A DNA stretch of 64,000 nucleotides from a candidate division FCPU426 bacterium (GTDB taxonomy: Bacteria > Oederibacteriota > Muellerivitia > Muellerivitales > Muellerivitaceae), in contig CAVYSE010000020.1 of NCBI GenBank assembly GCA_963771075.1, positions 64,001-128,000 on the forward strand. The letters run 5' to 3'. A model generated the notes under the pieces. The model was not told the origin of the DNA, did not search any database, and saw only the letters and a list, made by a program, of their open reading frames with translations. A program made the position numbers and the translations under genes. Below are positions 1-64,000 of the stretch, in pieces; positions within the stretch are counted from its first letter, which is position 1, and each line of letters opens with the position of its first letter.

Positions 1-82
1 ACGAACTATCCTGCGGTCCTGGCTATATCCAAAGCTTGATAAAAGGAAAAACAAATGAAATAGAACGAATGTTTTATATCGG

Positions 83-355
83 CTAATCCCTTTCCCCGAA
101 TTTATTCAAAAATAAGGCCTGGATCGCCATGGAGGCCTCCGAGGCGTCATCCCCCTCAAAGACGAGCGTCAGTTCTTGCCCATAGCCGGCGGCAAGGGTC
201 ATCAAATTGATCAGGCTCTTGGCGTTCAGGCTTCCGCTGTTCCTTCGAATCAAGATGCGGCATTTGTATTGGGAGGTCGCCTTGACGAACGTAGCGGCGG
301 CGCGGATATGAAGACCGAGGCGGTTTAAGACTTTGACAGTTTTGGTGATTTCCAC
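83..355 (-). CDS. ptsH: HPr-family phosphocarrier protein (copy 1)
   Basis: 90 aa; NRLGLHIRAA (His15 motif) and NAKSLINLMTL (Ser46 motif); GTG start preceded by GAGG. Confidence 0.9.
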   Translation of the reverse strand: MEITKTVKVLNRLGLHIRAAATFVKATSQYKCRILIRRNSGSLNAKSLINLMTLAAGYGQELTLVFEGDDASEASMAIQALFLNKFGERD

Positions 356-748
356 GGCGTACCCTCGTTAGAAATGTTTTTGGAATAACGGATTGGATAA
401 TATTTTGAAAGAAGGTCCTGGCGAGAACAACCGCCAGGAAAGCGAATCGACGGATCAATTATAAATCCATAAGAAGAACCGCCAGAAAAAATATTTTTGA
501 ACCTGCCATTTTAGTTGCAGTTTTTCCGCAACTTTTTTGGCGCGGCTATTTGTGGTGGAAAATACTTTTTCGTGCCACAGGAGCTGGGGTTGAATAGGAC
601 GAACGGGAGTTAAGGTTTGGCACAACTTATGTTGTGACGAATTAGTAATCATGCAAAGAGCTGTATCTGCAGTGCGTGTGGATTTATCGAGTTGTTCCGT
701 GAGGATGGGAAGTCTTTTCGGCCATCCGCCTACCTTGGATTCCAATAA

Positions 749-937
749 AATTACAAATCCAGCGCTCTCACCAACGACCGGGTGATTGGGTTCAACGCGA
801 ATGACGCTACGGTCACGGTTTACACCTCGGCTTATAGCACGACGATCAGCGATCTCGAGGAAAGGGATGTGAATTCGTTGAACCATCTCTATGTAGTCAA
901 TTTGGGGAACAACCGGATCGTGAAATACACGCTCTAG
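749..937 (+). pseudogene. Remnant of an NHL-repeat (beta-propeller) protein C-terminus
   Basis: Frame reads ...NHLYVVNLGNNRIVKYTL*, resembling the NHL consensus (LYVADxGNNRIxKF); in-frame TAA at 746-748 and no convincing start. Confidence 0.4.
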
Positions 938-1020
938 ATTGTTTCGACCGGGCACGATAAACCGAACTGACGCTTTAAAAACCTAGTATTCAACCATATG
1001 AAAATTTTATTTGGTGGGGC

Positions 1021-1050
1021 TTGACATTTATTTGGGAAGGGGAGTAATGT
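1021..1050 (+). promoter_or_regulatory. Sigma70-type promoter for the sulfate operon leader
   Basis: Perfect TTGACA (1021-1026), 18-bp spacer, TAATGT (1045-1050); puts the start site at about 1057, just before motif copy 1. Confidence 0.7.
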
Positions 1051-1059
1051 TCCAACATC

Positions 1060-1130
1060 AAACGCGAGGCTTTAAGGTCCAACTTGCCCCGGCGTTTCCC
1101 GAAAGGGAAGAACAGGGTGCTAAAGCGGTT
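1060..1130 (+). ncRNA. Candidate riboswitch-like cis-regulatory RNA motif, copy 1
   Basis: GCGAGGCTTTA...CCAACTTGCCCCGGC-[TTTCCC GAAA GGGAAG]-AACAGGGTGCTAAAGCGGT; GCTTTA (1069-1074) can pair with TAAAGC (1121-1126). Confidence 0.75.
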
Positions 1131-1152
1131 AAGAGTTTAAGAGATTCTATCT

Positions 1153-1191
1153 AAACCCGATCCGCCCAAAGTGGACCGGGTTTTTTGTTTT
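1153..1191 (+). terminator. Intrinsic terminator after motif copy 1
   Basis: AACCCGATCCGC-CCAAA-GTGGACCGGGTT stem followed by TTTTGTTTT. Confidence 0.8.
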
Positions 1192-1266
1192 ACACCGAAA
1201 AACCCTTTAAAAACTAAGTTTTGCCCCACTGGTTCCTTGAACTGCGGGGAAGGCAAACATTGTTTG

Positions 1267-1351
1267 CCACCGGCGAGGCTTTATTAACCTACTTGCCCCG
1301 GCCGGCTTTCGTTGGATGTTTCAACGGAGGGAACAGGGACTAAAGCGGTGG
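1267..1351 (+). ncRNA. Candidate riboswitch-like cis-regulatory RNA motif, copy 2
   Basis: GCGAGGCTTTA...CCTACTTGCCCCGGC-[CTTTCGTTGGA/TTCAACGGAGG hairpin]-AACAGGGACTAAAGCGGT; GCTTTA (1278-1283)/TAAAGC (1341-1346), extended by CCACC/GGTGG. Confidence 0.75.
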
Positions 1352-1371
1352 AAGATTATTGGAACAACCAT

Positions 1372-1410
1372 AATCCCAAACCGCTGAAGCAAACGGTCTG
1401 GGATTTTTTT
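1372..1410 (+). terminator. Intrinsic terminator after motif copy 2
   Basis: AATCCCAAACCG...CGGTCTGGGATT stem running into a T7 tract. Confidence 0.8.
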
Positions 1411-1486
1411 ATTCCTAGAAGTTTCGATGTGGGGAGGATTGAGCAGTAAAAAGTTCAATTTTGTACGGCGGGATTTAACAGGCGGT

Positions 1487-1516
1487 GAAAAAGCCTTCAA
1501 CCGGCTTTTTCTTTCT
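1487..1516 (+). terminator. Additional terminator-like hairpin inside the leader
   Basis: GAAAAAGCC-TTCAACC-GGCTTTTTC followed by TTTCT; short GC core. Confidence 0.4.
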
Positions 1517-1551
1517 AGTGTGCGGGTCGCAGGCGACCCGTCCTAGCCCCT

Positions 1552-1668
1552 GGCTTTTACGGAACGTTACCAATCGCGGTTTTGGATGGTAACCCCCTGA
1601 AAGCACCAACTTGCCCCGGCCGGATTCGTTCCAGCTTTTGGAATGGACAAACAGGGAGCTAAAGCGGT
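1552..1668 (+). ncRNA. Candidate riboswitch-like cis-regulatory RNA motif, copy 3
   Basis: GGCTTTT-[inserted GTTACC/GGTAAC hairpin]-CCAACTTGCCCCGGC-[TTCGTTCCA/TGGAATGGA hairpin]-AACAGGGAGCTAAAGCGGT. Confidence 0.72.
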
Positions 1669-1690
1669 ATCGCGATGAAGACTTTTTCAT

Positions 1691-1721
1691 CCCGGCCCGC
1701 TTAAGCAGTGGGGCCGGGTTT
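1691..1721 (+). terminator. Intrinsic terminator after motif copy 3
   Basis: CCCGGCCCGCT-TAAGC-AGTGGGCCGGG stem then TTTT; contains CCGCTTAAGC, 9/10 complementary to motif GCTAAAGCGG. Confidence 0.7.
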
Positions 1722-1783
1722 ATGGCCCCGGGTGAACTGGACACCTTAAAAACCCATTAAATTTTTTAAAAAAGGGGCTAAAA

Positions 1784-3265
1784 ATGAAAAAGTTATTCGC
1801 TTATTGGTTGGTATTACTGGCGGGTTTATTCCTGACGACCGCCAGGGTTGGCGCGCAGGAACCATCTTCGGTTGGGAATTCGAAGCAGGATGCTCCTTCG
1901 ACGGATACCCCGGCGGCGGTCTCGGCTTCGGATATCGAAGCCCTGAACAACCGGCTCAACGCCCTGGAAAAGGGATCGGTCGTGTTGTCCACCGAGCATA
2001 ATTACCTCGATATTGGCACCCAAAAGGGCGATATCGTCTTTAAGATCGGCGCGGTAGTGCAGGGGGATTACCGGTCCTATTTCTACCCGGCTTCCAGTTA
2101 TGACGACAACCTGCCGATTGGGGCTGCGGGCGGCGGTGTCACGAATTTTGAGGAGGGGGCGACGGCGGCTTCGGTCAACAAATCCAGCAGTACCTTCCTG
2201 GACCGCAAGGTCCGGTTGGACCTGGTTGCCCTCTTTGACCAGACTGTGGGTTTGCGATACCAGGCCGAATTTGGCGCCACGGGTTACGCCATCCAGGACG
2301 CCTACGCCTTCGTAAAGGCGGACCCGGCTTTCCAATTCCAACTGGGAAAGTTCAAGGTGCCTATCGGCCTGGAACGCCTGCAAAACGACACGGATACTCT
2401 TTTTGCCGAGCGCGCCCTGCCCACCGACCTGGTCCCCAACCGTGACCTGGGCGGCCTTATCGGCGGGTCGGTTCATAATTACGCCCTCTACGCGGTGGCC
2501 TTGACCAACGGGACGCCCGACAATTACACGCCCAACAACGCCGACGACCAAAGCCTGACCGGCGGTAAGGAATTATCGGGAAGGGTTTTCCTGACGCCTT
2601 TCCAACCCACCGATTCCTTTCTCAAGAACCTTGGGGTTGGAATCTCGGGGTCCTGGGCCTGGAACGTGAGTTGGAACAGCAACGCCTATCCCAATTATTT
2701 CGTCACCTCCCTGGGCCAACAGCAATTCTTCGCCTATCGGACGGGCGTTTCCCCCCAGGGCGATTTTTACCACCTATCCCCCCAGGGCTACTTTTATAAC
2801 GGTCCCTTCGGATTGTTGGGAGAGTATGTCCAGTCCACCCAGAACGTCGGGACCTCCGCCAAGACTTCCGTGAGCCTCAATAACCAGGCCTTCCTGTTGC
2901 AGGCTTCATGGGTTATTGGCGGGAGGGCTTCCTACCAAGGCGCGGTCGCGGATAATGACTTGGATCTTTCCAAGGGCCGTTGGGGTGCTTTGGAGGTGGG
3001 CTTTCGGGTGCACCAATTGACCATCGACCCGAATGCCTTTAGCGCCACGGAAGCCTCGGATGTGGCGGCCACCAATTCGGCCCAGCAGGCCACGGCTTAC
3101 GGCGCGGGTTTGAACTGGATTTTCGACCCCCATTTCAAGCTGGTCTTCGATTGGGAGGAAACGGATTTCGTGGAAGGGACCCAGGTGACACCGAACATTA
3201 CCGGCACCGTTACGACCCTGCATCCCGAGGATGTTTTCACCATCCGGGCCCAGGCCAACATTTAA
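1784..3265 (+). CDS. OprO/OprP-family anion-selective porin (probably sulfate porin)
   Basis: Signal peptide, coiled-coil N-terminus, IQDAY...[13 protein letters not shown]...[17 protein letters not shown] and GRWGALEV motifs; first gene of the sulfate operon. Confidence 0.85.
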
Positions 3266-3282
3266 ATAATAAGGAGAAAAAC

Positions 3283-4311
3283 ATGAAAAAAATAAATCTT
3301 AGTCTCGGATTGCTGATGGGTCTTACCGCCGCTTCCTGGGTTTATGCCCAGGAGGCCCCAGTCGGGAAAACGGGGGGCGCGGTTAGGATTCTCAACGTGT
3401 CCTACGACCCTACGAGGGAATTTTACGCGGATTACGACAAGGTTTTCGCCGGCTACTGGAAAAAGAAAACGGGGCAGGATGTGACCGTGGACCTTTCCAA
3501 CGGGGGATCGGGCAAGCAGGCCCGGGCCATTATTGACGGCCTGGAAGCCGATGTGGCGACTTTGGGGCTTTCGGGCGATATCGACGCCATCGCGGCCAAA
3601 GCCCAGCTGCTTCCCGACGATTGGGAAAGCCGGTTGCCCGACCATAGCGCCCCCTATACCTCCACCATTGTTCTTTTGGTGCGCAAGGGGAACCCCAAGG
3701 CCATTAAGGATTGGGACGACCTGGTGAAACCCGGGGTGGCCGTGATCACTCCGAACCCGAAAACTTCCGGCGGCGGCCGATGGAACTTTCTGGCCGCCTG
3801 GGGATGGGCTCTTTCCAAATATGGAACGGAGGATAAAGCCAGGGAATTTGTAGGCAAGATCTACAAGAATGTCCCGGTGTTGGATTCAGGCGCGCGGGGT
3901 TCCACCACCACTTTTGCTGAAAGGGGCCTGGGAGACGTTTTGATCGCTTGGGAAAACGAGGCCTACCTGGCCGTCAACCAGTTGGGGAAGGACCAATTCG
4001 AGATTGTTTATCCATCCTCCAGCATTTTGGCCGAACCTTCAGTGGCCTGGGTGGACAAGAACGCCGCGAAACACGGTACGACCGAGGTGGCGGAGGCCTA
4101 CCTGAAATATCTCTACAACCCCGTGGGGCAGGACGTCATAGCCCGCAACTACTACCGGCCCCGGTCTAAAAAGGTCGAGGAGAAATACCGCAGCCAGTTT
4201 CCCGTGATCAAGCTCTTTACCGTCAACAAGGTGTTCGGTGGTTGGAAAAAAGCCCAGCCCGCCTATTTCAACGACGGCGGGGTCTTTGACCAAATCTACC
4301 AACCTAAATGA
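3283..4311 (+). CDS. sbp: Sulfate ABC transporter substrate-binding protein
   Basis: [43 protein letters not shown] motifs; AAGGAG RBS before ATG 3283. Confidence 0.95.
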
Positions 4312-4313
4312 AC

Positions 4314-4348
4314 CAGTTGGCAGTCCACAGTTCGCAGTTCGCAGTCAA
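4314..4348 (+). repeat. Degenerate heptamer tandem repeat (CAGTnnn x5)
   Basis: CAGTTGG CAGTCCA CAGTTCG CAGTTCG CAGTCAA directly after the sbp stop. Confidence 0.6.
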
Positions 4349-4454
4349 GCGGGTAACACCCTATTCCCCATGGAGTCTTTATCGAAGGGGTTATTTTCGG
4401 GAAGCCGGTTCATTGGGGGCCGGCTTTTCCCCAAACCAAAAAGGGTTGGAATCC

Positions 4455-4733
4455 ATGGCCATCATCGAATCCATACCGGTATTAAACCGCTTAGGGCTTC
4501 ATCTGCGGGCTGGGGCCGAATTGGTCAGGACTTGTTCCCGGTTCCAATGCCAGGTGAGGGTGGGGCATGGCGGAAGGTCGGCCAACGCGAAAAGCCTGAT
4601 CCAACTCTTAACCCTCGGCGCCCTTTATGGTACGGTACTGGAGTTTTCGGCCCAGGGCGAGGACGCACCGGAGGCCATCAGGGCGATCCAAAAGTTATTG
4701 AAATCTTGGGAGGAGTTGGAAATTGACGAATAA
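4455..4733 (+). CDS. ptsH: HPr-family phosphocarrier protein (copy 2), inside the sulfate operon
   Basis: MAIIESIPVLNRLGLHLRAG...ANAKSLIQLLTLGA...GEDA; His15 and Ser46 motifs present. Confidence 0.85.
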   Translation: MAIIESIPVLNRLGLHLRAGAELVRTCSRFQCQVRVGHGGRSANAKSLIQLLTLGALYGTVLEFSAQGEDAPEAIRAIQKLLKSWEELEIDE

Positions 4734-4742
4734 CAAATCATC

Positions 4743-5024
4743 TTTCACCACCAAACACTTCGGCCCGCAACCGAAGTGTCGATGACCAAGGCACCAAGAA
4801 CAACAAAGCCAATTAGATTAGGAACAACCGAAACAAAGGAATTGGGTTAGAACCGATAACAAAACTAAGATGTAATATTAACCACTAAGGCTCAAAGACA
4901 CCAAGTAAAGCAAAAGGTTTGGATTTACTTCGTTTTTCTTCTGCCAATCTAACGAAGTTCTTGGTGCCTTGGTGTCTTGGTGGTGAAAAAGAGAGTTAAG
5001 TGACTTGGCGTCTTGGTGGTGAAA
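4743..5024. repeat. REP/MITE-like inverted-repeat element built of CACCAAG(G/A) units
   Basis: Left arm TTTCACCACCAA[30-nt hairpin insert]ACCAAGGCACCAAGAAC mirrors right arm GTTCTTGGTGCCTTGGTGTCTTGGTGGTGAAA (4957-4988); extra arms at about 4880-4904 and 5004-5024. Confidence 0.65.
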
Positions 5025-5042
5025 AATTTTAGGTGGTATTAA

Positions 5043-5870
5043 ATGAATTCTAAATCTCCTGGTGTACTCCCGGGGTTCCGTCTCTCCATGGGCTACACCC
5101 TTTTTTACCTGGGCCTCATTGTTTTGATCCCCCTGGGGGCGATGGTATTAAAAACCACCCAGCTCACCTGGGTACAGTTCCTGGCGACGGTCCTGAGTCC
5201 CCGCGTACTGGCTTCTTTTCGGCTGACTTTCGGGTGTTCCATCATTGGGGCGGCCATCAATTCGGTTTTCGGGGCCGTCGTGGCCTGGGTCCTGGTCCGC
5301 TATACCTTTCCCGGGAAACGGCTTTTCGACGCCCTAGTGGACCTTCCTTTCGCCTTGCCCACGGCCGTGGCCGGCATCACCCTGACAGAACTCTATTCCC
5401 CCCAAGGTTGGATCGGCCGTTGGCTGATTCCCCTGGGTATCAAGGTGGCCTATACCCCCCTGGGTGTGGCGGTGGCCTTGACCTTTATAGGCCTTCCTTT
5501 CGTGGTCCGGACCCTTCAACCGGTCCTTGAGACGATGGATAAGGATATGGAGGAAGCGGCGGTCAGTTTAGGGGCGAACCGCTTTACGATCATTACCAAG
5601 GTGATTTTGCCCAGTCTCGTACCTGCCTGGATCACCGGGTTTTCCCTCGCATTCGCCAGGGCGGTGGGGGAGTACGGTTCGGTCGTGTTTATCTCGGGAA
5701 ACATGCCCATGAAGACCGAAATTACGCCCTTACTTATCATCTCAAAACTGGAACAATACGATTACGCCGGGGCCACGGCCCTGGGGGTGGTGATGCTGGT
5801 GATTTCATTTGCCATGCTGTTGACGGTGAATTGGCTTCAGGCCAAAACAGGCAAGCATCGAATCCATTAA
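5043..5870 (+). CDS. cysT: Sulfate ABC transporter permease CysT
   Basis: VLPGFRLSMG, DLPFALPTAVAG, EAA loop, ARAVGEYGSVVFISGN. Confidence 0.95.
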   Translation: MNSKSPGVLPGFRLSMGYTLFYLGLIVLIPLGAMVLKTTQLTWVQFLATVLSPRVLASFRLTFGCSIIGAAINSVFGAVVAWVLVRYTFPGKRLFDALVDLPFALPTAVAGITLTELYSPQGWIGRWLIPLGIKVAYTPLGVAVALTFIGLPFVVRTLQPVLETMDKDMEEAAVSLGANRFTIITKVILPSLVPAWITGFSLAFARAVGEYGSVVFISGNMPMKTEITPLLIISKLEQYDYAGATALGVVMLVISFAMLLTVNWLQAKTGKHRIH

Positions 5871-5887
5871 CATTAAAAGAGGAAGAT

Positions 5888-6802
5888 TTGACTCGAGAAA
5901 CGATTATTGTTATTTCTAAAGGAAATCGCGCCTCGCTGGACCCCAATCGGGGTATGACCGAGCCGGGATGGGTGAAGTTTACCCTGATCGGGATCTCCCT
6001 CCTGTTTTTAGGGCTTTTTTTGGTGATACCTTTGGCGGAAGTGTTTGTTTCGGCGCTCCAGAAGGGGATCGGCTTTTATTTCGACGCGATCCGGGACCCG
6101 GCCGCCCTTTCGGCCTTGAGGTTGACTCTCCTCACCGCGTTTTTCTCCGTTTTTTTCAATTTGATCTTCGGGTTGGCTTCAGCCTGGGCCATCACGCGGT
6201 TCGAATTTCCCGGCAAAAACCTGCTTATCACCTTGATCGACTTGCCTTTCACCGTCTCCCCGGTCGTGTCTGGCCTGATCTACGTGCTGCTCTTCGGTTT
6301 ACAAGGCTACCTTGGGCCCTGGGTCTTGTCCCACGGAATCCACATTATCTTCGCAGCGCCCGGTATCATCCTGGCCACGATTTTCGTGACCTTTCCCTTC
6401 GTGTCTAGGGAACTGATTCCCTTGATGCAGGAACTGGGCTCGGAAGAGGAACAAGCGGCTTTGGTTTTGGGTGCGAACGGATGGCAAATTTTTTGGCGGG
6501 TAACCTTGCCCAATATCCAGTGGGGCCTTCTCTATGGGGTCATTCTTTGTAACGCCAGGGCAATGGGGGAATTTGGGGCGGTATCGGTGGTTTCGGGCCA
6601 CATCCGGGGACTGACCAACACCCTGCCCTTGCATGTGGAAATTCTCTATAACGAATACAATTTTACGGCCGCTTTCGCAGTCGCTTCCTTATTGACCTTT
6701 TTGGCGCTGGTGACCCTGGTCGCCAAGGCGATCGTTGGCGCCCGCACCGTGCAAGAGAGGGAAATCCTTCCCATCTCCCATGAAAGCGAGCCTGCCCTAT
6801 GA
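5888..6802 (+). CDS. cysW: Sulfate ABC transporter permease CysW
   Basis: DLPFTVSPVVSGL, RELIPLMQ, NARAMGEFGAVSVVSGHIRG; start uncertain (TTG 5888 or ATG 5954). Confidence 0.93.
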   Translation: MTRETIIVISKGNRASLDPNRGMTEPGWVKFTLIGISLLFLGLFLVIPLAEVFVSALQKGIGFYFDAIRDPAALSALRLTLLTAFFSVFFNLIFGLASAWAITRFEFPGKNLLITLIDLPFTVSPVVSGLIYVLLFGLQGYLGPWVLSHGIHIIFAAPGIILATIFVTFPFVSRELIPLMQELGSEEEQAALVLGANGWQIFWRVTLPNIQWGLLYGVILCNARAMGEFGAVSVVSGHIRGLTNTLPLHVEILYNEYNFTAAFAVASLLTFLALVTLVAKAIVGARTVQEREILPISHESEPAL

Positions 6803-7842
6803 GTATCGAAGTCCGGGGGATCTCAAAAACCTTTAACGGTTTTCAAGCCGTGCGGGATGTCAGCCTGAAACTGGAAAGCGGGTCCCTGACCGCCCTGCTG
6901 GGCCCCTCGGGCTCGGGGAAAAGCACCCTGCTTCGCATGATCGCCGGGTTGGAAACCCCCAATTCGGGCGAGATCCACTTGACCGGCCGGGAAGCCACCT
7001 ATATTTCAGCTAAGGAACGCAATGTCGGGTTTGTTTTCCAGCATTACGCCCTTTTCAAGCACATGACCATCTTCGAAAACATCGCCTTCGGTTTAAGGGT
7101 CCGTAAATATGCGGAGAAGGACATCAAGGACAGGGTTTTCGAACTCCTCAGTCTTATCCAACTACAGGGCCTGGAAAACCGGTATCCATCCCAGCTTTCG
7201 GGAGGCCAGCGCCAAAGGGTGGCGGTCGCCCGCGCCCTTGCGCCTCGGCCGGAGGTTTTGCTATTGGACGAGCCCTTTGGGGCTTTGGACGCCAAGGTAC
7301 GGGAAGAATTAAGGGAGTGGATTTTAAAGCTCCACGAGGAAACCAACGTGACGACCCTTTTCGTGACTCACGACCAAAATGAGGCGCTGGAAGTGGCGGG
7401 CCGAATTCTGATTATGAACCAGGGAAGGATTGAGCAAGATGGCACTCCGCTTGAAATCTTCGACCAGCCAGCCACCCATTTCATCGCCCAGTTCGTGGGG
7501 GAGACCAACTATATTGACACGAAAATTAGCGAGAAGGGTTTGGCGGTGTGGGGGCCTTTCCGATTCATGGTTACCCCCTTCTTTAAATTGGGGCAGAAAG
7601 TGCGTATTTATTTTCGCCCCAATGACGTTTACATGACCGCTCAATTTGAGACCCTGCAGGTGAAGGCCAAGGTGCTTTCTATCCGTTTCAAGGGAACGAT
7701 GATGGAATACAAACTCGACGTGGGGGAAGAAAAGCAAATTATCGCTCAGGTACCCAAGGGCGTGGCCTTGGCCAGCGGGTTTTCCGAGGGGGCGGAGGTA
7801 TTCGCCGCCATTACCGCCTTCCACGTTTTTCCGCTGGATTAG
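6799..7842 (+). CDS. cysA: Sulfate ABC transporter ATP-binding protein
   Basis: GPSGSGKS, LSGGQRQR, LLLDEPFGALDAKVR, C-terminal TOBE-like region. Confidence 0.95.
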   Translation: MSIEVRGISKTFNGFQAVRDVSLKLESGSLTALLGPSGSGKSTLLRMIAGLETPNSGEIHLTGREATYISAKERNVGFVFQHYALFKHMTIFENIAFGLRVRKYAEKDIKDRVFELLSLIQLQGLENRYPSQLSGGQRQRVAVARALAPRPEVLLLDEPFGALDAKVREELREWILKLHEETNVTTLFVTHDQNEALEVAGRILIMNQGRIEQDGTPLEIFDQPATHFIAQFVGETNYIDTKISEKGLAVWGPFRFMVTPFFKLGQKVRIYFRPNDVYMTAQFETLQVKAKVLSIRFKGTMMEYKLDVGEEKQIIAQVPKGVALASGFSEGAEVFAAITAFHVFPLD

Positions 7843-7975
7843 GAATTCTTGATAACCCCTCCACTGGGGGTTGTGTTAGTCCTTAAAAATGTGTAATTTC
7901 ATAGGCCTTTAACGTAGAGGCTGGACTTTCCCGGGCGAAAAACCCAGGTTTAACCAAGACTATTATGGGGAGAAT

Positions 7976-8893
7976 TTGTTGAGCCAGCAGGAACCAAAAT
8001 CCTTTTCGCACCTGAAACAACTTGAAGCGGAGAGCCTGTTCATCATCCGGGAAGTCGTTTCGGAATTCAAAAAACCCGTCATGCTCTATTCGGTGGGGAA
8101 AGATTCTTCCGTCATGCTTCGCCTGGCCCAAAAGGCCTTCCACCCGGGCAAGATTCCCTTTCCCCTGATGCACGTGGACACAAGCTACAAGTTCCCCGAG
8201 ATGTACCAGTTCCGGGACAAATTGATCGCCGACCTGGGCGCCAAGCTTCTGGTGGAACGCAACGAGGATGCTATCTCGGCCGGTTCCAGTCCCTTCAAAT
8301 ACGGGGTGGATAAATGCTGCGCGCTGTTGAAGACCCAGGGACTGTTGGACGCCCTCACCAAGCACGGTTTTGACGCTGCCTTCGGCGGGGCGAGGCGGGA
8401 AGAGGAAAAATCCCGGGCGAAGGAAAGGGTTTATTCATTCCGGGATTCCTTCGGCCAGTGGGACCCCAAGAACCAGCGGCCCGAACTTTGGGACCTCTAT
8501 AACTCCAAGATCAACGAGGGGGAATCCATTAGGGTTTTCCCCCTTTCCAATTGGACTGAACTGGATATTTGGCTCTATATCGAGATGGAAAAGATTCCCG
8601 TGGTACCCATTTACTTTACCCACGAACGAAAGATCATCAAACGCAAGCAACTCCTGATTCCTTGGGCCCCCCATATCCCCCTTTTGCCGGGAGACGAAGT
8701 GAAACAGATGAGGGTTAGGTTCCGGTCCCTGGGATGTATGTCCTGCACGGGTGCCATCGAGTCCGAAGCCTCCAGCTTGCGGGATATCATCGAGGACCTG
8801 GTTTTGACCCGAAAGAGCGAGCGGGAAAATCGCATTATCGATCACGGCTCGGACAGTTCCATGGAGCAAAAGAAAAAAGAAGGATACTTCTAA
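7976..8893 (+). CDS. cysD: Sulfate adenylyltransferase subunit 2
   Basis: [55 protein letters not shown]. Confidence 0.97.
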
Positions 8894-8972
8894 AAGCAGT
8901 CGGCAGCCGACATCTCTAAAGACGTGAATGTGAAAAATTGTTTGTTAACGGTTAACTAAATTGGGAGTCGTA

Positions 8973-10242
8973 ATGACTATCGACGAGAAATCGGAAATCA
9001 GCTACGCGAACATGGGCCTCCTGCGGTTTTCCACCGCGGGTTCGGTGGATGACGGCAAGTCCACCTTGATCGGGCGGCTGCTTTTTGACTCCAAAAGCGT
9101 CTTTGAGGACCAATTGGAGGCCATTCGCAAGACCACCTCCAAAAAGGGAGGGGAAGAGATCGACCTGGCTCTCATCACGGACGGCCTTGCCGCCGAACGG
9201 GAGCAGGGTATCACGATCGACGTGGCCTACCGCTATTTCGCGACTCCCAAGCGCAAGTTTATCATCGCCGACACTCCCGGCCACGAACAATACACCCGCA
9301 ACATGGTCACGGGAGCCTCCACCTCCAACCTGGCGATCATCCTGCTGGATGCCCGTAACGGGGTTATGACCCAATCGAGGCGCCACGGTTTTATCGCAAA
9401 CCTTTTGGGCATCCCCCATCTGGTGGTCGCCATCAATAAGATGGACCTAGTGGATTATTCCCAGGAGGTATTCAACCGCATCCGCGCCGAGTTCGGGGCC
9501 TTCACGAAGGAAATTGGCGCGCCCGAGCCTATGATTATTCCCATTTCCGCGCTCAAGGGCGACAATGTGGTGGAAAAGAGCGGCGCCATGCCTTGGTACC
9601 AAGGGCCCGCGCTTTTGCATTATTTGGAAACCGTGGAGATTAACCGCGACCTGAACCAGGAGGATTTCCGCTTCGCGGTGCAGACCGTGATCCGGCCCAA
9701 CCTGGATTACCGGGGTTTCGCTGGCCGGATCGGCTCGGGCCGAATTCGCCGGGGGGATCGGGTGGTCGTTCTGCCCTCGGGGATCGAGACATCCGTCAGG
9801 GCTATCGACACTTTTGAGGGGGAAATCGAGGAAGCTTTCGCGCCCCTTTGCGTGACCCTGCGCTTGAAAGACGAGGTGGATTTGTCCCGAGGGGACATGC
9901 TCGTCCGCCCCGACAACCGGCCCCAAAGCGGGCCCCTCTTTACCGCCGATCTCTGCTGGATGGTGCAAGAGCCCTTGAACCTCAGGAAAAAGTATTCCCT
10001 CAAGCACACCACCCAGACTGTGAAAGCCATGGTGGTGGACATCGAGTATCGGACCAACATCAACACATTGGATAAGGAGAAAAGTGGATGAACTTGGGAT
10101 GAACGATATCGCCCGGGTCAAGGTCCAATCGCTCAAACCCCTCTATTTTGACCCTTACAAGAAGAACCGCAACACGGGCAATTTCATTCTGATCGATGAG
10201 CTGTCTAATAACACGGTGGCGGCAGGCATGATCGTCGGGTGA
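8973..10242 (+). CDS. cysN: Sulfate adenylyltransferase subunit 1 (GTPase), frameshifted near 10080
   Basis: [33 protein letters not shown]; after one extra A in the GAGAAAAGTG run the protein continues ...LGMNDIARV...[19 protein letters not shown] to 10242; no CysC domain. Confidence 0.9.
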
Positions 10243-10453
10243 AAACGAGCATCCCCTTTTAACAACCTGAAGATCACAAAGTTAAATTTGATGTTTTATT
10301 GAGGATTTTAATGACGTGCTTTATGTTCTTTGTATTCTTTGTGGTGGAAGTTTGGGGTTTTGTTAGAGACTCTAAATCCTATTGCGCATTTTTCATGGTT
10401 TATGGTTAAAATCTACCCTTCACAGCTGATCTTCCGTAAGTAAATGAGGAAAC

Positions 10454-12907
10454 ATGCCTACTGCGCTCATCATTCACGGACATTTTTACCAACCCCCCCG
10501 GGAAAACCCCTGGACGGGGGTCATCGATGACCAACCCAGCGCCCAGCCTTTTTCCAATTGGAATGACCGGGTCTATTATGAGTGCTACCGCCCCAACGCT
10601 TTCGCCCGGGTTTTCGACCTGCGAAGCAACCGCATTGAGAACATCACCAATAATTACGAGTTCCTCAGCTTCAACATGGGCCCCACACTTCTCTCCTGGA
10701 TGGAGGTTTACCATCCCGGTACCTACCGAAAGATCCTATTGGCCGACCAAGAAAGCCAAAAGCACAACAACGGCCATGGCAACGCCATCGCCCAAGGTTA
10801 TAACCATGCCATCCTTCCACTCTGCAATGACGCCGACCGGGTTACCCAGGTCAAGTGGGGGATCGCGGACTTCAAATATCGGTTCGTCCGAGACCCGGAG
10901 TCACTCTGGTGCCCCGAGACCGCCTGCGACGACGCGACCCTGTCGGTATTGATCGACGAAGGCCTGAAGTACGTCATCCTCTCGCCCATTCAGGCCCAGC
11001 GCGTTCGTCCACTTTCCGGGGGCGAGTGGCAGGACGTTTCCAACAGCTCGATTGATCCCAGCCTGGCCTATCGTTATTTTCACCGGGACGGATCGCGTCG
11101 TTCGATCGACATTTTCTTTTATGACATGAACATCGCCAAGTCCATCGCCTTCGAAGGCGCGCTCATCAGCTCCCAAGCCCTGCTTGAAAGAATCGGTCGC
11201 GCAGGCCGAGGCGAGGGACGGGTCATCCAGGCTGCCACCGACGGGGAATCCTATGGCCACCACACCAAATTCGGGGACCGCAGCCTGGCCTATGCCCTTG
11301 AAGTCGAGGCCGCGAACCACGATTACTGGGTCACCAATTATGGGGCTTTCCTGGACAAGAATCCGCCCTCCCAGGAAGTGGAGATCAAGGCCGGGGAGGA
11401 AGGCAAGGGCACTTCCTGGAGTTGCGCCCATGGGGTGGGGCGATGGTACCGGGATTGCGGTTGCGAGACGGGCGGGAGGGAAGGCTGGAACCAGAAATGG
11501 CGGGGCCCCCTGCGCCGGGCATTCGATTACGTGCGGGACACTGTAAATCTCTATTTCGAGGTGGAAAAAGGGAAACTATTCAAGGATCCCTGGGCCGCCC
11601 GCAACGATTACATCCACTTGATCCTTGATCCGAAGGCGTCTCGCGGGGAATTCTTGGAACGCCACGCCGGACGATCCTTGAGGCCAGAGGAAAAGGTGAG
11701 GGCCCTGACCCATTTGGAGATCCAGCGGAACGCCATGCTCATGTATACGAGCTGCGGCTGGTTCTTCAGCGACCTCTCGGGCATTGAGACCACCCAGGTG
11801 ATGAAATACGCCGCCCGGATATTCGACTTCATGTCGGACCTGGGATTGCCTTCCCCCGAAAAGACCTTTTTGGAGATCCTCGCCGAAGCCAAGAGCAATA
11901 TTACCGAGTACGGGTCGGGCGCCGATGTTTACCACCGGTATGCCCAGTCCTGCCGGGTGACTCCCGAGGGCGTGGCCGCCCATCTGGCTATTTCCTATCT
12001 GGTAAACCATCCGCCCGCGAAGGACCGGGTGGGGGGCTATATATATGAGATCAAGGACCAGCGAAAGGAAACCCACGGCCGTTACACCCTGATGACCGGA
12101 AGCGTCATCCTGGAAGAAACTTTTTGCCGGCGCTCAATTCAACTAGCCGTGGCTGGACTGCACCTGGGCGGCATCGACTTTTACGGGGCGGTGAAACCTT
12201 ATCCGGGCGATTCCTCTTTTCTTATGTCCGCCGAGAAGCTCTGGGAAGAGTTTTACGTGGCCTCCCTTCCTAAACTTTTGAGGCTGATCCAGGAACAATT
12301 CGGGCCTCAGGAGTTCGGTGTGGAACAGCTTTTGCCTGAGTCGCGCCAGCGCATCTTCCAGGGCATTTATGGGACCCTGGTGGAGCGTTTTTCGGAGCAA
12401 TATGTGCGCTTGTACGAAGACAATCGGCGCAACCTGGAGATGCTCCAGGCGGTGGGTTTTGAGCTTCCCAAGGAGATTCGGGCTGCCGCGGAGTTCACCT
12501 TCGGGAAAATTTTTGAGGAGGAAATTCAGAAGAAAGAATGGTTCAAGGACGAGGATGCCTACCGGAAAATGCTGGATCTGGCCGATCAGGTGACCCAGCA
12601 CGGCTACCAGGTCGATCGTTTCGTGGCGGAGCACACTTTCCGGAATCTCATCACCGAGATCGTGGAAAAGGCCGTCGCCGAGCCGACCGAGGAAAACCTG
12701 AACGCGGCTTTGGCGGTGGTGCACCTGACCAAAAAACTGGGCCTGCACCATAACCTCTACCTGGGACAGGAAGCGGTTTTTGAGGCGGCGGAAAAACCGA
12801 CTGACTTTGCCAAATTCATCCCCCTATCCGACTTGCTGGACTTGAGGACGGACCTGTTGCTTGCCAAGAACAAGGAACTTTTGAAAATTACTACCCCCAA
12901 GGTTTAA
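10454..12907 (+). CDS. GH57-family glycoside hydrolase with DUF3536 domain
   Basis: IHGHFYQPPRENPW, YNHAILPL, WCPET, ATDGESYGHH, SWSCAHGVGRW, MYTSCGWFF. Confidence 0.88.
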   Translation: MPTALIIHGHFYQPPRENPWTGVIDDQPSAQPFSNWNDRVYYECYRPNAFARVFDLRSNRIENITNNYEFLSFNMGPTLLSWMEVYHPGTYRKILLADQESQKHNNGHGNAIAQGYNHAILPLCNDADRVTQVKWGIADFKYRFVRDPESLWCPETACDDATLSVLIDEGLKYVILSPIQAQRVRPLSGGEWQDVSNSSIDPSLAYRYFHRDGSRRSIDIFFYDMNIAKSIAFEGALISSQALLERIGRAGRGEGRVIQAATDGESYGHHTKFGDRSLAYALEVEAANHDYWVTNYGAFLDKNPPSQEVEIKAGEEGKGTSWSCAHGVGRWYRDCGCETGGREGWNQKWRGPLRRAFDYVRDTVNLYFEVEKGKLFKDPWAARNDYIHLILDPKASRGEFLERHAGRSLRPEEKVRALTHLEIQRNAMLMYTSCGWFFSDLSGIETTQVMKYAARIFDFMSDLGLPSPEKTFLEILAEAKSNITEYGSGADVYHRYAQSCRVTPEGVAAHLAISYLVNHPPAKDRVGGYIYEIKDQRKETHGRYTLMTGSVILEETFCRRSIQLAVAGLHLGGIDFYGAVKPYPGDSSFLMSAEKLWEEFYVASLPKLLRLIQEQFGPQEFGVEQLLPESRQRIFQGIYGTLVERFSEQYVRLYEDNRRNLEMLQAVGFELPKEIRAAAEFTFGKIFEEEIQKKEWFKDEDAYRKMLDLADQVTQHGYQVDRFVAEHTFRNLITEIVEKAVAEPTEENLNAALAVVHLTKKLGLHHNLYLGQEAVFEAAEKPTDFAKFIPLSDLLDLRTDLLLAKNKELLKITTPKV

Positions 12908-13194
12908 TGGCGTAAACCCAAACTGGTTTTTAGTCAAGGATACATAGGATTCATTCGGATAAAGAATAGAGAATACAACTAGGAGCCTGTGACAAAATTA
13001 TTTCCATCACGCCACGTTCCGACCTCGAAGATTGTTAATTAAGAGACGGCTTGTGGCAGATTCTTTTCGAAAAGGTTGTTATGTCGTGTTACAGGGACTT
13101 ATTTTACGTGCCTGTAAAGTCCATCGGTTTTTCCCTAACCTCCCTTATGTGTTAATCTGTACACGCTGAAATTATCCATTCTGAGGTGCCTTAA

Positions 13195-15477
13195 GTGCCT
13201 GCCCCGAGAAAAAAAGCCAAAACTGCTCCCAAAGCTCTGAAACCTAAGACGACCGCCCGACCGCCCCAAAGAGGTGTGGGAAAGGCCTCTTCAGACAAGG
13301 AAGCGGTCCTTCCGCCTTCCGCCAAGGCCATCCTTCAGTTCAACCAGCGGGACCCCCATTCCTACCTCGGTATGCATCCGGGGACCGAGGGCGTAACCTT
13401 GCGTGTTTACCGGCCCGAGGCCCTGACGGTCACCGTGTCCGGGCCTGGTTTTAAACCTATTTCCCTAAAGTCCCTGGGTTCCGGTTTTTTCGAGGGGCTG
13501 GTGCCCGGCAAAAAAGAATTAGCCCCTTACTCCCTGACGGTGGTTTACCTCAACGACCGAACTTTTACCTACATGGACCCCTATGCCTTTTGGCCCACCT
13601 TGGGCGAGATGGACCTCTACCTTTTGGGCGAGGGAAACCATGAAAGACTTTTCGAGAGGATGGGCGCCCATGTGATGGAGTGGCAGGGCGTGACCGGCGT
13701 GGCCTTTGCCGTATGGGCTCCCGGCGCCAAGAGTGTCAGCTTGGTGGGGGATTTCAACGGATGGGACGGGCGATTGCATCAGATGCGCTGTTTGGGTTCC
13801 TCAGGTATCTGGGAAATCTTCATGCCCGAGCTGAGGGCGGGGGACAAATACAAGTATGAGATCAGGCCTTCCCAAGGCGGCTACCTATTGAAGGCTGACC
13901 CCTTTGCCTTCGAGGCTGAAAAGCCTCCCAAGACCGCCTCCGTCATCTACCAGAGCCATTACCGGTTCCATGACATGGACTGGATGAGCCACCGGTCGGA
14001 GAACGCCAGCCTCAAACAGGCCGTTTCCGTCTATGAACTGCATTTGGAGTCCTGGAAAAAAGTCCCGGAGGAGAACAATCGCCCCCTCAACTACCGAGAA
14101 ATCGCGGTCGATCTCGCCGATTACCTGAATGAGCTGGGATTCACCCACGTGGAACTGATGCCGGTCATGGAGCATCCTTTTGGCGGTTCCTGGGGTTACC
14201 AGGTCTCGTCCTATTACGCTCCGACCTCTCGTTTCGGTTCGCCGGACGATTTCAAATTCTTCGTGGATCATCTGCACCAAAAGGGCATCGGGGTGATCCT
14301 GGATTGGGTGCCCGCTCATTTCCCGAAGGATGATTTCGCACTGGGCCGTTTCGACGGTTCGGGCCTCTATGAGCATATCGACCCCCGACAGGGGGAGCAT
14401 CCCGATTGGGGGACCTACGTCTTCAACTTCGGGCGGAACGAGGTGCGCAATTTTCTGCTTTCCAACGCCCTCTATTGGCTTTCGGAGTTCCACGTAGATG
14501 GTTTGAGGCTTGACGCGGTGGCTTCCATGCTTTACCTGGACTACAGCCGGGAAGATGGGGAATGGATCCCCAACCAGTTCGGGGGGAATGAAAACCTGGA
14601 GGCGATCGCCTTCCTAAAGAGACTCAACGAGTTGGCCTACGCCAAATTTCCAGGTGTCCTGATGATCGCGGAGGAGTCGACCGCCTGGCCCGGGGTGAGC
14701 AAACCCACCTACACGGGGGGGCTGGGCTTCGGCTACAAGTGGAACATGGGGTGGATGCACGACACGCTCTATTATTTTAGCCGGGACCCCATCCACCGCC
14801 GATATCACCACAATAACCTGACCTTCGGCTTTCTCTACGCCTGGAGCGAGAATTTCATGCTGCCCCTTTCTCACGATGAGGTGGTGCACGGCAAAGGCTC
14901 CATGATCGACAAGATGCCGGGGGACCGCTGGCAGAAGTTCGCCAACCTGCGCTCCCTATACGGCTATATGTGGGCGCATCCAGGCAAAAAGCTATTGTTC
15001 ATGGGCAGCGAATTCGCCCAGTTCAACGAGTGGAATCATAACGCCAGCCTCGATTGGCATCTGACCCAATATGCCGACCATTGGCGTATGCAGGACCTCA
15101 TCCGGGATCTGAATAAAATTTACAAGGAAAATCCGGCCCTCCATGAGGCGGACACGGATCCTGCGGGCTTCCAATGGGTGGACGTGAACAACGCGGATGA
15201 GAACATCGTGGCTTTTTTACGCAAATCCCCCGCGACGGGAAAACAAATCCTTTGTGTGGGCAACTTCTCGCCTGTGATTCGCTACAACTACCGGGTAGGC
15301 CTACCCAAGTGGGGATACTATAAGGAAATCCTCAACACCGATTCTCACATCTATGGGGGAAGCAACTTTGGAAACGCTGGCGGTGTTCATTCCGAGGAAG
15401 TGCCCTACCAGGGCCAGCCCCACTCGGCTGTTGTAAACCTTCCGCCCCTTGCGACCCTTTGGTTCGAGGCGCCTTGA
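13195..15477 (+). CDS. glgB: 1,4-alpha-glucan branching enzyme
   Basis: FAVWAP, SWGYQ, LDWVPAHF, GLRLDAVASMLY, IAEEST, LSHDEVVHGK. Confidence 0.97.
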   Translation: MPAPRKKAKTAPKALKPKTTARPPQRGVGKASSDKEAVLPPSAKAILQFNQRDPHSYLGMHPGTEGVTLRVYRPEALTVTVSGPGFKPISLKSLGSGFFEGLVPGKKELAPYSLTVVYLNDRTFTYMDPYAFWPTLGEMDLYLLGEGNHERLFERMGAHVMEWQGVTGVAFAVWAPGAKSVSLVGDFNGWDGRLHQMRCLGSSGIWEIFMPELRAGDKYKYEIRPSQGGYLLKADPFAFEAEKPPKTASVIYQSHYRFHDMDWMSHRSENASLKQAVSVYELHLESWKKVPEENNRPLNYREIAVDLADYLNELGFTHVELMPVMEHPFGGSWGYQVSSYYAPTSRFGSPDDFKFFVDHLHQKGIGVILDWVPAHFPKDDFALGRFDGSGLYEHIDPRQGEHPDWGTYVFNFGRNEVRNFLLSNALYWLSEFHVDGLRLDAVASMLYLDYSREDGEWIPNQFGGNENLEAIAFLKRLNELAYAKFPGVLMIAEESTAWPGVSKPTYTGGLGFGYKWNMGWMHDTLYYFSRDPIHRRYHHNNLTFGFLYAWSENFMLPLSHDEVVHGKGSMIDKMPGDRWQKFANLRSLYGYMWAHPGKKLLFMGSEFAQFNEWNHNASLDWHLTQYADHWRMQDLIRDLNKIYKENPALHEADTDPAGFQWVDVNNADENIVAFLRKSPATGKQILCVGNFSPVIRYNYRVGLPKWGYYKEILNTDSHIYGGSNFGNAGGVHSEEVPYQGQPHSAVVNLPPLATLWFEAP

Positions 15478-15497
15478 TTCCATTGGGGAATTGAAGA

Positions 15498-15526
15498 TTG
15501 CGACCCAATAATCCACTCCCTATAAT
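15498..15526 (+). promoter_or_regulatory. Sigma70-type promoter upstream of accA
   Basis: TTGCGA-N17-TATAAT. Confidence 0.6.
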
Positions 15527-15585
15527 GACCGGGTTTTGGCGGGGGTAACAAAGGATTTGGAAATTGAGAGGCCCGCTTGCCCCAA

Positions 15586-16479
15586 ATGAATAAGCCTTCG
15601 AGATTATTAAAGGAAGCCATGAAGACCAAAATCGCCCATAAAAAAACACCCTCCAAAAAGAAACCCAAGTCCAAAAAAGCCACAACGGCCTGGGATCGGG
15701 TCCAACTGGCCCGCCACGCCCAAAGACCTTTCATGATGGACTATATTCCACGTATTTTTCACGAGTTCGTGGAAGTGCATGGAGACCGTGCTTTTGGCGA
15801 CGACCCGGCCATGGTCACGGGCTTCGCCCTGCTGGAGGGCCTGCCGGTAGCGGTAGTGGGCCAGCAAAAGGGGCACGATACCAAGGAAAATATCCGTAGA
15901 AATTTCGGCATGTCCCAGCCGGAGGGCTACCGTAAGGCCTTGCGGGTGATGAAATTGGCCGAGAAATTCCATAAACCCATCATCACCTTTATCGACACGG
16001 CTGGGGCCTATCCTGGATTGGGCGGGGAAGAAAGGGGACAGGCGGAAGCCATCGCCCGAAACCTCCTGGAAATGGCGAAACTGAAAACCCCTATTATCTC
16101 GATCATTCTGGGCGAGGGCGGAAGCGGTGGAGCCATTGGAATCGGCGTGGCCAACAAAGTACTCATGATGGAAAACGCCTGGTATTCGGTGATCTCGCCC
16201 GAGGGTTGCGCGGCCATCCTTTGGAATGACCGGGAAAAGATCCAGCAAGCTTCAGAGGTTTTAAGGCTTTCGGCGCCGGACCTCATGAGATTTAAGGTCA
16301 TCGATGAGATCATCCCAGAACCCGTGGGCGGCGCCCAGTTAGATCACGAGAAAACATCTGCCACACTGAAAACCGCCATCTTGAAACATTTAAGACCACT
16401 CTTGAAATTGAGCCCCAAAGCTCTCGAGGAACAACGCTACAAAAAGTTTCGTGCAATGGGTCAAATTAAAGAAAAGTAA
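15586..16479 (+). CDS. accA: Acetyl-CoA carboxylase carboxyltransferase alpha subunit
   Basis: HGDRAFGDD, PEGYRKALR, DTAGAYPG, GEGGSGGA, SVISPEGCAAILW; start uncertain. Confidence 0.95.
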   Translation: MNKPSRLLKEAMKTKIAHKKTPSKKKPKSKKATTAWDRVQLARHAQRPFMMDYIPRIFHEFVEVHGDRAFGDDPAMVTGFALLEGLPVAVVGQQKGHDTKENIRRNFGMSQPEGYRKALRVMKLAEKFHKPIITFIDTAGAYPGLGGEERGQAEAIARNLLEMAKLKTPIISIILGEGGSGGAIGIGVANKVLMMENAWYSVISPEGCAAILWNDREKIQQASEVLRLSAPDLMRFKVIDEIIPEPVGGAQLDHEKTSATLKTAILKHLRPLLKLSPKALEEQRYKKFRAMGQIKEK

Positions 16480-16521
16480 CCGTCCCAACATGTTTGTTGC
16501 CCAAAGAAACCAAAATCAAAA

Positions 16522-17325
16522 ATGAACACACTCCGGCAACCAGAAAAACCCATCTTGCTATACAGCCCAATGAAGATTTCTTTTTTTATTCATCTTATCC
16601 TTATTTCAACCGCTTTTTGCCTCATGGCTCCGAATGGGGTTTTAGCAGGTCCACGGATTGTGCTTTATGCGGCGCATGGAGGAGATGACACGGGCGTCAG
16701 CGGCAAGGGACAACTTGAGAAAACATGGAACCTGAAAGTGGCCCAGTCCCTGCAAAAGGCTTTGTCGGCGGACGGGTTTGACGTGGTGATGGTGCGAACC
16801 AAGGATGAATCCATTCCAGACGATCAATGGGTGGCCCAGGCCAATGGATCGGGTGCGGGAGCCGTTTTGGTGATCCACGCCGAACGGGAATGGACAGGCC
16901 AAATGAGCGGTCCCCTTGCCGTAGTGGAACCCCCCACGAGCATGAACACCCCGGAAACCCAAGGAATTCAGCGATGGGGATCCATCCCCGTTTCCCGCTT
17001 CCGACAGAGTTTGCGGCTCGCCAAGGCCCTGACCCAGGCTTGGGGGAAAAACGCCCAGCTTTCCAACCTGTCCGACAGCCGGGCCCTGCCGGGCGAAAGC
17101 ATTTCACCGGACGGGAGGGTCCTAGCCTGCGCCCACCAATCCCTTCGCTACTTGATCCTTCCGGCCGTGGTAATTGAACCCCTCTTTTTGACTTCTTCTC
17201 AGGATCTCAAACGCATGTCGAACGATGAGGGGCTGCAAGATTTCGTATCGAAAACGGCGCTGGGACTTCATTCTTTTTTTTCAGATGTACCCTTGAAAGG
17301 TTTTACGAATGGTTTTAGAGATTAA
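16522..17325 (+). CDS. N-acetylmuramoyl-L-alanine amidase (Amidase_3 family)
   Basis: AHGGDDTG, EKTWNL, VIHA, PAVVIEPLFLTS correspond to the Zn ligands and catalytic Glu; start may be 16570. Confidence 0.7.
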   Translation: MNTLRQPEKPILLYSPMKISFFIHLILISTAFCLMAPNGVLAGPRIVLYAAHGGDDTGVSGKGQLEKTWNLKVAQSLQKALSADGFDVVMVRTKDESIPDDQWVAQANGSGAGAVLVIHAEREWTGQMSGPLAVVEPPTSMNTPETQGIQRWGSIPVSRFRQSLRLAKALTQAWGKNAQLSNLSDSRALPGESISPDGRVLACAHQSLRYLILPAVVIEPLFLTSSQDLKRMSNDEGLQDFVSKTALGLHSFFSDVPLKGFTNGFRD

Positions 17326-17953
17326 ACCCAAATACGGACCGTCCATCCGACGCGGTTTGATCGCTTGGCTTTTTCTAGGCCTTGGCCTTACCACACTGGT
17401 GGCGTTTAGTTGGTGGAAATGGAAGCACCACGTCGCATCGGCTCCGATCCAACTTGCGGGGCAGCCATTGGAGCAAACCCCGCTCTTTAACCCCCATGAC
17501 AAGCCCATGACGATCGTGCTGAAGGGTTGGGATATCGAATCGGGTCGTGTGGTGGGTTTCAAAACGGTGATTCATCAAAGTAAGAACCGATACAACCAGA
17601 TCAAACAGGCGGTTTTGGCCTTTTTGCATGGTCCCCGGCAAGGAAAGATCCAGGTGCCCGTTCCAGAGGGGATGGAGCTCAACCAGCTTTACCTGACACC
17701 GGAGGGTCTGGCGGCCGTGGACCTCGAAATGGATGGGGTTCAGGATGACGCCTTCGGATTCTTTGAGGAGGTCCTCTTCGTGAGGACTTTGATCGGATCC
17801 CTGTCTAGTAATTTTTTCGAGGTGAAACAGGTGAAAATCCTGGTGGACGGGAAAGACGCCCCTTTAATGGCGGGGCATTACGCCCTGGGCACATCCGAGG
17901 TCAATGTACCACTGGCCGCATCCAAACCAAAAGTTCCCACCAACATTCCCTAA
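17309..17953 (+). CDS. GerMN-domain membrane-anchored protein
   Basis: N-terminal TM helix; LHGP...VPEG...AAVDL...VKQVKILVDGK; typical neighbour of amidase genes. Confidence 0.75.
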   Translation: MVLEIKPKYGPSIRRGLIAWLFLGLGLTTLVAFSWWKWKHHVASAPIQLAGQPLEQTPLFNPHDKPMTIVLKGWDIESGRVVGFKTVIHQSKNRYNQIKQAVLAFLHGPRQGKIQVPVPEGMELNQLYLTPEGLAAVDLEMDGVQDDAFGFFEEVLFVRTLIGSLSSNFFEVKQVKILVDGKDAPLMAGHYALGTSEVNVPLAASKPKVPTNIP

Positions 17954-18033
17954 AAGGGAAGGCTTGTTTAACTTGCAAAGGGCCAAAAACCCCGTTATTT
18001 TCATTGGCTCAACCCCGTTTCCCAGGAATAAAA

Positions 18034-20685
18034 ATGGAAAACCAACCCGAAAACCAATTGCCAAGCGCCTATAACCCCAAAGAAGTGGAAGACCGCTGGT
18101 ATCAGGTATGGGAAAAATCCGGGGACTTTACCGCTGATGCTTCCTCCCTCAAGCCGCACTTCACCATGGTCATTCCCCCGCCGAACGTGACGGGAAGCCT
18201 GCACATGGGCCATGCCCTCAACAATAGCCTTCAAGACCTGGTGGCCCGGTACCGCCGAATGAACGGGTTCGATGTTCTTTGGCTTCCGGGCTGCGACCAC
18301 GCCGGGATCGCCACCCAAAACGTGGTTGAGAAGGAACTGAAAAAAGAGGGCAAGAACCGCAATGACCTGGGCCGGGAAGCCTTTGTGGAACGAACCTGGA
18401 AATGGAAAGAGCAATATGGCGCCACCATTATGCGTCAATTGCGCAAACTGGGTTCTTCCTGCGATTGGAGCCGAGAACGCTTCACGATGGATGAAGGTCT
18501 GTCCAAGGCGGTGCGCCAGGTTTTTGTGACACTCTACAATGAGAAATTGATCCAACAGGATTACTACCTCATCAACTGGTGCCCCCGTTGCCAAACCGCC
18601 CTTTCGGACATCGAGGTGGAACACAAGACACTGGAAGGCGCCTTTTTCCACCTGCGTTACCCCTTCGCGGATGATCCCTCAAATGGACTGGAAGTGGCCA
18701 CAACTAGGCCGGAGACGCTTCTAGGGGACACGGCTGTGGCCGTGCACCCTGAGGATGATCGGTATACGAAACTGGGGGGGAAAAGCGTGATCTTGCCGCT
18801 TTTAAACCGCCCCATCCCCATTGTGGTCGATACCTATGTGGACCGCGCCTTTGGGACGGGCGTTGTGAAGATCACCCCGGCCCACGACTTCAATGATTTC
18901 CAGGTGGGGAACCGCCACAAGCTGGAGCGAATTAACATTCTCAACCCCGACGGGACCCTAAACGAGAACGCGGGGCCTTATAAGGGCATGGACCGTTTCG
19001 AAGCCCGCAAGAAAATCGTGGCCGACCTGGAAGCCCAGGGACTTTTGCTAAAAGTGGAACCCCATGAGCATAACGTGGGCCATTGCTACCGTTGCCAGAC
19101 GGTAGTGGAGCCTTATTTCTCCAAACAATGGTTCATGCGGATGAAGCCCTTGGCGGAGGTAGCTCTTAAGGCGGTAGAAGAAGGGAAAACGAAATTCGTA
19201 CCCGAGATGTGGCGAACGGAATATGAACGTTGGTTGGGCGGCATCCAGGATTGGTGCATCAGCCGGCAGATATGGTGGGGGCACCGCATTCCTGTTTACA
19301 CCTGCGAGAATTGTAATCACCAATTCGCATCGGTTGAGACTCCGACGGCCTGTCCTCAATGTTCCCAAACGAAGTTGGCGCAGGATCCGGATGTTTTGGA
19401 TACCTGGTTTTCCTCCGGCCTTTGGCCCTTTTCCACCCTGGGTTGGCCTGAAAATGCCAAGGACCTGGCCACTTTCTATCCGACCAACCTTTTAGTTACG
19501 AGCTGGGACATCCTTACGTTTTGGGTATCCCGGATGATGATGTTGGGATTGAAATTCATGGGCCAGGTCCCTTTTAAAGAAGTCTACATCCACTCCCTCG
19601 TGGCCGATGAGGAGGGAAAGAAGATGAGCAAATCCAAGGGCAATGTGGTGGATCCCCTGCTCATGATCGAAAAATACGGCACCGACGCCCTGCGATTCAC
19701 CATGATGAGCATTGAGACCCGCCAGCGATATGTGGCATTGACTCCGCAGAGGCTTGAATCTTCCCGCAATTTCGTGAACAAGCTCTACAACGCCACGCGG
19801 TTTGTGTTGATGACTCTGCCCAAGGACCAGCCCGCGCCGACCATAGATTTGAAGAACCTGGCGTTGGAAGACAGATGGATTCTCTCCCGCCTTTCCCAAA
19901 CCATCGCCGAAGTTACCATGGATTACGAGAAATACCGGGTGGCGGAGTTGGCCCAGATCCTTTACCGCTTTTTATGGAACGAAGTCTGCGATTGGTACTT
20001 AGAGGCGGTTAAACACCGTCTATATAACGAGGCGGACCCGGCTGAAAGGGACCGGGCCCAGGGCGTGCTGGTGTCCGTTCTGGACGCTGTGCTGAGGCTT
20101 TTGCATCCGGCCATGCCCTTTGTAACGGAAGAACTTTGGTCCCGCCTTCCAGGCAAAACCCAATCCATCATGAAGGCTCCCTGGCCGAAACCGGGGGACT
20201 ATCCGGTCGATGAGAACGCCATATTGCGATTTGAGTTTTTGAAGGAAGTGGTGACGGCGGTGAGAACCAGCCGAAGCGAGCTGAATATTCCCCCGGCAGG
20301 CCACTTGAAAATTTTCATGAAGGGAGACAAGCTTCAATTCGCCCCCCATTCGCCCGAAACCGCCCTGTTAAAGGCTTTGGCCCGGGTTTCAGAAACCGTT
20401 CCGGCGGCCGAACGCCCGCCTAAAACCGCCCTGGCGGTGGTGAAGGGCGGGGAAATTTACCTGCACCTGGAGGGTCTGATCGACCTGAAGGCGGAGGCGG
20501 CCAAACAGCAGAAGGAACGGGTGAAACTTCAAAACTATGTGAAGTCTATCGAGGGAAAACTCTCCAATGACCAGTTTGTTCGAAACGCCCCCACCCAGTT
20601 GGTCGAGGGCGAAAAGGCCAAACTAATGGAAACCCAGGAAAAAATCGCCCGCATCGAGGGCAACCTGAATTTCCTCGAGAATTGA
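18034..20685 (+). CDS. valS: Valine--tRNA ligase
   Basis: PPPNVTGSLHMGH, DWCISRQIWWGH, KMSKS, C-terminal coiled-coil arm. Confidence 0.98.
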   Translation: MENQPENQLPSAYNPKEVEDRWYQVWEKSGDFTADASSLKPHFTMVIPPPNVTGSLHMGHALNNSLQDLVARYRRMNGFDVLWLPGCDHAGIATQNVVEKELKKEGKNRNDLGREAFVERTWKWKEQYGATIMRQLRKLGSSCDWSRERFTMDEGLSKAVRQVFVTLYNEKLIQQDYYLINWCPRCQTALSDIEVEHKTLEGAFFHLRYPFADDPSNGLEVATTRPETLLGDTAVAVHPEDDRYTKLGGKSVILPLLNRPIPIVVDTYVDRAFGTGVVKITPAHDFNDFQVGNRHKLERINILNPDGTLNENAGPYKGMDRFEARKKIVADLEAQGLLLKVEPHEHNVGHCYRCQTVVEPYFSKQWFMRMKPLAEVALKAVEEGKTKFVPEMWRTEYERWLGGIQDWCISRQIWWGHRIPVYTCENCNHQFASVETPTACPQCSQTKLAQDPDVLDTWFSSGLWPFSTLGWPENAKDLATFYPTNLLVTSWDILTFWVSRMMMLGLKFMGQVPFKEVYIHSLVADEEGKKMSKSKGNVVDPLLMIEKYGTDALRFTMMSIETRQRYVALTPQRLESSRNFVNKLYNATRFVLMTLPKDQPAPTIDLKNLALEDRWILSRLSQTIAEVTMDYEKYRVAELAQILYRFLWNEVCDWYLEAVKHRLYNEADPAERDRAQGVLVSVLDAVLRLLHPAMPFVTEELWSRLPGKTQSIMKAPWPKPGDYPVDENAILRFEFLKEVVTAVRTSRSELNIPPAGHLKIFMKGDKLQFAPHSPETALLKALARVSETVPAAERPPKTALAVVKGGEIYLHLEGLIDLKAEAAKQQKERVKLQNYVKSIEGKLSNDQFVRNAPTQLVEGEKAKLMETQEKIARIEGNLNFLEN

Positions 20686-20692
20686 GCCCGCG

Positions 20693-21544
20693 TTGAAACC
20701 CAACATCACCTGGAATCAAGTTCGTCCGCTCCTTCGCCAGGCTCTGGAGGAAGACGGAGCCTTTGCCGACCGAACCACTTTTTCCACCGTACCAGCAAAT
20801 GTGAAGTCCCGGGGGAAAATTCTTGCCAAGCAGGACGGCGTCCTGGCGGGATTGCCCATCGTCGAAGCGATTTTCAAACTAGTTGATAAGAATTGCCGGG
20901 TCGTCTTTCGGGTGAAAGAGGGCGCCAAGGTGCGATCCGGAGCAAGGATATTGACCTTTTCCGGCCCGGCTCGGGCCTTTCTATCGGGTGAACGGACCGC
21001 TCTTAACTTCTTAAGCCGCCTTTCGGGTATCGCCACGCTGACCCGGCAAATGCGAAATTTGATAGGAACCGACAAGCTTTATGATACACGCAAGACGACG
21101 CCCTTGTTGCGGCCCCTGGAGCGCTACGCGGTAAGGGTGGGCGGGGGTCGAAATCACCGGTATAACCTACGGGGCCACGTCTTGGTTAAGGACAACCATA
21201 TCAAGCTTGGCGGCGGGGTTTACCAATGTGTCATGAACGCCCGGAAGAAATACGGGCCGAAGGAATTCATCGAGGCGGAAGTGGAAACTTTTGAAGAAGC
21301 CGCAGATGCCCTTCGGGCGGGCGCGGACCTGTTGCTGGTGGATAATTCTTCGCCGACCCTGGTGAAGAGGGTCCTGAAGCTGGTGAAGGGGAAGGCCCAA
21401 GTGGAAATTTCCGGCGGGCTCACCCGCTCGACCATTACCCGGTTCAAGGGTCTGAAGGTGGACCGTTTTTCCTCGGGCGCACTGACCCATTCGGCTCCTT
21501 CCATTGATTTTTCACTTGAAATGGAAAACTTTGAACAATTCTAA
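20693..21544 (+). CDS. nadC: Nicotinate-nucleotide diphosphorylase (QPRTase)
   Basis: GERTALN, DTRKTTP, GGGRNHR, LVKDNH, E-SGG motifs. Confidence 0.95.
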   Translation: MKPNITWNQVRPLLRQALEEDGAFADRTTFSTVPANVKSRGKILAKQDGVLAGLPIVEAIFKLVDKNCRVVFRVKEGAKVRSGARILTFSGPARAFLSGERTALNFLSRLSGIATLTRQMRNLIGTDKLYDTRKTTPLLRPLERYAVRVGGGRNHRYNLRGHVLVKDNHIKLGGGVYQCVMNARKKYGPKEFIEAEVETFEEAADALRAGADLLLVDNSSPTLVKRVLKLVKGKAQVEISGGLTRSTITRFKGLKVDRFSSGALTHSAPSIDFSLEMENFEQF

Positions 21545-22388
21545 AAACTACCCAAAGGCCCTGACGCCTGAAACCTTGCGCAAAGGACTCTCCACCCGTT
21601 TTTTCGGCAAACCTTTCTATTGTTTTAATGAGCTGACTTCAACCAATGATCTGGCCTCCGAGTTGGCCCGGGGCGGAGCTTCCGAGGGAACGACGATCCT
21701 GGCGGAAATCCAAACCAAGGGGAGAGGCCGGCATGGGCGCAAATGGGTATCCCAACCCGGCAAATCCCTGACCTTTTCGATCGTCTTGAGACCCACCCTT
21801 TCCCAGGATCGTTTCGGTGAATTGACCCTAACTGCCGCCGTGGGAGTGGCGAGGGCACTGGAAAAATTCGGATTCCACCCCGCCATCAAATGGCCCAATG
21901 ATGTACTCCTGTCCGGACGCAAGGTCTGTGGCATTTTGACCGAAACCGGCCCTAAAAAAGATAAAATGACATCGGCGATCTTGGGTATCGGCTTGAATCT
22001 TTCCCAGGTCCTGAAGAATTTCCCTCTTGAATTAAGGGAAACCGCGACTAGTTTGAGAATGCAAACGAAAGGAAAGATTCCGCCCCGGGAAGTGCTTCTG
22101 CAACAAATCATGCATCAGTTGGAGGAGTCTTACGAGTGGGTCAAGGAAGGGAAATTCCACCGGGTGTTAACGGAATGGCGGAAACGGTCAAGCCTTACCG
22201 GTAAACAAGTGCGGGTCGTTTTAAGTGGCCGGTCCATCTATGCCCAGGTGTTGGACGTGGACGAGCGGGGGGCCTTATTGGTGCGCACCGATGTGGGCAC
22301 AGTGGAAAAATTGACGGCAGGGGAAGTGGAGACCTTACGGTTGAAACCCTCCGGACCCGTCGCGCGAATGAAAAGCAAGGAATCCTAA
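21531..22388 (+). CDS. birA: Biotin--protein ligase (no HTH domain)
   Basis: STND, QTKGRGRHGRKW, KWPND, KVCGILTE, GIGLN. Confidence 0.92.
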   Translation: MNNSKNYPKALTPETLRKGLSTRFFGKPFYCFNELTSTNDLASELARGGASEGTTILAEIQTKGRGRHGRKWVSQPGKSLTFSIVLRPTLSQDRFGELTLTAAVGVARALEKFGFHPAIKWPNDVLLSGRKVCGILTETGPKKDKMTSAILGIGLNLSQVLKNFPLELRETATSLRMQTKGKIPPREVLLQQIMHQLEESYEWVKEGKFHRVLTEWRKRSSLTGKQVRVVLSGRSIYAQVLDVDERGALLVRTDVGTVEKLTAGEVETLRLKPSGPVARMKSKES

Positions 22389-23141
22389 ATGCTTAGCGCC
22401 GTTGACATCGGCAATAGCCGGGTTGTCACAGGATTGGTAAGGGGCCGAAAGGTCCATCATAAGATCATTCTACCGACCCGGGACCTGCTGATCCCGGGCA
22501 AGGCCCATCGTTGGGCCCAGAGCCTCAAAAGGGCTTGGGGATGGCAGGATTCGGTCGTTTCCAGTGTGGTACCCAGTGTCGACGAAAACGTACGGAAAGC
22601 CCTTACTGAAACATTCCGAAAACCGCCTCTCTTTGTGGACGTTCGGAGAGATCCGGGGCTGCCAGTGCATTATAAAAATCCTTCCGAAATCGGGGCTGAC
22701 CGGGTGATCAACGGTCTCGCCGCGAGGAAACTCTATGGGGCTCCCGTCATCGTGGTGGATTATGGCACGGCCACCACTTTCGACATCGTTGACAGCCGGG
22801 GGGGGTACCATGGGGGGGTGATCCTTCCTGGAGTGGGTATATCCCTCCAAGCCTTGCATGAAAAAACGGCCAAACTCCCCTTGGTTCCCTTTGCAAAAGT
22901 CAAAAATCCCATTGGGTTGACCACACAGGAAGGCATTCGTTCCGGGATCTATTTTGGAACCCTTGGCGCGACCCGTGAAATACTGCGGGGTATCCGCAAG
23001 CAATTGCGGCGACAGGCTCCCGCCGTGGCTACCGGTGGATGGTGCGAGGTGTTTCGTGGGACAAGCCTTTTCCGGCGTATCAACCCGGACCTGACGCTGA
23101 TTGGCCTCTCTCTTTATTGGAATGAACGGAACCATGGCTAA
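22389..23141 (+). CDS. coaX: Type III pantothenate kinase
   Basis: VDIGNS, SSVVP, IGADR, VVDYGTATT, GGVILPG, ATGG. Confidence 0.95.
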   Translation: MLSAVDIGNSRVVTGLVRGRKVHHKIILPTRDLLIPGKAHRWAQSLKRAWGWQDSVVSSVVPSVDENVRKALTETFRKPPLFVDVRRDPGLPVHYKNPSEIGADRVINGLAARKLYGAPVIVVDYGTATTFDIVDSRGGYHGGVILPGVGISLQALHEKTAKLPLVPFAKVKNPIGLTTQEGIRSGIYFGTLGATREILRGIRKQLRRQAPAVATGGWCEVFRGTSLFRRINPDLTLIGLSLYWNERNHG

Positions 23142-25491
23142 TATCGAACAACTGGCCGCCGAGGAAGAAGCCATTTTCAACATGCGGCGCAGGGAATGGA
23201 CTAGGCGTTTTTTTATCTTTTTTGGATTTGGCGCCTTTTTCGCGGGCTGGGGCCTTTTCGCCGCGGGACGACAGGGCCCAGGTGCGCTGGTGATTCTCCT
23301 CTCGTTCCTGGTTTTTGGCGGCCTCCTTGGGTTATTCGGCCTATGGGGTAAGACGAACGCCTACACACTCCTGGCGGCGCTGTCGGCGGGGTCTGCGGCA
23401 TTTCTGCTTTATCATTTCAGCCATTGTCCTTTTTTCTTTTGGGGGGCGGACCCGAACTTTTGGCTTTCCGTACACGCGGGAGCGGTCACCGATCCGCCCT
23501 GGACTCCCTTGGCCACCCTATTGGGTCAAGCGGCGTGTTATTTGTTTCCCCGTTACCGCTTCAGCCTTCTTCCCGAGCTTTCCTCCATCATGATGGCATT
23601 GGCGGTCATGATGACGCTGTTACAGTTATTCCAACAGCTTCGCAACCAGAACCTTTTAAACGGGCTGGTGGTGTTTTTGCTGACCCTGGTTTTGGCGGTG
23701 AGCAAACCCTGGTGGGACGCGGCCACATTGGGGTCGGGCTTGATTGTATCCCTTGGACTATCCTTGGCCATCTTACAGAGGGGCCTTTTGCGCATGGAGG
23801 AAAAACCATGGGGAGCGTTGCACATGATACTGGGGTTACTTTTTTCCACCCATCCCCTTTGGGGTATATGGGGGGCCTTTGTCCATATCACCCATTTGGA
23901 GACGGCCAACCCCCGTTTTTCCACCACCATCCCACCCTTGACGGCAGGTTTTTCCCCTTACCTATGGGTCCTGTTCCGCACGGGAAAGTATTTTCCTTCC
24001 TGGGGGGGTAATGATCCATTCGGCCAATCCCTCAGGGACTGGCGCAAGATATGGGATCATCATTTTTTAACTGATTGGAACGGGAGGGAGGCCCTTTCCC
24101 AATTGGGGGGAACGGTTGGAGTTCTTTTCCTAATGATGGTTTTCCTCTGGATTTTACATTTCATCGCTTGGACTTCGGGAAGAAGACTTACAACCAGCCC
24201 CGCCGAAGCTTGGTCCCTCGTTCTGGCCTGCGGTTTGGGAATTTTATTTTTCACCCTTTCAGGTCATCAAACCGCATGCCTTGCCGCCTGGGTACCACTG
24301 GGCCTGGGTTCCATGATCCTGACCTACTCCCAAAAAGGTTTGGAAAAAACAACCTCGAGTCTTTTTTCCGGGGGATTCCTAGCGGCGTTGATGGGCGCAT
24401 TGTTCTTGCTGGCGGGCATGATCGCTTTCGGTCAGGGCCAGAATTGCTGGAGACAAAAAAAAGATTTTCCCCTTCAACACGCTTTTAACCTGCTTCGATC
24501 TCTGGAGCAAAGGACGACATTTTTCCTGGAGGACCCCTTCGAGGCGGCCGCCTGCCGGGAAGCCATGCTCATGGAACCCCTTCGTACGCAAGTGGTTTTG
24601 CTGGATGTGAAAGATTTGGACCAACGTTGGTATGCCTCCCAGTGTTTTCAACAGGTTCCGGAACTTCTTTGGTCCTCCCTTTCCTCCTCTCCCTGGGAGG
24701 AGTTGGTTAGCCTCGTCAAGGCCAACTCGGGGGATTGGAGCCTACAGTGGGGACTTTCCCAGATGCCGGTTTCTTGGAGTGGACCCCCCGCCGAACCAAC
24801 AGTCCTCACCCTGCAATTTAAGGGAAATGGAAGCAAAGGAATACAGCCGGAAGAAGCCCAATACCGTCTGGATCTATCCTCCCTGCCCCATGAAGGCGCG
24901 GTGGAACCCCAGGAGGAACCTTATCTACAAAGATACGTCCAGGGTTTTGAGGCCCTGGGCCGATATCTTTTATCTCAAAACCGGTTTTCATTATCGATCA
25001 AGGCATTGGAACGCGCGGCCAATTTGGACCCAAGCTGGGATGAACCCCGTATCCTCCTGAGCCAAATCTACTCCCAAGACAACGTGTTGGAAGCAGCTCG
25101 GTTGGAAATGGAAAAAACCGTGAAAGATCATCCCGCACGGATTCGGATTCTCATGGCGAAGGTGGAGGAAGCACAGAAAAAGGCGGATGAGCCAAAAACT
25201 GTGGCTTTGTTGGATGAAATGATCCACCTCAACTCTGAGTTGTCCGATGCCGAGTACCATTTGTCCCTCATCTACGATAAATTGGGCTATCCGGAAAAGG
25301 CCAAGAACCTTTTAGAAGCCTCAGTTCAACTGAATCCGCAAAAGGTGGATGCCCAGTTGAGTTACGGGAAATGGATGGCCAAACTCGGCAATAGATTGAA
25401 TGCCGAAGAAGCTTTCCGCTCCGTCCTTGCGGTGGACCCGGTCAACAAGGAAGCACAGGTGGAATTGTGGAAGCTCCTGAACCAGCCATAG
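23134..25491 (+). CDS. Multi-pass membrane protein, degenerate DUF2723/GT-C-like, with C-terminal TPRs
   Basis: Many TM segments; ADPNFWLSVHAGAVTDPPWTPL aligns positionally with the DUF2723 DSGE...HPPGYPL motif; TPR-like C-terminus. Confidence 0.55.
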   Translation: MANIEQLAAEEEAIFNMRRREWTRRFFIFFGFGAFFAGWGLFAAGRQGPGALVILLSFLVFGGLLGLFGLWGKTNAYTLLAALSAGSAAFLLYHFSHCPFFFWGADPNFWLSVHAGAVTDPPWTPLATLLGQAACYLFPRYRFSLLPELSSIMMALAVMMTLLQLFQQLRNQNLLNGLVVFLLTLVLAVSKPWWDAATLGSGLIVSLGLSLAILQRGLLRMEEKPWGALHMILGLLFSTHPLWGIWGAFVHITHLETANPRFSTTIPPLTAGFSPYLWVLFRTGKYFPSWGGNDPFGQSLRDWRKIWDHHFLTDWNGREALSQLGGTVGVLFLMMVFLWILHFIAWTSGRRLTTSPAEAWSLVLACGLGILFFTLSGHQTACLAAWVPLGLGSMILTYSQKGLEKTTSSLFSGGFLAALMGALFLLAGMIAFGQGQNCWRQKKDFPLQHAFNLLRSLEQRTTFFLEDPFEAAACREAMLMEPLRTQVVLLDVKDLDQRWYASQCFQQVPELLWSSLSSSPWEELVSLVKANSGDWSLQWGLSQMPVSWSGPPAEPTVLTLQFKGNGSKGIQPEEAQYRLDLSSLPHEGAVEPQEEPYLQRYVQGFEALGRYLLSQNRFSLSIKALERAANLDPSWDEPRILLSQIYSQDNVLEAARLEMEKTVKDHPARIRILMAKVEEAQKKADEPKTVALLDEMIHLNSELSDAEYHLSLIYDKLGYPEKAKNLLEASVQLNPQKVDAQLSYGKWMAKLGNRLNAEEAFRSVLAVDPVNKEAQVELWKLLNQP

Positions 25492-27203
25492 GGAAACCCC
25501 GCTATTGCGCCCCGAACCGACCGAGGGGTCAGGGTTGGTTGATCTTTGGCGCATTGTTTCTCATTCTATGGTTTTTCGTCTTACGCCTTCAAAACCCTGG
25601 GATCATGACCGATGACAGCGGGGAATTTTCGGCGGCCAGCTGTCAATTGGGCCTTCCCCATCCCCCCGGCTATCCTCTTTTGTGCCTTCTTGACAGGATT
25701 TTCACCCTACTTCCCATCGGCACCCCCGCATTTCGCCTCAACCTGCTTTCCCAGCTTTTTGGCGTTGGCGCTCTTCTCGTTTCCATAAAGCTTTTGCGGA
25801 GGATCTTGCCCCAAACGGAAAGCTCGCCAGGTTTAACGCTTTTTTTAGCTTGGCTAGGCATGGCCTTCTTGGGATGTCGGGATCTTTTGTCCCAAAGCCT
25901 GACTGCAAAGGGCTGTGTCTATACCTTGACCCTTCTGTTTACCGCTTGGTTGCTGATCTTGTACTGGGATCGGATGGCCGTCAAAAGAGGTCTTAGAATG
26001 ATGCTTCCGTTTTTTGTCTGGGCCCTGGGTATGTCGAACCATTGGCAAACCCATCTGGTATGGCTGCCTTTTTTAGGAGTCTGGTTTTATCAAACCCGCG
26101 CCCAATGGGGCATGAAGGAATTGGCGCGGGGTTTCACCATTGCCCTGATCGGGCTCTCCCCTTATCTTTACCTGTCCTTAAGAGGTAACCTCCATCCCCT
26201 GCCTTGCTGGGGAGATCCCAACCACTGGAGGGGTTTTAATTGGATCGTCACCCGCAAATTGGTGTCGGGCTTGGAACCGTTCACCCGCGACTTGGATTTT
26301 TATCTTTCCTATTTGAGTCAACTCAAGCTTATTTACACGACCCATTGGTTGCCGGGTTTTGTTTTGGGTGTCCTGCCCGGCGTTTATTTTCTCGGGAAGA
26401 AGGAAAGGGACTGGCTGAGAGGCCTTTTGGTCTTGGGGATCTCAGTGTTCCTCGCGGTTGGCGTGATCCATGAAGAGAATAACACCTTCCTGGTTCCCCT
26501 CTATTTGCTTTCCCTTTCCTCACTGGTTTGGCTCGTGGCGGGTTACGGATGGTGGGTCCTGTTCGGGAGGATCCAAAAAGGAAGAATCGGGATCATCCTT
26601 TTGCTATTGGCTATTCAATCATTTTGGACCGCTAAGGCGATGGGCCTGGAGGATAAAAGCCGATATGCCTTGGCAGGGGATTTCGCCGATAACGTACTCC
26701 TAGGACTCCCGCAAAATGCCGTTTTGATCGGGGAGGGGGATCATTACGTTATGGGCATCTGGGATGCCATCTACGCCCGAGGTGAAAGGCCCGACGTGAC
26801 CTTTGAGCCGGGGGTATTCCTGGTGCACGATTGGGGTTGGCGCCAGATCGCACAGCAAGATAGGGATTGGTCTGCCATAAGCCAATCGCCCCTTTTCCAG
26901 GAAAGATTGGAAACCTTGACGTCCCAACCCCTCCGGCATCCCCTTTACTATTCCCTGGATAACAACAAAATGAGACTCGCCCTGGTTGCAGTGCGGGGCC
27001 GCTGGGTCAGGGAAGGTTTAGCCATGCGGTGGATTGAAATTCAGAAGGGGAAACGCGTGGAACCTTCTTCCGCGCAAACACGTCGGCTTTATTCCCTTCA
27101 AAGATTCAGGTGGAAAGCGGGCGATGAAAATGCCTGGGACCCCTCGTCTCAGGTCATCCTGGCTTATTACCGAGGGGAAGGAAGCAAAAACCCCAAAGAA
27201 TAA
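25467..27203 (+). CDS. DUF2723 (TMEM260-like) GT-C membrane glycosyltransferase
   Basis: DDSGEFSAASCQLGLPHPPGYPL, AFRLNLLS, SNH, YLYLSLR...WGDP, RPDV. Confidence 0.8.
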   Translation: MEAPEPAIGKPRYCAPNRPRGQGWLIFGALFLILWFFVLRLQNPGIMTDDSGEFSAASCQLGLPHPPGYPLLCLLDRIFTLLPIGTPAFRLNLLSQLFGVGALLVSIKLLRRILPQTESSPGLTLFLAWLGMAFLGCRDLLSQSLTAKGCVYTLTLLFTAWLLILYWDRMAVKRGLRMMLPFFVWALGMSNHWQTHLVWLPFLGVWFYQTRAQWGMKELARGFTIALIGLSPYLYLSLRGNLHPLPCWGDPNHWRGFNWIVTRKLVSGLEPFTRDLDFYLSYLSQLKLIYTTHWLPGFVLGVLPGVYFLGKKERDWLRGLLVLGISVFLAVGVIHEENNTFLVPLYLLSLSSLVWLVAGYGWWVLFGRIQKGRIGIILLLLAIQSFWTAKAMGLEDKSRYALAGDFADNVLLGLPQNAVLIGEGDHYVMGIWDAIYARGERPDVTFEPGVFLVHDWGWRQIAQQDRDWSAISQSPLFQERLETLTSQPLRHPLYYSLDNNKMRLALVAVRGRWVREGLAMRWIEIQKGKRVEPSSAQTRRLYSLQRFRWKAGDENAWDPSSQVILAYYRGEGSKNPKE

Positions 27204-27276
27204 GGGGATTTTCCAAAGCATCTATTGTTATAATAACGATGTTTTTTAGGCCATTTAAACGATTCCGGGAGATGGA

Positions 27277-29580
27277 ATGGACCTTCAGCCGATCCTGAAC
27301 TCAATGGTTGAAAAAAAGGCATCCGATGTCCATATGAAGGCCGGGGCCCCTCCCATGTTCCGCATTGACGGCGACCTTCAGCCCCAAAGTGAGACCCCGC
27401 TTACCCCCCAGGAATTGGCCGAAGTGGCCTCCTACCTAATGGATGAAAAACAACAACGCACTTTTTTTGAAGAACACCGGGAAGTGGACTTAGCTTACGC
27501 AGTGGAAGGCCTAGCCCGTTTTCGGACGAACGCCATGTGGCAAAGGGGTCTGCCCGAGATCATCATGCGGGTAATTCCCCAGATCATTCCCCGTATTGAG
27601 GACATCAATATGCCCACTGCCGTTCTAAAACAAATCGCTTCAGAACAACGGGGCTTGATCCTTGTTACGGGTATCACCGGATCAGGCAAAAGCACCACAT
27701 TGGCTTCCTTGATCAATGAGATCAACCTGAACCGATCCGCTCATATAGTTACAATCGAGGACCCGATTGAGTTTGTGCACACGGATAAAAAATCAAGTGT
27801 TTCCCAAAGGGAAGTGGGTCTGGATACCGAAAGCTTCAAGTCGGCACTGAAATATGTGTTGCGCCAGGATCCGGATGTCATCCTGATCGGTGAAATGCGT
27901 GATGTGGAGACGGTTTCAGCCGCTATTTCGGCGGCTGAGACGGGACATTTAGTGTTCTCCACCCTTCATACGATGGATTCCATTCAGACCATTGAGCGTA
28001 TCCTTGATTTTTTCCCTCCGACCCAACAAAACCAGATCCGTGTCCAACTTTCGGGAACCATTCGTGCAATCATTTCCCAGCGACTGGTTGGGAAGGCGGA
28101 TGGGGTTGGAGTGGTTCCAGCTTGCGAGATATTGATCGCCACGCCCACCATCAAGTCGCTGATCGGGGAAGGGAAAATCTCCACCATCCGGGGTTTCATC
28201 GCCGAGGGCCACAGCCAGTATGGCATGCAGACATTTGACCAGTCCCTGATCGAATTGGTCCGAAAAGGCATGATCACCAAGGAAAACGCCATGGAACAGG
28301 CCACTTCCCCCAGTGAAATTGACCTGGGGTTAAAAGGGATTTCCTCTTCCAAAGCCTCAGCCCAATCCCTTATTTCCCAGATGGAAAACAGTCAGCAAAA
28401 AGAGCGTTTGAGTGGATGGCTAAAACGCGCCCAGGAACTTTATGGAAAAAATAGAGAGGATGAGGCACGGGCCGAATTGCGGCGAATCCTACAGGAACAG
28501 CCAGACCATAAGGAAGCCAACGCTCTGATGGCCCGAATCCGGGAAAAGGACGATCAATCCGAAAAGAAAAAGGATGTATCGGGTATCGTTAAAACTGCCC
28601 TTCAAATGTACCGGGAAGGAAAACAACAAGCTTCTATACTGGAGTTTCAAAAAGCCTTGGAATTGGACCCCAGTAATAAACAGGCTGAGGGTTACGTCCG
28701 TTCCATTCGCGCCGAGTTGGAAAATCAAACCAAGGCCAGGGAAATCTTCCAAACAGCACTCCAAGTCCAGCAGTCCGGTGATTTAGCTGCAGCGCTCTCC
28801 CAAGTTGAGCAGGCACTCGCCTTGGATCCAACCCACGAGCAGGCCAAGGTTCTCCAACGTAATTTGAGATTGGCGATTCAAAAGGAACAGGCCAAGGTAA
28901 AAGCGGGTGAATACAGTCAAACGGCGGTGGATTTATATAAAAACGGAGACCTTTTGGGGGCCCTTGTTGCGTGGAACAGGGCTTATGAGTTGAACCCGGA
29001 CTTGGAAGAGGTGGCGCGGTACCTCCATCAGGGTATCCAGAAACTGTTGTCTTTCGGGGTGGAGGGGATCGATTTGAACCCGGAGAAGGAAACTATTTTG
29101 GGCCTTTTTGAACAGGGCGTCCGCAGTTATGTTCGGGGCGATTTCCAAACCGCCATTGAGTTTTTCAAGAAGGCTACGGGGAAGGCCGAAGGTAATACCT
29201 ATCTAGCGGCCTATCTCCAAAAATCAACCCAGATGTTGGAAGACCAGATAAATGATATTTTCCAGGCCGGGTGGCGCGCCCACCAGGCAGGAGAGTGGTT
29301 AAACGCCCAAAAAGAGTATTCCAAGGTTCTCCGCCTTTCTCCTGGGCACCCCGAGGTGGTCCGCCAATTGGGGGAGCTGAAAATTCATATTCAGCAAGAA
29401 TCCGAAAAGCTTTACCAAGAGGGGAAAAAGTCGTTCGAGGCCAACGACACGGATCAAGCCATAAGGGTTTGGGAAAAAATATTGGAATTGGATCCGTCGA
29501 ATGAAAGGGCTTTGAAAAAAATCGAGGAGGCCAAATTGAAAAAAAACACCCTCAGTGGCATCTTCTCGAAGATAGGTTAG
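27277..29580 (+). CDS. pilT: PilT/PilU-family pilus retraction ATPase with ~400-aa TPR extension
   Basis: ASDVH, GITGSGKS, TIEDPIE, LRQDPDVILIGEMRD, AETGHLVFSTLH, GMQTFDQ, then TPR repeats (ALELDP). Confidence 0.88.
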   Translation: MDLQPILNSMVEKKASDVHMKAGAPPMFRIDGDLQPQSETPLTPQELAEVASYLMDEKQQRTFFEEHREVDLAYAVEGLARFRTNAMWQRGLPEIIMRVIPQIIPRIEDINMPTAVLKQIASEQRGLILVTGITGSGKSTTLASLINEINLNRSAHIVTIEDPIEFVHTDKKSSVSQREVGLDTESFKSALKYVLRQDPDVILIGEMRDVETVSAAISAAETGHLVFSTLHTMDSIQTIERILDFFPPTQQNQIRVQLSGTIRAIISQRLVGKADGVGVVPACEILIATPTIKSLIGEGKISTIRGFIAEGHSQYGMQTFDQSLIELVRKGMITKENAMEQATSPSEIDLGLKGISSSKASAQSLISQMENSQQKERLSGWLKRAQELYGKNREDEARAELRRILQEQPDHKEANALMARIREKDDQSEKKKDVSGIVKTALQMYREGKQQASILEFQKALELDPSNKQAEGYVRSIRAELENQTKAREIFQTALQVQQSGDLAAALSQVEQALALDPTHEQAKVLQRNLRLAIQKEQAKVKAGEYSQTAVDLYKNGDLLGALVAWNRAYELNPDLEEVARYLHQGIQKLLSFGVEGIDLNPEKETILGLFEQGVRSYVRGDFQTAIEFFKKATGKAEGNTYLAAYLQKSTQMLEDQINDIFQAGWRAHQAGEWLNAQKEYSKVLRLSPGHPEVVRQLGELKIHIQQESEKLYQEGKKSFEANDTDQAIRVWEKILELDPSNERALKKIEEAKLKKNTLSGIFSKIG

Positions 29581-29593
29581 GAAAGGGAATAAC

Positions 29594-29995
29594 ATGAAAA
29601 CACTTATCGTATTGGGGGGGATCCTCATCCTCGTTTTGGCCGTGTTTTTGAATGCGAAGATGCTCGCCGAACAGGCGGAGCAATGGGTCAAGAACAATCC
29701 GAAAGATCCACACGCGCCAGAGGTTCTTTATTACGCCGCCCGTTATTGCGATATCTTGGGCGATAACGCAAAGGCCCAATCCGTTTATTGGGAAGTTTAC
29801 CAGCAGTACCCGGAAAATTCAGCCTTGTGTGCCGCTTCCCTCTATTATGAAGCCGACAATAAGGTCGAGACGTCCGCCGCTACGAGAAACTACGCGATAC
29901 CCATCCTGGATATCGTGCTTAACCAATATTCAAGTGAGGAGGAATGGGTGCAAAAGGCAAAAGCTCTCAGGGACCAGGTGACTTATGTTCGATAA
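29594..29995 (+). CDS. Small membrane-anchored TPR-like hypothetical protein
   Basis: Hydrophobic N-terminus; NPKDPHAPEVLY...QQYPENS resembles YbgF/BamD-type TPR; RBS present. Confidence 0.6.
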   Translation: MKTLIVLGGILILVLAVFLNAKMLAEQAEQWVKNNPKDPHAPEVLYYAARYCDILGDNAKAQSVYWEVYQQYPENSALCAASLYYEADNKVETSAATRNYAIPILDIVLNQYSSEEEWVQKAKALRDQVTYVR

Positions 29996-31178
29996 CATTT
30001 TTAAAAGGGAAGCTTTCGCTTTCGCGCTTTTTCTTTTATTGGCCAATGTCAACTTCGCCATCGCCAAGACCATTGAGGTAGAGGTGGACGGGGATGAATC
30101 GGCGACACCCACCTTGACATCTGAAACTGTGAGCTTCACGCCCACTGTTGCTTTACCGGTTGGCAGGGCCACCGGCGCGGATTCTATCTCTGCCGCGACT
30201 AGCACGGTGACTCCACGGTTTTCCTTATCTTCTCCGACTGGTACGGCTACTATCGCGAGTTCTGTTCCTGCCGCGACAAATACGGCGACTCCAGAACTTT
30301 CCGAACCTTCTGCGACGAATACTCCGACTCAAGAACTTTCGGATGATTCAGCGAATACCGAGGAAACACCTACCCCTACACCAATCCTGGAGCCTTCGCC
30401 CACGGACACTGAGACGGTGGTTCCGAAAAAGGAGCCTGTTCAGGCCCCCGCACGGACAGTGCCTTCGTTAAAGTTAAAAAGGGTTCGTGCAGCGCAGGAC
30501 ATCAGCTTTTATTCTTTCCTTTCTTCCGGGTTCGTGGTTATGGATTCGGAGCCTAGGGAAATTCTGGGATTGGTGTATGCCTTTGAAGGCGACCCCATGA
30601 GCTATAGCCAGCCCTCGGAAGCCCATGTCAAGCTTGATCATCCAACACGCTCCAAGGTGGGCGACCTGCTCACGATTTATCACCTATACAAAAAATCGTT
30701 GGACAATTCCGAGCTTGGTTTTCAGGGGTCATGGGCGGAAATTCAAGCGGTCGTGCAGATCCAGGAAATCATCAAGGATATGGCTCGAGTTAAAATCATC
30801 GAAGGTTTTCAGCCTTTTTCCAATGGGGACATGGCGCGGGATTGCGGTATCGACGTGAAACGCTGGAAAAAAGCCCAAACCAAGAAAAATCTGCCTTTGG
30901 CCGATATTTCCTGCTCCGTGGCGGGCGGCTATCCATTGAACGTCCAATACAAGCAAACGGATACCATCGTGCTAACGGCTGGAAGTGATAAGGGTTTGGT
31001 GGAAGGAATGGTGTTTGAATTAGACCGCAAAACCGATCGGGGATTGGAGGGAAACCCACTATTCAATCCCCTCGGATTCGCCGAGGTTTTTTTCTGCGGA
31101 AATCAATACAGCTTGGCGCGTGTTACGGAGTCCAGGGATGGCATCCAGAAGGGATTCGCGGCCTTCTACCGGCCCTGA
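29985..31178 (+). CDS. Exported protein with T/P/S-rich linker and TsaP/FlgT-C-like beta domains
   Basis: Signal peptide, ~130-aa low-complexity linker, then KVGDLLTIY...ARVKIIEG and GSDKGLVEGMVF...SLARVTESRDGI, resembling the C-terminal domains of LysM/TsaP proteins. Confidence 0.5.
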   Translation: MFDNIFKREAFAFALFLLLANVNFAIAKTIEVEVDGDESATPTLTSETVSFTPTVALPVGRATGADSISAATSTVTPRFSLSSPTGTATIASSVPAATNTATPELSEPSATNTPTQELSDDSANTEETPTPTPILEPSPTDTETVVPKKEPVQAPARTVPSLKLKRVRAAQDISFYSFLSSGFVVMDSEPREILGLVYAFEGDPMSYSQPSEAHVKLDHPTRSKVGDLLTIYHLYKKSLDNSELGFQGSWAEIQAVVQIQEIIKDMARVKIIEGFQPFSNGDMARDCGIDVKRWKKAQTKKNLPLADISCSVAGGYPLNVQYKQTDTIVLTAGSDKGLVEGMVFELDRKTDRGLEGNPLFNPLGFAEVFFCGNQYSLARVTESRDGIQKGFAAFYRP

Positions 31179-31187
31179 AAAAGCCCA

Positions 31188-32075
31188 TTGACCCTCCAAC
31201 CATCGTCCGGCCCGCCCTCGAATCCGGCGCCGGAAGAAGACATGCATCTACAGGGAATTATGAAGCACCTCTTTGCGGCAAAAGGTTTCGACGCTTCCAG
31301 GTACAAACGAAACTACATCAAACGCAGGATCGCCGTCCGGATGAGGGCGACGGGTTCAGGGACTTACGAGGAATACGGCCGCTTCTTGCGGCGCAAGCCA
31401 TCCGAGATGAGTCTTCTGTTGGACCGATTGACCATTCACGTGACCGGTTTTTTCCGCGATCAGGCAGTTTTCCGGGCGTTGCGGGAAAGGGTATTTTCCA
31501 ATCCGACGAAAGGAGATCTTTTCAAGGTGTGGTCAGCCGGATGCAGCACCGGCGAGGAGGCCTATTCAACAGCTATCGCGCTTAAGAATTGGGCCTTGGA
31601 TCATCCTCCCTTCCCGTTTGAAATTTGGGCCACGGATATCGATCCTCAAAGCGTTCAAACGGCCGAAAAAGCTCAATACCCGGTTGAGGCCCTCTCCCAG
31701 GTGGATCGGGCCAGCCTGTCACGATGGTTTTACACCCAACAAGATAAGGCGGGAATCGTGGAGGAACTGAGGAAAAATGTCCGTTTTAGGACTCATGATT
31801 TACTGGGAGGATGGCCATCGGACTTGGATGGGTTTGACCTGGTCCTTTGCCGAAACGTGATGATTTATATGACCGCGTCCCAACAGCAAATTCTTTACCA
31901 CAAATTCGCAAAAGCGCTAGTTCCCGGCGGCTTTTTGGTGTTGGGTCTGACCGAAACGCTCATGGGCAAGGCTCGAGAGTTGTTTCATTGCGTGGACGTG
32001 AAACACCGAATCTATCGGGCTCATCTGGAATCTCCGGATCAGGGTGGTGTGCTGGGGGAGGAATCCTTTGGATAG
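31188..32075 (+). CDS. cheR: Chemotaxis protein methyltransferase
   Basis: TIHVTGFFRD, VWSAGCSTGEEAYS, ATDID, FDLVLCRNVMIY, GGFLVLG. Confidence 0.95.
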   Translation: MTLQPSSGPPSNPAPEEDMHLQGIMKHLFAAKGFDASRYKRNYIKRRIAVRMRATGSGTYEEYGRFLRRKPSEMSLLLDRLTIHVTGFFRDQAVFRALRERVFSNPTKGDLFKVWSAGCSTGEEAYSTAIALKNWALDHPPFPFEIWATDIDPQSVQTAEKAQYPVEALSQVDRASLSRWFYTQQDKAGIVEELRKNVRFRTHDLLGGWPSDLDGFDLVLCRNVMIYMTASQQQILYHKFAKALVPGGFLVLGLTETLMGKARELFHCVDVKHRIYRAHLESPDQGGVLGEESFG

Positions 32076-33246
32076 GGCCCAAGATCACATCAACCTGGGA
32101 ACGGCTTTTTCCATTTCAAAGAGGTATGAGGACGCCATCGTTGAATTCCGTAAGGCGCTGGAATTAAGCCCTTCGGACGGTGAAATCCTTTTTCAATTGG
32201 GCGGGCTTTGTACCAACCTGGGTCGGTATGACGAAGCTAAAGACTTTTACAGGCGGGCCCTGGAGATTAACCCCATGAACCTCAATGCCCACTGTAAGTT
32301 GGGGCTTTTGCTGGAGGCGGAGGGAAAGTACGAGGAAGCGGTGGTGGAGTTCGGAAAGGCCCTGGAGTTGAATCCCGCGGACGCGGGGCTCCACAATAAT
32401 CTGGGCAATGTGTTGGCCAAGATGGGCCGTTATCCGCAGGCGCTCGAACAGTACCGGAGCTATACTGCCATTAATCCTAAGAACGCTGAAATCTTTTTTA
32501 AAATGGGGTTTGCCCATGAGCAGACGGGGGAACTGGATGCTGCCATTGACGATTACGGCCAGGCCCTCAAAATCAATCCGCGTCACGCGGCGGTTCACGC
32601 TATTTTAGGAAACGCCCTTTCGAAGAGGGGAAAATTCAACGAGGCTCTGGCCTGCTACGAGGAGGCCTTGCGTTTGAATCCCCAGGAGCCTGAGGTCCAT
32701 TTCCGGATGGGGATCGTGTTGATGAACCTGGGAGATTATGACCAGGCCGAAAAAATTCTAGAACATGCGGTCCAACGGAATCCGCTCAACGCCGAGGTTT
32801 ATTTGAAACTAGGAATGATCCACGCCGGGCGAGGTCGGCACGAGGAAGCGATCCGCATGTACAAGAAAGTCATGGAGATCAACCCTCATGACGCCAGTGT
32901 TCACAATGTTCTGGGCTACATATACGATAAGCAAGGTGATTCAGAAAGGGCCATGGAGGAGTACATGGCGGCAAAGGCTCTAAATCCGAACGATCTCGTG
33001 ATTCTTGATAATCTTGGAAATATTCTCTATAAAAGTGGGAAATTCGATGAGGCGGTTGAGAACTACGCCCGAGTTGTCGCCCTAAACCCGGTGAATGGGG
33101 ATGCGCACGCGAAACTGGGGAATCTTTACCTAAAAAAAGGGCAAAAAGGCCTGGCGATCGAACATTGGGAAAAGGCCCTCGCTTTGGAACCCCACAACGA
33201 GATCCTCAAGAATAACCTGAAATTCGTCAAGGGAACCGCGGAATGA
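32068..33246 (+). CDS. TPR-repeat protein (about 11 repeats)
   Basis: Continuous 34-aa repeats (ALELNP...HNNLG); GGAGG before TTG 32068. Confidence 0.9.
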   Translation: MDRAQDHINLGTAFSISKRYEDAIVEFRKALELSPSDGEILFQLGGLCTNLGRYDEAKDFYRRALEINPMNLNAHCKLGLLLEAEGKYEEAVVEFGKALELNPADAGLHNNLGNVLAKMGRYPQALEQYRSYTAINPKNAEIFFKMGFAHEQTGELDAAIDDYGQALKINPRHAAVHAILGNALSKRGKFNEALACYEEALRLNPQEPEVHFRMGIVLMNLGDYDQAEKILEHAVQRNPLNAEVYLKLGMIHAGRGRHEEAIRMYKKVMEINPHDASVHNVLGYIYDKQGDSERAMEEYMAAKALNPNDLVILDNLGNILYKSGKFDEAVENYARVVALNPVNGDAHAKLGNLYLKKGQKGLAIEHWEKALALEPHNEILKNNLKFVKGTAE

Positions 33247-33881
33247 GTCCCTTGCACCAAGAGAAATCCCTGGGGGAACTTCTGCGGCAAGCGGGCAAGA
33301 TCACCTCCCGGCAGATTCAGGTGGCCCTGGTCGAGCAACGAAAAAGCCATGAACCCATTGGCAAGGTCCTCGTTCGTTTGGGCTTTGTGGAAGAAAAGGA
33401 TATTTTGCAGGTGATGCAGGGCCTGTCCACGCTGACCTTCGTGGTGGGAGGGGAACTTTTCGGGGTGGAAACATTCCGGGCGAGAGAAGTTTTGAAGTAC
33501 GCACCCTTTAAACCCCTTCAGGGAGGTGGAGTTTGGGTCGGCTTTTGTCCCATCCACTCGATGGAAGTGCCTATCCTGTCGCTCAGGAGGGTCTTGGGTT
33601 TGGAGGATTTTCCCAATTCCGCCGCTACTTGGTTCGTTTTTTTGGATATCCGGGGAGTTCCATTCATCATCTGGGTCGATCGGGTCAGGGAAGTGATCCG
33701 TTTCAGGGTGGACCAAATTGAATCACCGCCGCCATATCTTTTTGGAAAAAAATCCGATTTGTTTTATTGTTTAGGTAAAATAAAAGACGATCTTTACTCC
33801 ATCTTGAACCCTGAAAAATTACTGGAAGAGGGGCCTATTCCGCCCCCCCTCCCAAGGGAAAATTATGCCGACCCGGTCTGA
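33243..33881 (+). CDS. CheW-like protein with N-terminal MshEN-like c-di-GMP-binding motif
   Basis: SLGELLRQAGKITSRQIQVALVEQ...PIGKVLVRLGFV followed by a CheW fold (LTFVVGGELFGV...REVL...VPILSLRRVLGL...VDRVREV). Confidence 0.75.
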   Translation: MSPLHQEKSLGELLRQAGKITSRQIQVALVEQRKSHEPIGKVLVRLGFVEEKDILQVMQGLSTLTFVVGGELFGVETFRAREVLKYAPFKPLQGGGVWVGFCPIHSMEVPILSLRRVLGLEDFPNSAATWFVFLDIRGVPFIIWVDRVREVIRFRVDQIESPPPYLFGKKSDLFYCLGKIKDDLYSILNPEKLLEEGPIPPPLPRENYADPV

Positions 33882-36076
33882 TATAAAAACAATCCGCGAA
33901 ATGGCCAATGGATCCGACCAAGGGGATGCTTCCACCCATAACAACCTGGGCGTTTTTTATTATTCCAAAGGAATGTCTGCAGAAGCTCTCAAGGAGTTTC
34001 GGACCGCGCTGGAGGTGGATCCAGAGAATACCCAGGCCCTTGAGAATTTGAAGTCCGTCAACCGGCAGACGGGCCTTTATGACCGCACCCTGGAAGCCTA
34101 TAAAAAATCGGTCCAGCTATTTCCCTCCGATTCAGAAGCGGTCTATAACTTGGCAAACGCATACCGCTATACCGGCCAATTTGAGAATGCCGCGGAGTGT
34201 TACCGCAAGACCTTGGAACTGAATCCCGATCATCCTTTTGCCCGTAATTACCTGGGTATTTGTTTCAAGTGCTTGGGGCTCCTGGATGACGCGGTCAGGG
34301 AGTTCCAGCAGGCCATCGAATCCAATCCTTATTTCGCCGACCTCCACAACCACCTGGGGGAAGTTTATTACAAGAAGGCCATGATCAATGAGGCCCTGAT
34401 CGAGTTTAAAAAGGCCATCTCGCTGAGCCCGGATTACCCCAGCGCCCATTACAACCTCAGTTTCGTGTACGGGGACAAAAATATGCTGGAGGAGGCGGAA
34501 CGGGAATTCAAACGGGCAGTGGACCTCAACCCTAATTTTGGACAAGGCGCGCAGGCCCTTCTTTCCATTGAACGCTCCAAAACGATGGAAGAAAGGGTCG
34601 CGGAGCAAGTCGCCGCCCAACCGCCCGCCTCGTCGGCGGAAACCTTTATGAGCTTGGCCGCAGCCTACAAGGGGAAGGGGCTCTTGGACGAGGCCGTCCG
34701 GGAATACAAACGCGCCATTGAATTGAATCCCACCGAGGAAAGGCTTTACCGGGCACTGGGGGAAATTCTGCTGCAAAAAGGCTTGGTGGTGGACGCTCTT
34801 CAAGCCTTTCAAAAGGCGGTCGCGCTCGCCCCGAACAACGTCGAGAATCATATCCAGAGTGGAGTGGCCCTCCGGGAACTCAACCGGAATGAGGCCGCTG
34901 CGGAGGAATTCCAAAAGGCGATCGATCTTATGCCGGGGTCGAGCATGGCCCATTTTGAGATGGGAGTGACCTATTTTAAGATGGGTGAGAGCGAGAAGGC
35001 CACCCGGGAGGTCCGGGGCGCGCTGGAATTGGACCCGCGGAACGCGGAAGCCCACTACTATCTCGGGGTTTATTATTACAAAGTAAACCTCTTTGAGGAA
35101 GCGATCCGCGAAATCACCCTGGCCATGGAGCAAAATGTTTCCATCGCATCCAGCGCGGAGGCCTTGACCTACCTGGGTCTGGCCTTGGCGGATAAGGGCC
35201 GCTTTGAGGAAGCAATCGCGGAATATAAAAAGGCCCTGGAGTTCGACCCGAAAAATTCAATCATTCATAATTCTCTAGGCGTGGCCTACAAGAACGCCAA
35301 TCAGATGCCCGAGGCCATCCGCAGTTACCTCCGCGCCATCGAGTTGAACCCCCGGTACGCCAAGGCCTTTAACAACCTCGGTGTGGTGTATTTCAAGCAA
35401 AGCCAGTACGAGAAGGCGATTGAGTGCTTCCGAAAAGCCGTTGAAATTGAACCGGACTATAAAACCGCTCAAAATAACCTAGCGGTGGCCCTCAAAAAAA
35501 AGAATGTCCTGGTTGAGGCCTCCGAGGCGCTCATCAAGCAAATCATGGCCGACCCGGAGAACGCTTCCCTCCACCAGAACCTAGGTCTTCTATATAAGAA
35601 CACAGGCCAATATCCAGAGGCGATGCGCGAATTCACCGAAGCCATCCGGATTTCCCCTAAAAGCCGGGACGCCCTGACCCAACTAGGCGAGACTCACTTG
35701 CTCCTGGGCCAAATGGACGAGGCAGTGAAGGTCTTGGCGAAAGCCGTTTCCTGCGATCCCGCCCACCCGGAAGCGCATTTGCAACTCGGGAAAGTCTATA
35801 TCCGCCGGGGTTGGTGGGATGAGGCCCAGGTGGAGATGAAGAAAGCCCAGAACGTTAAAACCCGATCTGACCGAGATCCATTTTCACTTGGGCCAGATCT
35901 ACCGTTCCAAAAGCTGGTGGGATGAGGCGCTCAGGGAATTTCGGCTTTACTTGGATACGCCCACGCCTGAGGAGGATAAAGGCTCTCAGGCGATCGAGTG
36001 GATCCGTCAAATCCAGGTATGGAAATCCGAGCTCCAGGTTTCGCCGTCTGCCGGCCAATCCAAGTTGATCAAGTAA
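33865..36076 (+). CDS. Long TPR-repeat protein, frameshifted near 35851
   Basis: About 19-20 TPRs; removing one A at 35851-35852 joins ORF 33865-35925 to a continuing TPR (LKPDLTEIHFHLGQIY...) ending 36076. Confidence 0.85.
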
Positions 36077-36086
36077 TAGGAAACCT

Positions 36087-36425
36087 ATGAAACTACTCTT
36101 GTGCATGTTTTCGTCCAAAAAGCTTGAGCCGGTTAAAAAGGCCCTTTGGGAAGCCGGAATCCGGGGCGTGACCCTATCAGACGCCTCCGGCTACGGCTAC
36201 CAACGGGTCCAAGTGGAGTCGGTGCAGGGAACGGATTATAAGGTACAATACCAAGACCGTTTGAGGTTGGAGATCGTTCTTCCTGATGATGAGTTGGAGA
36301 GGGTGGTGGAGCTCCTTTTGGATGTCATTCGAACGGGCCGCATAGGGGATGGGAAAATATTCGTCCTTCCCGTGGAAGACGTGATACGTGTACGTACCGG
36401 TGAGAGGGGCGAGAACGCCCTATAA
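36087..36425 (+). CDS. glnB: P-II family signal transduction protein (divergent)
   Basis: 112 aa colinear with GlnB/K; TGRIGDGKIFVLPVEDVIRVRTGERG; Tyr51 and Gln39 kept. Confidence 0.88.
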   Translation: MKLLLCMFSSKKLEPVKKALWEAGIRGVTLSDASGYGYQRVQVESVQGTDYKVQYQDRLRLEIVLPDDELERVVELLLDVIRTGRIGDGKIFVLPVEDVIRVRTGERGENAL

Positions 36426-36555
36426 AGACGAGCCTTTTTCCTTTCCTTTCAAGAAAGGAGGAGGGCCTTTTCGAGACCCATTCGTGGCTGGCGGGGGTTG
36501 ATCCGGCATTCGGGTTTCGCGTGATGGTGAAATAGTCCTGCTTAGGGAGGAATTC

Positions 36556-36918
36556 GTGGCTCAAAAAATATTATTGGTGGATGACGCATCCTTCATGCGC
36601 ATGATGCTTAAAAATATCCTCGTTGGTGCGGGGTATGAGGTGGCTGGGGAGGCGGAAAACGGGGCCAAGGCCATCGAACAATTCAAGGCCCTAAAGCCGG
36701 ATTTGGCCATCATGGATATCATCATGCCCGAGATGGGCGGGATTGACGCGGTACGAGAAATCGTAAAGATGCAGCCCAGTGCGAAAATTCTAATGTGTAG
36801 TTCGATGGGGCAACAATCACTAGTAGTTGAAGCAATACAGGCCGGGGCAAAAGATTTCATCGTCAAGCCTTTCCAACCCTCCAACGTGCTGGAAGCGGTC
36901 AAGAAAGTCCTCGGCTAA
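36556..36918 (+). CDS. cheY: Chemotaxis response regulator
   Basis: VDDASFMRMML, MDIIMPEMGG, GAKDFIVKPF; Bacillus/Thermotoga-type CheY. Confidence 0.93.
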   Translation: MAQKILLVDDASFMRMMLKNILVGAGYEVAGEAENGAKAIEQFKALKPDLAIMDIIMPEMGGIDAVREIVKMQPSAKILMCSSMGQQSLVVEAIQAGAKDFIVKPFQPSNVLEAVKKVLG

Positions 36919-36957
36919 GCCGAAATCGGGGACGAATCCAGAAAGGTGCGTCGCGCA

Positions 36958-37596
36958 ATGTCGTTCGATTCCCAATCCTTCACTGATTTTCAATTGGATG
37001 CGCTCCGGGAGGTGGGCAACGTTGGGGCCGGGCACGCCGCTACAGCCCTTTCCCAAATGGTGGGGCGGCCCATTGGCATGTCCATCACCCAGGTGCTCAT
37101 ACTGCCCACCGACCAAATCGCTGGCTTCTTGGGCGGGGAAAAAGCGGATGTGGCGGCCGTTTATATGCCGGTTTATGGCGATCTTTGTGGCGTTGTGTTG
37201 ATTTTTTTTCCCTTGGACCTCCTGCCCGATCTGGCGGGACTGCTGTTGAAAAGGGATGTCCTGGCTTCCCAGGAATTGTCCGAGATGGATCGCTCGGCTA
37301 TCAAGGAATTGGGTAGTATCCTAACGGGATCTTATTTAAGCGCCCTTTACCGCTTTATCCATGTCCAAATGATTCACGGTGTTCCTACCCTCGTCGTGGA
37401 CATGGCCCAGGCCATTTTGGACACGGTTTTGGTGGACCTGGAGCAGGACAATGATTTGGCCATCGTGATTGAAACCCGCTTGACCGAAAACGACAGGCAG
37501 CTGACGGGGAGGTTTTTTCTCCTGCCTGAGGTAGGAACCCTTCCCAAATTGTTCAACGCTTTCAATCAATCCATCGAAACGCCCGGCAATGCCTGA
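36958..37596 (+). CDS. cheC: CheY-P phosphatase CheC (copy 1)
   Basis: DALREVGNVGAGHAATALSQM; second site SAIKELGSIL (Asn to Ser). Confidence 0.92.
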   Translation: MSFDSQSFTDFQLDALREVGNVGAGHAATALSQMVGRPIGMSITQVLILPTDQIAGFLGGEKADVAAVYMPVYGDLCGVVLIFFPLDLLPDLAGLLLKRDVLASQELSEMDRSAIKELGSILTGSYLSALYRFIHVQMIHGVPTLVVDMAQAILDTVLVDLEQDNDLAIVIETRLTENDRQLTGRFFLLPEVGTLPKLFNAFNQSIETPGNA

Positions 37597-38074
37597 GACG
37601 GAATGGCCCGTCGGCATCGCTGAAATGAAAATCGCCAAGGGCCCCGACCGCTTTTCCGCCATCGGGCTGGGATCCTGCGTGGGGGTGGCCCTTTGGGACG
37701 GCGAAACGGGCTGGGGAGCTTTGGCCCACGTCATGATGCCGGCGCGAAACGCCACCGCCCAGTTGCCTGTTCCGGGAAAATACGCGGATACTGCCGTGGA
37801 ATGGGTCCTTTCCGAGCTGGTCCAAAAAGGGGTCGACCAGGGAAGGTTGAGGGCCAAGTTGGTGGGGGGGGCGAACATGTTCAATTCCATCCAATTCAAC
37901 CCCTTGCCAATCGGTCTGCGGAACGTCATGGCCTGTCGGCGGGAATTGGCGAAAAGGGGCGTGCCCGTCGTAGCGGAAGATGTGGGAGGTGTCCGTGGGA
38001 GATCGGTCGTTTTTTTCCCCAAAGATGGAAGGCTTTCGATTCGCTGCCTTAATCAGCCGGAACGGTGGATTTGA
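37589..38074 (+). CDS. cheD: Chemoreceptor glutamine deamidase
   Basis: GLGSCVGVAL (Cys), AHVMMP (His), KYADTA, AKLVGGANMF, EDVGG. Confidence 0.93.
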   Translation: MPETEWPVGIAEMKIAKGPDRFSAIGLGSCVGVALWDGETGWGALAHVMMPARNATAQLPVPGKYADTAVEWVLSELVQKGVDQGRLRAKLVGGANMFNSIQFNPLPIGLRNVMACRRELAKRGVPVVAEDVGGVRGRSVVFFPKDGRLSIRCLNQPERWI

Positions 38075-38646
38075 TGAACCCGATGGATAAGTCCCAGGAA
38101 GATCCGGTTTGGAACTCGCCAGTCTCGTCAGATCGGGGGACGTCTGCGCTCGAGGATCTAGCCGGGTCCAGAGACCCACAAGCCCAATTGATCCTATTTA
38201 CCCTTGCGGGATGCGCCTTTGGGATTCCAATCCGCCAAGTAAGGGAGATCTTAAGGGTTGGAAACATCACGCGTATGCCCAAAGCGCCTTTTTTCCTGGA
38301 GGGAGTCATTCATTTGCGGGGCCGGATTACCCCGGTCATCGATTCCCAAAAAAGGCTCGGACTGCCAAGAACGGACCGTAACACGGATAGCCGTATCCTG
38401 GTGGTTGAATGGAAAGACCTCGTGATGGGACTAATCGTGGATAGGGTCCTGGAAACCTTGAGGGTCTATCGATCGGAGTTGAAACCGATCCCGGCAGGGA
38501 TCGGGCTGGGGGTCGACCCGTCCCTTTTCTCGGGCCTTTGGGAGGGACCCGGGAGGGAGGTGTTGTTGTTGAACCTGGAAAACATGATTCGGCTGGAAGA
38601 ACTTAAAAAGGAGCCCGACACACGGTCCGGCCCCCAGGAGGAATAA
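38074..38646 (+). CDS. cheW: Chemotaxis coupling protein
   Basis: FGIPIRQVREI, ITRMPKAP, GVIHLRGRITPVID, GLIVDRV. Confidence 0.93.
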   Translation: MNPMDKSQEDPVWNSPVSSDRGTSALEDLAGSRDPQAQLILFTLAGCAFGIPIRQVREILRVGNITRMPKAPFFLEGVIHLRGRITPVIDSQKRLGLPRTDRNTDSRILVVEWKDLVMGLIVDRVLETLRVYRSELKPIPAGIGLGVDPSLFSGLWEGPGREVLLLNLENMIRLEELKKEPDTRSGPQEE

Positions 38647-38649
38647 GCC

Positions 38650-39012
38650 GTGCCTATCAAGGTCTTATTTGTAGATGATTCTGCTTTTATGCGTGGAATC
38701 TTAAAGGGAATAATCCTGAAAGATCCCTATGTCCTGGCAGGAGAGGCGGAAAACGGAAGGGAAGGAATTGAGAAATTCCAGGAATTAAAGCCCGACTTGG
38801 TGACCATGGACATCGTGATGCCTGAGATGGACGGCATTGATGCGGTTAAAGGTATCCGGGAAAGAAACCCCGATGCGCGTATCATCATGGTTTCCGCCAT
38901 GGGTCAGCAATCCATGGTGATTGAGGCCATCCAAGCGGGCGCAAGGGATTTCATCATCAAGCCTTTCCAGCCTCCGCGTGTCCATGAAGCCCTTAAAAGG
39001 GTGATGGGATAA
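38650..39012 (+). CDS. cheY: Chemotaxis response regulator (copy 2)
   Basis: VDDSAFMR, MDIVMPEMDG, GARDFIIKPF. Confidence 0.93.
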   Translation: MPIKVLFVDDSAFMRGILKGIILKDPYVLAGEAENGREGIEKFQELKPDLVTMDIVMPEMDGIDAVKGIRERNPDARIIMVSAMGQQSMVIEAIQAGARDFIIKPFQPPRVHEALKRVMG

Positions 39013-40112
39013 TGGCGGAAAACGCGGTCAACGGCGGCCCCGACATGATACGGGTTCTTGTCGTGGATGATTCTTTTTTCATGAGGAAACTGATCGTGGA
39101 AGCCCTGGAGGCTCCGGGCAGCGGAATAAAGGTTGTGGAAACGGCTTCCGATGGGTTGGACGCATTGCGGAAGGCCAAAACGTGCAAGCCTGACGTAGTG
39201 ACCCTGGATGTGGAAATGCCCCGCTTGGACGGGCTTGAGACGCTGGCCCGGCTTATGACGGAAAGTCCAATACCTGTCGTCATGCTTTCCAGCCATACCG
39301 GAAAGGGCACGGATGCGACTCTGAAAGCCCTCGAACTGGGCGCAGTCGAATGTGTCCTTAAACCCGCTGGGATCATTCCGGGATCGATGAGGGGGGTGGA
39401 GAAGGAATTGATCGAAAAGATCCGGCTGGCTTCGCTTTGCAAGCCCCGCCCCGGCCGCATCGCTTTGGGGTCCTCTTTGGCCCCTGCCCCACAGGCTCCC
39501 CCGACGTCCCGGCAGGATCGGACAAGCCATTCTGCCCAATTCCTGGTCTGCGTGGCCGCTTCAACCGGTGGGCCAAGAGCCCTCAATGAATTTTTTTCCG
39601 TCATCAAGCATCATCCCAAAACCGCTTTCCTGGTGGTCCAACATATTTCAGTGGGGTTTACCCAGGCTTTGGCGCGTCGTTTGGGAGAGGCGGGCTCCTT
39701 GGACGTCACGGAAGCGGCCAAGGGTGAGCGAATCCTGGGGGGGAGGGGTTATGTCGCCCCGGCGGGCAAGCACTTGGTGGTGGAGGGAAAATCGGCAGAA
39801 TTCACTTTTCAGTTCAGCGACTTGCCGCCCCGCCTGGGGGTGAAACCCTCTGCCGATGTCCTTATGACTTCCGTAGCCAAGGCGGCCGGGGCCAAATGTC
39901 TTGGGGTGGTCCTGACCGGCATGGGACGGGATGGTACGCTGGGCTTAAAGGATATCCGCTCCGCCGGTGGAAAAACCTTCGCTCAAAACGCTGAATCCTG
40001 TGTTGTTTACGGGATGCCGAAGTCAGCCGTCGAAGCAGGGGTTGTTTCCCGCCAATTGGACTTGGAAACCATGGCTGACGAAATCAATTCCATCCTAATC
40101 GCCCAAGTTTGA
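39012..40112 (+). CDS. cheB: Chemotaxis methylesterase
   Basis: Receiver domain plus ASTGGP, VQH, PSADVL, LTGMGRDG, VYGMP. Confidence 0.95.
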   Translation: MAENAVNGGPDMIRVLVVDDSFFMRKLIVEALEAPGSGIKVVETASDGLDALRKAKTCKPDVVTLDVEMPRLDGLETLARLMTESPIPVVMLSSHTGKGTDATLKALELGAVECVLKPAGIIPGSMRGVEKELIEKIRLASLCKPRPGRIALGSSLAPAPQAPPTSRQDRTSHSAQFLVCVAASTGGPRALNEFFSVIKHHPKTAFLVVQHISVGFTQALARRLGEAGSLDVTEAAKGERILGGRGYVAPAGKHLVVEGKSAEFTFQFSDLPPRLGVKPSADVLMTSVAKAAGAKCLGVVLTGMGRDGTLGLKDIRSAGGKTFAQNAESCVVYGMPKSAVEAGVVSRQLDLETMADEINSILIAQV

Positions 40113-40314
40113 CCGCCGGGTTCCAGTTTTTTCCTTTAAAATAAGAACCTAAAAGTAAAACCCTGTTCATCCCAAAGACACCAGGATAGGGCATTACAAA
40201 ATGAGCGATTTTCGAAGTGGTATGTTCTCAAGTCTTTCAATTTATTTTAAGCCTGGGTGACTTGGCGCCGGGATATAAGTTTTGTACTCGACTTTTAGAT
40301 AGGGACGTGGAGAT

Positions 40315-42417
40315 TTGAACACCCAGGATTACAAAGAACTTTTTCTTGTCGAAGCGAGAGATTATCTCTCTACCTTGAATAATGCCCTCGTGGTCCTGGA
40401 AAAGGATCCCGGGCACGCCGAGGCGGTCAAGGAGATTTTCCGGGCTGCCCACACCCTGAAGGGCATGTCCGCCACCATGGGTTACGCTCCCATGACCACC
40501 CTAACGCATCGGATGGAAACAGTCATGGAGCCGGTGCGGTCCGGAACTTCCAGCCTTTCTACGGAACAGGTGGACGTCCTTTTCGCTTGCCTGGACCGCC
40601 TGGAATTATGGGTAAAAGATTTGGAGTCGGGAAATGAGATTTCCGAAGAATCCACGGGCGACCTCCTGGAAAGGCTCGAATCCCCCGCCGATTCCTCCAG
40701 TGGGACCGAGGCGTCGGCCGCCATGATGCCGGGGGTGATGACGGCCCAGCCTGATTCAAGCGGTTTTGCATTCGATGAGAATGAAAGGGAAATCCTGGCC
40801 CAGGCCAGGGTGAATGGGTTCTCGCTTTTTCGACTCCTCGTCCGGTTTGAGCCGGGGTGCGTATTCAAGGAAGTGCGTGCTTTTATGGTCCTCAAGAACC
40901 TTATCCCGCTGGGTGAGGTGGTTAAATCAATTCCTCCTGGACCGGCGGTCGAGAAAGGCGAGTTCGACCGCTCCTTCGAATTGGTCTTGGTGACCGAGAA
41001 TTCCCCCCAAAAGCTGAGGGATGCGGTGCTTTCAGTAGTAGAAGTGGAGGCCGCGGAGGTGTCGCCCTTGGAGCCTTCCGAATTGGAATCCGGAACTATG
41101 GGGCGCCACTCCGAGATAGGGGACGCTAGAATTTCAAATATTCCTACAGTTCCAAAACCATCCGAGTCACCGGGCTTGACCGAGGAAAAAGCCTTCACCC
41201 TTCCTACCATCCGAGTTCATACCAGTAAGTTGGATAAATTAATGTCCTTGGTGCAAGAACTGGTAATATCCAAGGTCCGCTTCGAGATGGTTGCTTCCAA
41301 CGGGGAAGTGAGGGAATTGCGGGAACCTTTGGCTCAACTTCACCACATTACGGATGAGCTTCAGGATGAGATCATGAAAGTGCGATTAATACCAGTGAAA
41401 CAGGTCTTTGACCGATTTCCACGCATGATCCGAGATTTAGCCAAGAGCCTGGGAAAACAGGTGAATTTGGAGATGGATGGGGCGGAGGTGGAATTAGATC
41501 GTACAGTGATTGACGAAATTGGCGAGCCGCTGGTTCACCTGCTTCGCAATGCCGTGGATCATGGCGTCGAGACACCCGGTCTACGGGCCCAGGAAGGAAA
41601 AGATCCATTTGGGACCATCCGGCTACAAGCCAAACGCGAAAGGTCGTCGGTTGTTTTATCCGTCACCGATGACGGCAAGGGTATTGACCCGGATCGGGTA
41701 CGACAACGTTCGGTGAGTAAAGGGTTGATGACTGCCGAAGAAGCCGGGAAACTTACTGATGAAGAAGCGGTAAGGCTTATCGGGCAGCCAGGCTTTTCAC
41801 TTGCCGAAAGGGCAACTGAGATATCGGGTAGGGGAGTGGGAGTAGACGCGGCCAAAACGAAGGTGGAGTCAATGGGTGGGAGCTTCCGCATCCAAAGCCG
41901 GAAGGGGTCGGGCACCACGATTTTCCTGCGGTTCCCCCTCACGTTGGCCATCATTAAGGCGCTTCTGGTGAGGTCGGGCGGGGAAACTTTCGCGATTCCG
42001 GTATCGGGAGTGCTCGAAACGCTTGAGATCAACCCGAACGAAAAACGCCTCCTCCAGCTACAAGAGACTCTTTTGCTGCGCGATGAGGTTCTACCCCTTT
42101 ACCGGCTGGGGGATTTGCTTGAATTAGGTGCTCCTCCTCTTACTTTGGAGCTGGAACCAGTGGTCGTGGTGGAAGTTGGAGAGTCGCGGGTGGGATTATT
42201 GGTGGATTCCATCGTTGGCCAGAATGAGATCGCAATCAAACCACTGGATCGGTTCTTAAAAAAAATCAGGGGTTTCGCGGGAGCTACCGTATTGGGGGAC
42301 GGAAACATCGCCCTCGTTCTGGATGTGAACAGTCTTATCGAGGATTTACGCGAACGCCGTTATCGCGCTGATCATTCTCTTCCTGGGAAGGAAAACGCCC
42401 ATGCTCTTGAACCTTGA
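40315..42417 (+). CDS. cheA: Chemotaxis histidine kinase
   Basis: FRAAHTLKG (Hpt), P2 region, HLLRNAVDHG, DDGKG, SGRGVG, C-terminal CheW domain. Confidence 0.97.
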   Translation: MNTQDYKELFLVEARDYLSTLNNALVVLEKDPGHAEAVKEIFRAAHTLKGMSATMGYAPMTTLTHRMETVMEPVRSGTSSLSTEQVDVLFACLDRLELWVKDLESGNEISEESTGDLLERLESPADSSSGTEASAAMMPGVMTAQPDSSGFAFDENEREILAQARVNGFSLFRLLVRFEPGCVFKEVRAFMVLKNLIPLGEVVKSIPPGPAVEKGEFDRSFELVLVTENSPQKLRDAVLSVVEVEAAEVSPLEPSELESGTMGRHSEIGDARISNIPTVPKPSESPGLTEEKAFTLPTIRVHTSKLDKLMSLVQELVISKVRFEMVASNGEVRELREPLAQLHHITDELQDEIMKVRLIPVKQVFDRFPRMIRDLAKSLGKQVNLEMDGAEVELDRTVIDEIGEPLVHLLRNAVDHGVETPGLRAQEGKDPFGTIRLQAKRERSSVVLSVTDDGKGIDPDRVRQRSVSKGLMTAEEAGKLTDEEAVRLIGQPGFSLAERATEISGRGVGVDAAKTKVESMGGSFRIQSRKGSGTTIFLRFPLTLAIIKALLVRSGGETFAIPVSGVLETLEINPNEKRLLQLQETLLLRDEVLPLYRLGDLLELGAPPLTLELEPVVVVEVGESRVGLLVDSIVGQNEIAIKPLDRFLKKIRGFAGATVLGDGNIALVLDVNSLIEDLRERRYRADHSLPGKENAHALEP

Positions 42418-43015
42418 CGATTTGACCCCAGCCCAACTGGACGCCCTGAAGGAGGTGGGTAATATCGGGGCGGGCCACGGGGCCACCGCCCTCTCGCAGA
42501 TGCTTGGTAAGAAGATCCGGATCACCGTCCCGCGGGCTTCCATTTTGGCATTGGGGGATGTGCCCCATCTGGTGGGTGATCCCCAGACCCTCGTGGCGGG
42601 TCTTTGTTTGACCATCCTAGGGGACGCGACAGGAAAAATTTTCCTCCTTTTTCCCCGGGATTCCGCATTGCACCTGGCGGATCTGCTACTTAAAAAGGAA
42701 GTGGGTACCAGCCAAATCCTTGACGAAATGGGGCATTCGGCGATCAAGGAAGCGGGAAATATCCTTGCAGGTGCCTATTTGAGTGCTTTAAATGAGTTTT
42801 TGGGCATGCTTCTTTTAATGTCCGTTCCAACCCTGGTGTTTGACATGGCGGGGGCCCTTTTGACTACTCTCTCTCACGGAATTGAGAAATCGACAAAGGT
42901 CATCGTGATCGAAACCGAATTCTTGGATGACAACAAGGTGGTGGGCGGATATTTCATCCTAGTCCCGGATCCGGTCTCCCTCCAGGCGATCTTCCAAGCC
43001 ATCCGGGTCCGCTAA
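42401..43015 (+). CDS. cheC: CheY-P phosphatase CheC (copy 2)
   Basis: DALKEVGNIGAG and SAIKEAGNIL; both ExxN sites intact. Confidence 0.92.
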   Translation: MLLNLDDLTPAQLDALKEVGNIGAGHGATALSQMLGKKIRITVPRASILALGDVPHLVGDPQTLVAGLCLTILGDATGKIFLLFPRDSALHLADLLLKKEVGTSQILDEMGHSAIKEAGNILAGAYLSALNEFLGMLLLMSVPTLVFDMAGALLTTLSHGIEKSTKVIVIETEFLDDNKVVGGYFILVPDPVSLQAIFQAIRVR

Positions 43016-43183
43016 AATATCATTTGGGTGGGCTAACTGAAGAGCTCCGCGATCTTATCAATAAATTATTCCAGAATTTGGCAATTCTTCCATTCAATCT
43101 CCTCCAAAGATCGTGATAAGATAGCGCGCATTAAACATTGTTTCCTATTTAGCCCATTCCAAATCCCTGGAAGGATTTAACGG

Positions 43184-44392
43184 ATGAATGAAAACCTTGC
43201 TTTATTGACCGAAATTAACGGTCTCGCCAATTCCCCCAATCCCACCCCGGCCCACCTGGCTTATGCCTGCCTGAAATGGCGTGAAAAATACCAGTTCGAT
43301 ACGGTCTTTTTGGCTGTTTCCGGCGCCCCCGACGAACCCATCACCGCCCTGGCTTTTGATGGAAAAGAAGAATTGGTCGATTCTGGACTTTACCGACTAG
43401 GAGTGGAGGAGCGAATCAGCCTTTCCAAGGCGTCCTATAAGACCTTTTCCGACGTAACAGGGAAACCTGTTTTCAACAAATACGGCTCCTTACGCATGCA
43501 AAAACCTAATGGGGGGATGTTTCTTAACGATTTCAAGCCGCATGAACGCTACATCCTTTTTGGGCTGATGCATGAGGAACCCAAGTCCTATCCGGAGGCG
43601 TTGCTCAAGGAAATCCTCGGGGTTTGGAAAGACTGGCTGGGGGCACTCAACCTGGGGTTGGATAAGGCCTTGTCGACGGGGTATCCTTCCGCACCAGTGA
43701 AAGCTTATCCAGTGGCCCCGTCCAACGAACCGCCGCTTACTCCTTCGGCGACGAAGGCGGAACCATCCGTCGCCCTCAAAGTTCCACCCTCGGAAGAAAG
43801 TCCATCAGCATCGGCTTCCGGCTCGGGACAAAAGAGGTCGCCCGGCGAAATACCACCTCCTCCGCATCTTTCCGTGAATGAGCCCTTCGCTCATGATGAA
43901 ATAGGAGGGAAAAGGCGCCGACCTGTTTTGCTTGTGGATGAGGTGACGAGACTTTTTAATAAAGCCTATTTTGAGGAAAGCCTGGCTATCGAGGTTGAAA
44001 GGGCCAAAAGATATCAGCGTAATGTCAGCCTGCTTTTCCTCGAGGTAACCCCCCTCGCCCCCCTCGGCGACCAGGAGAACAAGGTCGCGACCCAAGTGGC
44101 GGAAATATTATCTAACAGCCTTCGGCGGGTGGACGTCATCTGCCGGCTGGATAAAAACCGTTACGCCATCGTACTTCCTGATACCGCCTTTAACACTTAC
44201 GGGATCATCGCGAAGCGCATTTTTAAATATTTCAAGCAAATCATGGGGGACCATCCGTTGGTTTACATAAACCTGAGTGCCTCTACCTATCCCCAGCATG
44301 TAGAAAACCACATCGCTTTATATGAACACACGGAAAAACTGCTTTCCCAGGCCAAGGAAGCCGGCCCCAATAAGGCCGTTTTGCCCGATTAA
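43184..44392 (+). CDS. Degenerate GGDEF-domain protein
   Basis: DEVTRLFNKAYF...ERAKRY...LRRVDVICRLDKNRYAIVLPDT: GGDEF replaced by DKNRY, RxxD I-site kept; unknown N-terminal domain plus Pro-rich linker. Confidence 0.75.
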   Translation: MNENLALLTEINGLANSPNPTPAHLAYACLKWREKYQFDTVFLAVSGAPDEPITALAFDGKEELVDSGLYRLGVEERISLSKASYKTFSDVTGKPVFNKYGSLRMQKPNGGMFLNDFKPHERYILFGLMHEEPKSYPEALLKEILGVWKDWLGALNLGLDKALSTGYPSAPVKAYPVAPSNEPPLTPSATKAEPSVALKVPPSEESPSASASGSGQKRSPGEIPPPPHLSVNEPFAHDEIGGKRRRPVLLVDEVTRLFNKAYFEESLAIEVERAKRYQRNVSLLFLEVTPLAPLGDQENKVATQVAEILSNSLRRVDVICRLDKNRYAIVLPDTAFNTYGIIAKRIFKYFKQIMGDHPLVYINLSASTYPQHVENHIALYEHTEKLLSQAKEAGPNKAVLPD

Positions 44393-44395
44393 CCC

Positions 44396-45508
44396 ATGGA
44401 TACCCGTCTCGCCCGCCTTGCACTTCACCTGACCGGGGTGATCGGACCCCGCCGTCTTAAAGCCGCGAAGGATGCCTTTTCGAACCTGGAAGATGTTTTT
44501 GGCTCACCGGAGGAAAAGCTCCAGGAACTCCCCGATTGGACCCCCTCTTGCGCGAAAAAAGTTTTGGCCTTGCGAAATCCAGCTGAAAGGGCGAAAGCCG
44601 AACTGGAGGAGGCTGCCCACCGGGGCATTCATTTATACGTTGAGGGAGACGATGGGTTCCCGGCCGTGTTTCAAAATCTTTACGATCCCCCATTCGTTTT
44701 ATGGGTTCGGGGCCAATTATTGAAGGAAGACGAAAATGCCATCGCGGTCATCGGGTGTCGCAGGCCTAGCCCCTACGGTAAGCACGCGGCCCTTCATCTT
44801 TCGGAGGGCATCGCGGGCGCTGGATACACAGTGGTTTCGGGCTTGGCGCGGGGCATCGACTCCTTGGCCCACCGGGGAGCTCTCAAGCACCCGCAGGGGA
44901 GAACCCTCGCTTTTTTGGGAAGTGGACTTCTGAACCTTTATCCGCCCGAAAACGGGGATCTGGCGGAAGAAATCACCCAGCGGGGTGCGGTTTTAAGTGA
45001 ATACCCTCTCCGCGCAAAACCACTGGCGCTTCATTTCCCCCAGCGAAACCGATTGATCAGCGGATGGTCCCGCGGGGTTTTGGTGGTTGAAGCCGCGAAA
45101 GATAGTGGTTCATTTATTACGGTGGACCATGCCCTGGAACAGGGAAGGCCCGTTTTCGCCGTGCCTGGTCCCATCGATCATCCCCAATCGGAGGGCACCC
45201 ATGCGCTGATCCAACAAGGGGCCCGGCTTGTGACGGGCGTGGAGGATATTTTCCATGAATTAGGCGACTTGCGGGCGGAAATCCTCTTCAAAGCGCAGGA
45301 TGGTTCAGGAAAAGTCCCGGGGAATCGGGAACTGTTGACCGAAGAGGAAAAGTACCTGCTGGAGAAATTGTCCCATGAGCCAAGACATGTGGACCAACTG
45401 ATGCACGAAGCCCGCATGGACCTTCGAAAACTGAACGAGCTTTTGCTTTTCCTGGAAATGAAGGGGTTCGTTCAGCAAACCCCGGGACATTGTTATTTCA
45501 AACTTTGA
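44396..45508 (+). CDS. dprA: DNA-processing protein DprA
   Basis: VVSGLARGIDSLAH, FPQRNRLISG, VVEAAKDSGS, VFAVPG, LIQQGA. Confidence 0.95.
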   Translation: MDTRLARLALHLTGVIGPRRLKAAKDAFSNLEDVFGSPEEKLQELPDWTPSCAKKVLALRNPAERAKAELEEAAHRGIHLYVEGDDGFPAVFQNLYDPPFVLWVRGQLLKEDENAIAVIGCRRPSPYGKHAALHLSEGIAGAGYTVVSGLARGIDSLAHRGALKHPQGRTLAFLGSGLLNLYPPENGDLAEEITQRGAVLSEYPLRAKPLALHFPQRNRLISGWSRGVLVVEAAKDSGSFITVDHALEQGRPVFAVPGPIDHPQSEGTHALIQQGARLVTGVEDIFHELGDLRAEILFKAQDGSGKVPGNRELLTEEEKYLLEKLSHEPRHVDQLMHEARMDLRKLNELLLFLEMKGFVQQTPGHCYFKL

Positions 45509-45613
45509 CACTGGATTTTGCTTCTTGGTGAAAATTCAGCGGAAGGAAGTTGTGCTTGGTTAGGATCGGTGGACATTTACTGGAAGAAGGTTGTTGTGCC
45601 CTGGAAAAATAAT

Positions 45614-46396
45614 ATGGAAAAAAGCCGAATATTATTGGCGCTTTTTGCCTTGGCGCCCCCCTTGTGGGCGGGAACTGAGATAAAGGCCCTGGTGGAAGGC
45701 AGTGCCTACAAGGAGGCTTGGATCGACCTTGGGACCGTCGTAAGCGACGGACATTTAAAGGTGCATTTCAAAGGTCCCTGGTGCCTGGGTTCCCTGATTT
45801 ACGACCGGGAAACCTCCCAGCTGACCATCGTGGATGAACAGCGTAAGACCGTTATTGTCCTCACACAAGAAAACCAGGCCGCCTTGAAGGTCATCGGAGC
45901 CCTTTCCTCGGCGAAGCTCATGGGCCAAATCACGGGCTCGACCCCCAGTGCCAAGAAAACCTTCGCAATGGTCAAGGAGAATGCCCAGGCCTTCTTTAAC
46001 GGGACGCCCTTTTTGAAAGAAAGCGGCCAGCCCAAGGCCGGCTTAACCTGCGATCATTACGAAACCGACTGGAACGGCCAAAAGACGCGGGAAGTTTGGA
46101 CCACCGAACCGGCTGCCGCGGGAGTGGATGGGGAAGACTTCAATACCATCCGGGGCTTGGCCCATCTTTTATTGGACCTGTGCGGGAGTGAATTGGCCCA
46201 GTTGGGAGCGGACACGACGTTTTTTCAACAGAACCTACCAGAGGCTCCGCTTCCTGTTTTTGCCGATCTTTATACGAACGGCAAACATACTGGAAGATTC
46301 CAAATCCTCTCGGTCCGTTCGCGGGATATCGCCCCGGGCTCTTTCGCGCCACCCTCAAGTTACAAGGTTTTAGGATTGCTGGATTTGTTGAAATAA
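45614..46396 (+). CDS. Exported hypothetical protein (DUF4412-like)
   Basis: Signal peptide; C-terminal FAPPSSYK and 'GLTCDHYE...REVW' pattern. Confidence 0.5.
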   Translation: MEKSRILLALFALAPPLWAGTEIKALVEGSAYKEAWIDLGTVVSDGHLKVHFKGPWCLGSLIYDRETSQLTIVDEQRKTVIVLTQENQAALKVIGALSSAKLMGQITGSTPSAKKTFAMVKENAQAFFNGTPFLKESGQPKAGLTCDHYETDWNGQKTREVWTTEPAAAGVDGEDFNTIRGLAHLLLDLCGSELAQLGADTTFFQQNLPEAPLPVFADLYTNGKHTGRFQILSVRSRDIAPGSFAPPSSYKVLGLLDLLK

Positions 46397-46790
46397 TGAA
46401 AAAACTTTTGAACAAGGCACCAAAACCCCAAGTAAAGCCCAACTATTAAGAAACTAATAACAAATCCCGAAGCCATGGAATTTGAACCGCCAAGACACAT
46501 GCCGACTCTCTTTAAATATATTAAGGAGCCAGTAGGGCCCCGATAAGGGGCCAAAGGGTGCGAATTATGGCATGGGAAAAGCGATCATAATTAAATGAAG
46601 GGCCATATGGTTTTGCTTGTGTAACTTTGTCTTCGTCGTGGTGAAAGGTGTTTTGCTGGAAGGTTTGGTTCACGTTAAATCCACCCTGTTCGCGAAGAGT
46701 TTAATCAGAACATCTTTTCATAACGGTGACTATAATAAAGGCATATTCGACCCATTTAGTTTCCCTGGGCCAAAGATCAAGGAGGCGTTT

Positions 46791-47417
46791 ATGAAGCTCT
46801 GGAGCGATACCTTCGGCGAGGGTTCGAAATTAAGGGATGATTATGTTTTCATGAAACCCCATCCGACTCAGCACGCGATCCTGTCCCAAAACAAGAACCC
46901 CCATTTGGCTTGGGGCGAGATTCCTAGGGACGCGAAATCCCTCGTATTAATTATGCATGATAGCGATGCTCCCCAGAGCCGGGACTTCGTAAACAAAACG
47001 GATAAAACCCTGCCCTTTGACGCCCCCCGGAGCGAATTTTTCCATTGGGTATTGGTAGATATACCCACCAGCGGTTCCCCCATCCTGGCGGGCGAATTCA
47101 GCAAGCTGGTGACCGTCAAGGGGAAGCCGGGCCCTGCCGCGCCCCGCGGCATGAGGCAGGGATTGAACGACTACACCACCTGGTTTAAGGGCAACCTGGC
47201 TATGGAAGGGAATTATTTCGGCTACGACGGGGCTGGCCCACCGTGGAATGACGAGAAAATCCACCATTACCATTTCACACTCTTTGCCATCAAGGAAAAG
47301 AAATTCCCCATTGAGGGCAATTTCACGGGTAAGGACGTGCTCAACGCGCTGGTGGGAAAGGTGATCGAGAAGACGAGGCTGTCCTGTCTTTACTCGATCT
47401 ACCCCAAGGCCCGGTAA
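46791..47417 (+). CDS. YbhB/YbcL (PEBP/Raf kinase inhibitor-like) protein
   Basis: NPHLAW, DSDAP, FFHWVLVDIP, YDGAGPPWND...HHYHFTLFA; AAGGAGG RBS. Confidence 0.9.
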   Translation: MKLWSDTFGEGSKLRDDYVFMKPHPTQHAILSQNKNPHLAWGEIPRDAKSLVLIMHDSDAPQSRDFVNKTDKTLPFDAPRSEFFHWVLVDIPTSGSPILAGEFSKLVTVKGKPGPAAPRGMRQGLNDYTTWFKGNLAMEGNYFGYDGAGPPWNDEKIHHYHFTLFAIKEKKFPIEGNFTGKDVLNALVGKVIEKTRLSCLYSIYPKAR

Positions 47418-47586
47418 TTCAACCCGGTAAACGGCATCGTTGCCTTTGCGCCCATGGATGAAGGGCCCCTTTTGCCTCCGAAAAGGTTCACCTTCTCCCG
47501 GGTCTTGAAACAGCTGACCTGGTGCCGCATATTGCATCATTCTAAAACGAAGCCGATCACCCCGGTCGGCCACACGAGGGTCAACG

Positions 47587-47943
47587 ATGTCGGAATCCAA
47601 ATCGTTTCTTGAGAGAAGATTGCAATCCCGGGTCCGGGTTAAGATCCCCGTGCATTACACCTTAGTGGAGAACAAAAAAGTGCTGGCGAAGGTTCGGGGC
47701 CTCCACGCCTTGGCAAAGGATTTGAGCTTGAGCGGCATGTTCGTCAAGACCGACAAACCCGTGGCGGTTGGCGACGTTTTAAGGTTGGATATTTCCATAC
47801 CGGGGAAAAAAATAAAACACTATTTCGCATTCGCTGAGGTGGTTCGAGCCTCGAAAAGCGGGGCGGGCATCAAACTTTTGCTAATGCCGGAAGAGGATAA
47901 ATCGGGATTGCGGGAATACCTCGCCACCGAGGGCATCCAATAA
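47587..47943 (+). CDS. PilZ-domain protein
   Basis: RxxxR (RLQSR) and DxSxxG (DLSLSG). Confidence 0.85.
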   Translation: MSESKSFLERRLQSRVRVKIPVHYTLVENKKVLAKVRGLHALAKDLSLSGMFVKTDKPVAVGDVLRLDISIPGKKIKHYFAFAEVVRASKSGAGIKLLLMPEEDKSGLREYLATEGIQ

Positions 47944-48068
47944 TAACCGGGTTTTGTCCCCAGGCAGTGATCCAACCGATCCCGAGCCTTGAATTTAATT
48001 TTTTTGGGAATCCGTCGAATAATCCATCTTCTTTCCATCCCATCCCGTGGTGGTCGGCCCTCCGAAAC

Positions 48069-48097
48069 TTGACAAAGGATAGCGGCCTGCCTATTCT
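48069..48097 (+). promoter_or_regulatory. Sigma70-type promoter upstream of topA
   Basis: TTGACA-N17-TATTCT. Confidence 0.65.
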
Positions 48098-48173
48098 TGC
48101 CCCCACGCGCAAAAAGAAAATCACTCTCATATAAATAAACGGCGCGCAACTAAGAGCGCATGGAGACCCTTTC

Positions 48174-50686
48174 GTGGCAAAAGTAAATAATTCAAATGCT
48201 TCCGAGGTAACGGTGGATCAAGAGGCCATGGCGGTCCATGACACCCCGTCCAATCCGGGGGTATCTGCGAATTCCGGTATCCCTGCCGGTGCAAAGGCGC
48301 CCAAGAAGAAGAAAGAAAAGAAAACGAAGAAGGAAGAGCTCAAAAAACTGGTGATCGTCGAGTCGCCCTCCAAGGCGAAAACCATCAACAAGTATTTGGG
48401 TTCGGATTTCGTGGTTTTGGCTTCCAAGGGGCACTTGATCGACCTGCCCAAGAGCAAGTTGGGAGTTGATTTGGAGAACAACTTTGAGCCCCAGTACATT
48501 AATATCCGGGGCAAGGCCTCCATTATTAAAGACCTCAAAAAAGCGTCCCAAAAGGCCCAGATCGTATTCCTTGCTACGGATCCGGACCGGGAAGGGGAGG
48601 CCATCGGGTGGCACATCAAGAATTTCCTGACGGGATTGCCGAAGCAGCCTCCCATGTACCGCTTGCGACTCAATGAAATCACCAAACACGCCATTGAAGA
48701 AGCCATGCAGTCCCCGCAGGAAGTGGACCTGAACATGGTGAACGCCCAGCAAGCCCGCCGGGTGTTGGATAGGCTCGTCGGGTACGGAATTTCCCCCATC
48801 CTTTGGAAGAATATCCGCCGCGGTTTGTCCGCTGGACGTGTTCAATCGGTGGCTTTGAGGCTAATTTACGAGCGGGAAAAGGAAATCGAGGGGTTTAAAC
48901 CCGTCGAGTATTGGACCTTGGAAGCCGAGTTTTTAACCGAAGGGGGCAAGACAATCCAAGCCCGGTTGTTCAGGGTCAAGGGGCAAAAGCCTGACCTGAA
49001 GACCCAGGAGGAGACCCAGGCGTTGGTCGACCAACTGGCCAAGGCCCTTTTCAAGGTTTCGGCGGTATTGCACCGGGAAAAAAGCAAAAAACCCCCCATG
49101 CCATTTACCACCTCCAAACTCCAGCAGGAAGCCTACAAACAACTCCGTTTTGGGGCCAGGAAAACCATGTCCATCGCCCAGGGCCTTTATGAGGGTATCG
49201 AGATTGGCGAATCGGGCCCGGTGGGATTAATCACTTATATGCGCACCGATTCCAAGCGCATCTCCCCCGAGGCCAAGGCGGAAGCCGTCCAATTTATCCA
49301 AAAAACCTATGGGGAAAAATACAAGGGCCCGGCGGACCGGGATACCTCCAGCAAGGGCAGCATCCAGGATGCCCATGAGGCCATCCGCCCTACCTCAGTG
49401 TTCCGAACGCCCGAGAAGGTGAAGGCGTTTCTTAACACCCGAACAATTCAAGCTCTATAAACTCGTCTGGGAAGATTTCTTGGCCAGCCAGATGGCCAAC
49501 GCCCTTTACCGAGAAACCTCAGTGGAAATTTCCGGCGACATCGCCGTTTTTCGGGCGACCGGCACAGAGACCCTCTTCGACGGATACACCAAGGTTTATG
49601 AGGAAGCCGCCGACGAGGACAAAAAAGAGGGGGATAATGGCCCGGAAGACAACGGCGATTCGACCTCCGTCGTTAACGCCAATAAATTGTCCGGGATCGA
49701 GGAAGGCCAGGGGATGAAGTGGAAGAGCCCATTTCCGAACAGCATTTTACCCAACCTCCCCCGCGCTTCACGGACGCCTCCATGATTAAAACCCTGGAAG
49801 AGATGGGTATCGGGCGCCCATCCACTTACGCGCCGACCCTAGAGACCATCCAGGCAAGGCGGTATGTGAAAAAAGAAGGCGGACGTTTCTTCCTGGCGGA
49901 ATTGGGAAACTTGGTGCTGGGCATCCTGATGAAAAGTTTCCCGAAAATTCTCGATTACGAGTTCACCGCCAAGATGGAAGTTGGAGTTGGACCAGGTGGA
50001 AGCGGGTGAGTATGAATGGCGGAAGGTGATTGGGGAGTTTTACGCGCCATTCAAGGATACTCTGGCCGAGGCGGAAAAGCTGATCGGGCGAGGAAAGGTC
50101 GAAGTTCGAGCAAGTGACCAATATCCCCTGTGAAAAATGCGGGCTGATGATGATCGTCCGATGGGGGCGGTTTGGGAAGTTCTTGGCCTGCTCCAAGTAT
50201 CCCGAGTGCAAGAACGCCAAGGGATTGAAGGAAACCACGGACGGATCAATCCAAATTGACGACACGACGACCGATGAAAAGTGCCCCAAATGCCAGAGTC
50301 CCATGGTGGTGAAGACGGGCCGCTTTGGCAAATTCCTGGCCTGCTCCAAGTATCCGGAATGTAAAAGCACTCAGGGAATATCTCTAAAGATCCCCTGCCC
50401 GTTGGGCTGTGGTGGGGAAGTGGTTTCACGCGGGTCTCCCCGTGGGACTTTTTATGGTTGTAATAAGTATCCCGATTGCAAATTCGTTTCCTGGAACAAG
50501 CCGGTGAACCGTGCTTGTCCCCAATGCGCCAACGTTTATCTGACCGAAAAATACACTAAAACCTTAGGGCCCCACATCTCTTGCCCGAACAAGGAATGCG
50601 ATTACAAGGAACTTCCGAATAAGGAGGACTCCGCGGCGATGCCCCCTCCCCTCGTGCCGCCGCCCAGCATGGGAGGATTTGATTGA
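48174..50686 (+). CDS. topA: DNA topoisomerase I, split by about four frameshifts
   Basis: [53 protein letters not shown] and C-terminal Zn ribbons across successive frames; shifts near 49435, 49719, 49980, 50085. Confidence 0.9.
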
Positions 50687-51564
50687 AGGCTTCCATCCAA
50701 AAGGCCCAAATTTTAATCGAGGCTTTCCCCTTTATCCGCCAATGGTACGGCGCGACCGTGGTGGTGAAATACGGCGGCAGCACCCGGTCGACTGGAAGCG
50801 CCCGGCCGGGTGATAGCGATCTTGAAAACACCCTTCAAGATATTGTCTTGATGAAATTCGTGGGGATGCGACCCGTGGTCGTGCATGGGGGCGGAAAAGA
50901 CATCACGCGCCTTACGGAAAAATTGGGAATTCACTCCCAATTCGTGGACGGTTTGAGGGTGACGGACCTGCCGACCATGGAAGTGGTCGAAATGGTCCTG
51001 GGCGGGAAGATCAACAAGGAACTGGTGAGTACAATTCAAGGGCTAGGCGGGCAGGCCGTGGGCCTTTCGGGCAAAGACGGAGGATTGCTGGAAGCGACCC
51101 GGGTTACCTCCAAAACTGGCAAGGACATCGGTTTCGTGGGGAAAGTTTCCAAGGTTAATACCGCCCTTTTGGACATTTTGGATAAGGAACAATTCATTCC
51201 GGTGATTGCCCCGCTTGGGCTTGGGAAAGACGGCAAAACCTATAACGTAAACGCGGATGAGGCGGCCGGGGCCATCGCAGGGGCACTCAAAGCGGAGAAA
51301 CTTGTTTTTTTAACGGATGTACCGGGTATATGTAAAAAGAAAGACGACCCGAAGACCCTTTTTTCGACTATTAAAACAACCGAGGTGAACAAACTCGTGA
51401 AGAAAGGGGTCATTTCGGGGGGCATGATCCCCAAGGTGGAAGCCTGTCTCCACGCGTTAAAAGCGGGGGTGCGCAAGACTCATATTATTGATGGCACCCT
51501 ACCCCACGCGCTTTTGCTTGAGATCTTTACACCTGAAGGCATAGGGACCGAGCTCATTCCCTGA
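50683..51564 (+). CDS. argB: Acetylglutamate kinase
   Basis: VVKYGG, VVHGGG, GLRVTD, NVNADEAA, LTDVPG, GGMIPK. Confidence 0.95.
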   Translation: MKASIQKAQILIEAFPFIRQWYGATVVVKYGGSTRSTGSARPGDSDLENTLQDIVLMKFVGMRPVVVHGGGKDITRLTEKLGIHSQFVDGLRVTDLPTMEVVEMVLGGKINKELVSTIQGLGGQAVGLSGKDGGLLEATRVTSKTGKDIGFVGKVSKVNTALLDILDKEQFIPVIAPLGLGKDGKTYNVNADEAAGAIAGALKAEKLVFLTDVPGICKKKDDPKTLFSTIKTTEVNKLVKKGVISGGMIPKVEACLHALKAGVRKTHIIDGTLPHALLLEIFTPEGIGTELIP

Positions 51565-51605
51565 AGTTTTGCCTTGTCTCCATTTCTCCCCGTCCCCCCC
51601 GTATA

Positions 51606-51614
51606 TGGTATAAT
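51606..51614 (+). promoter_or_regulatory. Extended -10 promoter upstream of nrdR
   Basis: TGnTATAAT about 40 nt before the ATG. Confidence 0.5.
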
Positions 51615-51651
51615 CCCGCCCGTTGTATTTAATTGTTCAAGGAGCCTCAGG

Positions 51652-52110
51652 ATGAAGTGTCCTTTTTGCGGCCACCAGGAAGACAAGGTCATGGATTCAC
51701 GGCCTTCCAAGGGCGGGTCTGCGATCCGCCGGCGTCGGGAATGTTTGAAGTGCGAGAAACGGTTCACGACCTACGAACAGATCGAGGAAATTTTGCCTAT
51801 GGTGGTGAAACGGGACGGGCGCCGGGAGCCCTTCGACCGGTTGAAGATCGTTGCGGGTATCCGCAAGGCGGTGGAGAAAAGGCCGGTGTCGTCCGAGAAA
51901 ATCGAGGCCGCAGTGGATGACATTGAAAATGTCTTGATGGAAAGGGCGGCCAAGGAAATTAATTCCACCGAAATTGGGGAAATGGTCATAGGAAGGTTAA
52001 AAGACATGGATGATGTGGCCTATGTCCGTTTCGCTAGCGTCTACCGCCAATTCAAGGATATTGGCGCCTTCATGGATGAAGTCAAAAAATTGATGGCGAA
52101 AAAAAGTTAA
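51652..52110 (+). CDS. nrdR: Transcriptional repressor NrdR
   Basis: MKCPFC...DSR...[19 protein letters not shown] cone, [10 protein letters not shown]. Confidence 0.97.
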
Positions 52111-52328
52111 TAAAAAAATAATCCGCCACAAAGCTAACAAAGTTAGCGAAGAAAAATGAAGGGTTGTTTTAAAAATTCCCGGTTAAAACCTCAAATTTCC
52201 TCAACAAGGGACACGCAGAAGCCCTGGTAAAGTCGGATAAAACCCAAGCATATAATTTTGTAATTCTTGCACGGTTGAGGATGGAAATTTTGATTCAATC
52301 AAATCTTAACCGACAGGAAAGGTGAAGC

Positions 52329-53639
52329 ATGGCAAAGATTCGGCCGTTTAGAGGGGTTCGCTACCATTTGTCATCCTCCAGGGAACTCAAACGAGTGGTG
52401 GCCCCGCCTTATGACGTGATTTCTCCCGCCCAGAAAAAGGAACTTTTGGCGGCGGACCCCAAAAACGTGATCCGGTTGATCCTCGGCAACCCCAGCCACG
52501 AAACCCACCGTGCCGCGGATTATGAGGACGCGAAAAAAACATTTTTGGCCTGGCAAAGATCCGGTGTCTTAAAAAGGGAAGGGACGCCCGCTGTTTATGT
52601 TTACCGGCAAAGTTTTAAGGTGAATGGAAAAACCTACCACCGCGCGGGTTTCATCGCCCTTTCCCAGTTGACACCTTTCGGCAATAAGAAGGGGGGCATC
52701 CTGGCCCACGAGCACACGCTATCGGGGCCGAAAGCCGACCGGCTGAAATTGACCCAGGCCACGAAGGCGAATTTCAGCTGTATTTTCTCCCTCTACCCCG
52801 ATAAGGCCGGAGTGGGAGCTTGGTTGAGGAAAGCGACTTCCCGCAAGCCGGATCTATCGGTTGAATACCCCAAAGAAATCCAAAACCAAGTTTGGGTTGT
52901 GATTGATCCAACTTGGGTGAAGGTTTTGCAAGGAAAAATGAAGTATGCGACTCTTTTTATCGCCGATGGCCATCACCGATATGAAACGGCCTTGAACTAT
53001 CAGAAAATTCAAACGGGCCGGATGAAGGGCGTTGTGGGAACCCGACCCTTTGATTTCGTGCAAATGATGTTTGTGGCCATGGAAGATCCGGGATTGGTGA
53101 TCTTGCCGACCCACCGAATGTTACCTAAGCGAATTGTCCCATCCCCGGCGATGCTGTTGAGCCGTCTTTCTTCCCTCGGAGAAATACACACCTACCCCAA
53201 GCCGATTTCCGGATTGGCTCCCTGGAAGTGGCTGGAAAAGCTGGGGAAAACTCATCCCGCATTGGGACTTTCCTTTGACGGCAATAAACTTTATGCTCTT
53301 CAGTTTTCCAAGTCAGTGGCTCATAGCGGCCTCTTGAGCGATGTATCCCCGGCGCAAAAGAAACTGGACGTCACCCTTTTGCACCGCCTGATCCTGGAAC
53401 CTTTTTTTGGGATCACCAAGGAAAAGGTGGAGCATGAGATCTCGTTCACCAGCCGGGCAGAGGAGGCGGTCGCAGGCTTGCGAAAAAAAGAGTTCGCGGC
53501 GGTATTCTTCCTGAACCCGACTAGGATTGACCAGCTTCGGGAGATCGCCCTCAACCAGGAGCGAATGCCCCAGAAGTCCACTTATTTTTACCCCAAACTC
53601 GTGACGGGTCTTGTCTTCAACCGGCTTGATTCGTTTTAG
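52329..53639 (+). CDS. DUF1015-family protein
   Basis: IRPFRG, PPYDVIS, HEHT, IADGHHRYETA, MPQKSTYFYPK. Confidence 0.9.
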   Translation: MAKIRPFRGVRYHLSSSRELKRVVAPPYDVISPAQKKELLAADPKNVIRLILGNPSHETHRAADYEDAKKTFLAWQRSGVLKREGTPAVYVYRQSFKVNGKTYHRAGFIALSQLTPFGNKKGGILAHEHTLSGPKADRLKLTQATKANFSCIFSLYPDKAGVGAWLRKATSRKPDLSVEYPKEIQNQVWVVIDPTWVKVLQGKMKYATLFIADGHHRYETALNYQKIQTGRMKGVVGTRPFDFVQMMFVAMEDPGLVILPTHRMLPKRIVPSPAMLLSRLSSLGEIHTYPKPISGLAPWKWLEKLGKTHPALGLSFDGNKLYALQFSKSVAHSGLLSDVSPAQKKLDVTLLHRLILEPFFGITKEKVEHEISFTSRAEEAVAGLRKKEFAAVFFLNPTRIDQLREIALNQERMPQKSTYFYPKLVTGLVFNRLDSF

Positions 53640-53746
53640 GAACCATCAACGAACTACCTTGTTAAAGAAAAGAAAGTCCTGGCTGGGTGAAGCGGGCGAA
53701 GGATTATGGACCCTTCGGCTTGTAATTGAATGAAGTTTTAGGGTAC

Positions 53747-53779
53747 AAAAGGCGGACCCTTTCGGGAGCCGCCTTTTTG
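53747..53779 (+). terminator. Terminator-like hairpin just upstream of cysteine synthase
   Basis: AAAAGGCGG-ACCCTTTCGGGAG-CCGCCTTTTT. Confidence 0.65.
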
Positions 53780-53795
53780 ATTTGGGGAGATTGAT

Positions 53796-54704
53796 TTGAC
53801 TGAATTGAAAAATATTTATGACAGCGTGACCGAATTGGTGGGAAAAACGCCGTTAATTGAGGTGCAATGCCATGCTGTGCCCGGCGTTCAACTTTACGCG
53901 AAACTGGAAAGTTTCAACCCAGGAGGATCAGTCAAGGATCGACCGGCATTGCGCATGATCCGAGAGGGAATCCGGTCGGGCAAACTGACTCGCGATAAGG
54001 CGATCTTGGATGCGACCTCTGGTAACACGGGAATTGCCTATGCCATGATCGGCGCTGCGTTGGGATTAAAAGTTGTCCTGGCGATACCCTCCAATGTAAG
54101 CGAAGAACGAAAACGAATTCTTGAGACTTATAACGTTGAAATACATTATTCCAGCGAAATGGAAGGGTCGGATGGGGCCATCCTCCTGGCGAAAAAGCTG
54201 TTCCAGGAAAACCCCGGGAAGTATTTCATGCCGGACCAGTACAATAACCCCGAGAACCCTGTTGCCCATTATTTGACCACCGCCGAGGAGATCATGGAAC
54301 AGGTGGGGAACCGGATCACCCATTTCGTGGCGGGTATTGGAACCAGCGGTACCTTGATGGGGACGGGCCGCCGAATCCGGGAGATCAAGCCCTCGGTGAG
54401 AATTGTGGCATTGGAACCAGCAGAATCCTTCCATGGGCTGGAGGGGTGGAAGCACATGGCTTCCTCCATTGTCCCAGGAATTTATGATCCCCACGGGTTT
54501 GATAAGAAAATATCCATCGATACCGATGATGCCTACGAGTGGGTGAAGATATTGGCCCGAAAGGAGGGTCTCCTGCTGGGACTTTCCTGCGGAGGAGCCC
54601 TATCGGGTTGTGTGAAGTTGGCTAAGAAAATCGGAGAGGGTTGTATCGTCACTATCTTTCCCGATTCGGGGGATAAGTATTTGTCCACCCGGGTCTGGGA
54701 ATAG
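53796..54704 (+). CDS. cysM: PLP-dependent cysteine synthase (CysM/CysK family)
   Basis: KLESFNPGGSVKDR, TSGNTG, DQYNNPENP, GIGTSGT, FPDSGDKYLS. Confidence 0.9.
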   Translation: MTELKNIYDSVTELVGKTPLIEVQCHAVPGVQLYAKLESFNPGGSVKDRPALRMIREGIRSGKLTRDKAILDATSGNTGIAYAMIGAALGLKVVLAIPSNVSEERKRILETYNVEIHYSSEMEGSDGAILLAKKLFQENPGKYFMPDQYNNPENPVAHYLTTAEEIMEQVGNRITHFVAGIGTSGTLMGTGRRIREIKPSVRIVALEPAESFHGLEGWKHMASSIVPGIYDPHGFDKKISIDTDDAYEWVKILARKEGLLLGLSCGGALSGCVKLAKKIGEGCIVTIFPDSGDKYLSTRVWE

Positions 54705-54717
54705 TCTGGGAATCGGA

Positions 54718-55128
54718 ATGCTCCAATTTACGCAACAGGCAAAAAATGAAATGGTAGGCATTGGAGAACGCGGATACCCCTTCGAGATTTGCGGCTTGCT
54801 GATGGGCCTGGCGAGAGCAACCAGAGAAGTTTCAGAGGTATTTGAGTGTCGCAATCTGAACCGGTTAAAGCCGGAGACCCGTTACGACATGGACCCGAAG
54901 GATTACATGAAGGGAGAGGCCCTGGCTCGGCAAAAGGGGTTGGATGTTGTGGGGATTTTTCATTCTCATCCCGACCATCCAGACAAAGCTTCCGAGACCG
55001 ACCGGCAGGCGGCCTGGCCCGGGTTTTCTTACGTGATCATGTCGATCCAAAATGGTAAATTCACCTCGATGAAATCCTGGGTTTTGGACGAAAAGGAACA
55101 ATTCCAGGAAGAACCCATCGCACGTTAA
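54718..55128 (+). CDS. JAB/MPN (M67) metallopeptidase, Mec-like
   Basis: YPFEICGLL and HSHPDHPDKASETD (HxH-x7-SxxD). Confidence 0.88.
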   Translation: MLQFTQQAKNEMVGIGERGYPFEICGLLMGLARATREVSEVFECRNLNRLKPETRYDMDPKDYMKGEALARQKGLDVVGIFHSHPDHPDKASETDRQAAWPGFSYVIMSIQNGKFTSMKSWVLDEKEQFQEEPIAR

Positions 55129-55191
55129 TCGGTGGCTAGTGACCCTCCGGACTTTGATATCATGGTTCTACTTTTGTCCAAGGAGGTTCCC

Positions 55192-55605
55192 ATGAAATTT
55201 CATACTGAATACCTTTGGTTTCAAACCAAGAAACACCGCGAATACATCAATATCACCGGCGAGGTGGAAAAGGCGGTTCAAACGAGTGGCATTCAGGAAG
55301 GAATGGTTTTGGTTTCCGCTATGCATATTACCGCCGGGGTTTATATCAATGATGCAGAGGACGGATTGATCGCCGATATCGACGAATGGTTGGAAAAGCT
55401 AGCGCCCTTCAAACAAGACTACCGACACCATCGAACCGGCGAAACTAACGGGGATTCCCACCTTAAAAGCCTGCTGGTGCATCATGAGGTCATTGTGCCG
55501 GTCACCAAAGGTCAGCTGGATTTCGGCCCATGGCAGCAGGTTTACTACGCTGAGTTCGACGGCCAACGGAAAAAACGATTGCTAATTAAGGTGATGGGGG
55601 AGTAA
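55192..55605 (+). CDS. yjbQ: YjbQ/UPF0047 family protein
   Basis: [36 protein letters not shown]. Confidence 0.9.
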
Positions 55606-55901
55606 TGGAGGTTTCAAAACCGGATTTTGAGAAATATCTCTTTGTTTGCGTCAATGAACGTTCCGAAGGCGAAAGGGTTTCCTGCGGTGGGACTTTTTGC
55701 GGAAAAGAACTTTCGGAGAACTTGAAAGAAAGGGTCCGGTTGGCGGGACAGGCGAACCGAATCCGGGTTTCCAAAAGCAAATGCTTGGATGTTTGTGAGG
55801 ATGGCCCCAATGTTCTTCTTTACCCCGACAATTTGTGGTTTAAGCATGTGGGATTATCCGATATCCCGGCAATCCTTGAGAAATTGGGAATCCAAGCCTA
55901 A
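55605..55901 (+). CDS. Thioredoxin-like [2Fe-2S] ferredoxin
   Basis: FVCVNER...SCG...CLDVCEDGP...YPDNLWF. Confidence 0.85.
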   Translation: MEVSKPDFEKYLFVCVNERSEGERVSCGGTFCGKELSENLKERVRLAGQANRIRVSKSKCLDVCEDGPNVLLYPDNLWFKHVGLSDIPAILEKLGIQA

Positions 55902-55977
55902 TATTAAGGAAGCGCCTTTTGTCCAAGGACGTTGGGACGAGGCGTTACCCTGGATAGGGGGAGATTGATTAGAACGT

Positions 55978-56319
55978 GGGGGTGACCGGTTTCGACTGGG
56001 GAACTGAACTTTTGGGTGCGTGTCGAGGCGCCATCGCTCGTCAAACATGGCAACGGTTTAACTGCCGACAATCAGTTAGCTCTCGCCGCTTAAGCGGTTA
56101 GCGTTTTACCCTTGATGCCTATTAAGGGGATAGAACGTAAGCAGTAGGCTGGTCCGGATCAGGGTTGTTCCACCGATGGACGGACGAGAAACAAAGGGAC
56201 TGGCTCTCCGCCGGCCGCTCGGGAGCGAGCGGGGGGCGAGACTCTTTCCTGAGCTACGCACGTAGGGCCCATTACGGATGTTTTTCAGGACGTGGGTTCG
56301 ATTCCCACCACCTCCACCA
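55978..56319 (+). ncRNA. ssrA: tmRNA
   Basis: 5' GGGGGTGAC...TTCGAC; 3' GGACGTGGGTTCGATTCCCACCACCTCCACCA; tag reading frame 56064-56093 encodes ADNQLALAA*. Confidence 0.96.
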
Positions 56320-56533
56320 TTTTTTGGTGAAAGATAAGCTGCCTATTCGACTGTTCTTAAGTGTTGTAGCGTGAAAGACAAAACTCCCATACCCTAAATT
56401 GTCGCCCCTTTTTCAGGATTGGAATAAAGCTTTCTTCAAAAATCCTTTTGCCCGGGGCAATTTAAACTTTGCAAATAATATGTGTTTTGTTAGACTTTAC
56501 TTCTAATTTCACTTCCTCAAGAGGCGACCATCA

Positions 56534-57562
56534 ATGAAATTACGTTTCGTCATTATTGCCATCGTTGCAGCTTTGAGTTCTGGAAATTTAGCGTTGGCAG
56601 TGGGTCCAACCTACGTTCGTGATGCGATAGCCGTTTCCACGGAATGGACCCAGGCAAACAGTCCCTATGTTCTACAAAATGACATTGTCGTTAATAAAGG
56701 CGCTGTTCTCGCGGTGGATCCGGGCGTAACGGTTCAGTTCATGGCACCCACAACGAGCAAGCCGGGTTCGGGTCCTAACCTAGTGATCCAAGGCGGGTTG
56801 AAAGCGATTGGGAATTCCGCCACGCCGATATCCTTTATGCCGGCGGTCACGGGATCGCTTTGGGGGGCTCTCTATTTCGCGAACGCCGATTCCTTAAATT
56901 CGGTCCTTCAAGGCTGCTTGATCAAGGGTGGACGCATCATTTTTAACGGTTGTTCCCCCACCATTACTCAGTGCGCGATTTATGGTTCCAAAACGGGAGT
57001 AGAAGTTCTATCGAATTCCCAAGCTCAAATTATGGGGAACCGCATTACGGCAAATGGTGTGGGAATCGCTTTGTTATCCGACACCGCCAGCCCCGTGATC
57101 TCCAAGAACGAGATCTATAACAATAATTTCGGGGTTTACATGAAAGATTTCGGTATCCCGACTATTTCCGAGAATCACATCTATAATAATATTAAGTACA
57201 ACATGGTGAATTATTCCGCAAAGCCCTTGGCCGTTCCCAATAACGATTTTCGTTTGGCGGATGCCCAGCAAATCATGCGGACCATCTACGATGGCGCGTA
57301 TAATCCGAGTTATGGCCGGTTGAATTTCATGCCTTTCGTAGGAATGGCCTCGGCTCAAACCGCTCCTGTAGTTACTTCAGCCGCTACGGCCGCCCAGGAA
57401 AAGCCAACCATTCAAGAAGAAGACTTTTGGAGCTACGGCCGTCCGTTTGACGCGATGAAGGTGAGCAATTTAGACGCCCAGAAAAAGAAACCCTCGAGCG
57501 CTATCAAAATTCTTGCGATCGGTGCGACGGCGGTTGTGACCGTCGTTCTTCTTTTCATCTAA
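56534..57562 (+). CDS. Exported right-handed parallel beta-helix protein
   Basis: Signal peptide; WTQANSPY...GAVLAVDPGVTV, PbH1-like repeats (ISKNEIYNNNFG), hydrophobic C-terminus. Confidence 0.75.
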   Translation: MKLRFVIIAIVAALSSGNLALAVGPTYVRDAIAVSTEWTQANSPYVLQNDIVVNKGAVLAVDPGVTVQFMAPTTSKPGSGPNLVIQGGLKAIGNSATPISFMPAVTGSLWGALYFANADSLNSVLQGCLIKGGRIIFNGCSPTITQCAIYGSKTGVEVLSNSQAQIMGNRITANGVGIALLSDTASPVISKNEIYNNNFGVYMKDFGIPTISENHIYNNIKYNMVNYSAKPLAVPNNDFRLADAQQIMRTIYDGAYNPSYGRLNFMPFVGMASAQTAPVVTSAATAAQEKPTIQEEDFWSYGRPFDAMKVSNLDAQKKKPSSAIKILAIGATAVVTVVLLFI

Positions 57563-57752
57563 AGCCCAAGAATTTCACGGGTTTATTTGAAGTGGTAGTT
57601 TTTTCGTTGAGCCAACCCTGCAAGGCAACTCACTTCCTAAAAATATTTGGACAGGGCCAAATCATTTGATGACCCTCACGAAATGAAGTTTTGGCTGGAT
57701 TTCCCAAACCCTGGTGAAATTCGCCACTCAATTCGCTATCCTGGGATTCCAA

Positions 57753-58118
57753 ATGTATATTGAAAAACGAAGGGAAAACCGCGTCTTTATTTCGTTGCCC
57801 GTCCGCTTTAAGGTGTTTGACTTGGAGCGCCTTCCGGAAGAAGTAAAGGACGAGCGAATGGTCGAGAACGCACAGATTCAAGATTTGAGCTTGGGCGGTC
57901 TCCAGGTCTTATCCGCGACGCGCCTGAAGGATGGGGATGTGATGGAATTGGAAATGGAAATTCCCGGAAAAGGAATAGCCCGCTCTGTGGCCAAAGTGGT
58001 TTGGAGCCGGGAGGTGCCCCCGGGAGGCTCCTGGCAATGCGGGATCCATTTCATTCCCGTTTATGAGGAAGATCTGCGTATTCTCAACGACTTTTTTGGG
58101 ACCGGGAACGTTATCTGA
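57753..58118 (+). CDS. PilZ-domain protein
   Basis: RRENR and DLSLGG motifs, AKVVW, GIHF. Confidence 0.85.
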   Translation: MYIEKRRENRVFISLPVRFKVFDLERLPEEVKDERMVENAQIQDLSLGGLQVLSATRLKDGDVMELEMEIPGKGIARSVAKVVWSREVPPGGSWQCGIHFIPVYEEDLRILNDFFGTGNVI

Positions 58119-58492
58119 TGCTTTCACCCATCGAAAAACCCCGCGCTTTAAGGATTCCCCTGCGCGTTCCTCTCCGGTTACGGCTGGTTAAATCTCCCGT
58201 AGGCGAAAAACCCGAACTTGAATTTCACAACGGGAATAATGAGATGTCCAACTTGAGTCGAACTGGTTTTTTCCTCTCGACCAAGAATTTCTTTGAGGTG
58301 GGTTCTCTATTGGAAGTGGAATTTCCGGTCAGAATTATGGAGGAGCTCCTTCGGGCGGAGGCGGAAGTGGTTCGAGCAAACAACCAAAATTTTCCAAATC
58401 AAGGCCGTTTTGAATATGGTTTGCAATTTACGTCGATGCACCCGCATTTTCGGGAAGGGTTAAATAGTTATTTGTCCGCTTTAGGGGCATAA
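58118..58492 (+). CDS. PilZ-domain protein (RxxxR degenerate)
   Basis: KPRALR, NLSRTG, AEVVR, YGLQF. Confidence 0.75.
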   Translation: MLSPIEKPRALRIPLRVPLRLRLVKSPVGEKPELEFHNGNNEMSNLSRTGFFLSTKNFFEVGSLLEVEFPVRIMEELLRAEAEVVRANNQNFPNQGRFEYGLQFTSMHPHFREGLNSYLSALGA

Positions 58493-58527
58493 AACCGCCC
58501 GTTCAGGTTTGTCTCACCAACCTTTTA

Positions 58528-58556
58528 TTGCCCTCAGACGGCCCTTTTGCTAGAAT
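58528..58556 (+). promoter_or_regulatory. Sigma70-type promoter of the skp-lpx operon
   Basis: TTGCCC-N17-TAGAAT with TG extension. Confidence 0.55.
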
Positions 58557-58587
58557 CCAGCCTTAAATTTTTCCACAAGGAGATTCC

Positions 58588-59106
58588 ATGCGTTTCTTAT
58601 CATTGTTTTTGGCAGCCTTTCTTGCCGCGGGTTTGGCCCTGGCGGGAGACATCAAAATCGCCACGGTTGATCTTCAAAAACTTTTCAAAGATTATCCAGG
58701 CACCCAAAAGGCCGAGGATAAGTTGAAAGATATCGAAAAAAAGAAGATCAAAGAGTTAGCGCCGATGGAAGATGAATTGAAAGATCTTCAAAATGAATTA
58801 CAGAACAACAGCTCGGTTCTTTCGAAGAAGGAAAAGCAGGAAAAAAAAGAGCTTTTTGGGCTAAAAATGGATGAGTACACCAAAGCGAAGTCACAGGTCC
58901 AATTGGACTTGCAGACCAAAGAAAGCGATATGACCCAAACGGTTTTGGGAGAGATTAAGGGGATCATCGCGGGCGTGGCCAAGGACAAGGGTTTTGATCT
59001 GGTCCTGGATTCGGAAAAAACCGCCTATGTCAAGGGCGGAACGGACATTACGGACGAAGTGGAAAAGCAGTTTAAATCCTCATCGGATAGTTCAAGTTCG
59101 AAGTAA
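58588..59106 (+). CDS. skp: OmpH/Skp periplasmic chaperone
   Basis: Signal peptide, KIATVDLQK, coiled coil, AKDKGFDLVLD, DITDEV; upstream of lpxD. Confidence 0.9.
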   Translation: MRFLSLFLAAFLAAGLALAGDIKIATVDLQKLFKDYPGTQKAEDKLKDIEKKKIKELAPMEDELKDLQNELQNNSSVLSKKEKQEKKELFGLKMDEYTKAKSQVQLDLQTKESDMTQTVLGEIKGIIAGVAKDKGFDLVLDSEKTAYVKGGTDITDEVEKQFKSSSDSSSSK

Positions 59107-59130
59107 TCGCATTAACGGAAGCGGGTGGTC

Positions 59131-60168
59131 ATGGCCTCATCCTTCACCCTCCGTCAATTAGCCGCTGAAATTGGTGGCACCTTTACCGGGGACGGACATC
59201 TGGTTTTGACCGGACTGGCACCCCTGGATACGGCTGGGGAAAGTCAGCTGTCTTTTTTGACCAATCCCAAGTACGCCAAACTGGCCGAGACCTCACGGGC
59301 CTCGGCCATCCTGGCGGAAAAACCTCTGGAAGGACTTTCAAAGCCCTTCCTTCTATCGCCGAATCCATACGCAAAACTTCCCCGTCTTATCCAGCTTTTT
59401 TACCCATCCACCAAGCCTGAACCTGGCATCCAGGAGGGGGCTTGGGTTCATCCCCAAGCGACGGTTGATCGATCCGCGACCCTTTATCCCGGAGTCGTGG
59501 TGGCTTCCGGGGCTAAAATCGGCCCCCGAACGGTTTTGTACCCGGGTGTTTTCCTGGGGCAGGACGCGGTCGTAGGCGAGGACTGCGTTCTTTATTCCAA
59601 CGTCACCGTCCGAGACCGGTGTTTGTTGGGAAATCGGGTTATCCTTCAGCCGGGCGTGGTTGTTGGAGGGGATGGATTTGGGTTCGCCCCGGACAAAGGT
59701 ACCTATGAGAAGATCCCCCAGGTGGGGAATGTGATATTGGAAGATGATGTGGAATTGGGCGCAAATACCTGCGTGGACCGTGCCGCCCTGGGTTCGACCC
59801 GAATTGGCAAGGGGACCAAATTAGATAACCTCATCCAGATCGGCCACAACGTGGTGATCGGGGAAAATTCAATCATTGTCTCACAAACTGGAATTTCGGG
59901 GTCCACCCAAATTGGTAACCACGTCGTCATGGGTGGACAAGTCGGGCTCGCGGGCCATTTGAAGATTGGGGATCATGTGACCCTGGCGACCCGGACGGGG
60001 GTTATGGAGGATATTCCTGAAAAGGGGGTCTACTGGGGATCACCTTCCAGCCCCATGTCCGTCGAAATGAAAAACGTCGCCGCCTACCGTCAATTGCCGG
60101 ACGTGATCAAGCGTCTCCGTCGGCTCGAGAAGGTTTTTGAGAAAATCGAAAAGGAAAACCAAGGTTGA
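59131..60168 (+). CDS. lpxD: UDP-3-O-acylglucosamine N-acyltransferase
   Basis: Hexapeptide repeats, GDGFGF, KIPQVG, KLDNLIQIGHN. Confidence 0.96.
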   Translation: MASSFTLRQLAAEIGGTFTGDGHLVLTGLAPLDTAGESQLSFLTNPKYAKLAETSRASAILAEKPLEGLSKPFLLSPNPYAKLPRLIQLFYPSTKPEPGIQEGAWVHPQATVDRSATLYPGVVVASGAKIGPRTVLYPGVFLGQDAVVGEDCVLYSNVTVRDRCLLGNRVILQPGVVVGGDGFGFAPDKGTYEKIPQVGNVILEDDVELGANTCVDRAALGSTRIGKGTKLDNLIQIGHNVVIGENSIIVSQTGISGSTQIGNHVVMGGQVGLAGHLKIGDHVTLATRTGVMEDIPEKGVYWGSPSSPMSVEMKNVAAYRQLPDVIKRLRRLEKVFEKIEKENQG

Positions 60169-61472
60169 GACTCCAGCGAACCCTGGCCCAACCCGCCCAA
60201 TTTGAGGGGCGGGGCTTGCACACCGGCAAAACCGCCCATATCCGGGTTCTCCCCGCCGGGGTAGATCAGGGGGTATCTTTTTATCGAACCGATCTTCAGG
60301 CTTTGATCCCCCTTACCCCCTTGGGAGTGACCAATACTGCCCGTGGGACCACCCTAAGCGGAGAAAAGGGCGCCTCGGTTCATACGGTTGAACATCTTCT
60401 TTCCGCGATCAAGGGGCTTTTTCTCGATAATTTAATTATTGAGATTGATTCGGAAGAGGTTCCGATCATGGATGGGAGCGCGGAACCCTTTTATAAGGGT
60501 TTGGAGGCCAGCGGGGTAGTGGATCAGTCCAAAAGCATCCATCCCATTCAAATACACGAAACTTTTGAAATGACATTCGGTGATATCTTTCTCAAGGCTG
60601 AGCCTTCGGAAAGTCTTGAGTTGAATTGCCATACGTCCTTCCCCTCGCCCGGCCTCGAAAATCAATATTTCCGGTTTACACTCGAAAATGGTTCCTTTGG
60701 GAACCAATTGGCGGGCGCCCGGACCTTTTGCTTTGAGCAGGAGGTGGAAGCCTTGCGCCGACAGGGCCTGATCAAAGGCGGGGACCTCCAATGCGCGGTT
60801 GTCATCGGGAAGGAGGGGGTATTGAATCCTCCCCTCCGCTATGAGGACGAAATTGTCCGCCACAAGACCTTGGACCTGCTTGGGGATCTCGCACTTTTAA
60901 ACCGCCCCTTGTTGGCTAAGATCACGGTGAAAAAGGCCGGGCATCGGTATCATGTGGAATTGGCGAAGGCGATTTTAGAGAAATTCGGCAATGGGAAGGA
61001 ATCACCCGGCGCCACAAAGGGGGAAACCAAGATGATTGATATTTTGGGGATTCAAAAGGCTTTGCCGCACCGTTATCCTTTTTTGCTGATTGATCGGGTT
61101 TTGGAACTCGATGAGAAAAAAGTGGTGGCGATTAAAAATGTGACGATTAACGAGGGCTTTTTTCAAGGTCATTTTCCGGGGCATCCCATCATGCCGGGAG
61201 TTCTGGTGATCGAGGCGATGGCCCAGGCTGGTGGAATGATTTTTCTTCATAACGGGGATGGCAAAAAACTGCTTTATCTGGCCGGGGTGGATAAAGCCAA
61301 ATTCCGTAAACCCGTCTTTCCCGGGGATCAAATCCGTTTTGAGGTAGAGGTCCTGGTTTTGAAATCGAAAGTGGGGAAAATAGCGGGTAAAGCGATCATC
61401 GACGGAAAGGTAGCGGTACAGGCCGAACTGACCTGCGCCATCGTCGATCGAGACGAAATGGTTCAGGAATAA
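60165..61472 (+). CDS. lpxC: Bifunctional LpxC/FabZ
   Basis: GRGLHTG, TVEHLLSA, PIMDGS, ARTF, HKTLDLLGDL then LPHRYPFLLID, GHFPGHPIMPGVLVIEAMAQ. Confidence 0.95.
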   Translation: MRLQRTLAQPAQFEGRGLHTGKTAHIRVLPAGVDQGVSFYRTDLQALIPLTPLGVTNTARGTTLSGEKGASVHTVEHLLSAIKGLFLDNLIIEIDSEEVPIMDGSAEPFYKGLEASGVVDQSKSIHPIQIHETFEMTFGDIFLKAEPSESLELNCHTSFPSPGLENQYFRFTLENGSFGNQLAGARTFCFEQEVEALRRQGLIKGGDLQCAVVIGKEGVLNPPLRYEDEIVRHKTLDLLGDLALLNRPLLAKITVKKAGHRYHVELAKAILEKFGNGKESPGATKGETKMIDILGIQKALPHRYPFLLIDRVLELDEKKVVAIKNVTINEGFFQGHFPGHPIMPGVLVIEAMAQAGGMIFLHNGDGKKLLYLAGVDKAKFRKPVFPGDQIRFEVEVLVLKSKVGKIAGKAIIDGKVAVQAELTCAIVDRDEMVQE

Positions 61473-61475
61473 ACC

Positions 61476-62261
61476 ATGGCCGATTTGGTAGTCGAGATCC
61501 ATCCCACGGCGGTTGTTCATCCGAAGGCCCAGTTTGGCCCGGGGGTCAAGATCGGGCCCTACGCCATCATCGATGAGCATGTGAAGCTGGGCGAGGGTAC
61601 GACTATCGGGCCCCATGCCGTCGTCACCGGACGCACCACCCTGGGAAAAAATAACCGTGTTTTTCCAGGCGCGGTGCTTGGGAGCGAGCCCCAGGACGTG
61701 AAGTTCCATGGTGAGGAAACCTATCTCATCATCGGGGATGACAATCTTTTTCGCGAACACGCGACGGTCAACCCCGGAACCGGGGAAGGATCTAAGACGG
61801 TCATCGGCGACGACAATTGGTTCATGATCCAGACCCATGTGGGACACAATTGCGTGATTGGCAGCCACATCAAATTAGCGAACCTCGCCACCCTCGGGGG
61901 TCATGTGCTGATCGAGGATCACGCGACGATCGGTGGTGTCACCCCGATCCACCAGTTTTGCCGGGTGGGTTGCTATTCCATGATCGGAGGCGGGTTTCGC
62001 GCGGTTCAGGACGTCGCGCCCTACATGATCGCGGGCGATGAACCACTTCGCATCCATGGGATCAACCAGATCGGACTGGAAAGAAACGGGTTTTCCAAGG
62101 AAACGATCGATACCCTCAAGAAGGCCCATAAGGTCATTTTCCGGAACAACCTTACCTTGAAGGAGTCCATCAAAGCCTTGAATGATGATTTTCCACCCAT
62201 GCCCGAGATCAGGCACCTAATTGAATTTCTAGGTTCCTGTGAGCGCGGAATCGTCCGCTGA
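61476..62261 (+). CDS. lpxA: UDP-N-acetylglucosamine acyltransferase
   Basis: IHPTAVV, PQDVKF, HVGHNC, IHQFCRVG, GLERNGF. Confidence 0.96.
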   Translation: MADLVVEIHPTAVVHPKAQFGPGVKIGPYAIIDEHVKLGEGTTIGPHAVVTGRTTLGKNNRVFPGAVLGSEPQDVKFHGEETYLIIGDDNLFREHATVNPGTGEGSKTVIGDDNWFMIQTHVGHNCVIGSHIKLANLATLGGHVLIEDHATIGGVTPIHQFCRVGCYSMIGGGFRAVQDVAPYMIAGDEPLRIHGINQIGLERNGFSKETIDTLKKAHKVIFRNNLTLKESIKALNDDFPPMPEIRHLIEFLGSCERGIVR

Positions 62262-62264
62262 CCC

Positions 62265-63074
62265 GTGGAAAACCATGAACCAGTCGGCTTGGTGGCGGGA
62301 GCCGGCGAACTTCCCCTCCATTTCGCCCGTCAAACCCAAATCAAAGGGCATCCGTTATTTCTCTTCGCCCTAAAGGGTTCGGCGGATCCCCGACTTTTTT
62401 CTTTCGCAAAAAAGGTTTGTTGGGCCAACCCGGGTCAGGTAGGTTCCCTCGGCTCTTTTTTCAAGAAAAACAAAATCCGAAAGATCGCTTTCCATGGCAA
62501 AGTCCAACATGGATCCTTTTTTCAGAAGGTTCAGTTTGATTTAAAGGGTCTATCCCTTTGGATTAAGGCTAAGGACAAGTCGGGTGCGGGGCTGTTAAGG
62601 GTTTTGGGCATGGAATTAAAAAGAAACGGCATTCTCGTTTTGGATGGCCGTTACCTAATGGAGGATTTGCTTGTCTCAAGGGGGTGTTTAACCCGAACTC
62701 GCCCTCCCAAAAACTTTGCTGGTATGATCCAAAGGGGTCTGCGCCAGGCCAGGGAATTGGCCCGTTTGGGGGTTGGACAGTCTATCGTTGTGAAAGCGGG
62801 AGCCGTGGCGGCTGTAGAAGCCATGGAAGGCACCGACGAAACAATCCGGCGTGGCCGGCAATGGGCGGGAAAGGGGATCCTGCTGATCAAATCGGCGGGA
62901 CCCAACCAGGACTGGCGATTTGACGTGCCTACCATCGGGTTCAAAACGGCCCAAATCCTCTCCATCACGAGGGCGGAAGGCGTGGTTCTCGAAGCCGGAA
63001 AAGCGTTCCTCCTGGAAAAAGAAAAAACCCTGCGTTTCGCCGACTCGAAAAAAATATTCATTCTGGCGGTTTAA
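62265..63074 (+). CDS. lpxI: UDP-2,3-diacylglucosamine diphosphatase LpxI
   Basis: GLVAGAGELP, VGQ, AVEAMEGTD, QDWRFDVPTIG. Confidence 0.88.
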   Translation: MENHEPVGLVAGAGELPLHFARQTQIKGHPLFLFALKGSADPRLFSFAKKVCWANPGQVGSLGSFFKKNKIRKIAFHGKVQHGSFFQKVQFDLKGLSLWIKAKDKSGAGLLRVLGMELKRNGILVLDGRYLMEDLLVSRGCLTRTRPPKNFAGMIQRGLRQARELARLGVGQSIVVKAGAVAAVEAMEGTDETIRRGRQWAGKGILLIKSAGPNQDWRFDVPTIGFKTAQILSITRAEGVVLEAGKAFLLEKEKTLRFADSKKIFILAV

Positions 63075-63096
63075 GCGAATAGGTCCCGAAGGGCTG

Positions 63097-64000
63097 TTAA
63101 TTGTTTTTTCGCAAGATCAAAAGGGGCCCCATTAGGGCGAAAATCAAGTTGATGCTCCAAATGGCGAAAAAGGGCGGTATCGCTCCACCGTCTCCCAAGG
63201 TATGTCCGATTTGCATCCCGCCGATATAAGCTAACCCCACTAGAAGGCAAATTCCGAAACTGGCCACCACTCCGCTGTATTTTCCCATGGACCAACCCCA
63301 GGGAACTCCCCATAGGGCGAGGATCACGCAGCCAAAGGGAAAGGCCAGTTTGTTATTAAGTTCCACCAATTCCTTGTGGCAATCCAAACCGTTCCTTTTC
63401 AATTGTTGGATATAAAGGGTCAGCTCGGCGATGGACAGCTCCGCAAGTTCTTTTTGCTCTTTGATGAAGTCAGAGGGTTTTTCCGTAAGGTCCACGACGG
63501 TCTGGTCGAACGGCAGGGTTTGAACCTCGTTATCATCTCCGTTGAATGTCCGGATATATCCGTTCTCGAAAATCCAACGCCCATCCTGGTAATGGGCAGC
63601 TTTGGCGTCCACCCTCGATTTCAAATGGGAGGCATTGTCAAATTGGAGTACGAGGATATCCGTCATGGTGTTCTTGGTCCCGTCAAACGTGCCGATGTGG
63701 TAAAGGGTGTTGTTGTCCCCGCGCAGGGAAAGGTTCTGCCGGTACGTTTCAAGGGAGGATTCGGGTTTGTGCTCGATTTCGACTTCCTGGGTATGGCGCC
63801 TGATCTGATTGGCCTTGGGCACGACGATTTCGGAAAAAACCAGGCTCAAAATACAAATCACGAGGCCCGCGAAAAACAGGGGAATGACAGCCTGGTAAAT
63901 GTTGGCTCCCCCCGCCCGCATGGCCATCAGTTCGCTGTTTTTGGCCAAGGTGCTTAAGGCCATCAAGACCCCGAAAAGGACGGCGAGGGGAATAATCAGT
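63097..64000 (-). CDS. LPS export ABC permease LptF/LptG (5' end beyond the window)
   Basis: LAKNSELMAMRAGG, periplasmic beta-jellyroll (DAKAAHYQDGRWIFENG), KLAFPF, PPFFAIWSIN. Confidence 0.88.
   Translation of the reverse strand, partial: LIIPLAVLFGVLMALSTLAKNSELMAMRAGGANIYQAVIPLFFAGLVICILSLVFSEIVVPKANQIRRHTQEVEIEHKPESSLETYRQNLSLRGDNNTLYHIGTFDGTKNTMTDILVLQFDNASHLKSRVDAKAAHYQDGRWIFENGYIRTFNGDDNEVQTLPFDQTVVDLTEKPSDFIKEQKELAELSIAELTLYIQQLKRNGLDCHKELVELNNKLAFPFGCVILALWGVPWGWSMGKYSGVVASFGICLLVGLAYIGGMQIGHTLGDGGAIPPFFAIWSINLIFALMGPLLILRKNN

What the first reader, a model, noticed from the sequence alone, without database searches (positions are those of the whole stretch)
1057..1721. Triple-tandem unassigned riboswitch-like RNA controlling the sulfate assimilation operon
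Seen: the ~730-nt leader between a TTGACA/TAATGT promoter and the porin gene holds three copies of one motif. Block A ACTTGCCCCGGC is identical at 1082-1093, 1291-1302 and 1609-1620. Block B AACAGGG(TG/A/AG)CTAAAGCGGT is at 1111-1129, 1332-1349 and 1650-1668. An upstream GGCTTT occurs in all three (GCGAGGCTTTA in copies 1 and 2). Between A and B each copy has a hairpin of different sequence but preserved pairing (copy 1 has a GAAA tetraloop), a hallmark of structured RNA. GCTTT(A) pairs with (T)AAAGC to close the domain, with flanking pairs that differ between copies (AAC/GTT vs CCACC/GGTGG). Each copy is followed by its own hairpin plus U-tract. Known: tandem riboswitches with separate terminators sharpen the response and triples are rare; sulfur operons are usually controlled by SAM riboswitches, T-boxes or CysB/CymR. 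By eye this motif lacks the SAM-I/IV core (AUC..GAU, GCAACC), the SAM-II GAUUU pseudoknot and the T-box UGGN bulge. Inference: an undescribed or highly variant sulfur-sensing riboswitch/attenuator (possible ligands Cys, SAM, APS/PAPS, sulfate, or an RNA-binding protein).
Basis: partly seen in the sequence, partly recalled or inferred. Interest (0 to 1): 0.93.

Follow-up and report, generated by a model that had tools for sequence, protein, structure and literature searches.

The report
Triple SAM-V-like riboswitch variant array
The leader of a sulfate-uptake operon carries three copies of a conserved RNA that matches no catalogued family but keeps the fold and binding letters of known S-adenosylmethionine (SAM) sensors, so it is likely a new variant SAM riboswitch, stacked three deep and predicted to shut the operon off when sulfur is plentiful.

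Summary
The three copies are real. The motif occurs 5 times in this genome, before only two operons (sulfate uptake/activation; metY), and 264 distinct copies were parsed from relatives, Elusimicrobia, Acidobacteria and metagenomes, nearly always before sulfur genes. No Rfam model hits it. But it is not unassigned: it maps onto the solved SAM-V pseudoknot (4-bp P1 with strong covariation, UU third strand, UUG/C-UAAA pocket, P3 hairpin), keeping the SAM-contacting letters U9, U20, U47 and A50. It differs by A7C and A18C changes, a longer bulged P2, a longer third strand, and by acting through terminators. In most copies the aptamer's 3' GCGG can pair with CCGC in the terminator's 5' arm, so ligand would turn transcription OFF; copy 3 probably also blocks the ribosome site. 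About half of leaders are tandem and about a tenth triple. SAM as ligand is inferred (about 0.8), not measured. New variant of a known kind.

The parts
1021..1050 (+). Likely sigma-70-type promoter (-35 TTGACA 1021-1026, -10 TAATGT 1045-1050, 18-nt spacer)
   Evidence: positions; not called by the consensus scan; similar pattern precedes 102 of 169 first copies and 0 of 68 internal copies
1062..1129 (+). Aptamer 1: P1 ACGC 1062-1065 / GCGU 1092-1095; third strand 1066-1074; P2a CC 1079-1080; C18 1083; UUG 1084-1086; P3 hairpin with GAAA loop; U47-A50 1121-1124; tail GCGG 1125-1128
   Evidence: model R1 82.7 bits (built partly from this copy)
1153..1191 (+). Terminator 1 with U-tract; CCGC at 1162-1165 in its 5' arm can pair with the aptamer tail (antiterminator)
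1271..1349 (+). Aptamer 2: P1 CGGC 1271-1274 / GCCG 1301-1304; third strand 1275-1283; U47-A50 1341-1344; tail GCGG 1345-1348
   Evidence: R1 65.6 bits (built partly from this copy)
1372..1410 (+). Terminator 2 with U7 tract; antiterminator site CCGC 1381-1384
1466..1477 (+). Aptamer 3, 5' part: P1 CGGC and third strand GGGAUUUA (A at position 7, as in SAM-V)
   Evidence: ortholog L042 without insert
1478..1605 (+). Self-folding multi-hairpin insert in the loop between third strand and P2a; holds a terminator-like hairpin at 1487-1511
   Evidence: 29 of 244 copies have a linker of 40 nt or more, 25 with P1 intact and 4 apparently mis-assigned
1606..1668 (+). Aptamer 3, 3' part: P2a CC 1606-1607, C18 1610, UUG 1611-1613, P1' GCCG 1619-1622, P3, U47-A50 1660-1663, tail GCGG 1664-1667
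   Evidence: R1 43.8 bits on model positions 24-91 (this copy was not in the training alignment)
1691..1729 (+). Hairpin 3 (1691-1718, CCGC at 1697-1700), weak tail UUUAU (1719-1723) and GGCCCC (1724-1729), which can pair with either the hairpin's 3' arm (GGGGCC 1710-1715) or the ribosome site
1774..1786 (+). Ribosome-binding site GGGGC and porin start codon
1784..3265 (+). Porin_O_P family porin (PF07396), first gene
3286..4311 (+). Sulfate ABC transporter substrate-binding protein (Sbp)
   Evidence: PRK10752 and TIGR00971 above cut-off
5043..7842 (+). cysT, cysW, cysA sulfate ABC transporter genes
7976..10242 (+). cysD (7976-8893) and cysN (8961-10091, continuing in another frame to 10242)

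Best explanation
The leader holds three copies of a conserved pseudoknot RNA that is likely a SAM-sensing riboswitch of the general SAM-II/SAM-V class, each copy predicted to switch expression off on its own. Shown: the copies, the P1 covariation, conservation of the third strand and pocket letters, a terminator and a complementary CCGC site behind most copies, and the tie to sulfur genes. Inferred mechanism: without SAM the aptamer's 3' tail (GCGG) pairs with CCGC in the 5' arm of the terminator, so RNA polymerase reads through. SAM binds in the U9.A48-U20 / U10.A49-U19 triplex, anchored by U47 and A50; this locks P2a (CC/GG), withdraws the tail and lets the terminator form. Copies 1 and 2 would terminate near 1186-1191 and 1410. 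Copy 3 has a weak U-tract and would act mainly on translation: when its hairpin forms, GGCCCC (1724-1729) is free to cover the ribosome site. Three gates in series would multiply read-through and give a steeper, tighter response (pseudo-cooperative, as in PMC9481103), so porin-sbp-cysTWA-cysDN is made only under real sulfur starvation.
For: Topology and pocket match SAM-V Table S4 (PMC6061858). The database patterns used only the 3' half, yet a P1 complement followed by G(N)GRNNUU lies upstream in 253 of 259 copies (shuffled 2-9, swapped partners 111-130). P1 pairs 240, 241, 240, 238 of 244 against shuffled means 213, 241, 129, 121; a fifth pair is at chance, 117 against 107. On a 48-sequence alignment: 87.9% of cells paired against 78.2% shuffled (0/500) and 31.6-54.2% for slid partners; 102 double-change cells against 38.6. 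Terminator in 227 of 254 (shuffled 20-24); CCGC in 232 of 254 (shuffled 74-91), in the 5' arm in 192 of 209. Ligand-free folds of copies 1 and 3 are the antiterminated state. First genes of 170 leaders: porin 36, 1-Cys peroxiredoxin 23, metY 20, exbB 11, DsrE-like 6+1, TauB/SsuB-like 5, SsuA 4, sbp 3. Divergent members with A7/A18 precede metH and metY, one (L263) with the Shine-Dalgarno directly 3' as in SAM-V. metY is the core SAM-II target and metK is not listed among its targets (PMC4239095). The bhmT SAM-V RNA, which binds SAM at 0.5 uM, reads G at position 8 by my alignment of Table S1, like 11 of 244 copies here.
Against: No binding or termination was measured. No SAM Rfam model scores these copies even at E<=10. 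Two positions next to the pocket differ in most copies (C7 in 220 of 244, C18 in 252 of 264). UUG and CUAAA were required by my search patterns, so their invariance is partly by construction, and P2a and most P2 pairs do not vary, so they give no covariation evidence. Copy 2's ligand-free equilibrium fold already has the terminator, by 1.3 kcal/mol. The base next to GCGG and the base next to CCGC do not covary above shuffle (124 of 232, shuffled mean 110, max 130). For the window's copy 3 the ribosome site is still mostly paired in the modelled ON state (unpaired probability 0.06-0.21). The genome also has a canonical SAM-I elsewhere, and the regulon leans to sulfate uptake more than to methionine. 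Sequences are kin, not independent.
Confidence: 0.8

Rival explanations
1. Same fold and OFF logic, but the C7/C18 changes and longer P2 have retuned the pocket to another sulfur-pathway ligand (SAH, decarboxylated SAM, MTA, APS/PAPS), making it a new ligand class derived from SAM-II/V.
For: C7 and C18 dominate. Sulfate uptake, SsuA/TauB-like, peroxiredoxin and ExbBD genes outnumber met genes. The genome keeps a separate SAM-I. Precedent: SAM-I variants that sense spermidine (PMC10853860, passages).
Against: The letters that read the sulfonium (U9, U20), adenine (U47) and aminoacyl group (A50) in SAM-V are all kept; uridine carbonyls facing sulfur suit a cation, not anionic APS/PAPS (inference). 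A7 and C7 copies sit in one leader (window copies 1-2 against 3), and C7/C18 copies precede metY just as an A7/A18 copy does. OFF logic fits an end product.
Confidence: 0.12
2. The motif is a binding site for a sulfur-responsive antiterminator protein, or a T-box-like or leader-peptide attenuator.
For: Terminator/antiterminator layout and multiple copies also fit protein-mediated antitermination (established knowledge, recalled).
Against: No T-box or leader family hit. No spacer ORF with a Shine-Dalgarno and 2 or more Cys among 103 distinct spacers. The match to a ligand pocket over three separated strands would be unexplained.
Confidence: 0.05
3. Only copies 1 and 2 work; copy 3 is disabled by its 132-nt insert, or the insert's hairpin (1487-1511) is a constitutive attenuator, so the array is functionally a doublet.
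For: The insert holds a terminator-like hairpin; copy 3's own U-tract is weak.
Against: The insert folds on itself and P1 stays intact in 25 of 29 long-linker copies; all core letters of copy 3 are kept; the anti-ribosome-site element covaries with the site in porin leaders and opening the site costs over 1 kcal/mol more in the OFF state in 24 of 34 leaders, the reverse in 3. This rival is compatible with SAM as ligand.
Confidence: 0.15

Closest known systems
SAM-V riboswitch (Rfam RF01826; metY RNA, PDB 6FZ0; PMC6061858)
   Same: H-type pseudoknot in the same order: 4-bp P1, third strand with U8-U9-U10, P2a 5' strand, U19-U20-G21, P1 3' strand, P3 hairpin, A-rich linker, C46-U47-A48-A49-A50, P2a 3' strand; metY among targets; OFF logic.
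   Different: A7 and A18 mostly C; P2 spans 8 descending bases with bulges instead of 6 bp; third strand 8-9 nt instead of 7; G+C-rich; mostly terminator/antiterminator output instead of a Shine-Dalgarno in P2a; 40-133-nt inserts tolerated; not scored by RF01826.
SAM-II riboswitch (SAM_alpha RF00521; SAM-II long loops RF01726)
   Same: Same pocket (SAM-II and SAM-V cores superimpose at 0.373 A, PMC6061858); terminator platforms and tandem doublets are known (44 doublets, PMC9481103); targets metY, metX, metW (PMC4239095).
   Different: SAM-II has P1 of 6 bp or more, P2 of 4 bp and no P3 (PMC6061858 Fig. S5 legend); this RNA has 4 bp, a longer P2 and a P3. Not scored by either model. No SAM-II triple is mentioned in the passages of PMC9481103 that I read.
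Pseudo-cooperative and bi-mechanism tandem riboswitches (PMC9481103)
   Same: Several complete switches in one leader, the last one probably acting on translation, as in SAM-II/SAM-V tandems.
   Different: One aptamer type used three times; tandems make up 54 of 112 leaders with enough upstream sequence, 11 of them triples, whereas that survey lists one SAM-I triple.

Membership tests
SAM-V (RF01826) | Covariance-model score at or above the gathering cut-off (41 bits) | tested here: not met
   No match at any of the 5 copies at E<=10; none in 9 + 6 related loci
SAM-V (RF01826) | Pseudoknot with a 4-bp P1 | tested here: met
   Four pairs at 98-99% with double changes, fifth pair at chance
SAM-V (RF01826) | P3 hairpin after P1, then A-rich linker | tested here: met
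   261 of 264 fold below -1 kcal/mol, mean -8.9 against -3.1 shuffled; 5 of 5 P3 pairs with double changes
SAM-V (RF01826) | Ligand-contacting and triplex letters U9, U10, U19, U20, G21, C46, U47, A48, A49, A50 | tested here: met
   All present in the three window copies; third-strand UU found independently of the database pattern in 253 of 259; the 3' letters were required by the pattern
SAM-V (RF01826) | A7 (triple with G21-C46) and A18 (pairs with A50) | tested here: not met
   C7 in copies 1-2, A7 in copy 3, C18 in all three; family-wide A7 21 of 244, A18 12 of 264
SAM-V (RF01826) | 6-bp P2, 7-nt third strand, Shine-Dalgarno directly 3' of the aptamer | tested here: not met
   Longer bulged P2, 8-9-nt third strand, terminators in 227 of 254; Shine-Dalgarno type seen only in a few relatives (L263, L138)
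SAM-II (RF00521, RF01726) | Covariance-model score at or above cut-off (36 and 44 bits) | tested here: not met
   None of 17 and none of 3 weak genome matches lies at a copy (each scored only 150 first-look candidates); direct scan of 800-2000 also blank
SAM-II (RF00521, RF01726) | P1 of 6 bp or more, 4-bp P2, no P3 | tested here: not met
   against PMC6061858 Fig. S5 legend
General SAM-II class (SAM-II and SAM-V as types; PMC5473149) | Triplex pseudoknot pocket upstream of methionine/sulfur genes with OFF logic | tested here: met
   (sequence-level only)
General SAM-II class (SAM-II and SAM-V as types; PMC5473149) | Selective binding of SAM over SAH | not testable with these tools
   Needs in-line probing or ITC
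SAM-I (RF00162) | Covariance-model match | tested here: not met
   Only match in the genome is a different site, G000:C5:67866-67997
T-box or Cys leader-peptide attenuator | Rfam T-box match, or Cys-rich leader ORF with a ribosome site | tested here: not met

The most novel reading that the evidence does not exclude
A SAM-II/V-derived aptamer whose C7/C18 pocket and extended P2 sense a different sulfur-pathway metabolite than SAM, used routinely in doublets and triplets as the master switch of a whole sulfur-starvation regulon in uncultured phyla; this would be a new riboswitch ligand class.
Probability: 0.12. Interest if true: 0.88.

Novelty: new variant of a known kind. Interest (0 to 1): 0.6.

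Why it matters
It adds a third architecture to the SAM-II/SAM-V pocket that all current Rfam models miss, so SAM regulation in these uncultured lineages is invisible to standard annotation. It joins SAM-V's fold to terminator output, and relatives show intermediates (A7/A18, Shine-Dalgarno type), which makes the evolution of expression platforms traceable. Because the family occurs naturally as singles, doublets and triples, often with a translational last gate, it is a ready test system for how stacking sharpens a response. It also marks porins, a 1-Cys peroxiredoxin, ExbBD-TonB, DUF3034, DUF2292 and small unknown genes as likely sulfur-starvation genes. If C7/C18 change the ligand, it would be a new class.

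Tried and rejected
Rfam scans of the leader, the whole window and 15 related loci gave only chance-level matches at the motif; family-specific genome searches for RF00521, RF01826, RF01726 missed the copies. Plain MFE folding of single copies is not unusual against shuffles (z 0.05 to -1.3 for aptamers), as expected for a pseudoknot. GGCTTT at 1552 as copy 3's 5' strand was rejected. A Cys leader peptide was looked for and not found; a 38-codon frame at 1171-1287 has 4 Cys but starts inside terminator 1 with no ribosome site. No copy before metK-ahcY or metH in this genome. 7 of 38 loci (L031, L036, L046, L051, L056, L064, L065) lack the flanking CCAAC and third strand and were dropped as chance. 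No RNA holder listed for the region. Poiata et al. 2009 is not held. Paper searches for a prior description found none; the library lacks most subscription papers, and I did not see the supplementary motif catalogues of the large RNA screens, where the motif could be listed.

Full report
OBSERVATION. Blocks A and B are at the stated coordinates. The genome holds exactly five A+B copies: three here and two on contig C14; a covariance model built later finds the same five and no more at E<=1 among the 150 candidates it scored. The window's leader precedes a Porin_O_P porin, sbp, cysT, cysW, cysA, cysD and cysN. The C14 pair precedes metY (TIGR01326 above cut-off), followed by frames that I read as cysK/metX/metW-like from their sequence and from an orthologous locus. 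The exact pattern matches 17 of 61 related genomes with no hit for the reversed control; a looser one matches 29 of 99 genomes of the phylum, 25 of 30 in the own family, with one control hit. A scan of species genomes gave 38 loci, of which I dropped 7 as chance; the named records among the other 31 include 10 labelled Elusimicrobia/Elusimicrobiota and 2 Acidobacteria. A metagenome scan stopped at its limit with 147 stretches. The model found it in 8 of 151 genomes sampled from the phylum of G099 and 4 of 101 relatives of G100. So the motif is real, widespread in one family and patchy elsewhere.

NOT IN RFAM. The leader gives only six chance-level matches at E<=10, the window only tmRNA at gathering level. 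SAM_alpha, SAM_V and SAM-II long loops do not score the copies, nor divergent relatives.

STRUCTURE. I parsed 264 distinct aptamers from 250 loci plus the window. Upstream of block A lies a strand G(A)GG-C-U-UU-A, preceded by four bases that pair with the four bases after CCCCG: CGGC/GCCG 92, ACGC/GCGU 80, CGGU/ACCG 29 and rarer types. The four pairs hold in 240, 241, 240 and 238 of 244 copies (shuffled means 213, 241, 129, 121); a fifth is at chance (117 against 107). The database patterns did not include this 5' strand; a P1 complement followed by G(N)GRNNUU was found in 253 of 259 copies with enough upstream sequence, against 2-9 for shuffled upstream DNA and 111-130 with swapped partners. 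On an alignment of 48 copies chosen by hand from the first 68 loci, the pseudoknotted structure has 87.9% paired cells (shuffled 78.2%, 0/500; slid partners 31.6-54.2%) and 102 cells with double changes (shuffled 38.6); the count of pairs with a double change (9) is not above shuffle (94/500), P2a has no double change and P2 only one. Single divergent copies add A-U for G-C at the end of P2 (L266) and A-U in its middle (L273, L274).

COMPARISON WITH SAM-V. I read parts 2 and 3 of 5 of PMC6061858 and its whole supplement. SAM-V runs P1 (4 bp), third strand G5-G11, turn, A18-U19-U20-G21 to C24, P1', P3 hairpin, A40-A42, G43 to C46-U47-A48-A49-A50, with a short P2a. SAM's adenine pairs with U47, its aminoacyl end with A50, and its sulfonium faces O4 of U9 and U20. 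The motif has the same elements in the same order; in copy 1 U8-U10 are 1071-1073, U19-G21 are 1084-1086 and U47-A50 are 1121-1124. Differences: position 7 is C in 220, A in 21, U in 3 of 244; position 8 U in 233, G in 11; position 18 C in 252, A in 12 of 264; P2 is longer and bulged; the third strand has 8-9 nt. That C can replace A in these contacts is my inference (both offer an exocyclic amine). Divergent members bridge to the canonical form: L268 and L270 carry GAUUUG and A18, and they and L269 precede metH; L263 has A7, A18 and a Shine-Dalgarno directly after the aptamer, before metY. PMC5473149 (3 passages) treats SAM-II and SAM-V as types of one class. PMC4239095 (12 passages) gives metY as the core SAM-II target, with metA, metX, metC, hom and metW, and does not list metK; this fits the lack of a copy before metK here. 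PMC2864571 (2 passages) and PMC7583470 (11 passages) add only context.

COPY 3. Its 5' strand is CGGC-GGGAUUUA at 1466-1477, separated from position 18 by 132 nt instead of about 8. Of 244 copies 29 have linkers of 40 nt or more; 25 keep P1 and fold the insert on itself, 4 look mis-assigned by my parser. An orthologous third copy (L042) has the same flank and no insert.

EXPRESSION PLATFORM. A hairpin plus U-tract follows 227 of 254 copies with 110 nt downstream (shuffled 20-24). CCGC, complementary to the aptamer tail GCGG, lies downstream in 232 of 254 (shuffled 74-91) and overlaps the hairpin's 5' arm in 192 of 209; the adjacent base pair does not covary above shuffle. The GG of that tail is also the 3' strand of P2a, so the two pairings exclude each other: ligand-stabilised P2a frees the terminator (inferred OFF switch). 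In folding, the unconstrained state of copies 1 and 3 is antiterminated (-42.7 against -36.9; -103.3 against -98.1 kcal/mol for the nested part of the OFF state, without P1 or ligand); copy 2 favours the terminator by 1.3 kcal/mol, which tells against a purely thermodynamic reading for it. Behind copy 3 the U-tract is weak, and GGCCCC can pair with the hairpin's 3' arm or with the ribosome site GGGGC; in porin leaders this element changes with the site (GGACCCC with GGGGU, GGCCCC with GGGGC). Opening the site costs over 1 kcal/mol more in the OFF state in 24 of 34 leaders and less in 3; 13.6 against 2.1 kcal/mol for the near-identical ortholog L007. For the window itself the site is still mostly paired in the ON model, so this part is tentative.

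REGULON AND STACKING. Of 170 distinct leaders, 152 had a readable first frame: porin 36, peroxiredoxin 23, metY 20, exbB 11, unknown small protein 8, DsrE-like 6, DUF3034 5, TauB/SsuB-like ATPase 5, SsuA 4, sbp 3, DUF2292 3, unknown 3, two pairs, 21 singletons (one or a few representatives per cluster were scanned). In G003 seven copies lie in 19 kb that hold exbBD-tonB, sbp, a metY-like gene, porin and cysTWA. That 1-Cys peroxiredoxins and TonB systems are induced by sulfate starvation in Pseudomonas is recalled, not from a call. With copies up to 330 nt apart counted together, 90 leaders are single, 65 double, 15 triple; among 112 with 400 nt of upstream sequence, 58, 43 and 11; 10 of 36 porin leaders are triples. 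These are kin and not independent. PMC9481103 (12 passages) reports 44 SAM-II doublets, 149 SAM-II/SAM-V tandems and one SAM-I triple, and describes stacked switches as pseudo-cooperative.

RIVALS. A changed ligand has precedent (spermidine-sensing SAM-I variants, PMC10853860, 11 passages), and the genome keeps a canonical SAM-I before a threonine-synthase-like gene. Against it: all direct contacts are kept, A7 and C7 copies share one leader, and both forms precede metY. Protein or peptide attenuation has no support.

PRIOR DESCRIPTION. Nine searches of the paper library found no description (listings and abstract starts only, unless named above). Subscription papers, Poiata et al. 2009 and supplementary motif catalogues were not seen. 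An earlier AI note of this scan on another genome (e1-9976553) reached the same reading; it is not independent evidence, and my reading was recorded before I saw it.

VERDICT. A real, well-supported cis-regulatory RNA family; not a member of RF00521, RF01726 or RF01826 by their defining tests, but working like the general SAM-II/V class. SAM-sensing OFF switch about 0.8, other ligand about 0.12. New variant of a known kind; interest 0.6.

Noticed in passing
window:8961-10242: cysN breaks frame near 10080-10091 and continues in another frame to 10242. The SAM-I-controlled thrC-like gene (G000:C5, about 68200-69527) and metH (G000:C11:244174-247618) are also split, which suggests assembly indels rather than pseudogenes.
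   Followed up: partly
window:83-355 (-) and window:4455-4733 (+): Two HPr-family phosphocarrier genes flank or interrupt the sulfate operon, one divergent upstream and one between sbp and cysT; an HPr-like frame also lies after sbp in G003 (L278, about 15550-15900). An HPr inside a sulfate ABC operon is unexplained.
   Followed up: no
G000:C5:67866-67997: Canonical SAM-I riboswitch (72.4 bits) with terminator, upstream of a threonine-synthase-like gene.
   Followed up: partly
window:4740-5030: Intergenic stretch with short repeated words (CACCAAG / CTTGGTG); similar words lie upstream of a copy in L080. Possibly a small repetitive element.
   Followed up: no
L034, L047, L271, L272, L273: In Acidobacteria-labelled records and their relatives the motif precedes a conserved protein of about 95-115 aa with no Pfam or NCBIfam match; a candidate sulfur-starvation protein of unknown function.
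   Followed up: partly
L019, L059, L100: A 115-145-aa protein with no Pfam match is the first gene of 8 leaders, ahead of a DsrE-like gene and exbBD-tonB.
   Followed up: partly
L268, L269, L270, L263, L138: Minimal or Shine-Dalgarno-type versions of the aptamer, some lacking P3, before metH, metY or a porin-like gene; they look like intermediates to canonical SAM-II/V and are also missed by Rfam.
   Followed up: partly
window:55978-56319: tmRNA, 170.9 bits.
   Followed up: no

Follow-up and report, generated by a model that had tools for sequence, protein, structure and literature searches.

SAM-II and SAM-V are the described riboswitches closest to the RNA reported here. SAM-II (SAM_alpha, RF00521; metX 2QWY) is an H-type pseudoknot whose invariant pocket is given as U10-U12, U20-C23, and G42-A47, with the base triples G8-G42-C23, U11-A45-U21, and U12-A46-U20 (PMC3764141); the contacts listed in PMC3303485 agree with these. 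Most members are described as transcriptional (PMC6061858), and knowledge of the SAM-II-type mechanism comes mostly from translational members (PMC6061858, PMC9373788). In SAM-V (RF01826; 6FZ0), the proposed effect of SAM is closure of a short P2a that takes in the regulatory strand (PMC6061858). A survey of tandem arrangements (PMC9481103) reports, in its available sections, 44 SAM-II doublets, 149 SAM-II/SAM-V pairs, and no SAM-II triplet, the triplets being formed by SAM-I, TPP, c-di-GMP, FMN, and others. A further SAM-II homolog, SAM-II long loops (RF01726; Weinberg 2010, PMC2864571), is described from Bacteroidetes and marine samples; it carries long inserts and is missed by the standard model.

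In the window, the whole 64,000-nt stretch of DNA analyzed here, a 760-nt leader with three copies of a repeat lies upstream of a sulfate-uptake operon (Table 1). The first-pass annotation had reported three motif 3' ends, AAAGCGGT at 1122, 1342, and 1661; the strings are present at these positions, where they terminate three copies of a longer repeat. We consider it probable that each copy is a co-transcriptional OFF switch sensing SAM, in which a pseudoknot with the SAM-II/SAM-V pocket bases is joined to a terminator and an antiterminator. The genes of the putative operon are, in order, an OprO/P-family porin (1784-3265), a sulfate-binding protein, an HPr-family protein, cysT, cysW, cysA, cysD, and cysN. 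Two further copies stand in tandem upstream of metY-cysK-metX-metW in the same genome, which also has an ordinary SAM-I riboswitch at another site. A peat metatranscriptome contained a lone 182-nt contig over 1252-1433 at depth 3; it gives neither ends nor level and is not counted as evidence.

Table 1. Predicted features of the leader and the downstream operon, in window coordinates
Feature	Position	Strand	Details
Predicted sigma-70-type promoter	1021..1050	+	TTGACA, 18 nt, TAATGT; ~10 nt 5' of copy 1
Aptamer 1, SAM-II/V-like pseudoknot	1061..1128	+	R2 score 121 bits (copy belongs to the R2 training set); P1 1061-1065/1092-1096; L1 GCUUU 1069-1073; P3 hairpin within 1097-1110; P2 5' strand CCAACUUGCCCC 1079-1090, 3' strand GGGUGCUAAAGCGG 1115-1128
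Antiterminator 1	1125..1165	+	GCGG 1125-1128:CCGC 1162-1165; inner helix GUUUA 1135-1139:UAAAC 1152-1156
Intrinsic terminator 1	1153..1190	+	Stem 1153-1183, U-tract to 1190
Aptamer 2	1270..1348	+	P1 1270-1274/1301-1305; L1 GCUUU 1278-1282; P2 1288-1299/1336-1348
Antiterminator 2	1344..1386	+	AGCGGU:ACCGCU 1380-1385; inner helix GAUUAU 1354-1359:AUAAUC 1370-1375
Intrinsic terminator 2	1372..1412	+	Stem 1372-1405, U-tract to 1412
Aptamer 3	about 1465/1466..1667	+	P1 CGGC 1466-1469/GCCG 1619-1622; L1 GAUUU 1472-1476; P2 1606-1617/1654-1667
Structured insert in L1 of copy 3	1477..1605	+	129 nt; terminator-like hairpin at 1487-1511; -53.6 kcal/mol
Antiterminator 3	1662..1702	+	AAGCGG:CCGCUU 1697-1702; inner helix GAUGAA 1674-1679:UUCAUC 1686-1691
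Terminator-like hairpin 3	1691..1726	+	Stem 1691-1718, degenerate U-tract UUUAUGGC
Predicted anti-Shine-Dalgarno GGCCCC	1724..1729	+	Pairs with hairpin-3 3' arm GGGGCC (1710-1715) or with the ribosome-binding site (GGGGCU); conserved in homologs
Ribosome-binding site and start of porin gene	1772..1786	+	AAGGGG(CU) + ATG (1784)
Putative regulated operon	1784..10091	+	Co-transcription suggested by gene order

Standard family models do not recognize this RNA. An Rfam search of the window returned a tmRNA only, with chance-level matches at the leader. RF00521, RF01826, and RF01726 gave no match at E up to 10 over positions 950-1800, none at these loci in whole-genome searches, and none at E up to 5 in six loci with short or divergent units, so that their covariance-model thresholds were not reached. 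These misses probably stem from a P2 lengthened by ~3 bp, a similarly extended L1, the AGC 3' of the pocket, and the large inserts. By score, then, the RNA lies outside every Rfam family, and we regard it as a previously uncatalogued variant of SAM-II/V. The literature search, which covered mainly the main text of open papers, yielded no description of the motif, of SAM riboswitches in Elusimicrobia, or of a SAM-II triplet; the available text of PMC12452182 contains no mention of Elusimicrobia.

Homologs were sought by DNA search combined with R2, a covariance model built from 70 units. Of 30 other genomes of the family, 28 contained the RNA, the R2 matches in a single genome numbering up to 14. 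Among 68 genomes of the phylum that are more distant, 10 gave matches at E up to 0.001, and the weakest of these may reflect the terminator alone. An exact pattern scan over one genome per species gave 49 stretches, many titled as Elusimicrobia and a few as Firestonebacteria, Acidobacteria, or Proteobacteria. From 121 pattern hits we removed L050 and L074 (no 5' half), L040 (mis-parsed), and two duplicates, leaving 116 units; parsing of the 5' end failed in three of these (113 parsed units); 104 units have both CCGC and a parsed terminator, and 70 of the 83 units without long inserts were aligned. All of these counts are of units related through descent and duplication, and so are not independent. 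The units form 71 arrays (35 single, 29 double, and 7 triple), numbers that are lower bounds since loci end early. Two weak R2 matches in the source genome, L097 and L098, were rejected as terminator-only, with no aptamer core.

The gene context is the one expected of the SAM-II/SAM-V family. Besides the sulfate ABC and cysDN genes of the window and the metY-cysK-metX-metW array, the genes 3' of homologous units include porins, peroxiredoxin, metY, sbp, cysT, cysK, DsrE, and ExbB, as well as a TauB/SsuB-like ATPase and DUF3034. Among the 28 proteins downstream of units that were scanned, 8 had no Pfam match. A promoter pattern, TTGACA-16/18-TAnnnT within 60 nt of P1, precedes 45 of 71 first or single units and none of 42 internal ones, so the arrays are probably single leaders. 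The promoter before copy 1 in the window is absent from the output of a strict promoter scan.

The unit consensus runs P1-5', GAG or GG, G(C/A)UUUAA, a short loop, CCAAC UUGC CCC, P1-3', a variable P3 hairpin, AACA, and GGGN GCUAAA GCGG. Throughout the 70 aligned units this is the layout of an H-type pseudoknot, in which P1 flanks L1 and P2 is formed by the strand before P1-3' and the 3' tail. Three of the four P1 pairs covary on both sides (CG/AU 39:25, GC/CG 44:25, and CG/UA 55:12), and the whole-structure covariation score was reached by none of 500 shuffles. P2a is 100% paired and P2b plus its extension 94.7% paired in the same alignment, where P2 is near-invariant and little covariation is therefore visible. 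The two P2a pairs are C-G in 69 units plus U.G in one, and C-G in all 70; a third pair extending P2a was not found in the parsed units. The GG of P2a is part of the antiterminator strand GCGG or, in the second units of L044 and L045, of the Shine-Dalgarno (SD) stretch. Within these two Elusimicrobia-labelled loci the second unit ends GCUAAAA(AA)GGAG directly before ATG, which is the translational SAM-II/V arrangement and thereby links the motif to that family.

The pocket positions map one to one onto those of SAM-II. Among the 113 parsed units, U11U12 and UUGC are present in all, GCUAAA in 105 (ACUAAA in 7, GAUAAA in 1), U10 in 105, and G8 in 109, and the equivalents of U11, U21, U44, and A47 are U, U, U, and A in every unit. 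This conservation is partly circular, because most of the UUGC and CUAAAGCGG bases were prerequisites of the search patterns; parsing of the 5' half and P1 came after the search, but used a pattern that itself requires the UU. A P3 hairpin follows P1 in 106 of the 113, and 17 carry L1 inserts of 38-129 nt, all at the same spot. Two pocket variants recur, U10G in 8 and G42A in 7 of the 113, and five of the seven G42A units are at array position 2. From the pocket we infer that SAM is the ligand, and a major-groove triplex with the UUU of L1 as third strand is expected.

The likeness to SAM-II as described in PMC3764141 and PMC3303485 thus extends to the H-type pseudoknot, the G8, UUU, UUGC, and GCUAAA bases, the 2-bp CC:GG P2a three bases from UUGC, the terminator that usually comes next, and the sulfur and methionine genes. 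The RNA of the window differs in a P2 ~3 bp longer (CCC/GGG, with variants UCC/GCGA and CUC/GAG), an L1 longer by GAG or GG, an obligatory P3 region (5-72 nt) with the optional L1 inserts, a pocket followed by AGC where SAM-II has AAA, an antiterminator of stereotyped two-helix form, and up to 14 model matches per genome; RF00521 does not detect it. With SAM-V, as presented in PMC6061858, it shares the pocket, a P3 stem-loop that comes after P1 and leads into an A-rich strand, and the predicted switching by way of a SAM-dependent P2a; but in the translational SAM-V, P2a occludes the SD directly, whereas here P2a would hold an antiterminator strand. SAM-II long loops resembles it as a SAM-II homolog with long inserts that escapes the standard model, and RF01726 is without a match at the window loci.

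Could the same fold and switch serve another ligand, such as SAH, decarboxylated SAM, MTA, PAPS/APS, or another sulfur-status metabolite, at least in the U10G and G42A copies? The longer P2 and L1, the C opposite A47, and the two recurrent substitutions are unlike SAM-II/V, the regulon is weighted toward the uptake of sulfate and sulfonate and the synthesis of cysteine, an ordinary SAM-I riboswitch is present elsewhere in the source genome, and SAM-I variants with a switched ligand have been described (PMC10853860). We nevertheless think a change of ligand unlikely, for the sulfonium-sensing U11/U21, the adenine-binding U44, and the amino-acid-binding A47 are kept in 113 of 113 units (bases that the search favored), and metY-cysK-metX-metW is a typical target set of SAM riboswitches.

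The SAM-II-like pseudoknot replaces the closed fold of the first-pass annotation, in which the AAAGC of each motif paired with an upstream GCTTT. That complementarity does exist in copies 1 and 2 (GCTTT at 1069 and 1278) and in 83 of 113 units, and such a helix could form transiently, but the counterpart in copy 3 is GATTT at 1472; the GCTTT strings of copy 3 (1504, 1553, and 1634) lie within the insert or the P3 hairpin. As the closed state that competes with the antiterminator, a simple GCUUU:AAAGC helix is extremely improbable: its C:G pair is broken in 15 and its U:A pair in 7 of the 70 aligned units, never with a compensatory change, its score is reached by all of 500 shuffles, and the SAM-II triplex (PMC3764141) accounts for the same bases. 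We rejected it on these grounds. With the pseudoknot as the closed fold, mutation of GCTTTA should lead to read-through by way of destroying the ligand pocket.

Individual copies depart from the consensus. In copy 2 the G42 position is occupied by A, and CCUAC stands in place of CCAAC, a pocket-adjacent variant. Copy 3 starts at about 1465 and not near 1600, its halves being separated by the L1 insert; in the counterpart of copy 3 in a genome of the same genus (L014) the two halves are 5 nt apart, and a search of the source genome for the insert as a repeat found only a single copy. Copies 2 and 3 could be weakened, the former by G42A beside the SAM site and the latter by an insert with a terminator-like hairpin.

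Downstream of each aptamer, the complements to the motif end that the first-pass annotation had listed are all present: CCGC at 1162-1165, ACCGCT at 1380-1385, and CCGCTTAAGC at 1697-1706, which is complementary to GCTAAAGCGG at 9 of 10 positions. Its description of the three terminators as otherwise dissimilar overlooked a common plan, CCC-N3-CCGC...GG-N2-(C/T)GGG, in front of which copies 1 and 2 have AAA or AAT. A built-in terminator is evident in copies 1 and 2, which have full U-tracts; hairpin 3 would be a poor intrinsic terminator because only TTTATGGC lies 3' of its stem (1719-1726). The U-tract is at least 5/8 in 94 of the 104 homologous units. Together, an intrinsic terminator and a conserved, mutually exclusive antiterminator that uses the aptamer 3' strand make up the predicted transcriptional platform.

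Conservation of the antiterminator in homologs, on which the first-pass reading depended, is pronounced. An exact CCGC lies 21-42 nt 3' of the aptamer in 108 of 116 units, against a mean of 38.6 and a maximum of 51 in dinucleotide shuffles, and four of the eight exceptions remain G.U-compatible (CCGU three times, CUGC once); among other terminator-like hairpins of the source genome, CCGC occurs in the 5' arm or loop of 79 of 577. With 327 occurrences on the + strand of the window, the 4-mer alone is weak evidence, and in view of the common ancestry of the units more weight falls on an asymmetry: CCGC is near-constant while its partner within the terminator varies, being a perfect GCGG in 53 of 104 units, GUGG in 30, and partly unpaired in 21. 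Across the 70 aligned units, the G of CCGC can pair with its aptamer position in 68 and with the terminator column in 48. Change counts on a tree point in the same direction (CCGC 2, terminator partner 24; controls CCC 1 and GGG 6), but gaps in the alignment around the loop inflate the values, and no weight is placed on them.

The antiterminator is larger than first proposed, since it includes a covarying inner helix. In the pre-termination fragment, from which the terminator 3' arm has not yet emerged, the minimum free energy (MFE) structure forms GCGG:CCGC in 104 of 104 units, and in 90 of them it contains an inner helix that captures the lowest 5' bases of the terminator. This helix exists in compensatory forms, GUUUA/UAAAC (20), GAUUA/UAAUC (16), and others, and chimeric platforms with halves swapped between units are weaker (-10.4 versus -14.3 kcal/mol, a cost of ~4 kcal/mol). 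The GCGG:CCGC core is near-invariant and has no covariation above shuffles (59 of 500). Extension beyond GCGG is weak. The base 3' of GCGG pairs with the base 5' of CCGC in 50 of 108 units (42 Watson-Crick, compared with 27.8 in shuffles), the two positions further out do no better than chance, and pairing of the AAA 5' of GCGG is limited to 64, 46, and 32 of the 108.

With the platform folded alone, the antiterminator is energetically competitive in copy 2, where it folds at -15.8 kcal/mol against -15.1 for the terminator (0.7 in its favor). The terminator is ahead by 8.8 kcal/mol in copy 1 (-19.7 versus -10.9) and by 4.8 in copy 3 (-22.6 versus -17.8), and the isolated helices of homologous units average -20.1 for the terminator and -14.3 for the antiterminator. 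Copy 3 folded without constraint adopts the OFF structure. Since the terminator is usually favored at equilibrium, switching must be co-transcriptional or kinetic, with kinetic trapping assumed. Kinetic switching is usual for transcriptional riboswitches. When whole units were folded length by length, the antiterminator of copy 2 stood at 0.99 or above throughout; in copy 3 it reached at least 0.91 over 1706-1724 after values of 0.01-0.12 earlier; and in copy 1 it was unstable (0.05-1.00), the terminator prevailing at full length. Masking the aptamer 3' strand gave the terminator at 0.94-1.00 in all three copies. In these calculations the bound state is mimicked by forcing bases to be unpaired, as ViennaRNA cannot fold the pseudoknot.

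The greater stability of the terminator in copies 1 and 3 would also suit aptamers that bind SAM beside near-constitutive attenuators, or units that serve as sources of small RNAs, in which the CCGC match is inherited and not functional. There are precedents in the literature: the terminator after a SAM-II aptamer in S. meliloti is reported to limit expression independently of the riboswitch (PMC9373788), and in a Pelagibacter tandem the linker is reported to block SAM binding by the SAM-II domain (PMC11508383). We judge such an arrangement highly unlikely here. CCGC is kept despite pairing poorly in its own hairpin, where barely half of the units offer a perfect partner; the covarying inner helix makes sense only in an antiterminator; and three such attenuators in series would nearly silence the uptake operon. 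The conservation asymmetry, the inner helix, and the folding are consistent instead with the mutually exclusive folds and OFF logic of the first-pass annotation, its closed fold being exchanged for the pseudoknot.

In copy 3 the same platform is likely, according to the folding models, to hide the ribosome-binding site, instead of or besides terminating. When copy 3 is modeled as bound, GGCCCC pairs with the SD at a probability of 1.00, against 0.00 in the antiterminator model, and the cost of opening the SD is 9.5 and 2.4 kcal/mol, respectively. Among 50 gene-proximal units, the bound model raises the opening cost of the SD by at least 1.5 kcal/mol in 32 and by at least 3 in 19, compared with 21% and 8% of 300 shuffles. 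A strict relay triad was found in 25 of the 50 and was absent or undetected in half. An arm GGGG(U/C)C is present in 18 of the 61 last or single units, 17 of which have an anti-SD behind it, and in none of 43 internal units. Weak U-tracts are confined to last units (6 of 33) and single units (8 of 28), with none among the 43 internal ones. The relay sequences differ among units (GGGUCCC in L030, GCCUCCU/AGGAGGC in L036, and CCUUUU/GAAAGG in the metY array of the source genome). Unit 3 thus probably acts, as modeled, mainly or also on translation. Compared with SAM-V, such control would be indirect, through a three-strand relay ~100 nt downstream, in an RNA that RF01826 does not match. The tandem SAM-II/SAM-II and SAM-II/SAM-V riboswitches of PMC9481103 are similar in their serial independent units, upstream terminators, and a last unit that controls the ribosome-binding site, as is predicted for copy 3; here there are three units, and the last would retain a terminator-type platform rewired to an anti-SD.

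In the mechanism that we propose, bound SAM would dock the UUU of L1 on the UUGC/GCUAAA helix, and P2a, formed by CC with the last GG of GCGG, would sequester GCGG, so that the terminator folds and RNA polymerase stops. When SAM is scarce, P2a would be open, GCGG would pair with CCGC in the upper 5' arm of the terminator, and the inner helix would capture the lowest terminator base pairs, allowing polymerase to read through. Units 1 and 2, with their full U-tracts, would act on transcription. In the OFF state of unit 3, the formed hairpin would leave GGCCCC free to cover the AAGGGG ribosome-binding site; in the ON state, the antiterminator would free the 3' arm of the hairpin, which would capture GGCCCC and expose the site. 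Three units in series would shut off sulfate uptake and activation steeply and tightly under abundant SAM. By analogy, the RNA would work like a transcriptional SAM-II with a SAM-V-like P3, in the arrangement of a bi-mechanism tandem.

More tentatively, and with doubts that outweigh our confidence, we suggest that a distinct SAM-II/V subclass with an extended triplex may be the main sulfur regulator of this whole uncultured family, in which upstream copies terminate, the gene-proximal copy occludes the ribosome site via the relay, and U10G, G42A, and the inserts confer differing affinities or ligands, giving a graded sulfur readout. The predicted two-helix antiterminator and the relay from terminator to ribosome site specify exact, testable mutations, and the modular triple array would be a compact model of steep, two-level gene control. 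More than 100 aligned natural units suggest how a SAM-II-type pseudoknot may drive a terminator, and, if SAM is the ligand, the SAM-II/V fold is extended to poorly known phyla by a variant that is invisible to Rfam.

Among the loci carrying homologous units (aptamer plus expression platform), L013 is the nearest relative; its leader and that of the window are 98% identical. The insert in copy 3 of the window leader is also present in L013, whose first unit (copy 1) has an additional, different insert of 105 nt. AACAGGCGG stands at the start of both inserts, and CCCCTG occurs within each; one insert at L031 shares these two features. This pattern in L013, and the sequence elements shared with L031, suggest that inserts at aptamer loop L1 are gained or lost quickly and follow a common plan. 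Two HPr-family genes lie around the window leader, and a tmRNA gene lies elsewhere in the window.

Features located in the window, at homologous loci and in the same genome (G000)
Feature	Location	Strand	Remarks
Copy-3 insert	window 1477-1605
HPr-family gene	window 83-355	-	upstream of leader, on opposite strand
HPr-family gene	window 4308-4733	+	inside sulfate operon, between sbp and cysT
tmRNA gene	window 55978-56319	+	Rfam RF00023, 171 bits
Translational aptamer (predicted), SAM-II/V-like	L044:2638-2761		SD within P2a
Translational aptamer (predicted), SAM-II/V-like	L045:2686-2799		SD within P2a
Two-unit array, L091	G000:C14:71152-71490	-	before metY-cysK-metX-metW
SAM-I riboswitch, L131	G000:C5:67866-67997		ordinary type, 72 bits

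A 1-Cys peroxiredoxin gene very often stands behind a double unit (L016, L019, L021, L022, L026-L029, L033, L034, L036 and L037), and at several of these loci it is followed by a third unit and a porin gene. The putative translational aptamers of L044 and L045 are preceded by a terminator-type unit and followed by porin genes. The first units of L045, L048 and L085 are short variants with G(U/C)CAGC in place of the antiterminator-pairing CCGC; judged by eye, this segment might retain pairing to AGCGGC if a single A bulges out.

In the metY array of the same genome, the first unit has G at the SAM-II pocket position U10, and the second is predicted to form an anti-SD relay, hiding the ribosome-binding site when the hairpin forms. 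The gene behind the SAM-I riboswitch looks, on visual inspection, like a threonine-synthase-type PLP enzyme. With this riboswitch, the genome would therefore use two SAM riboswitch folds.
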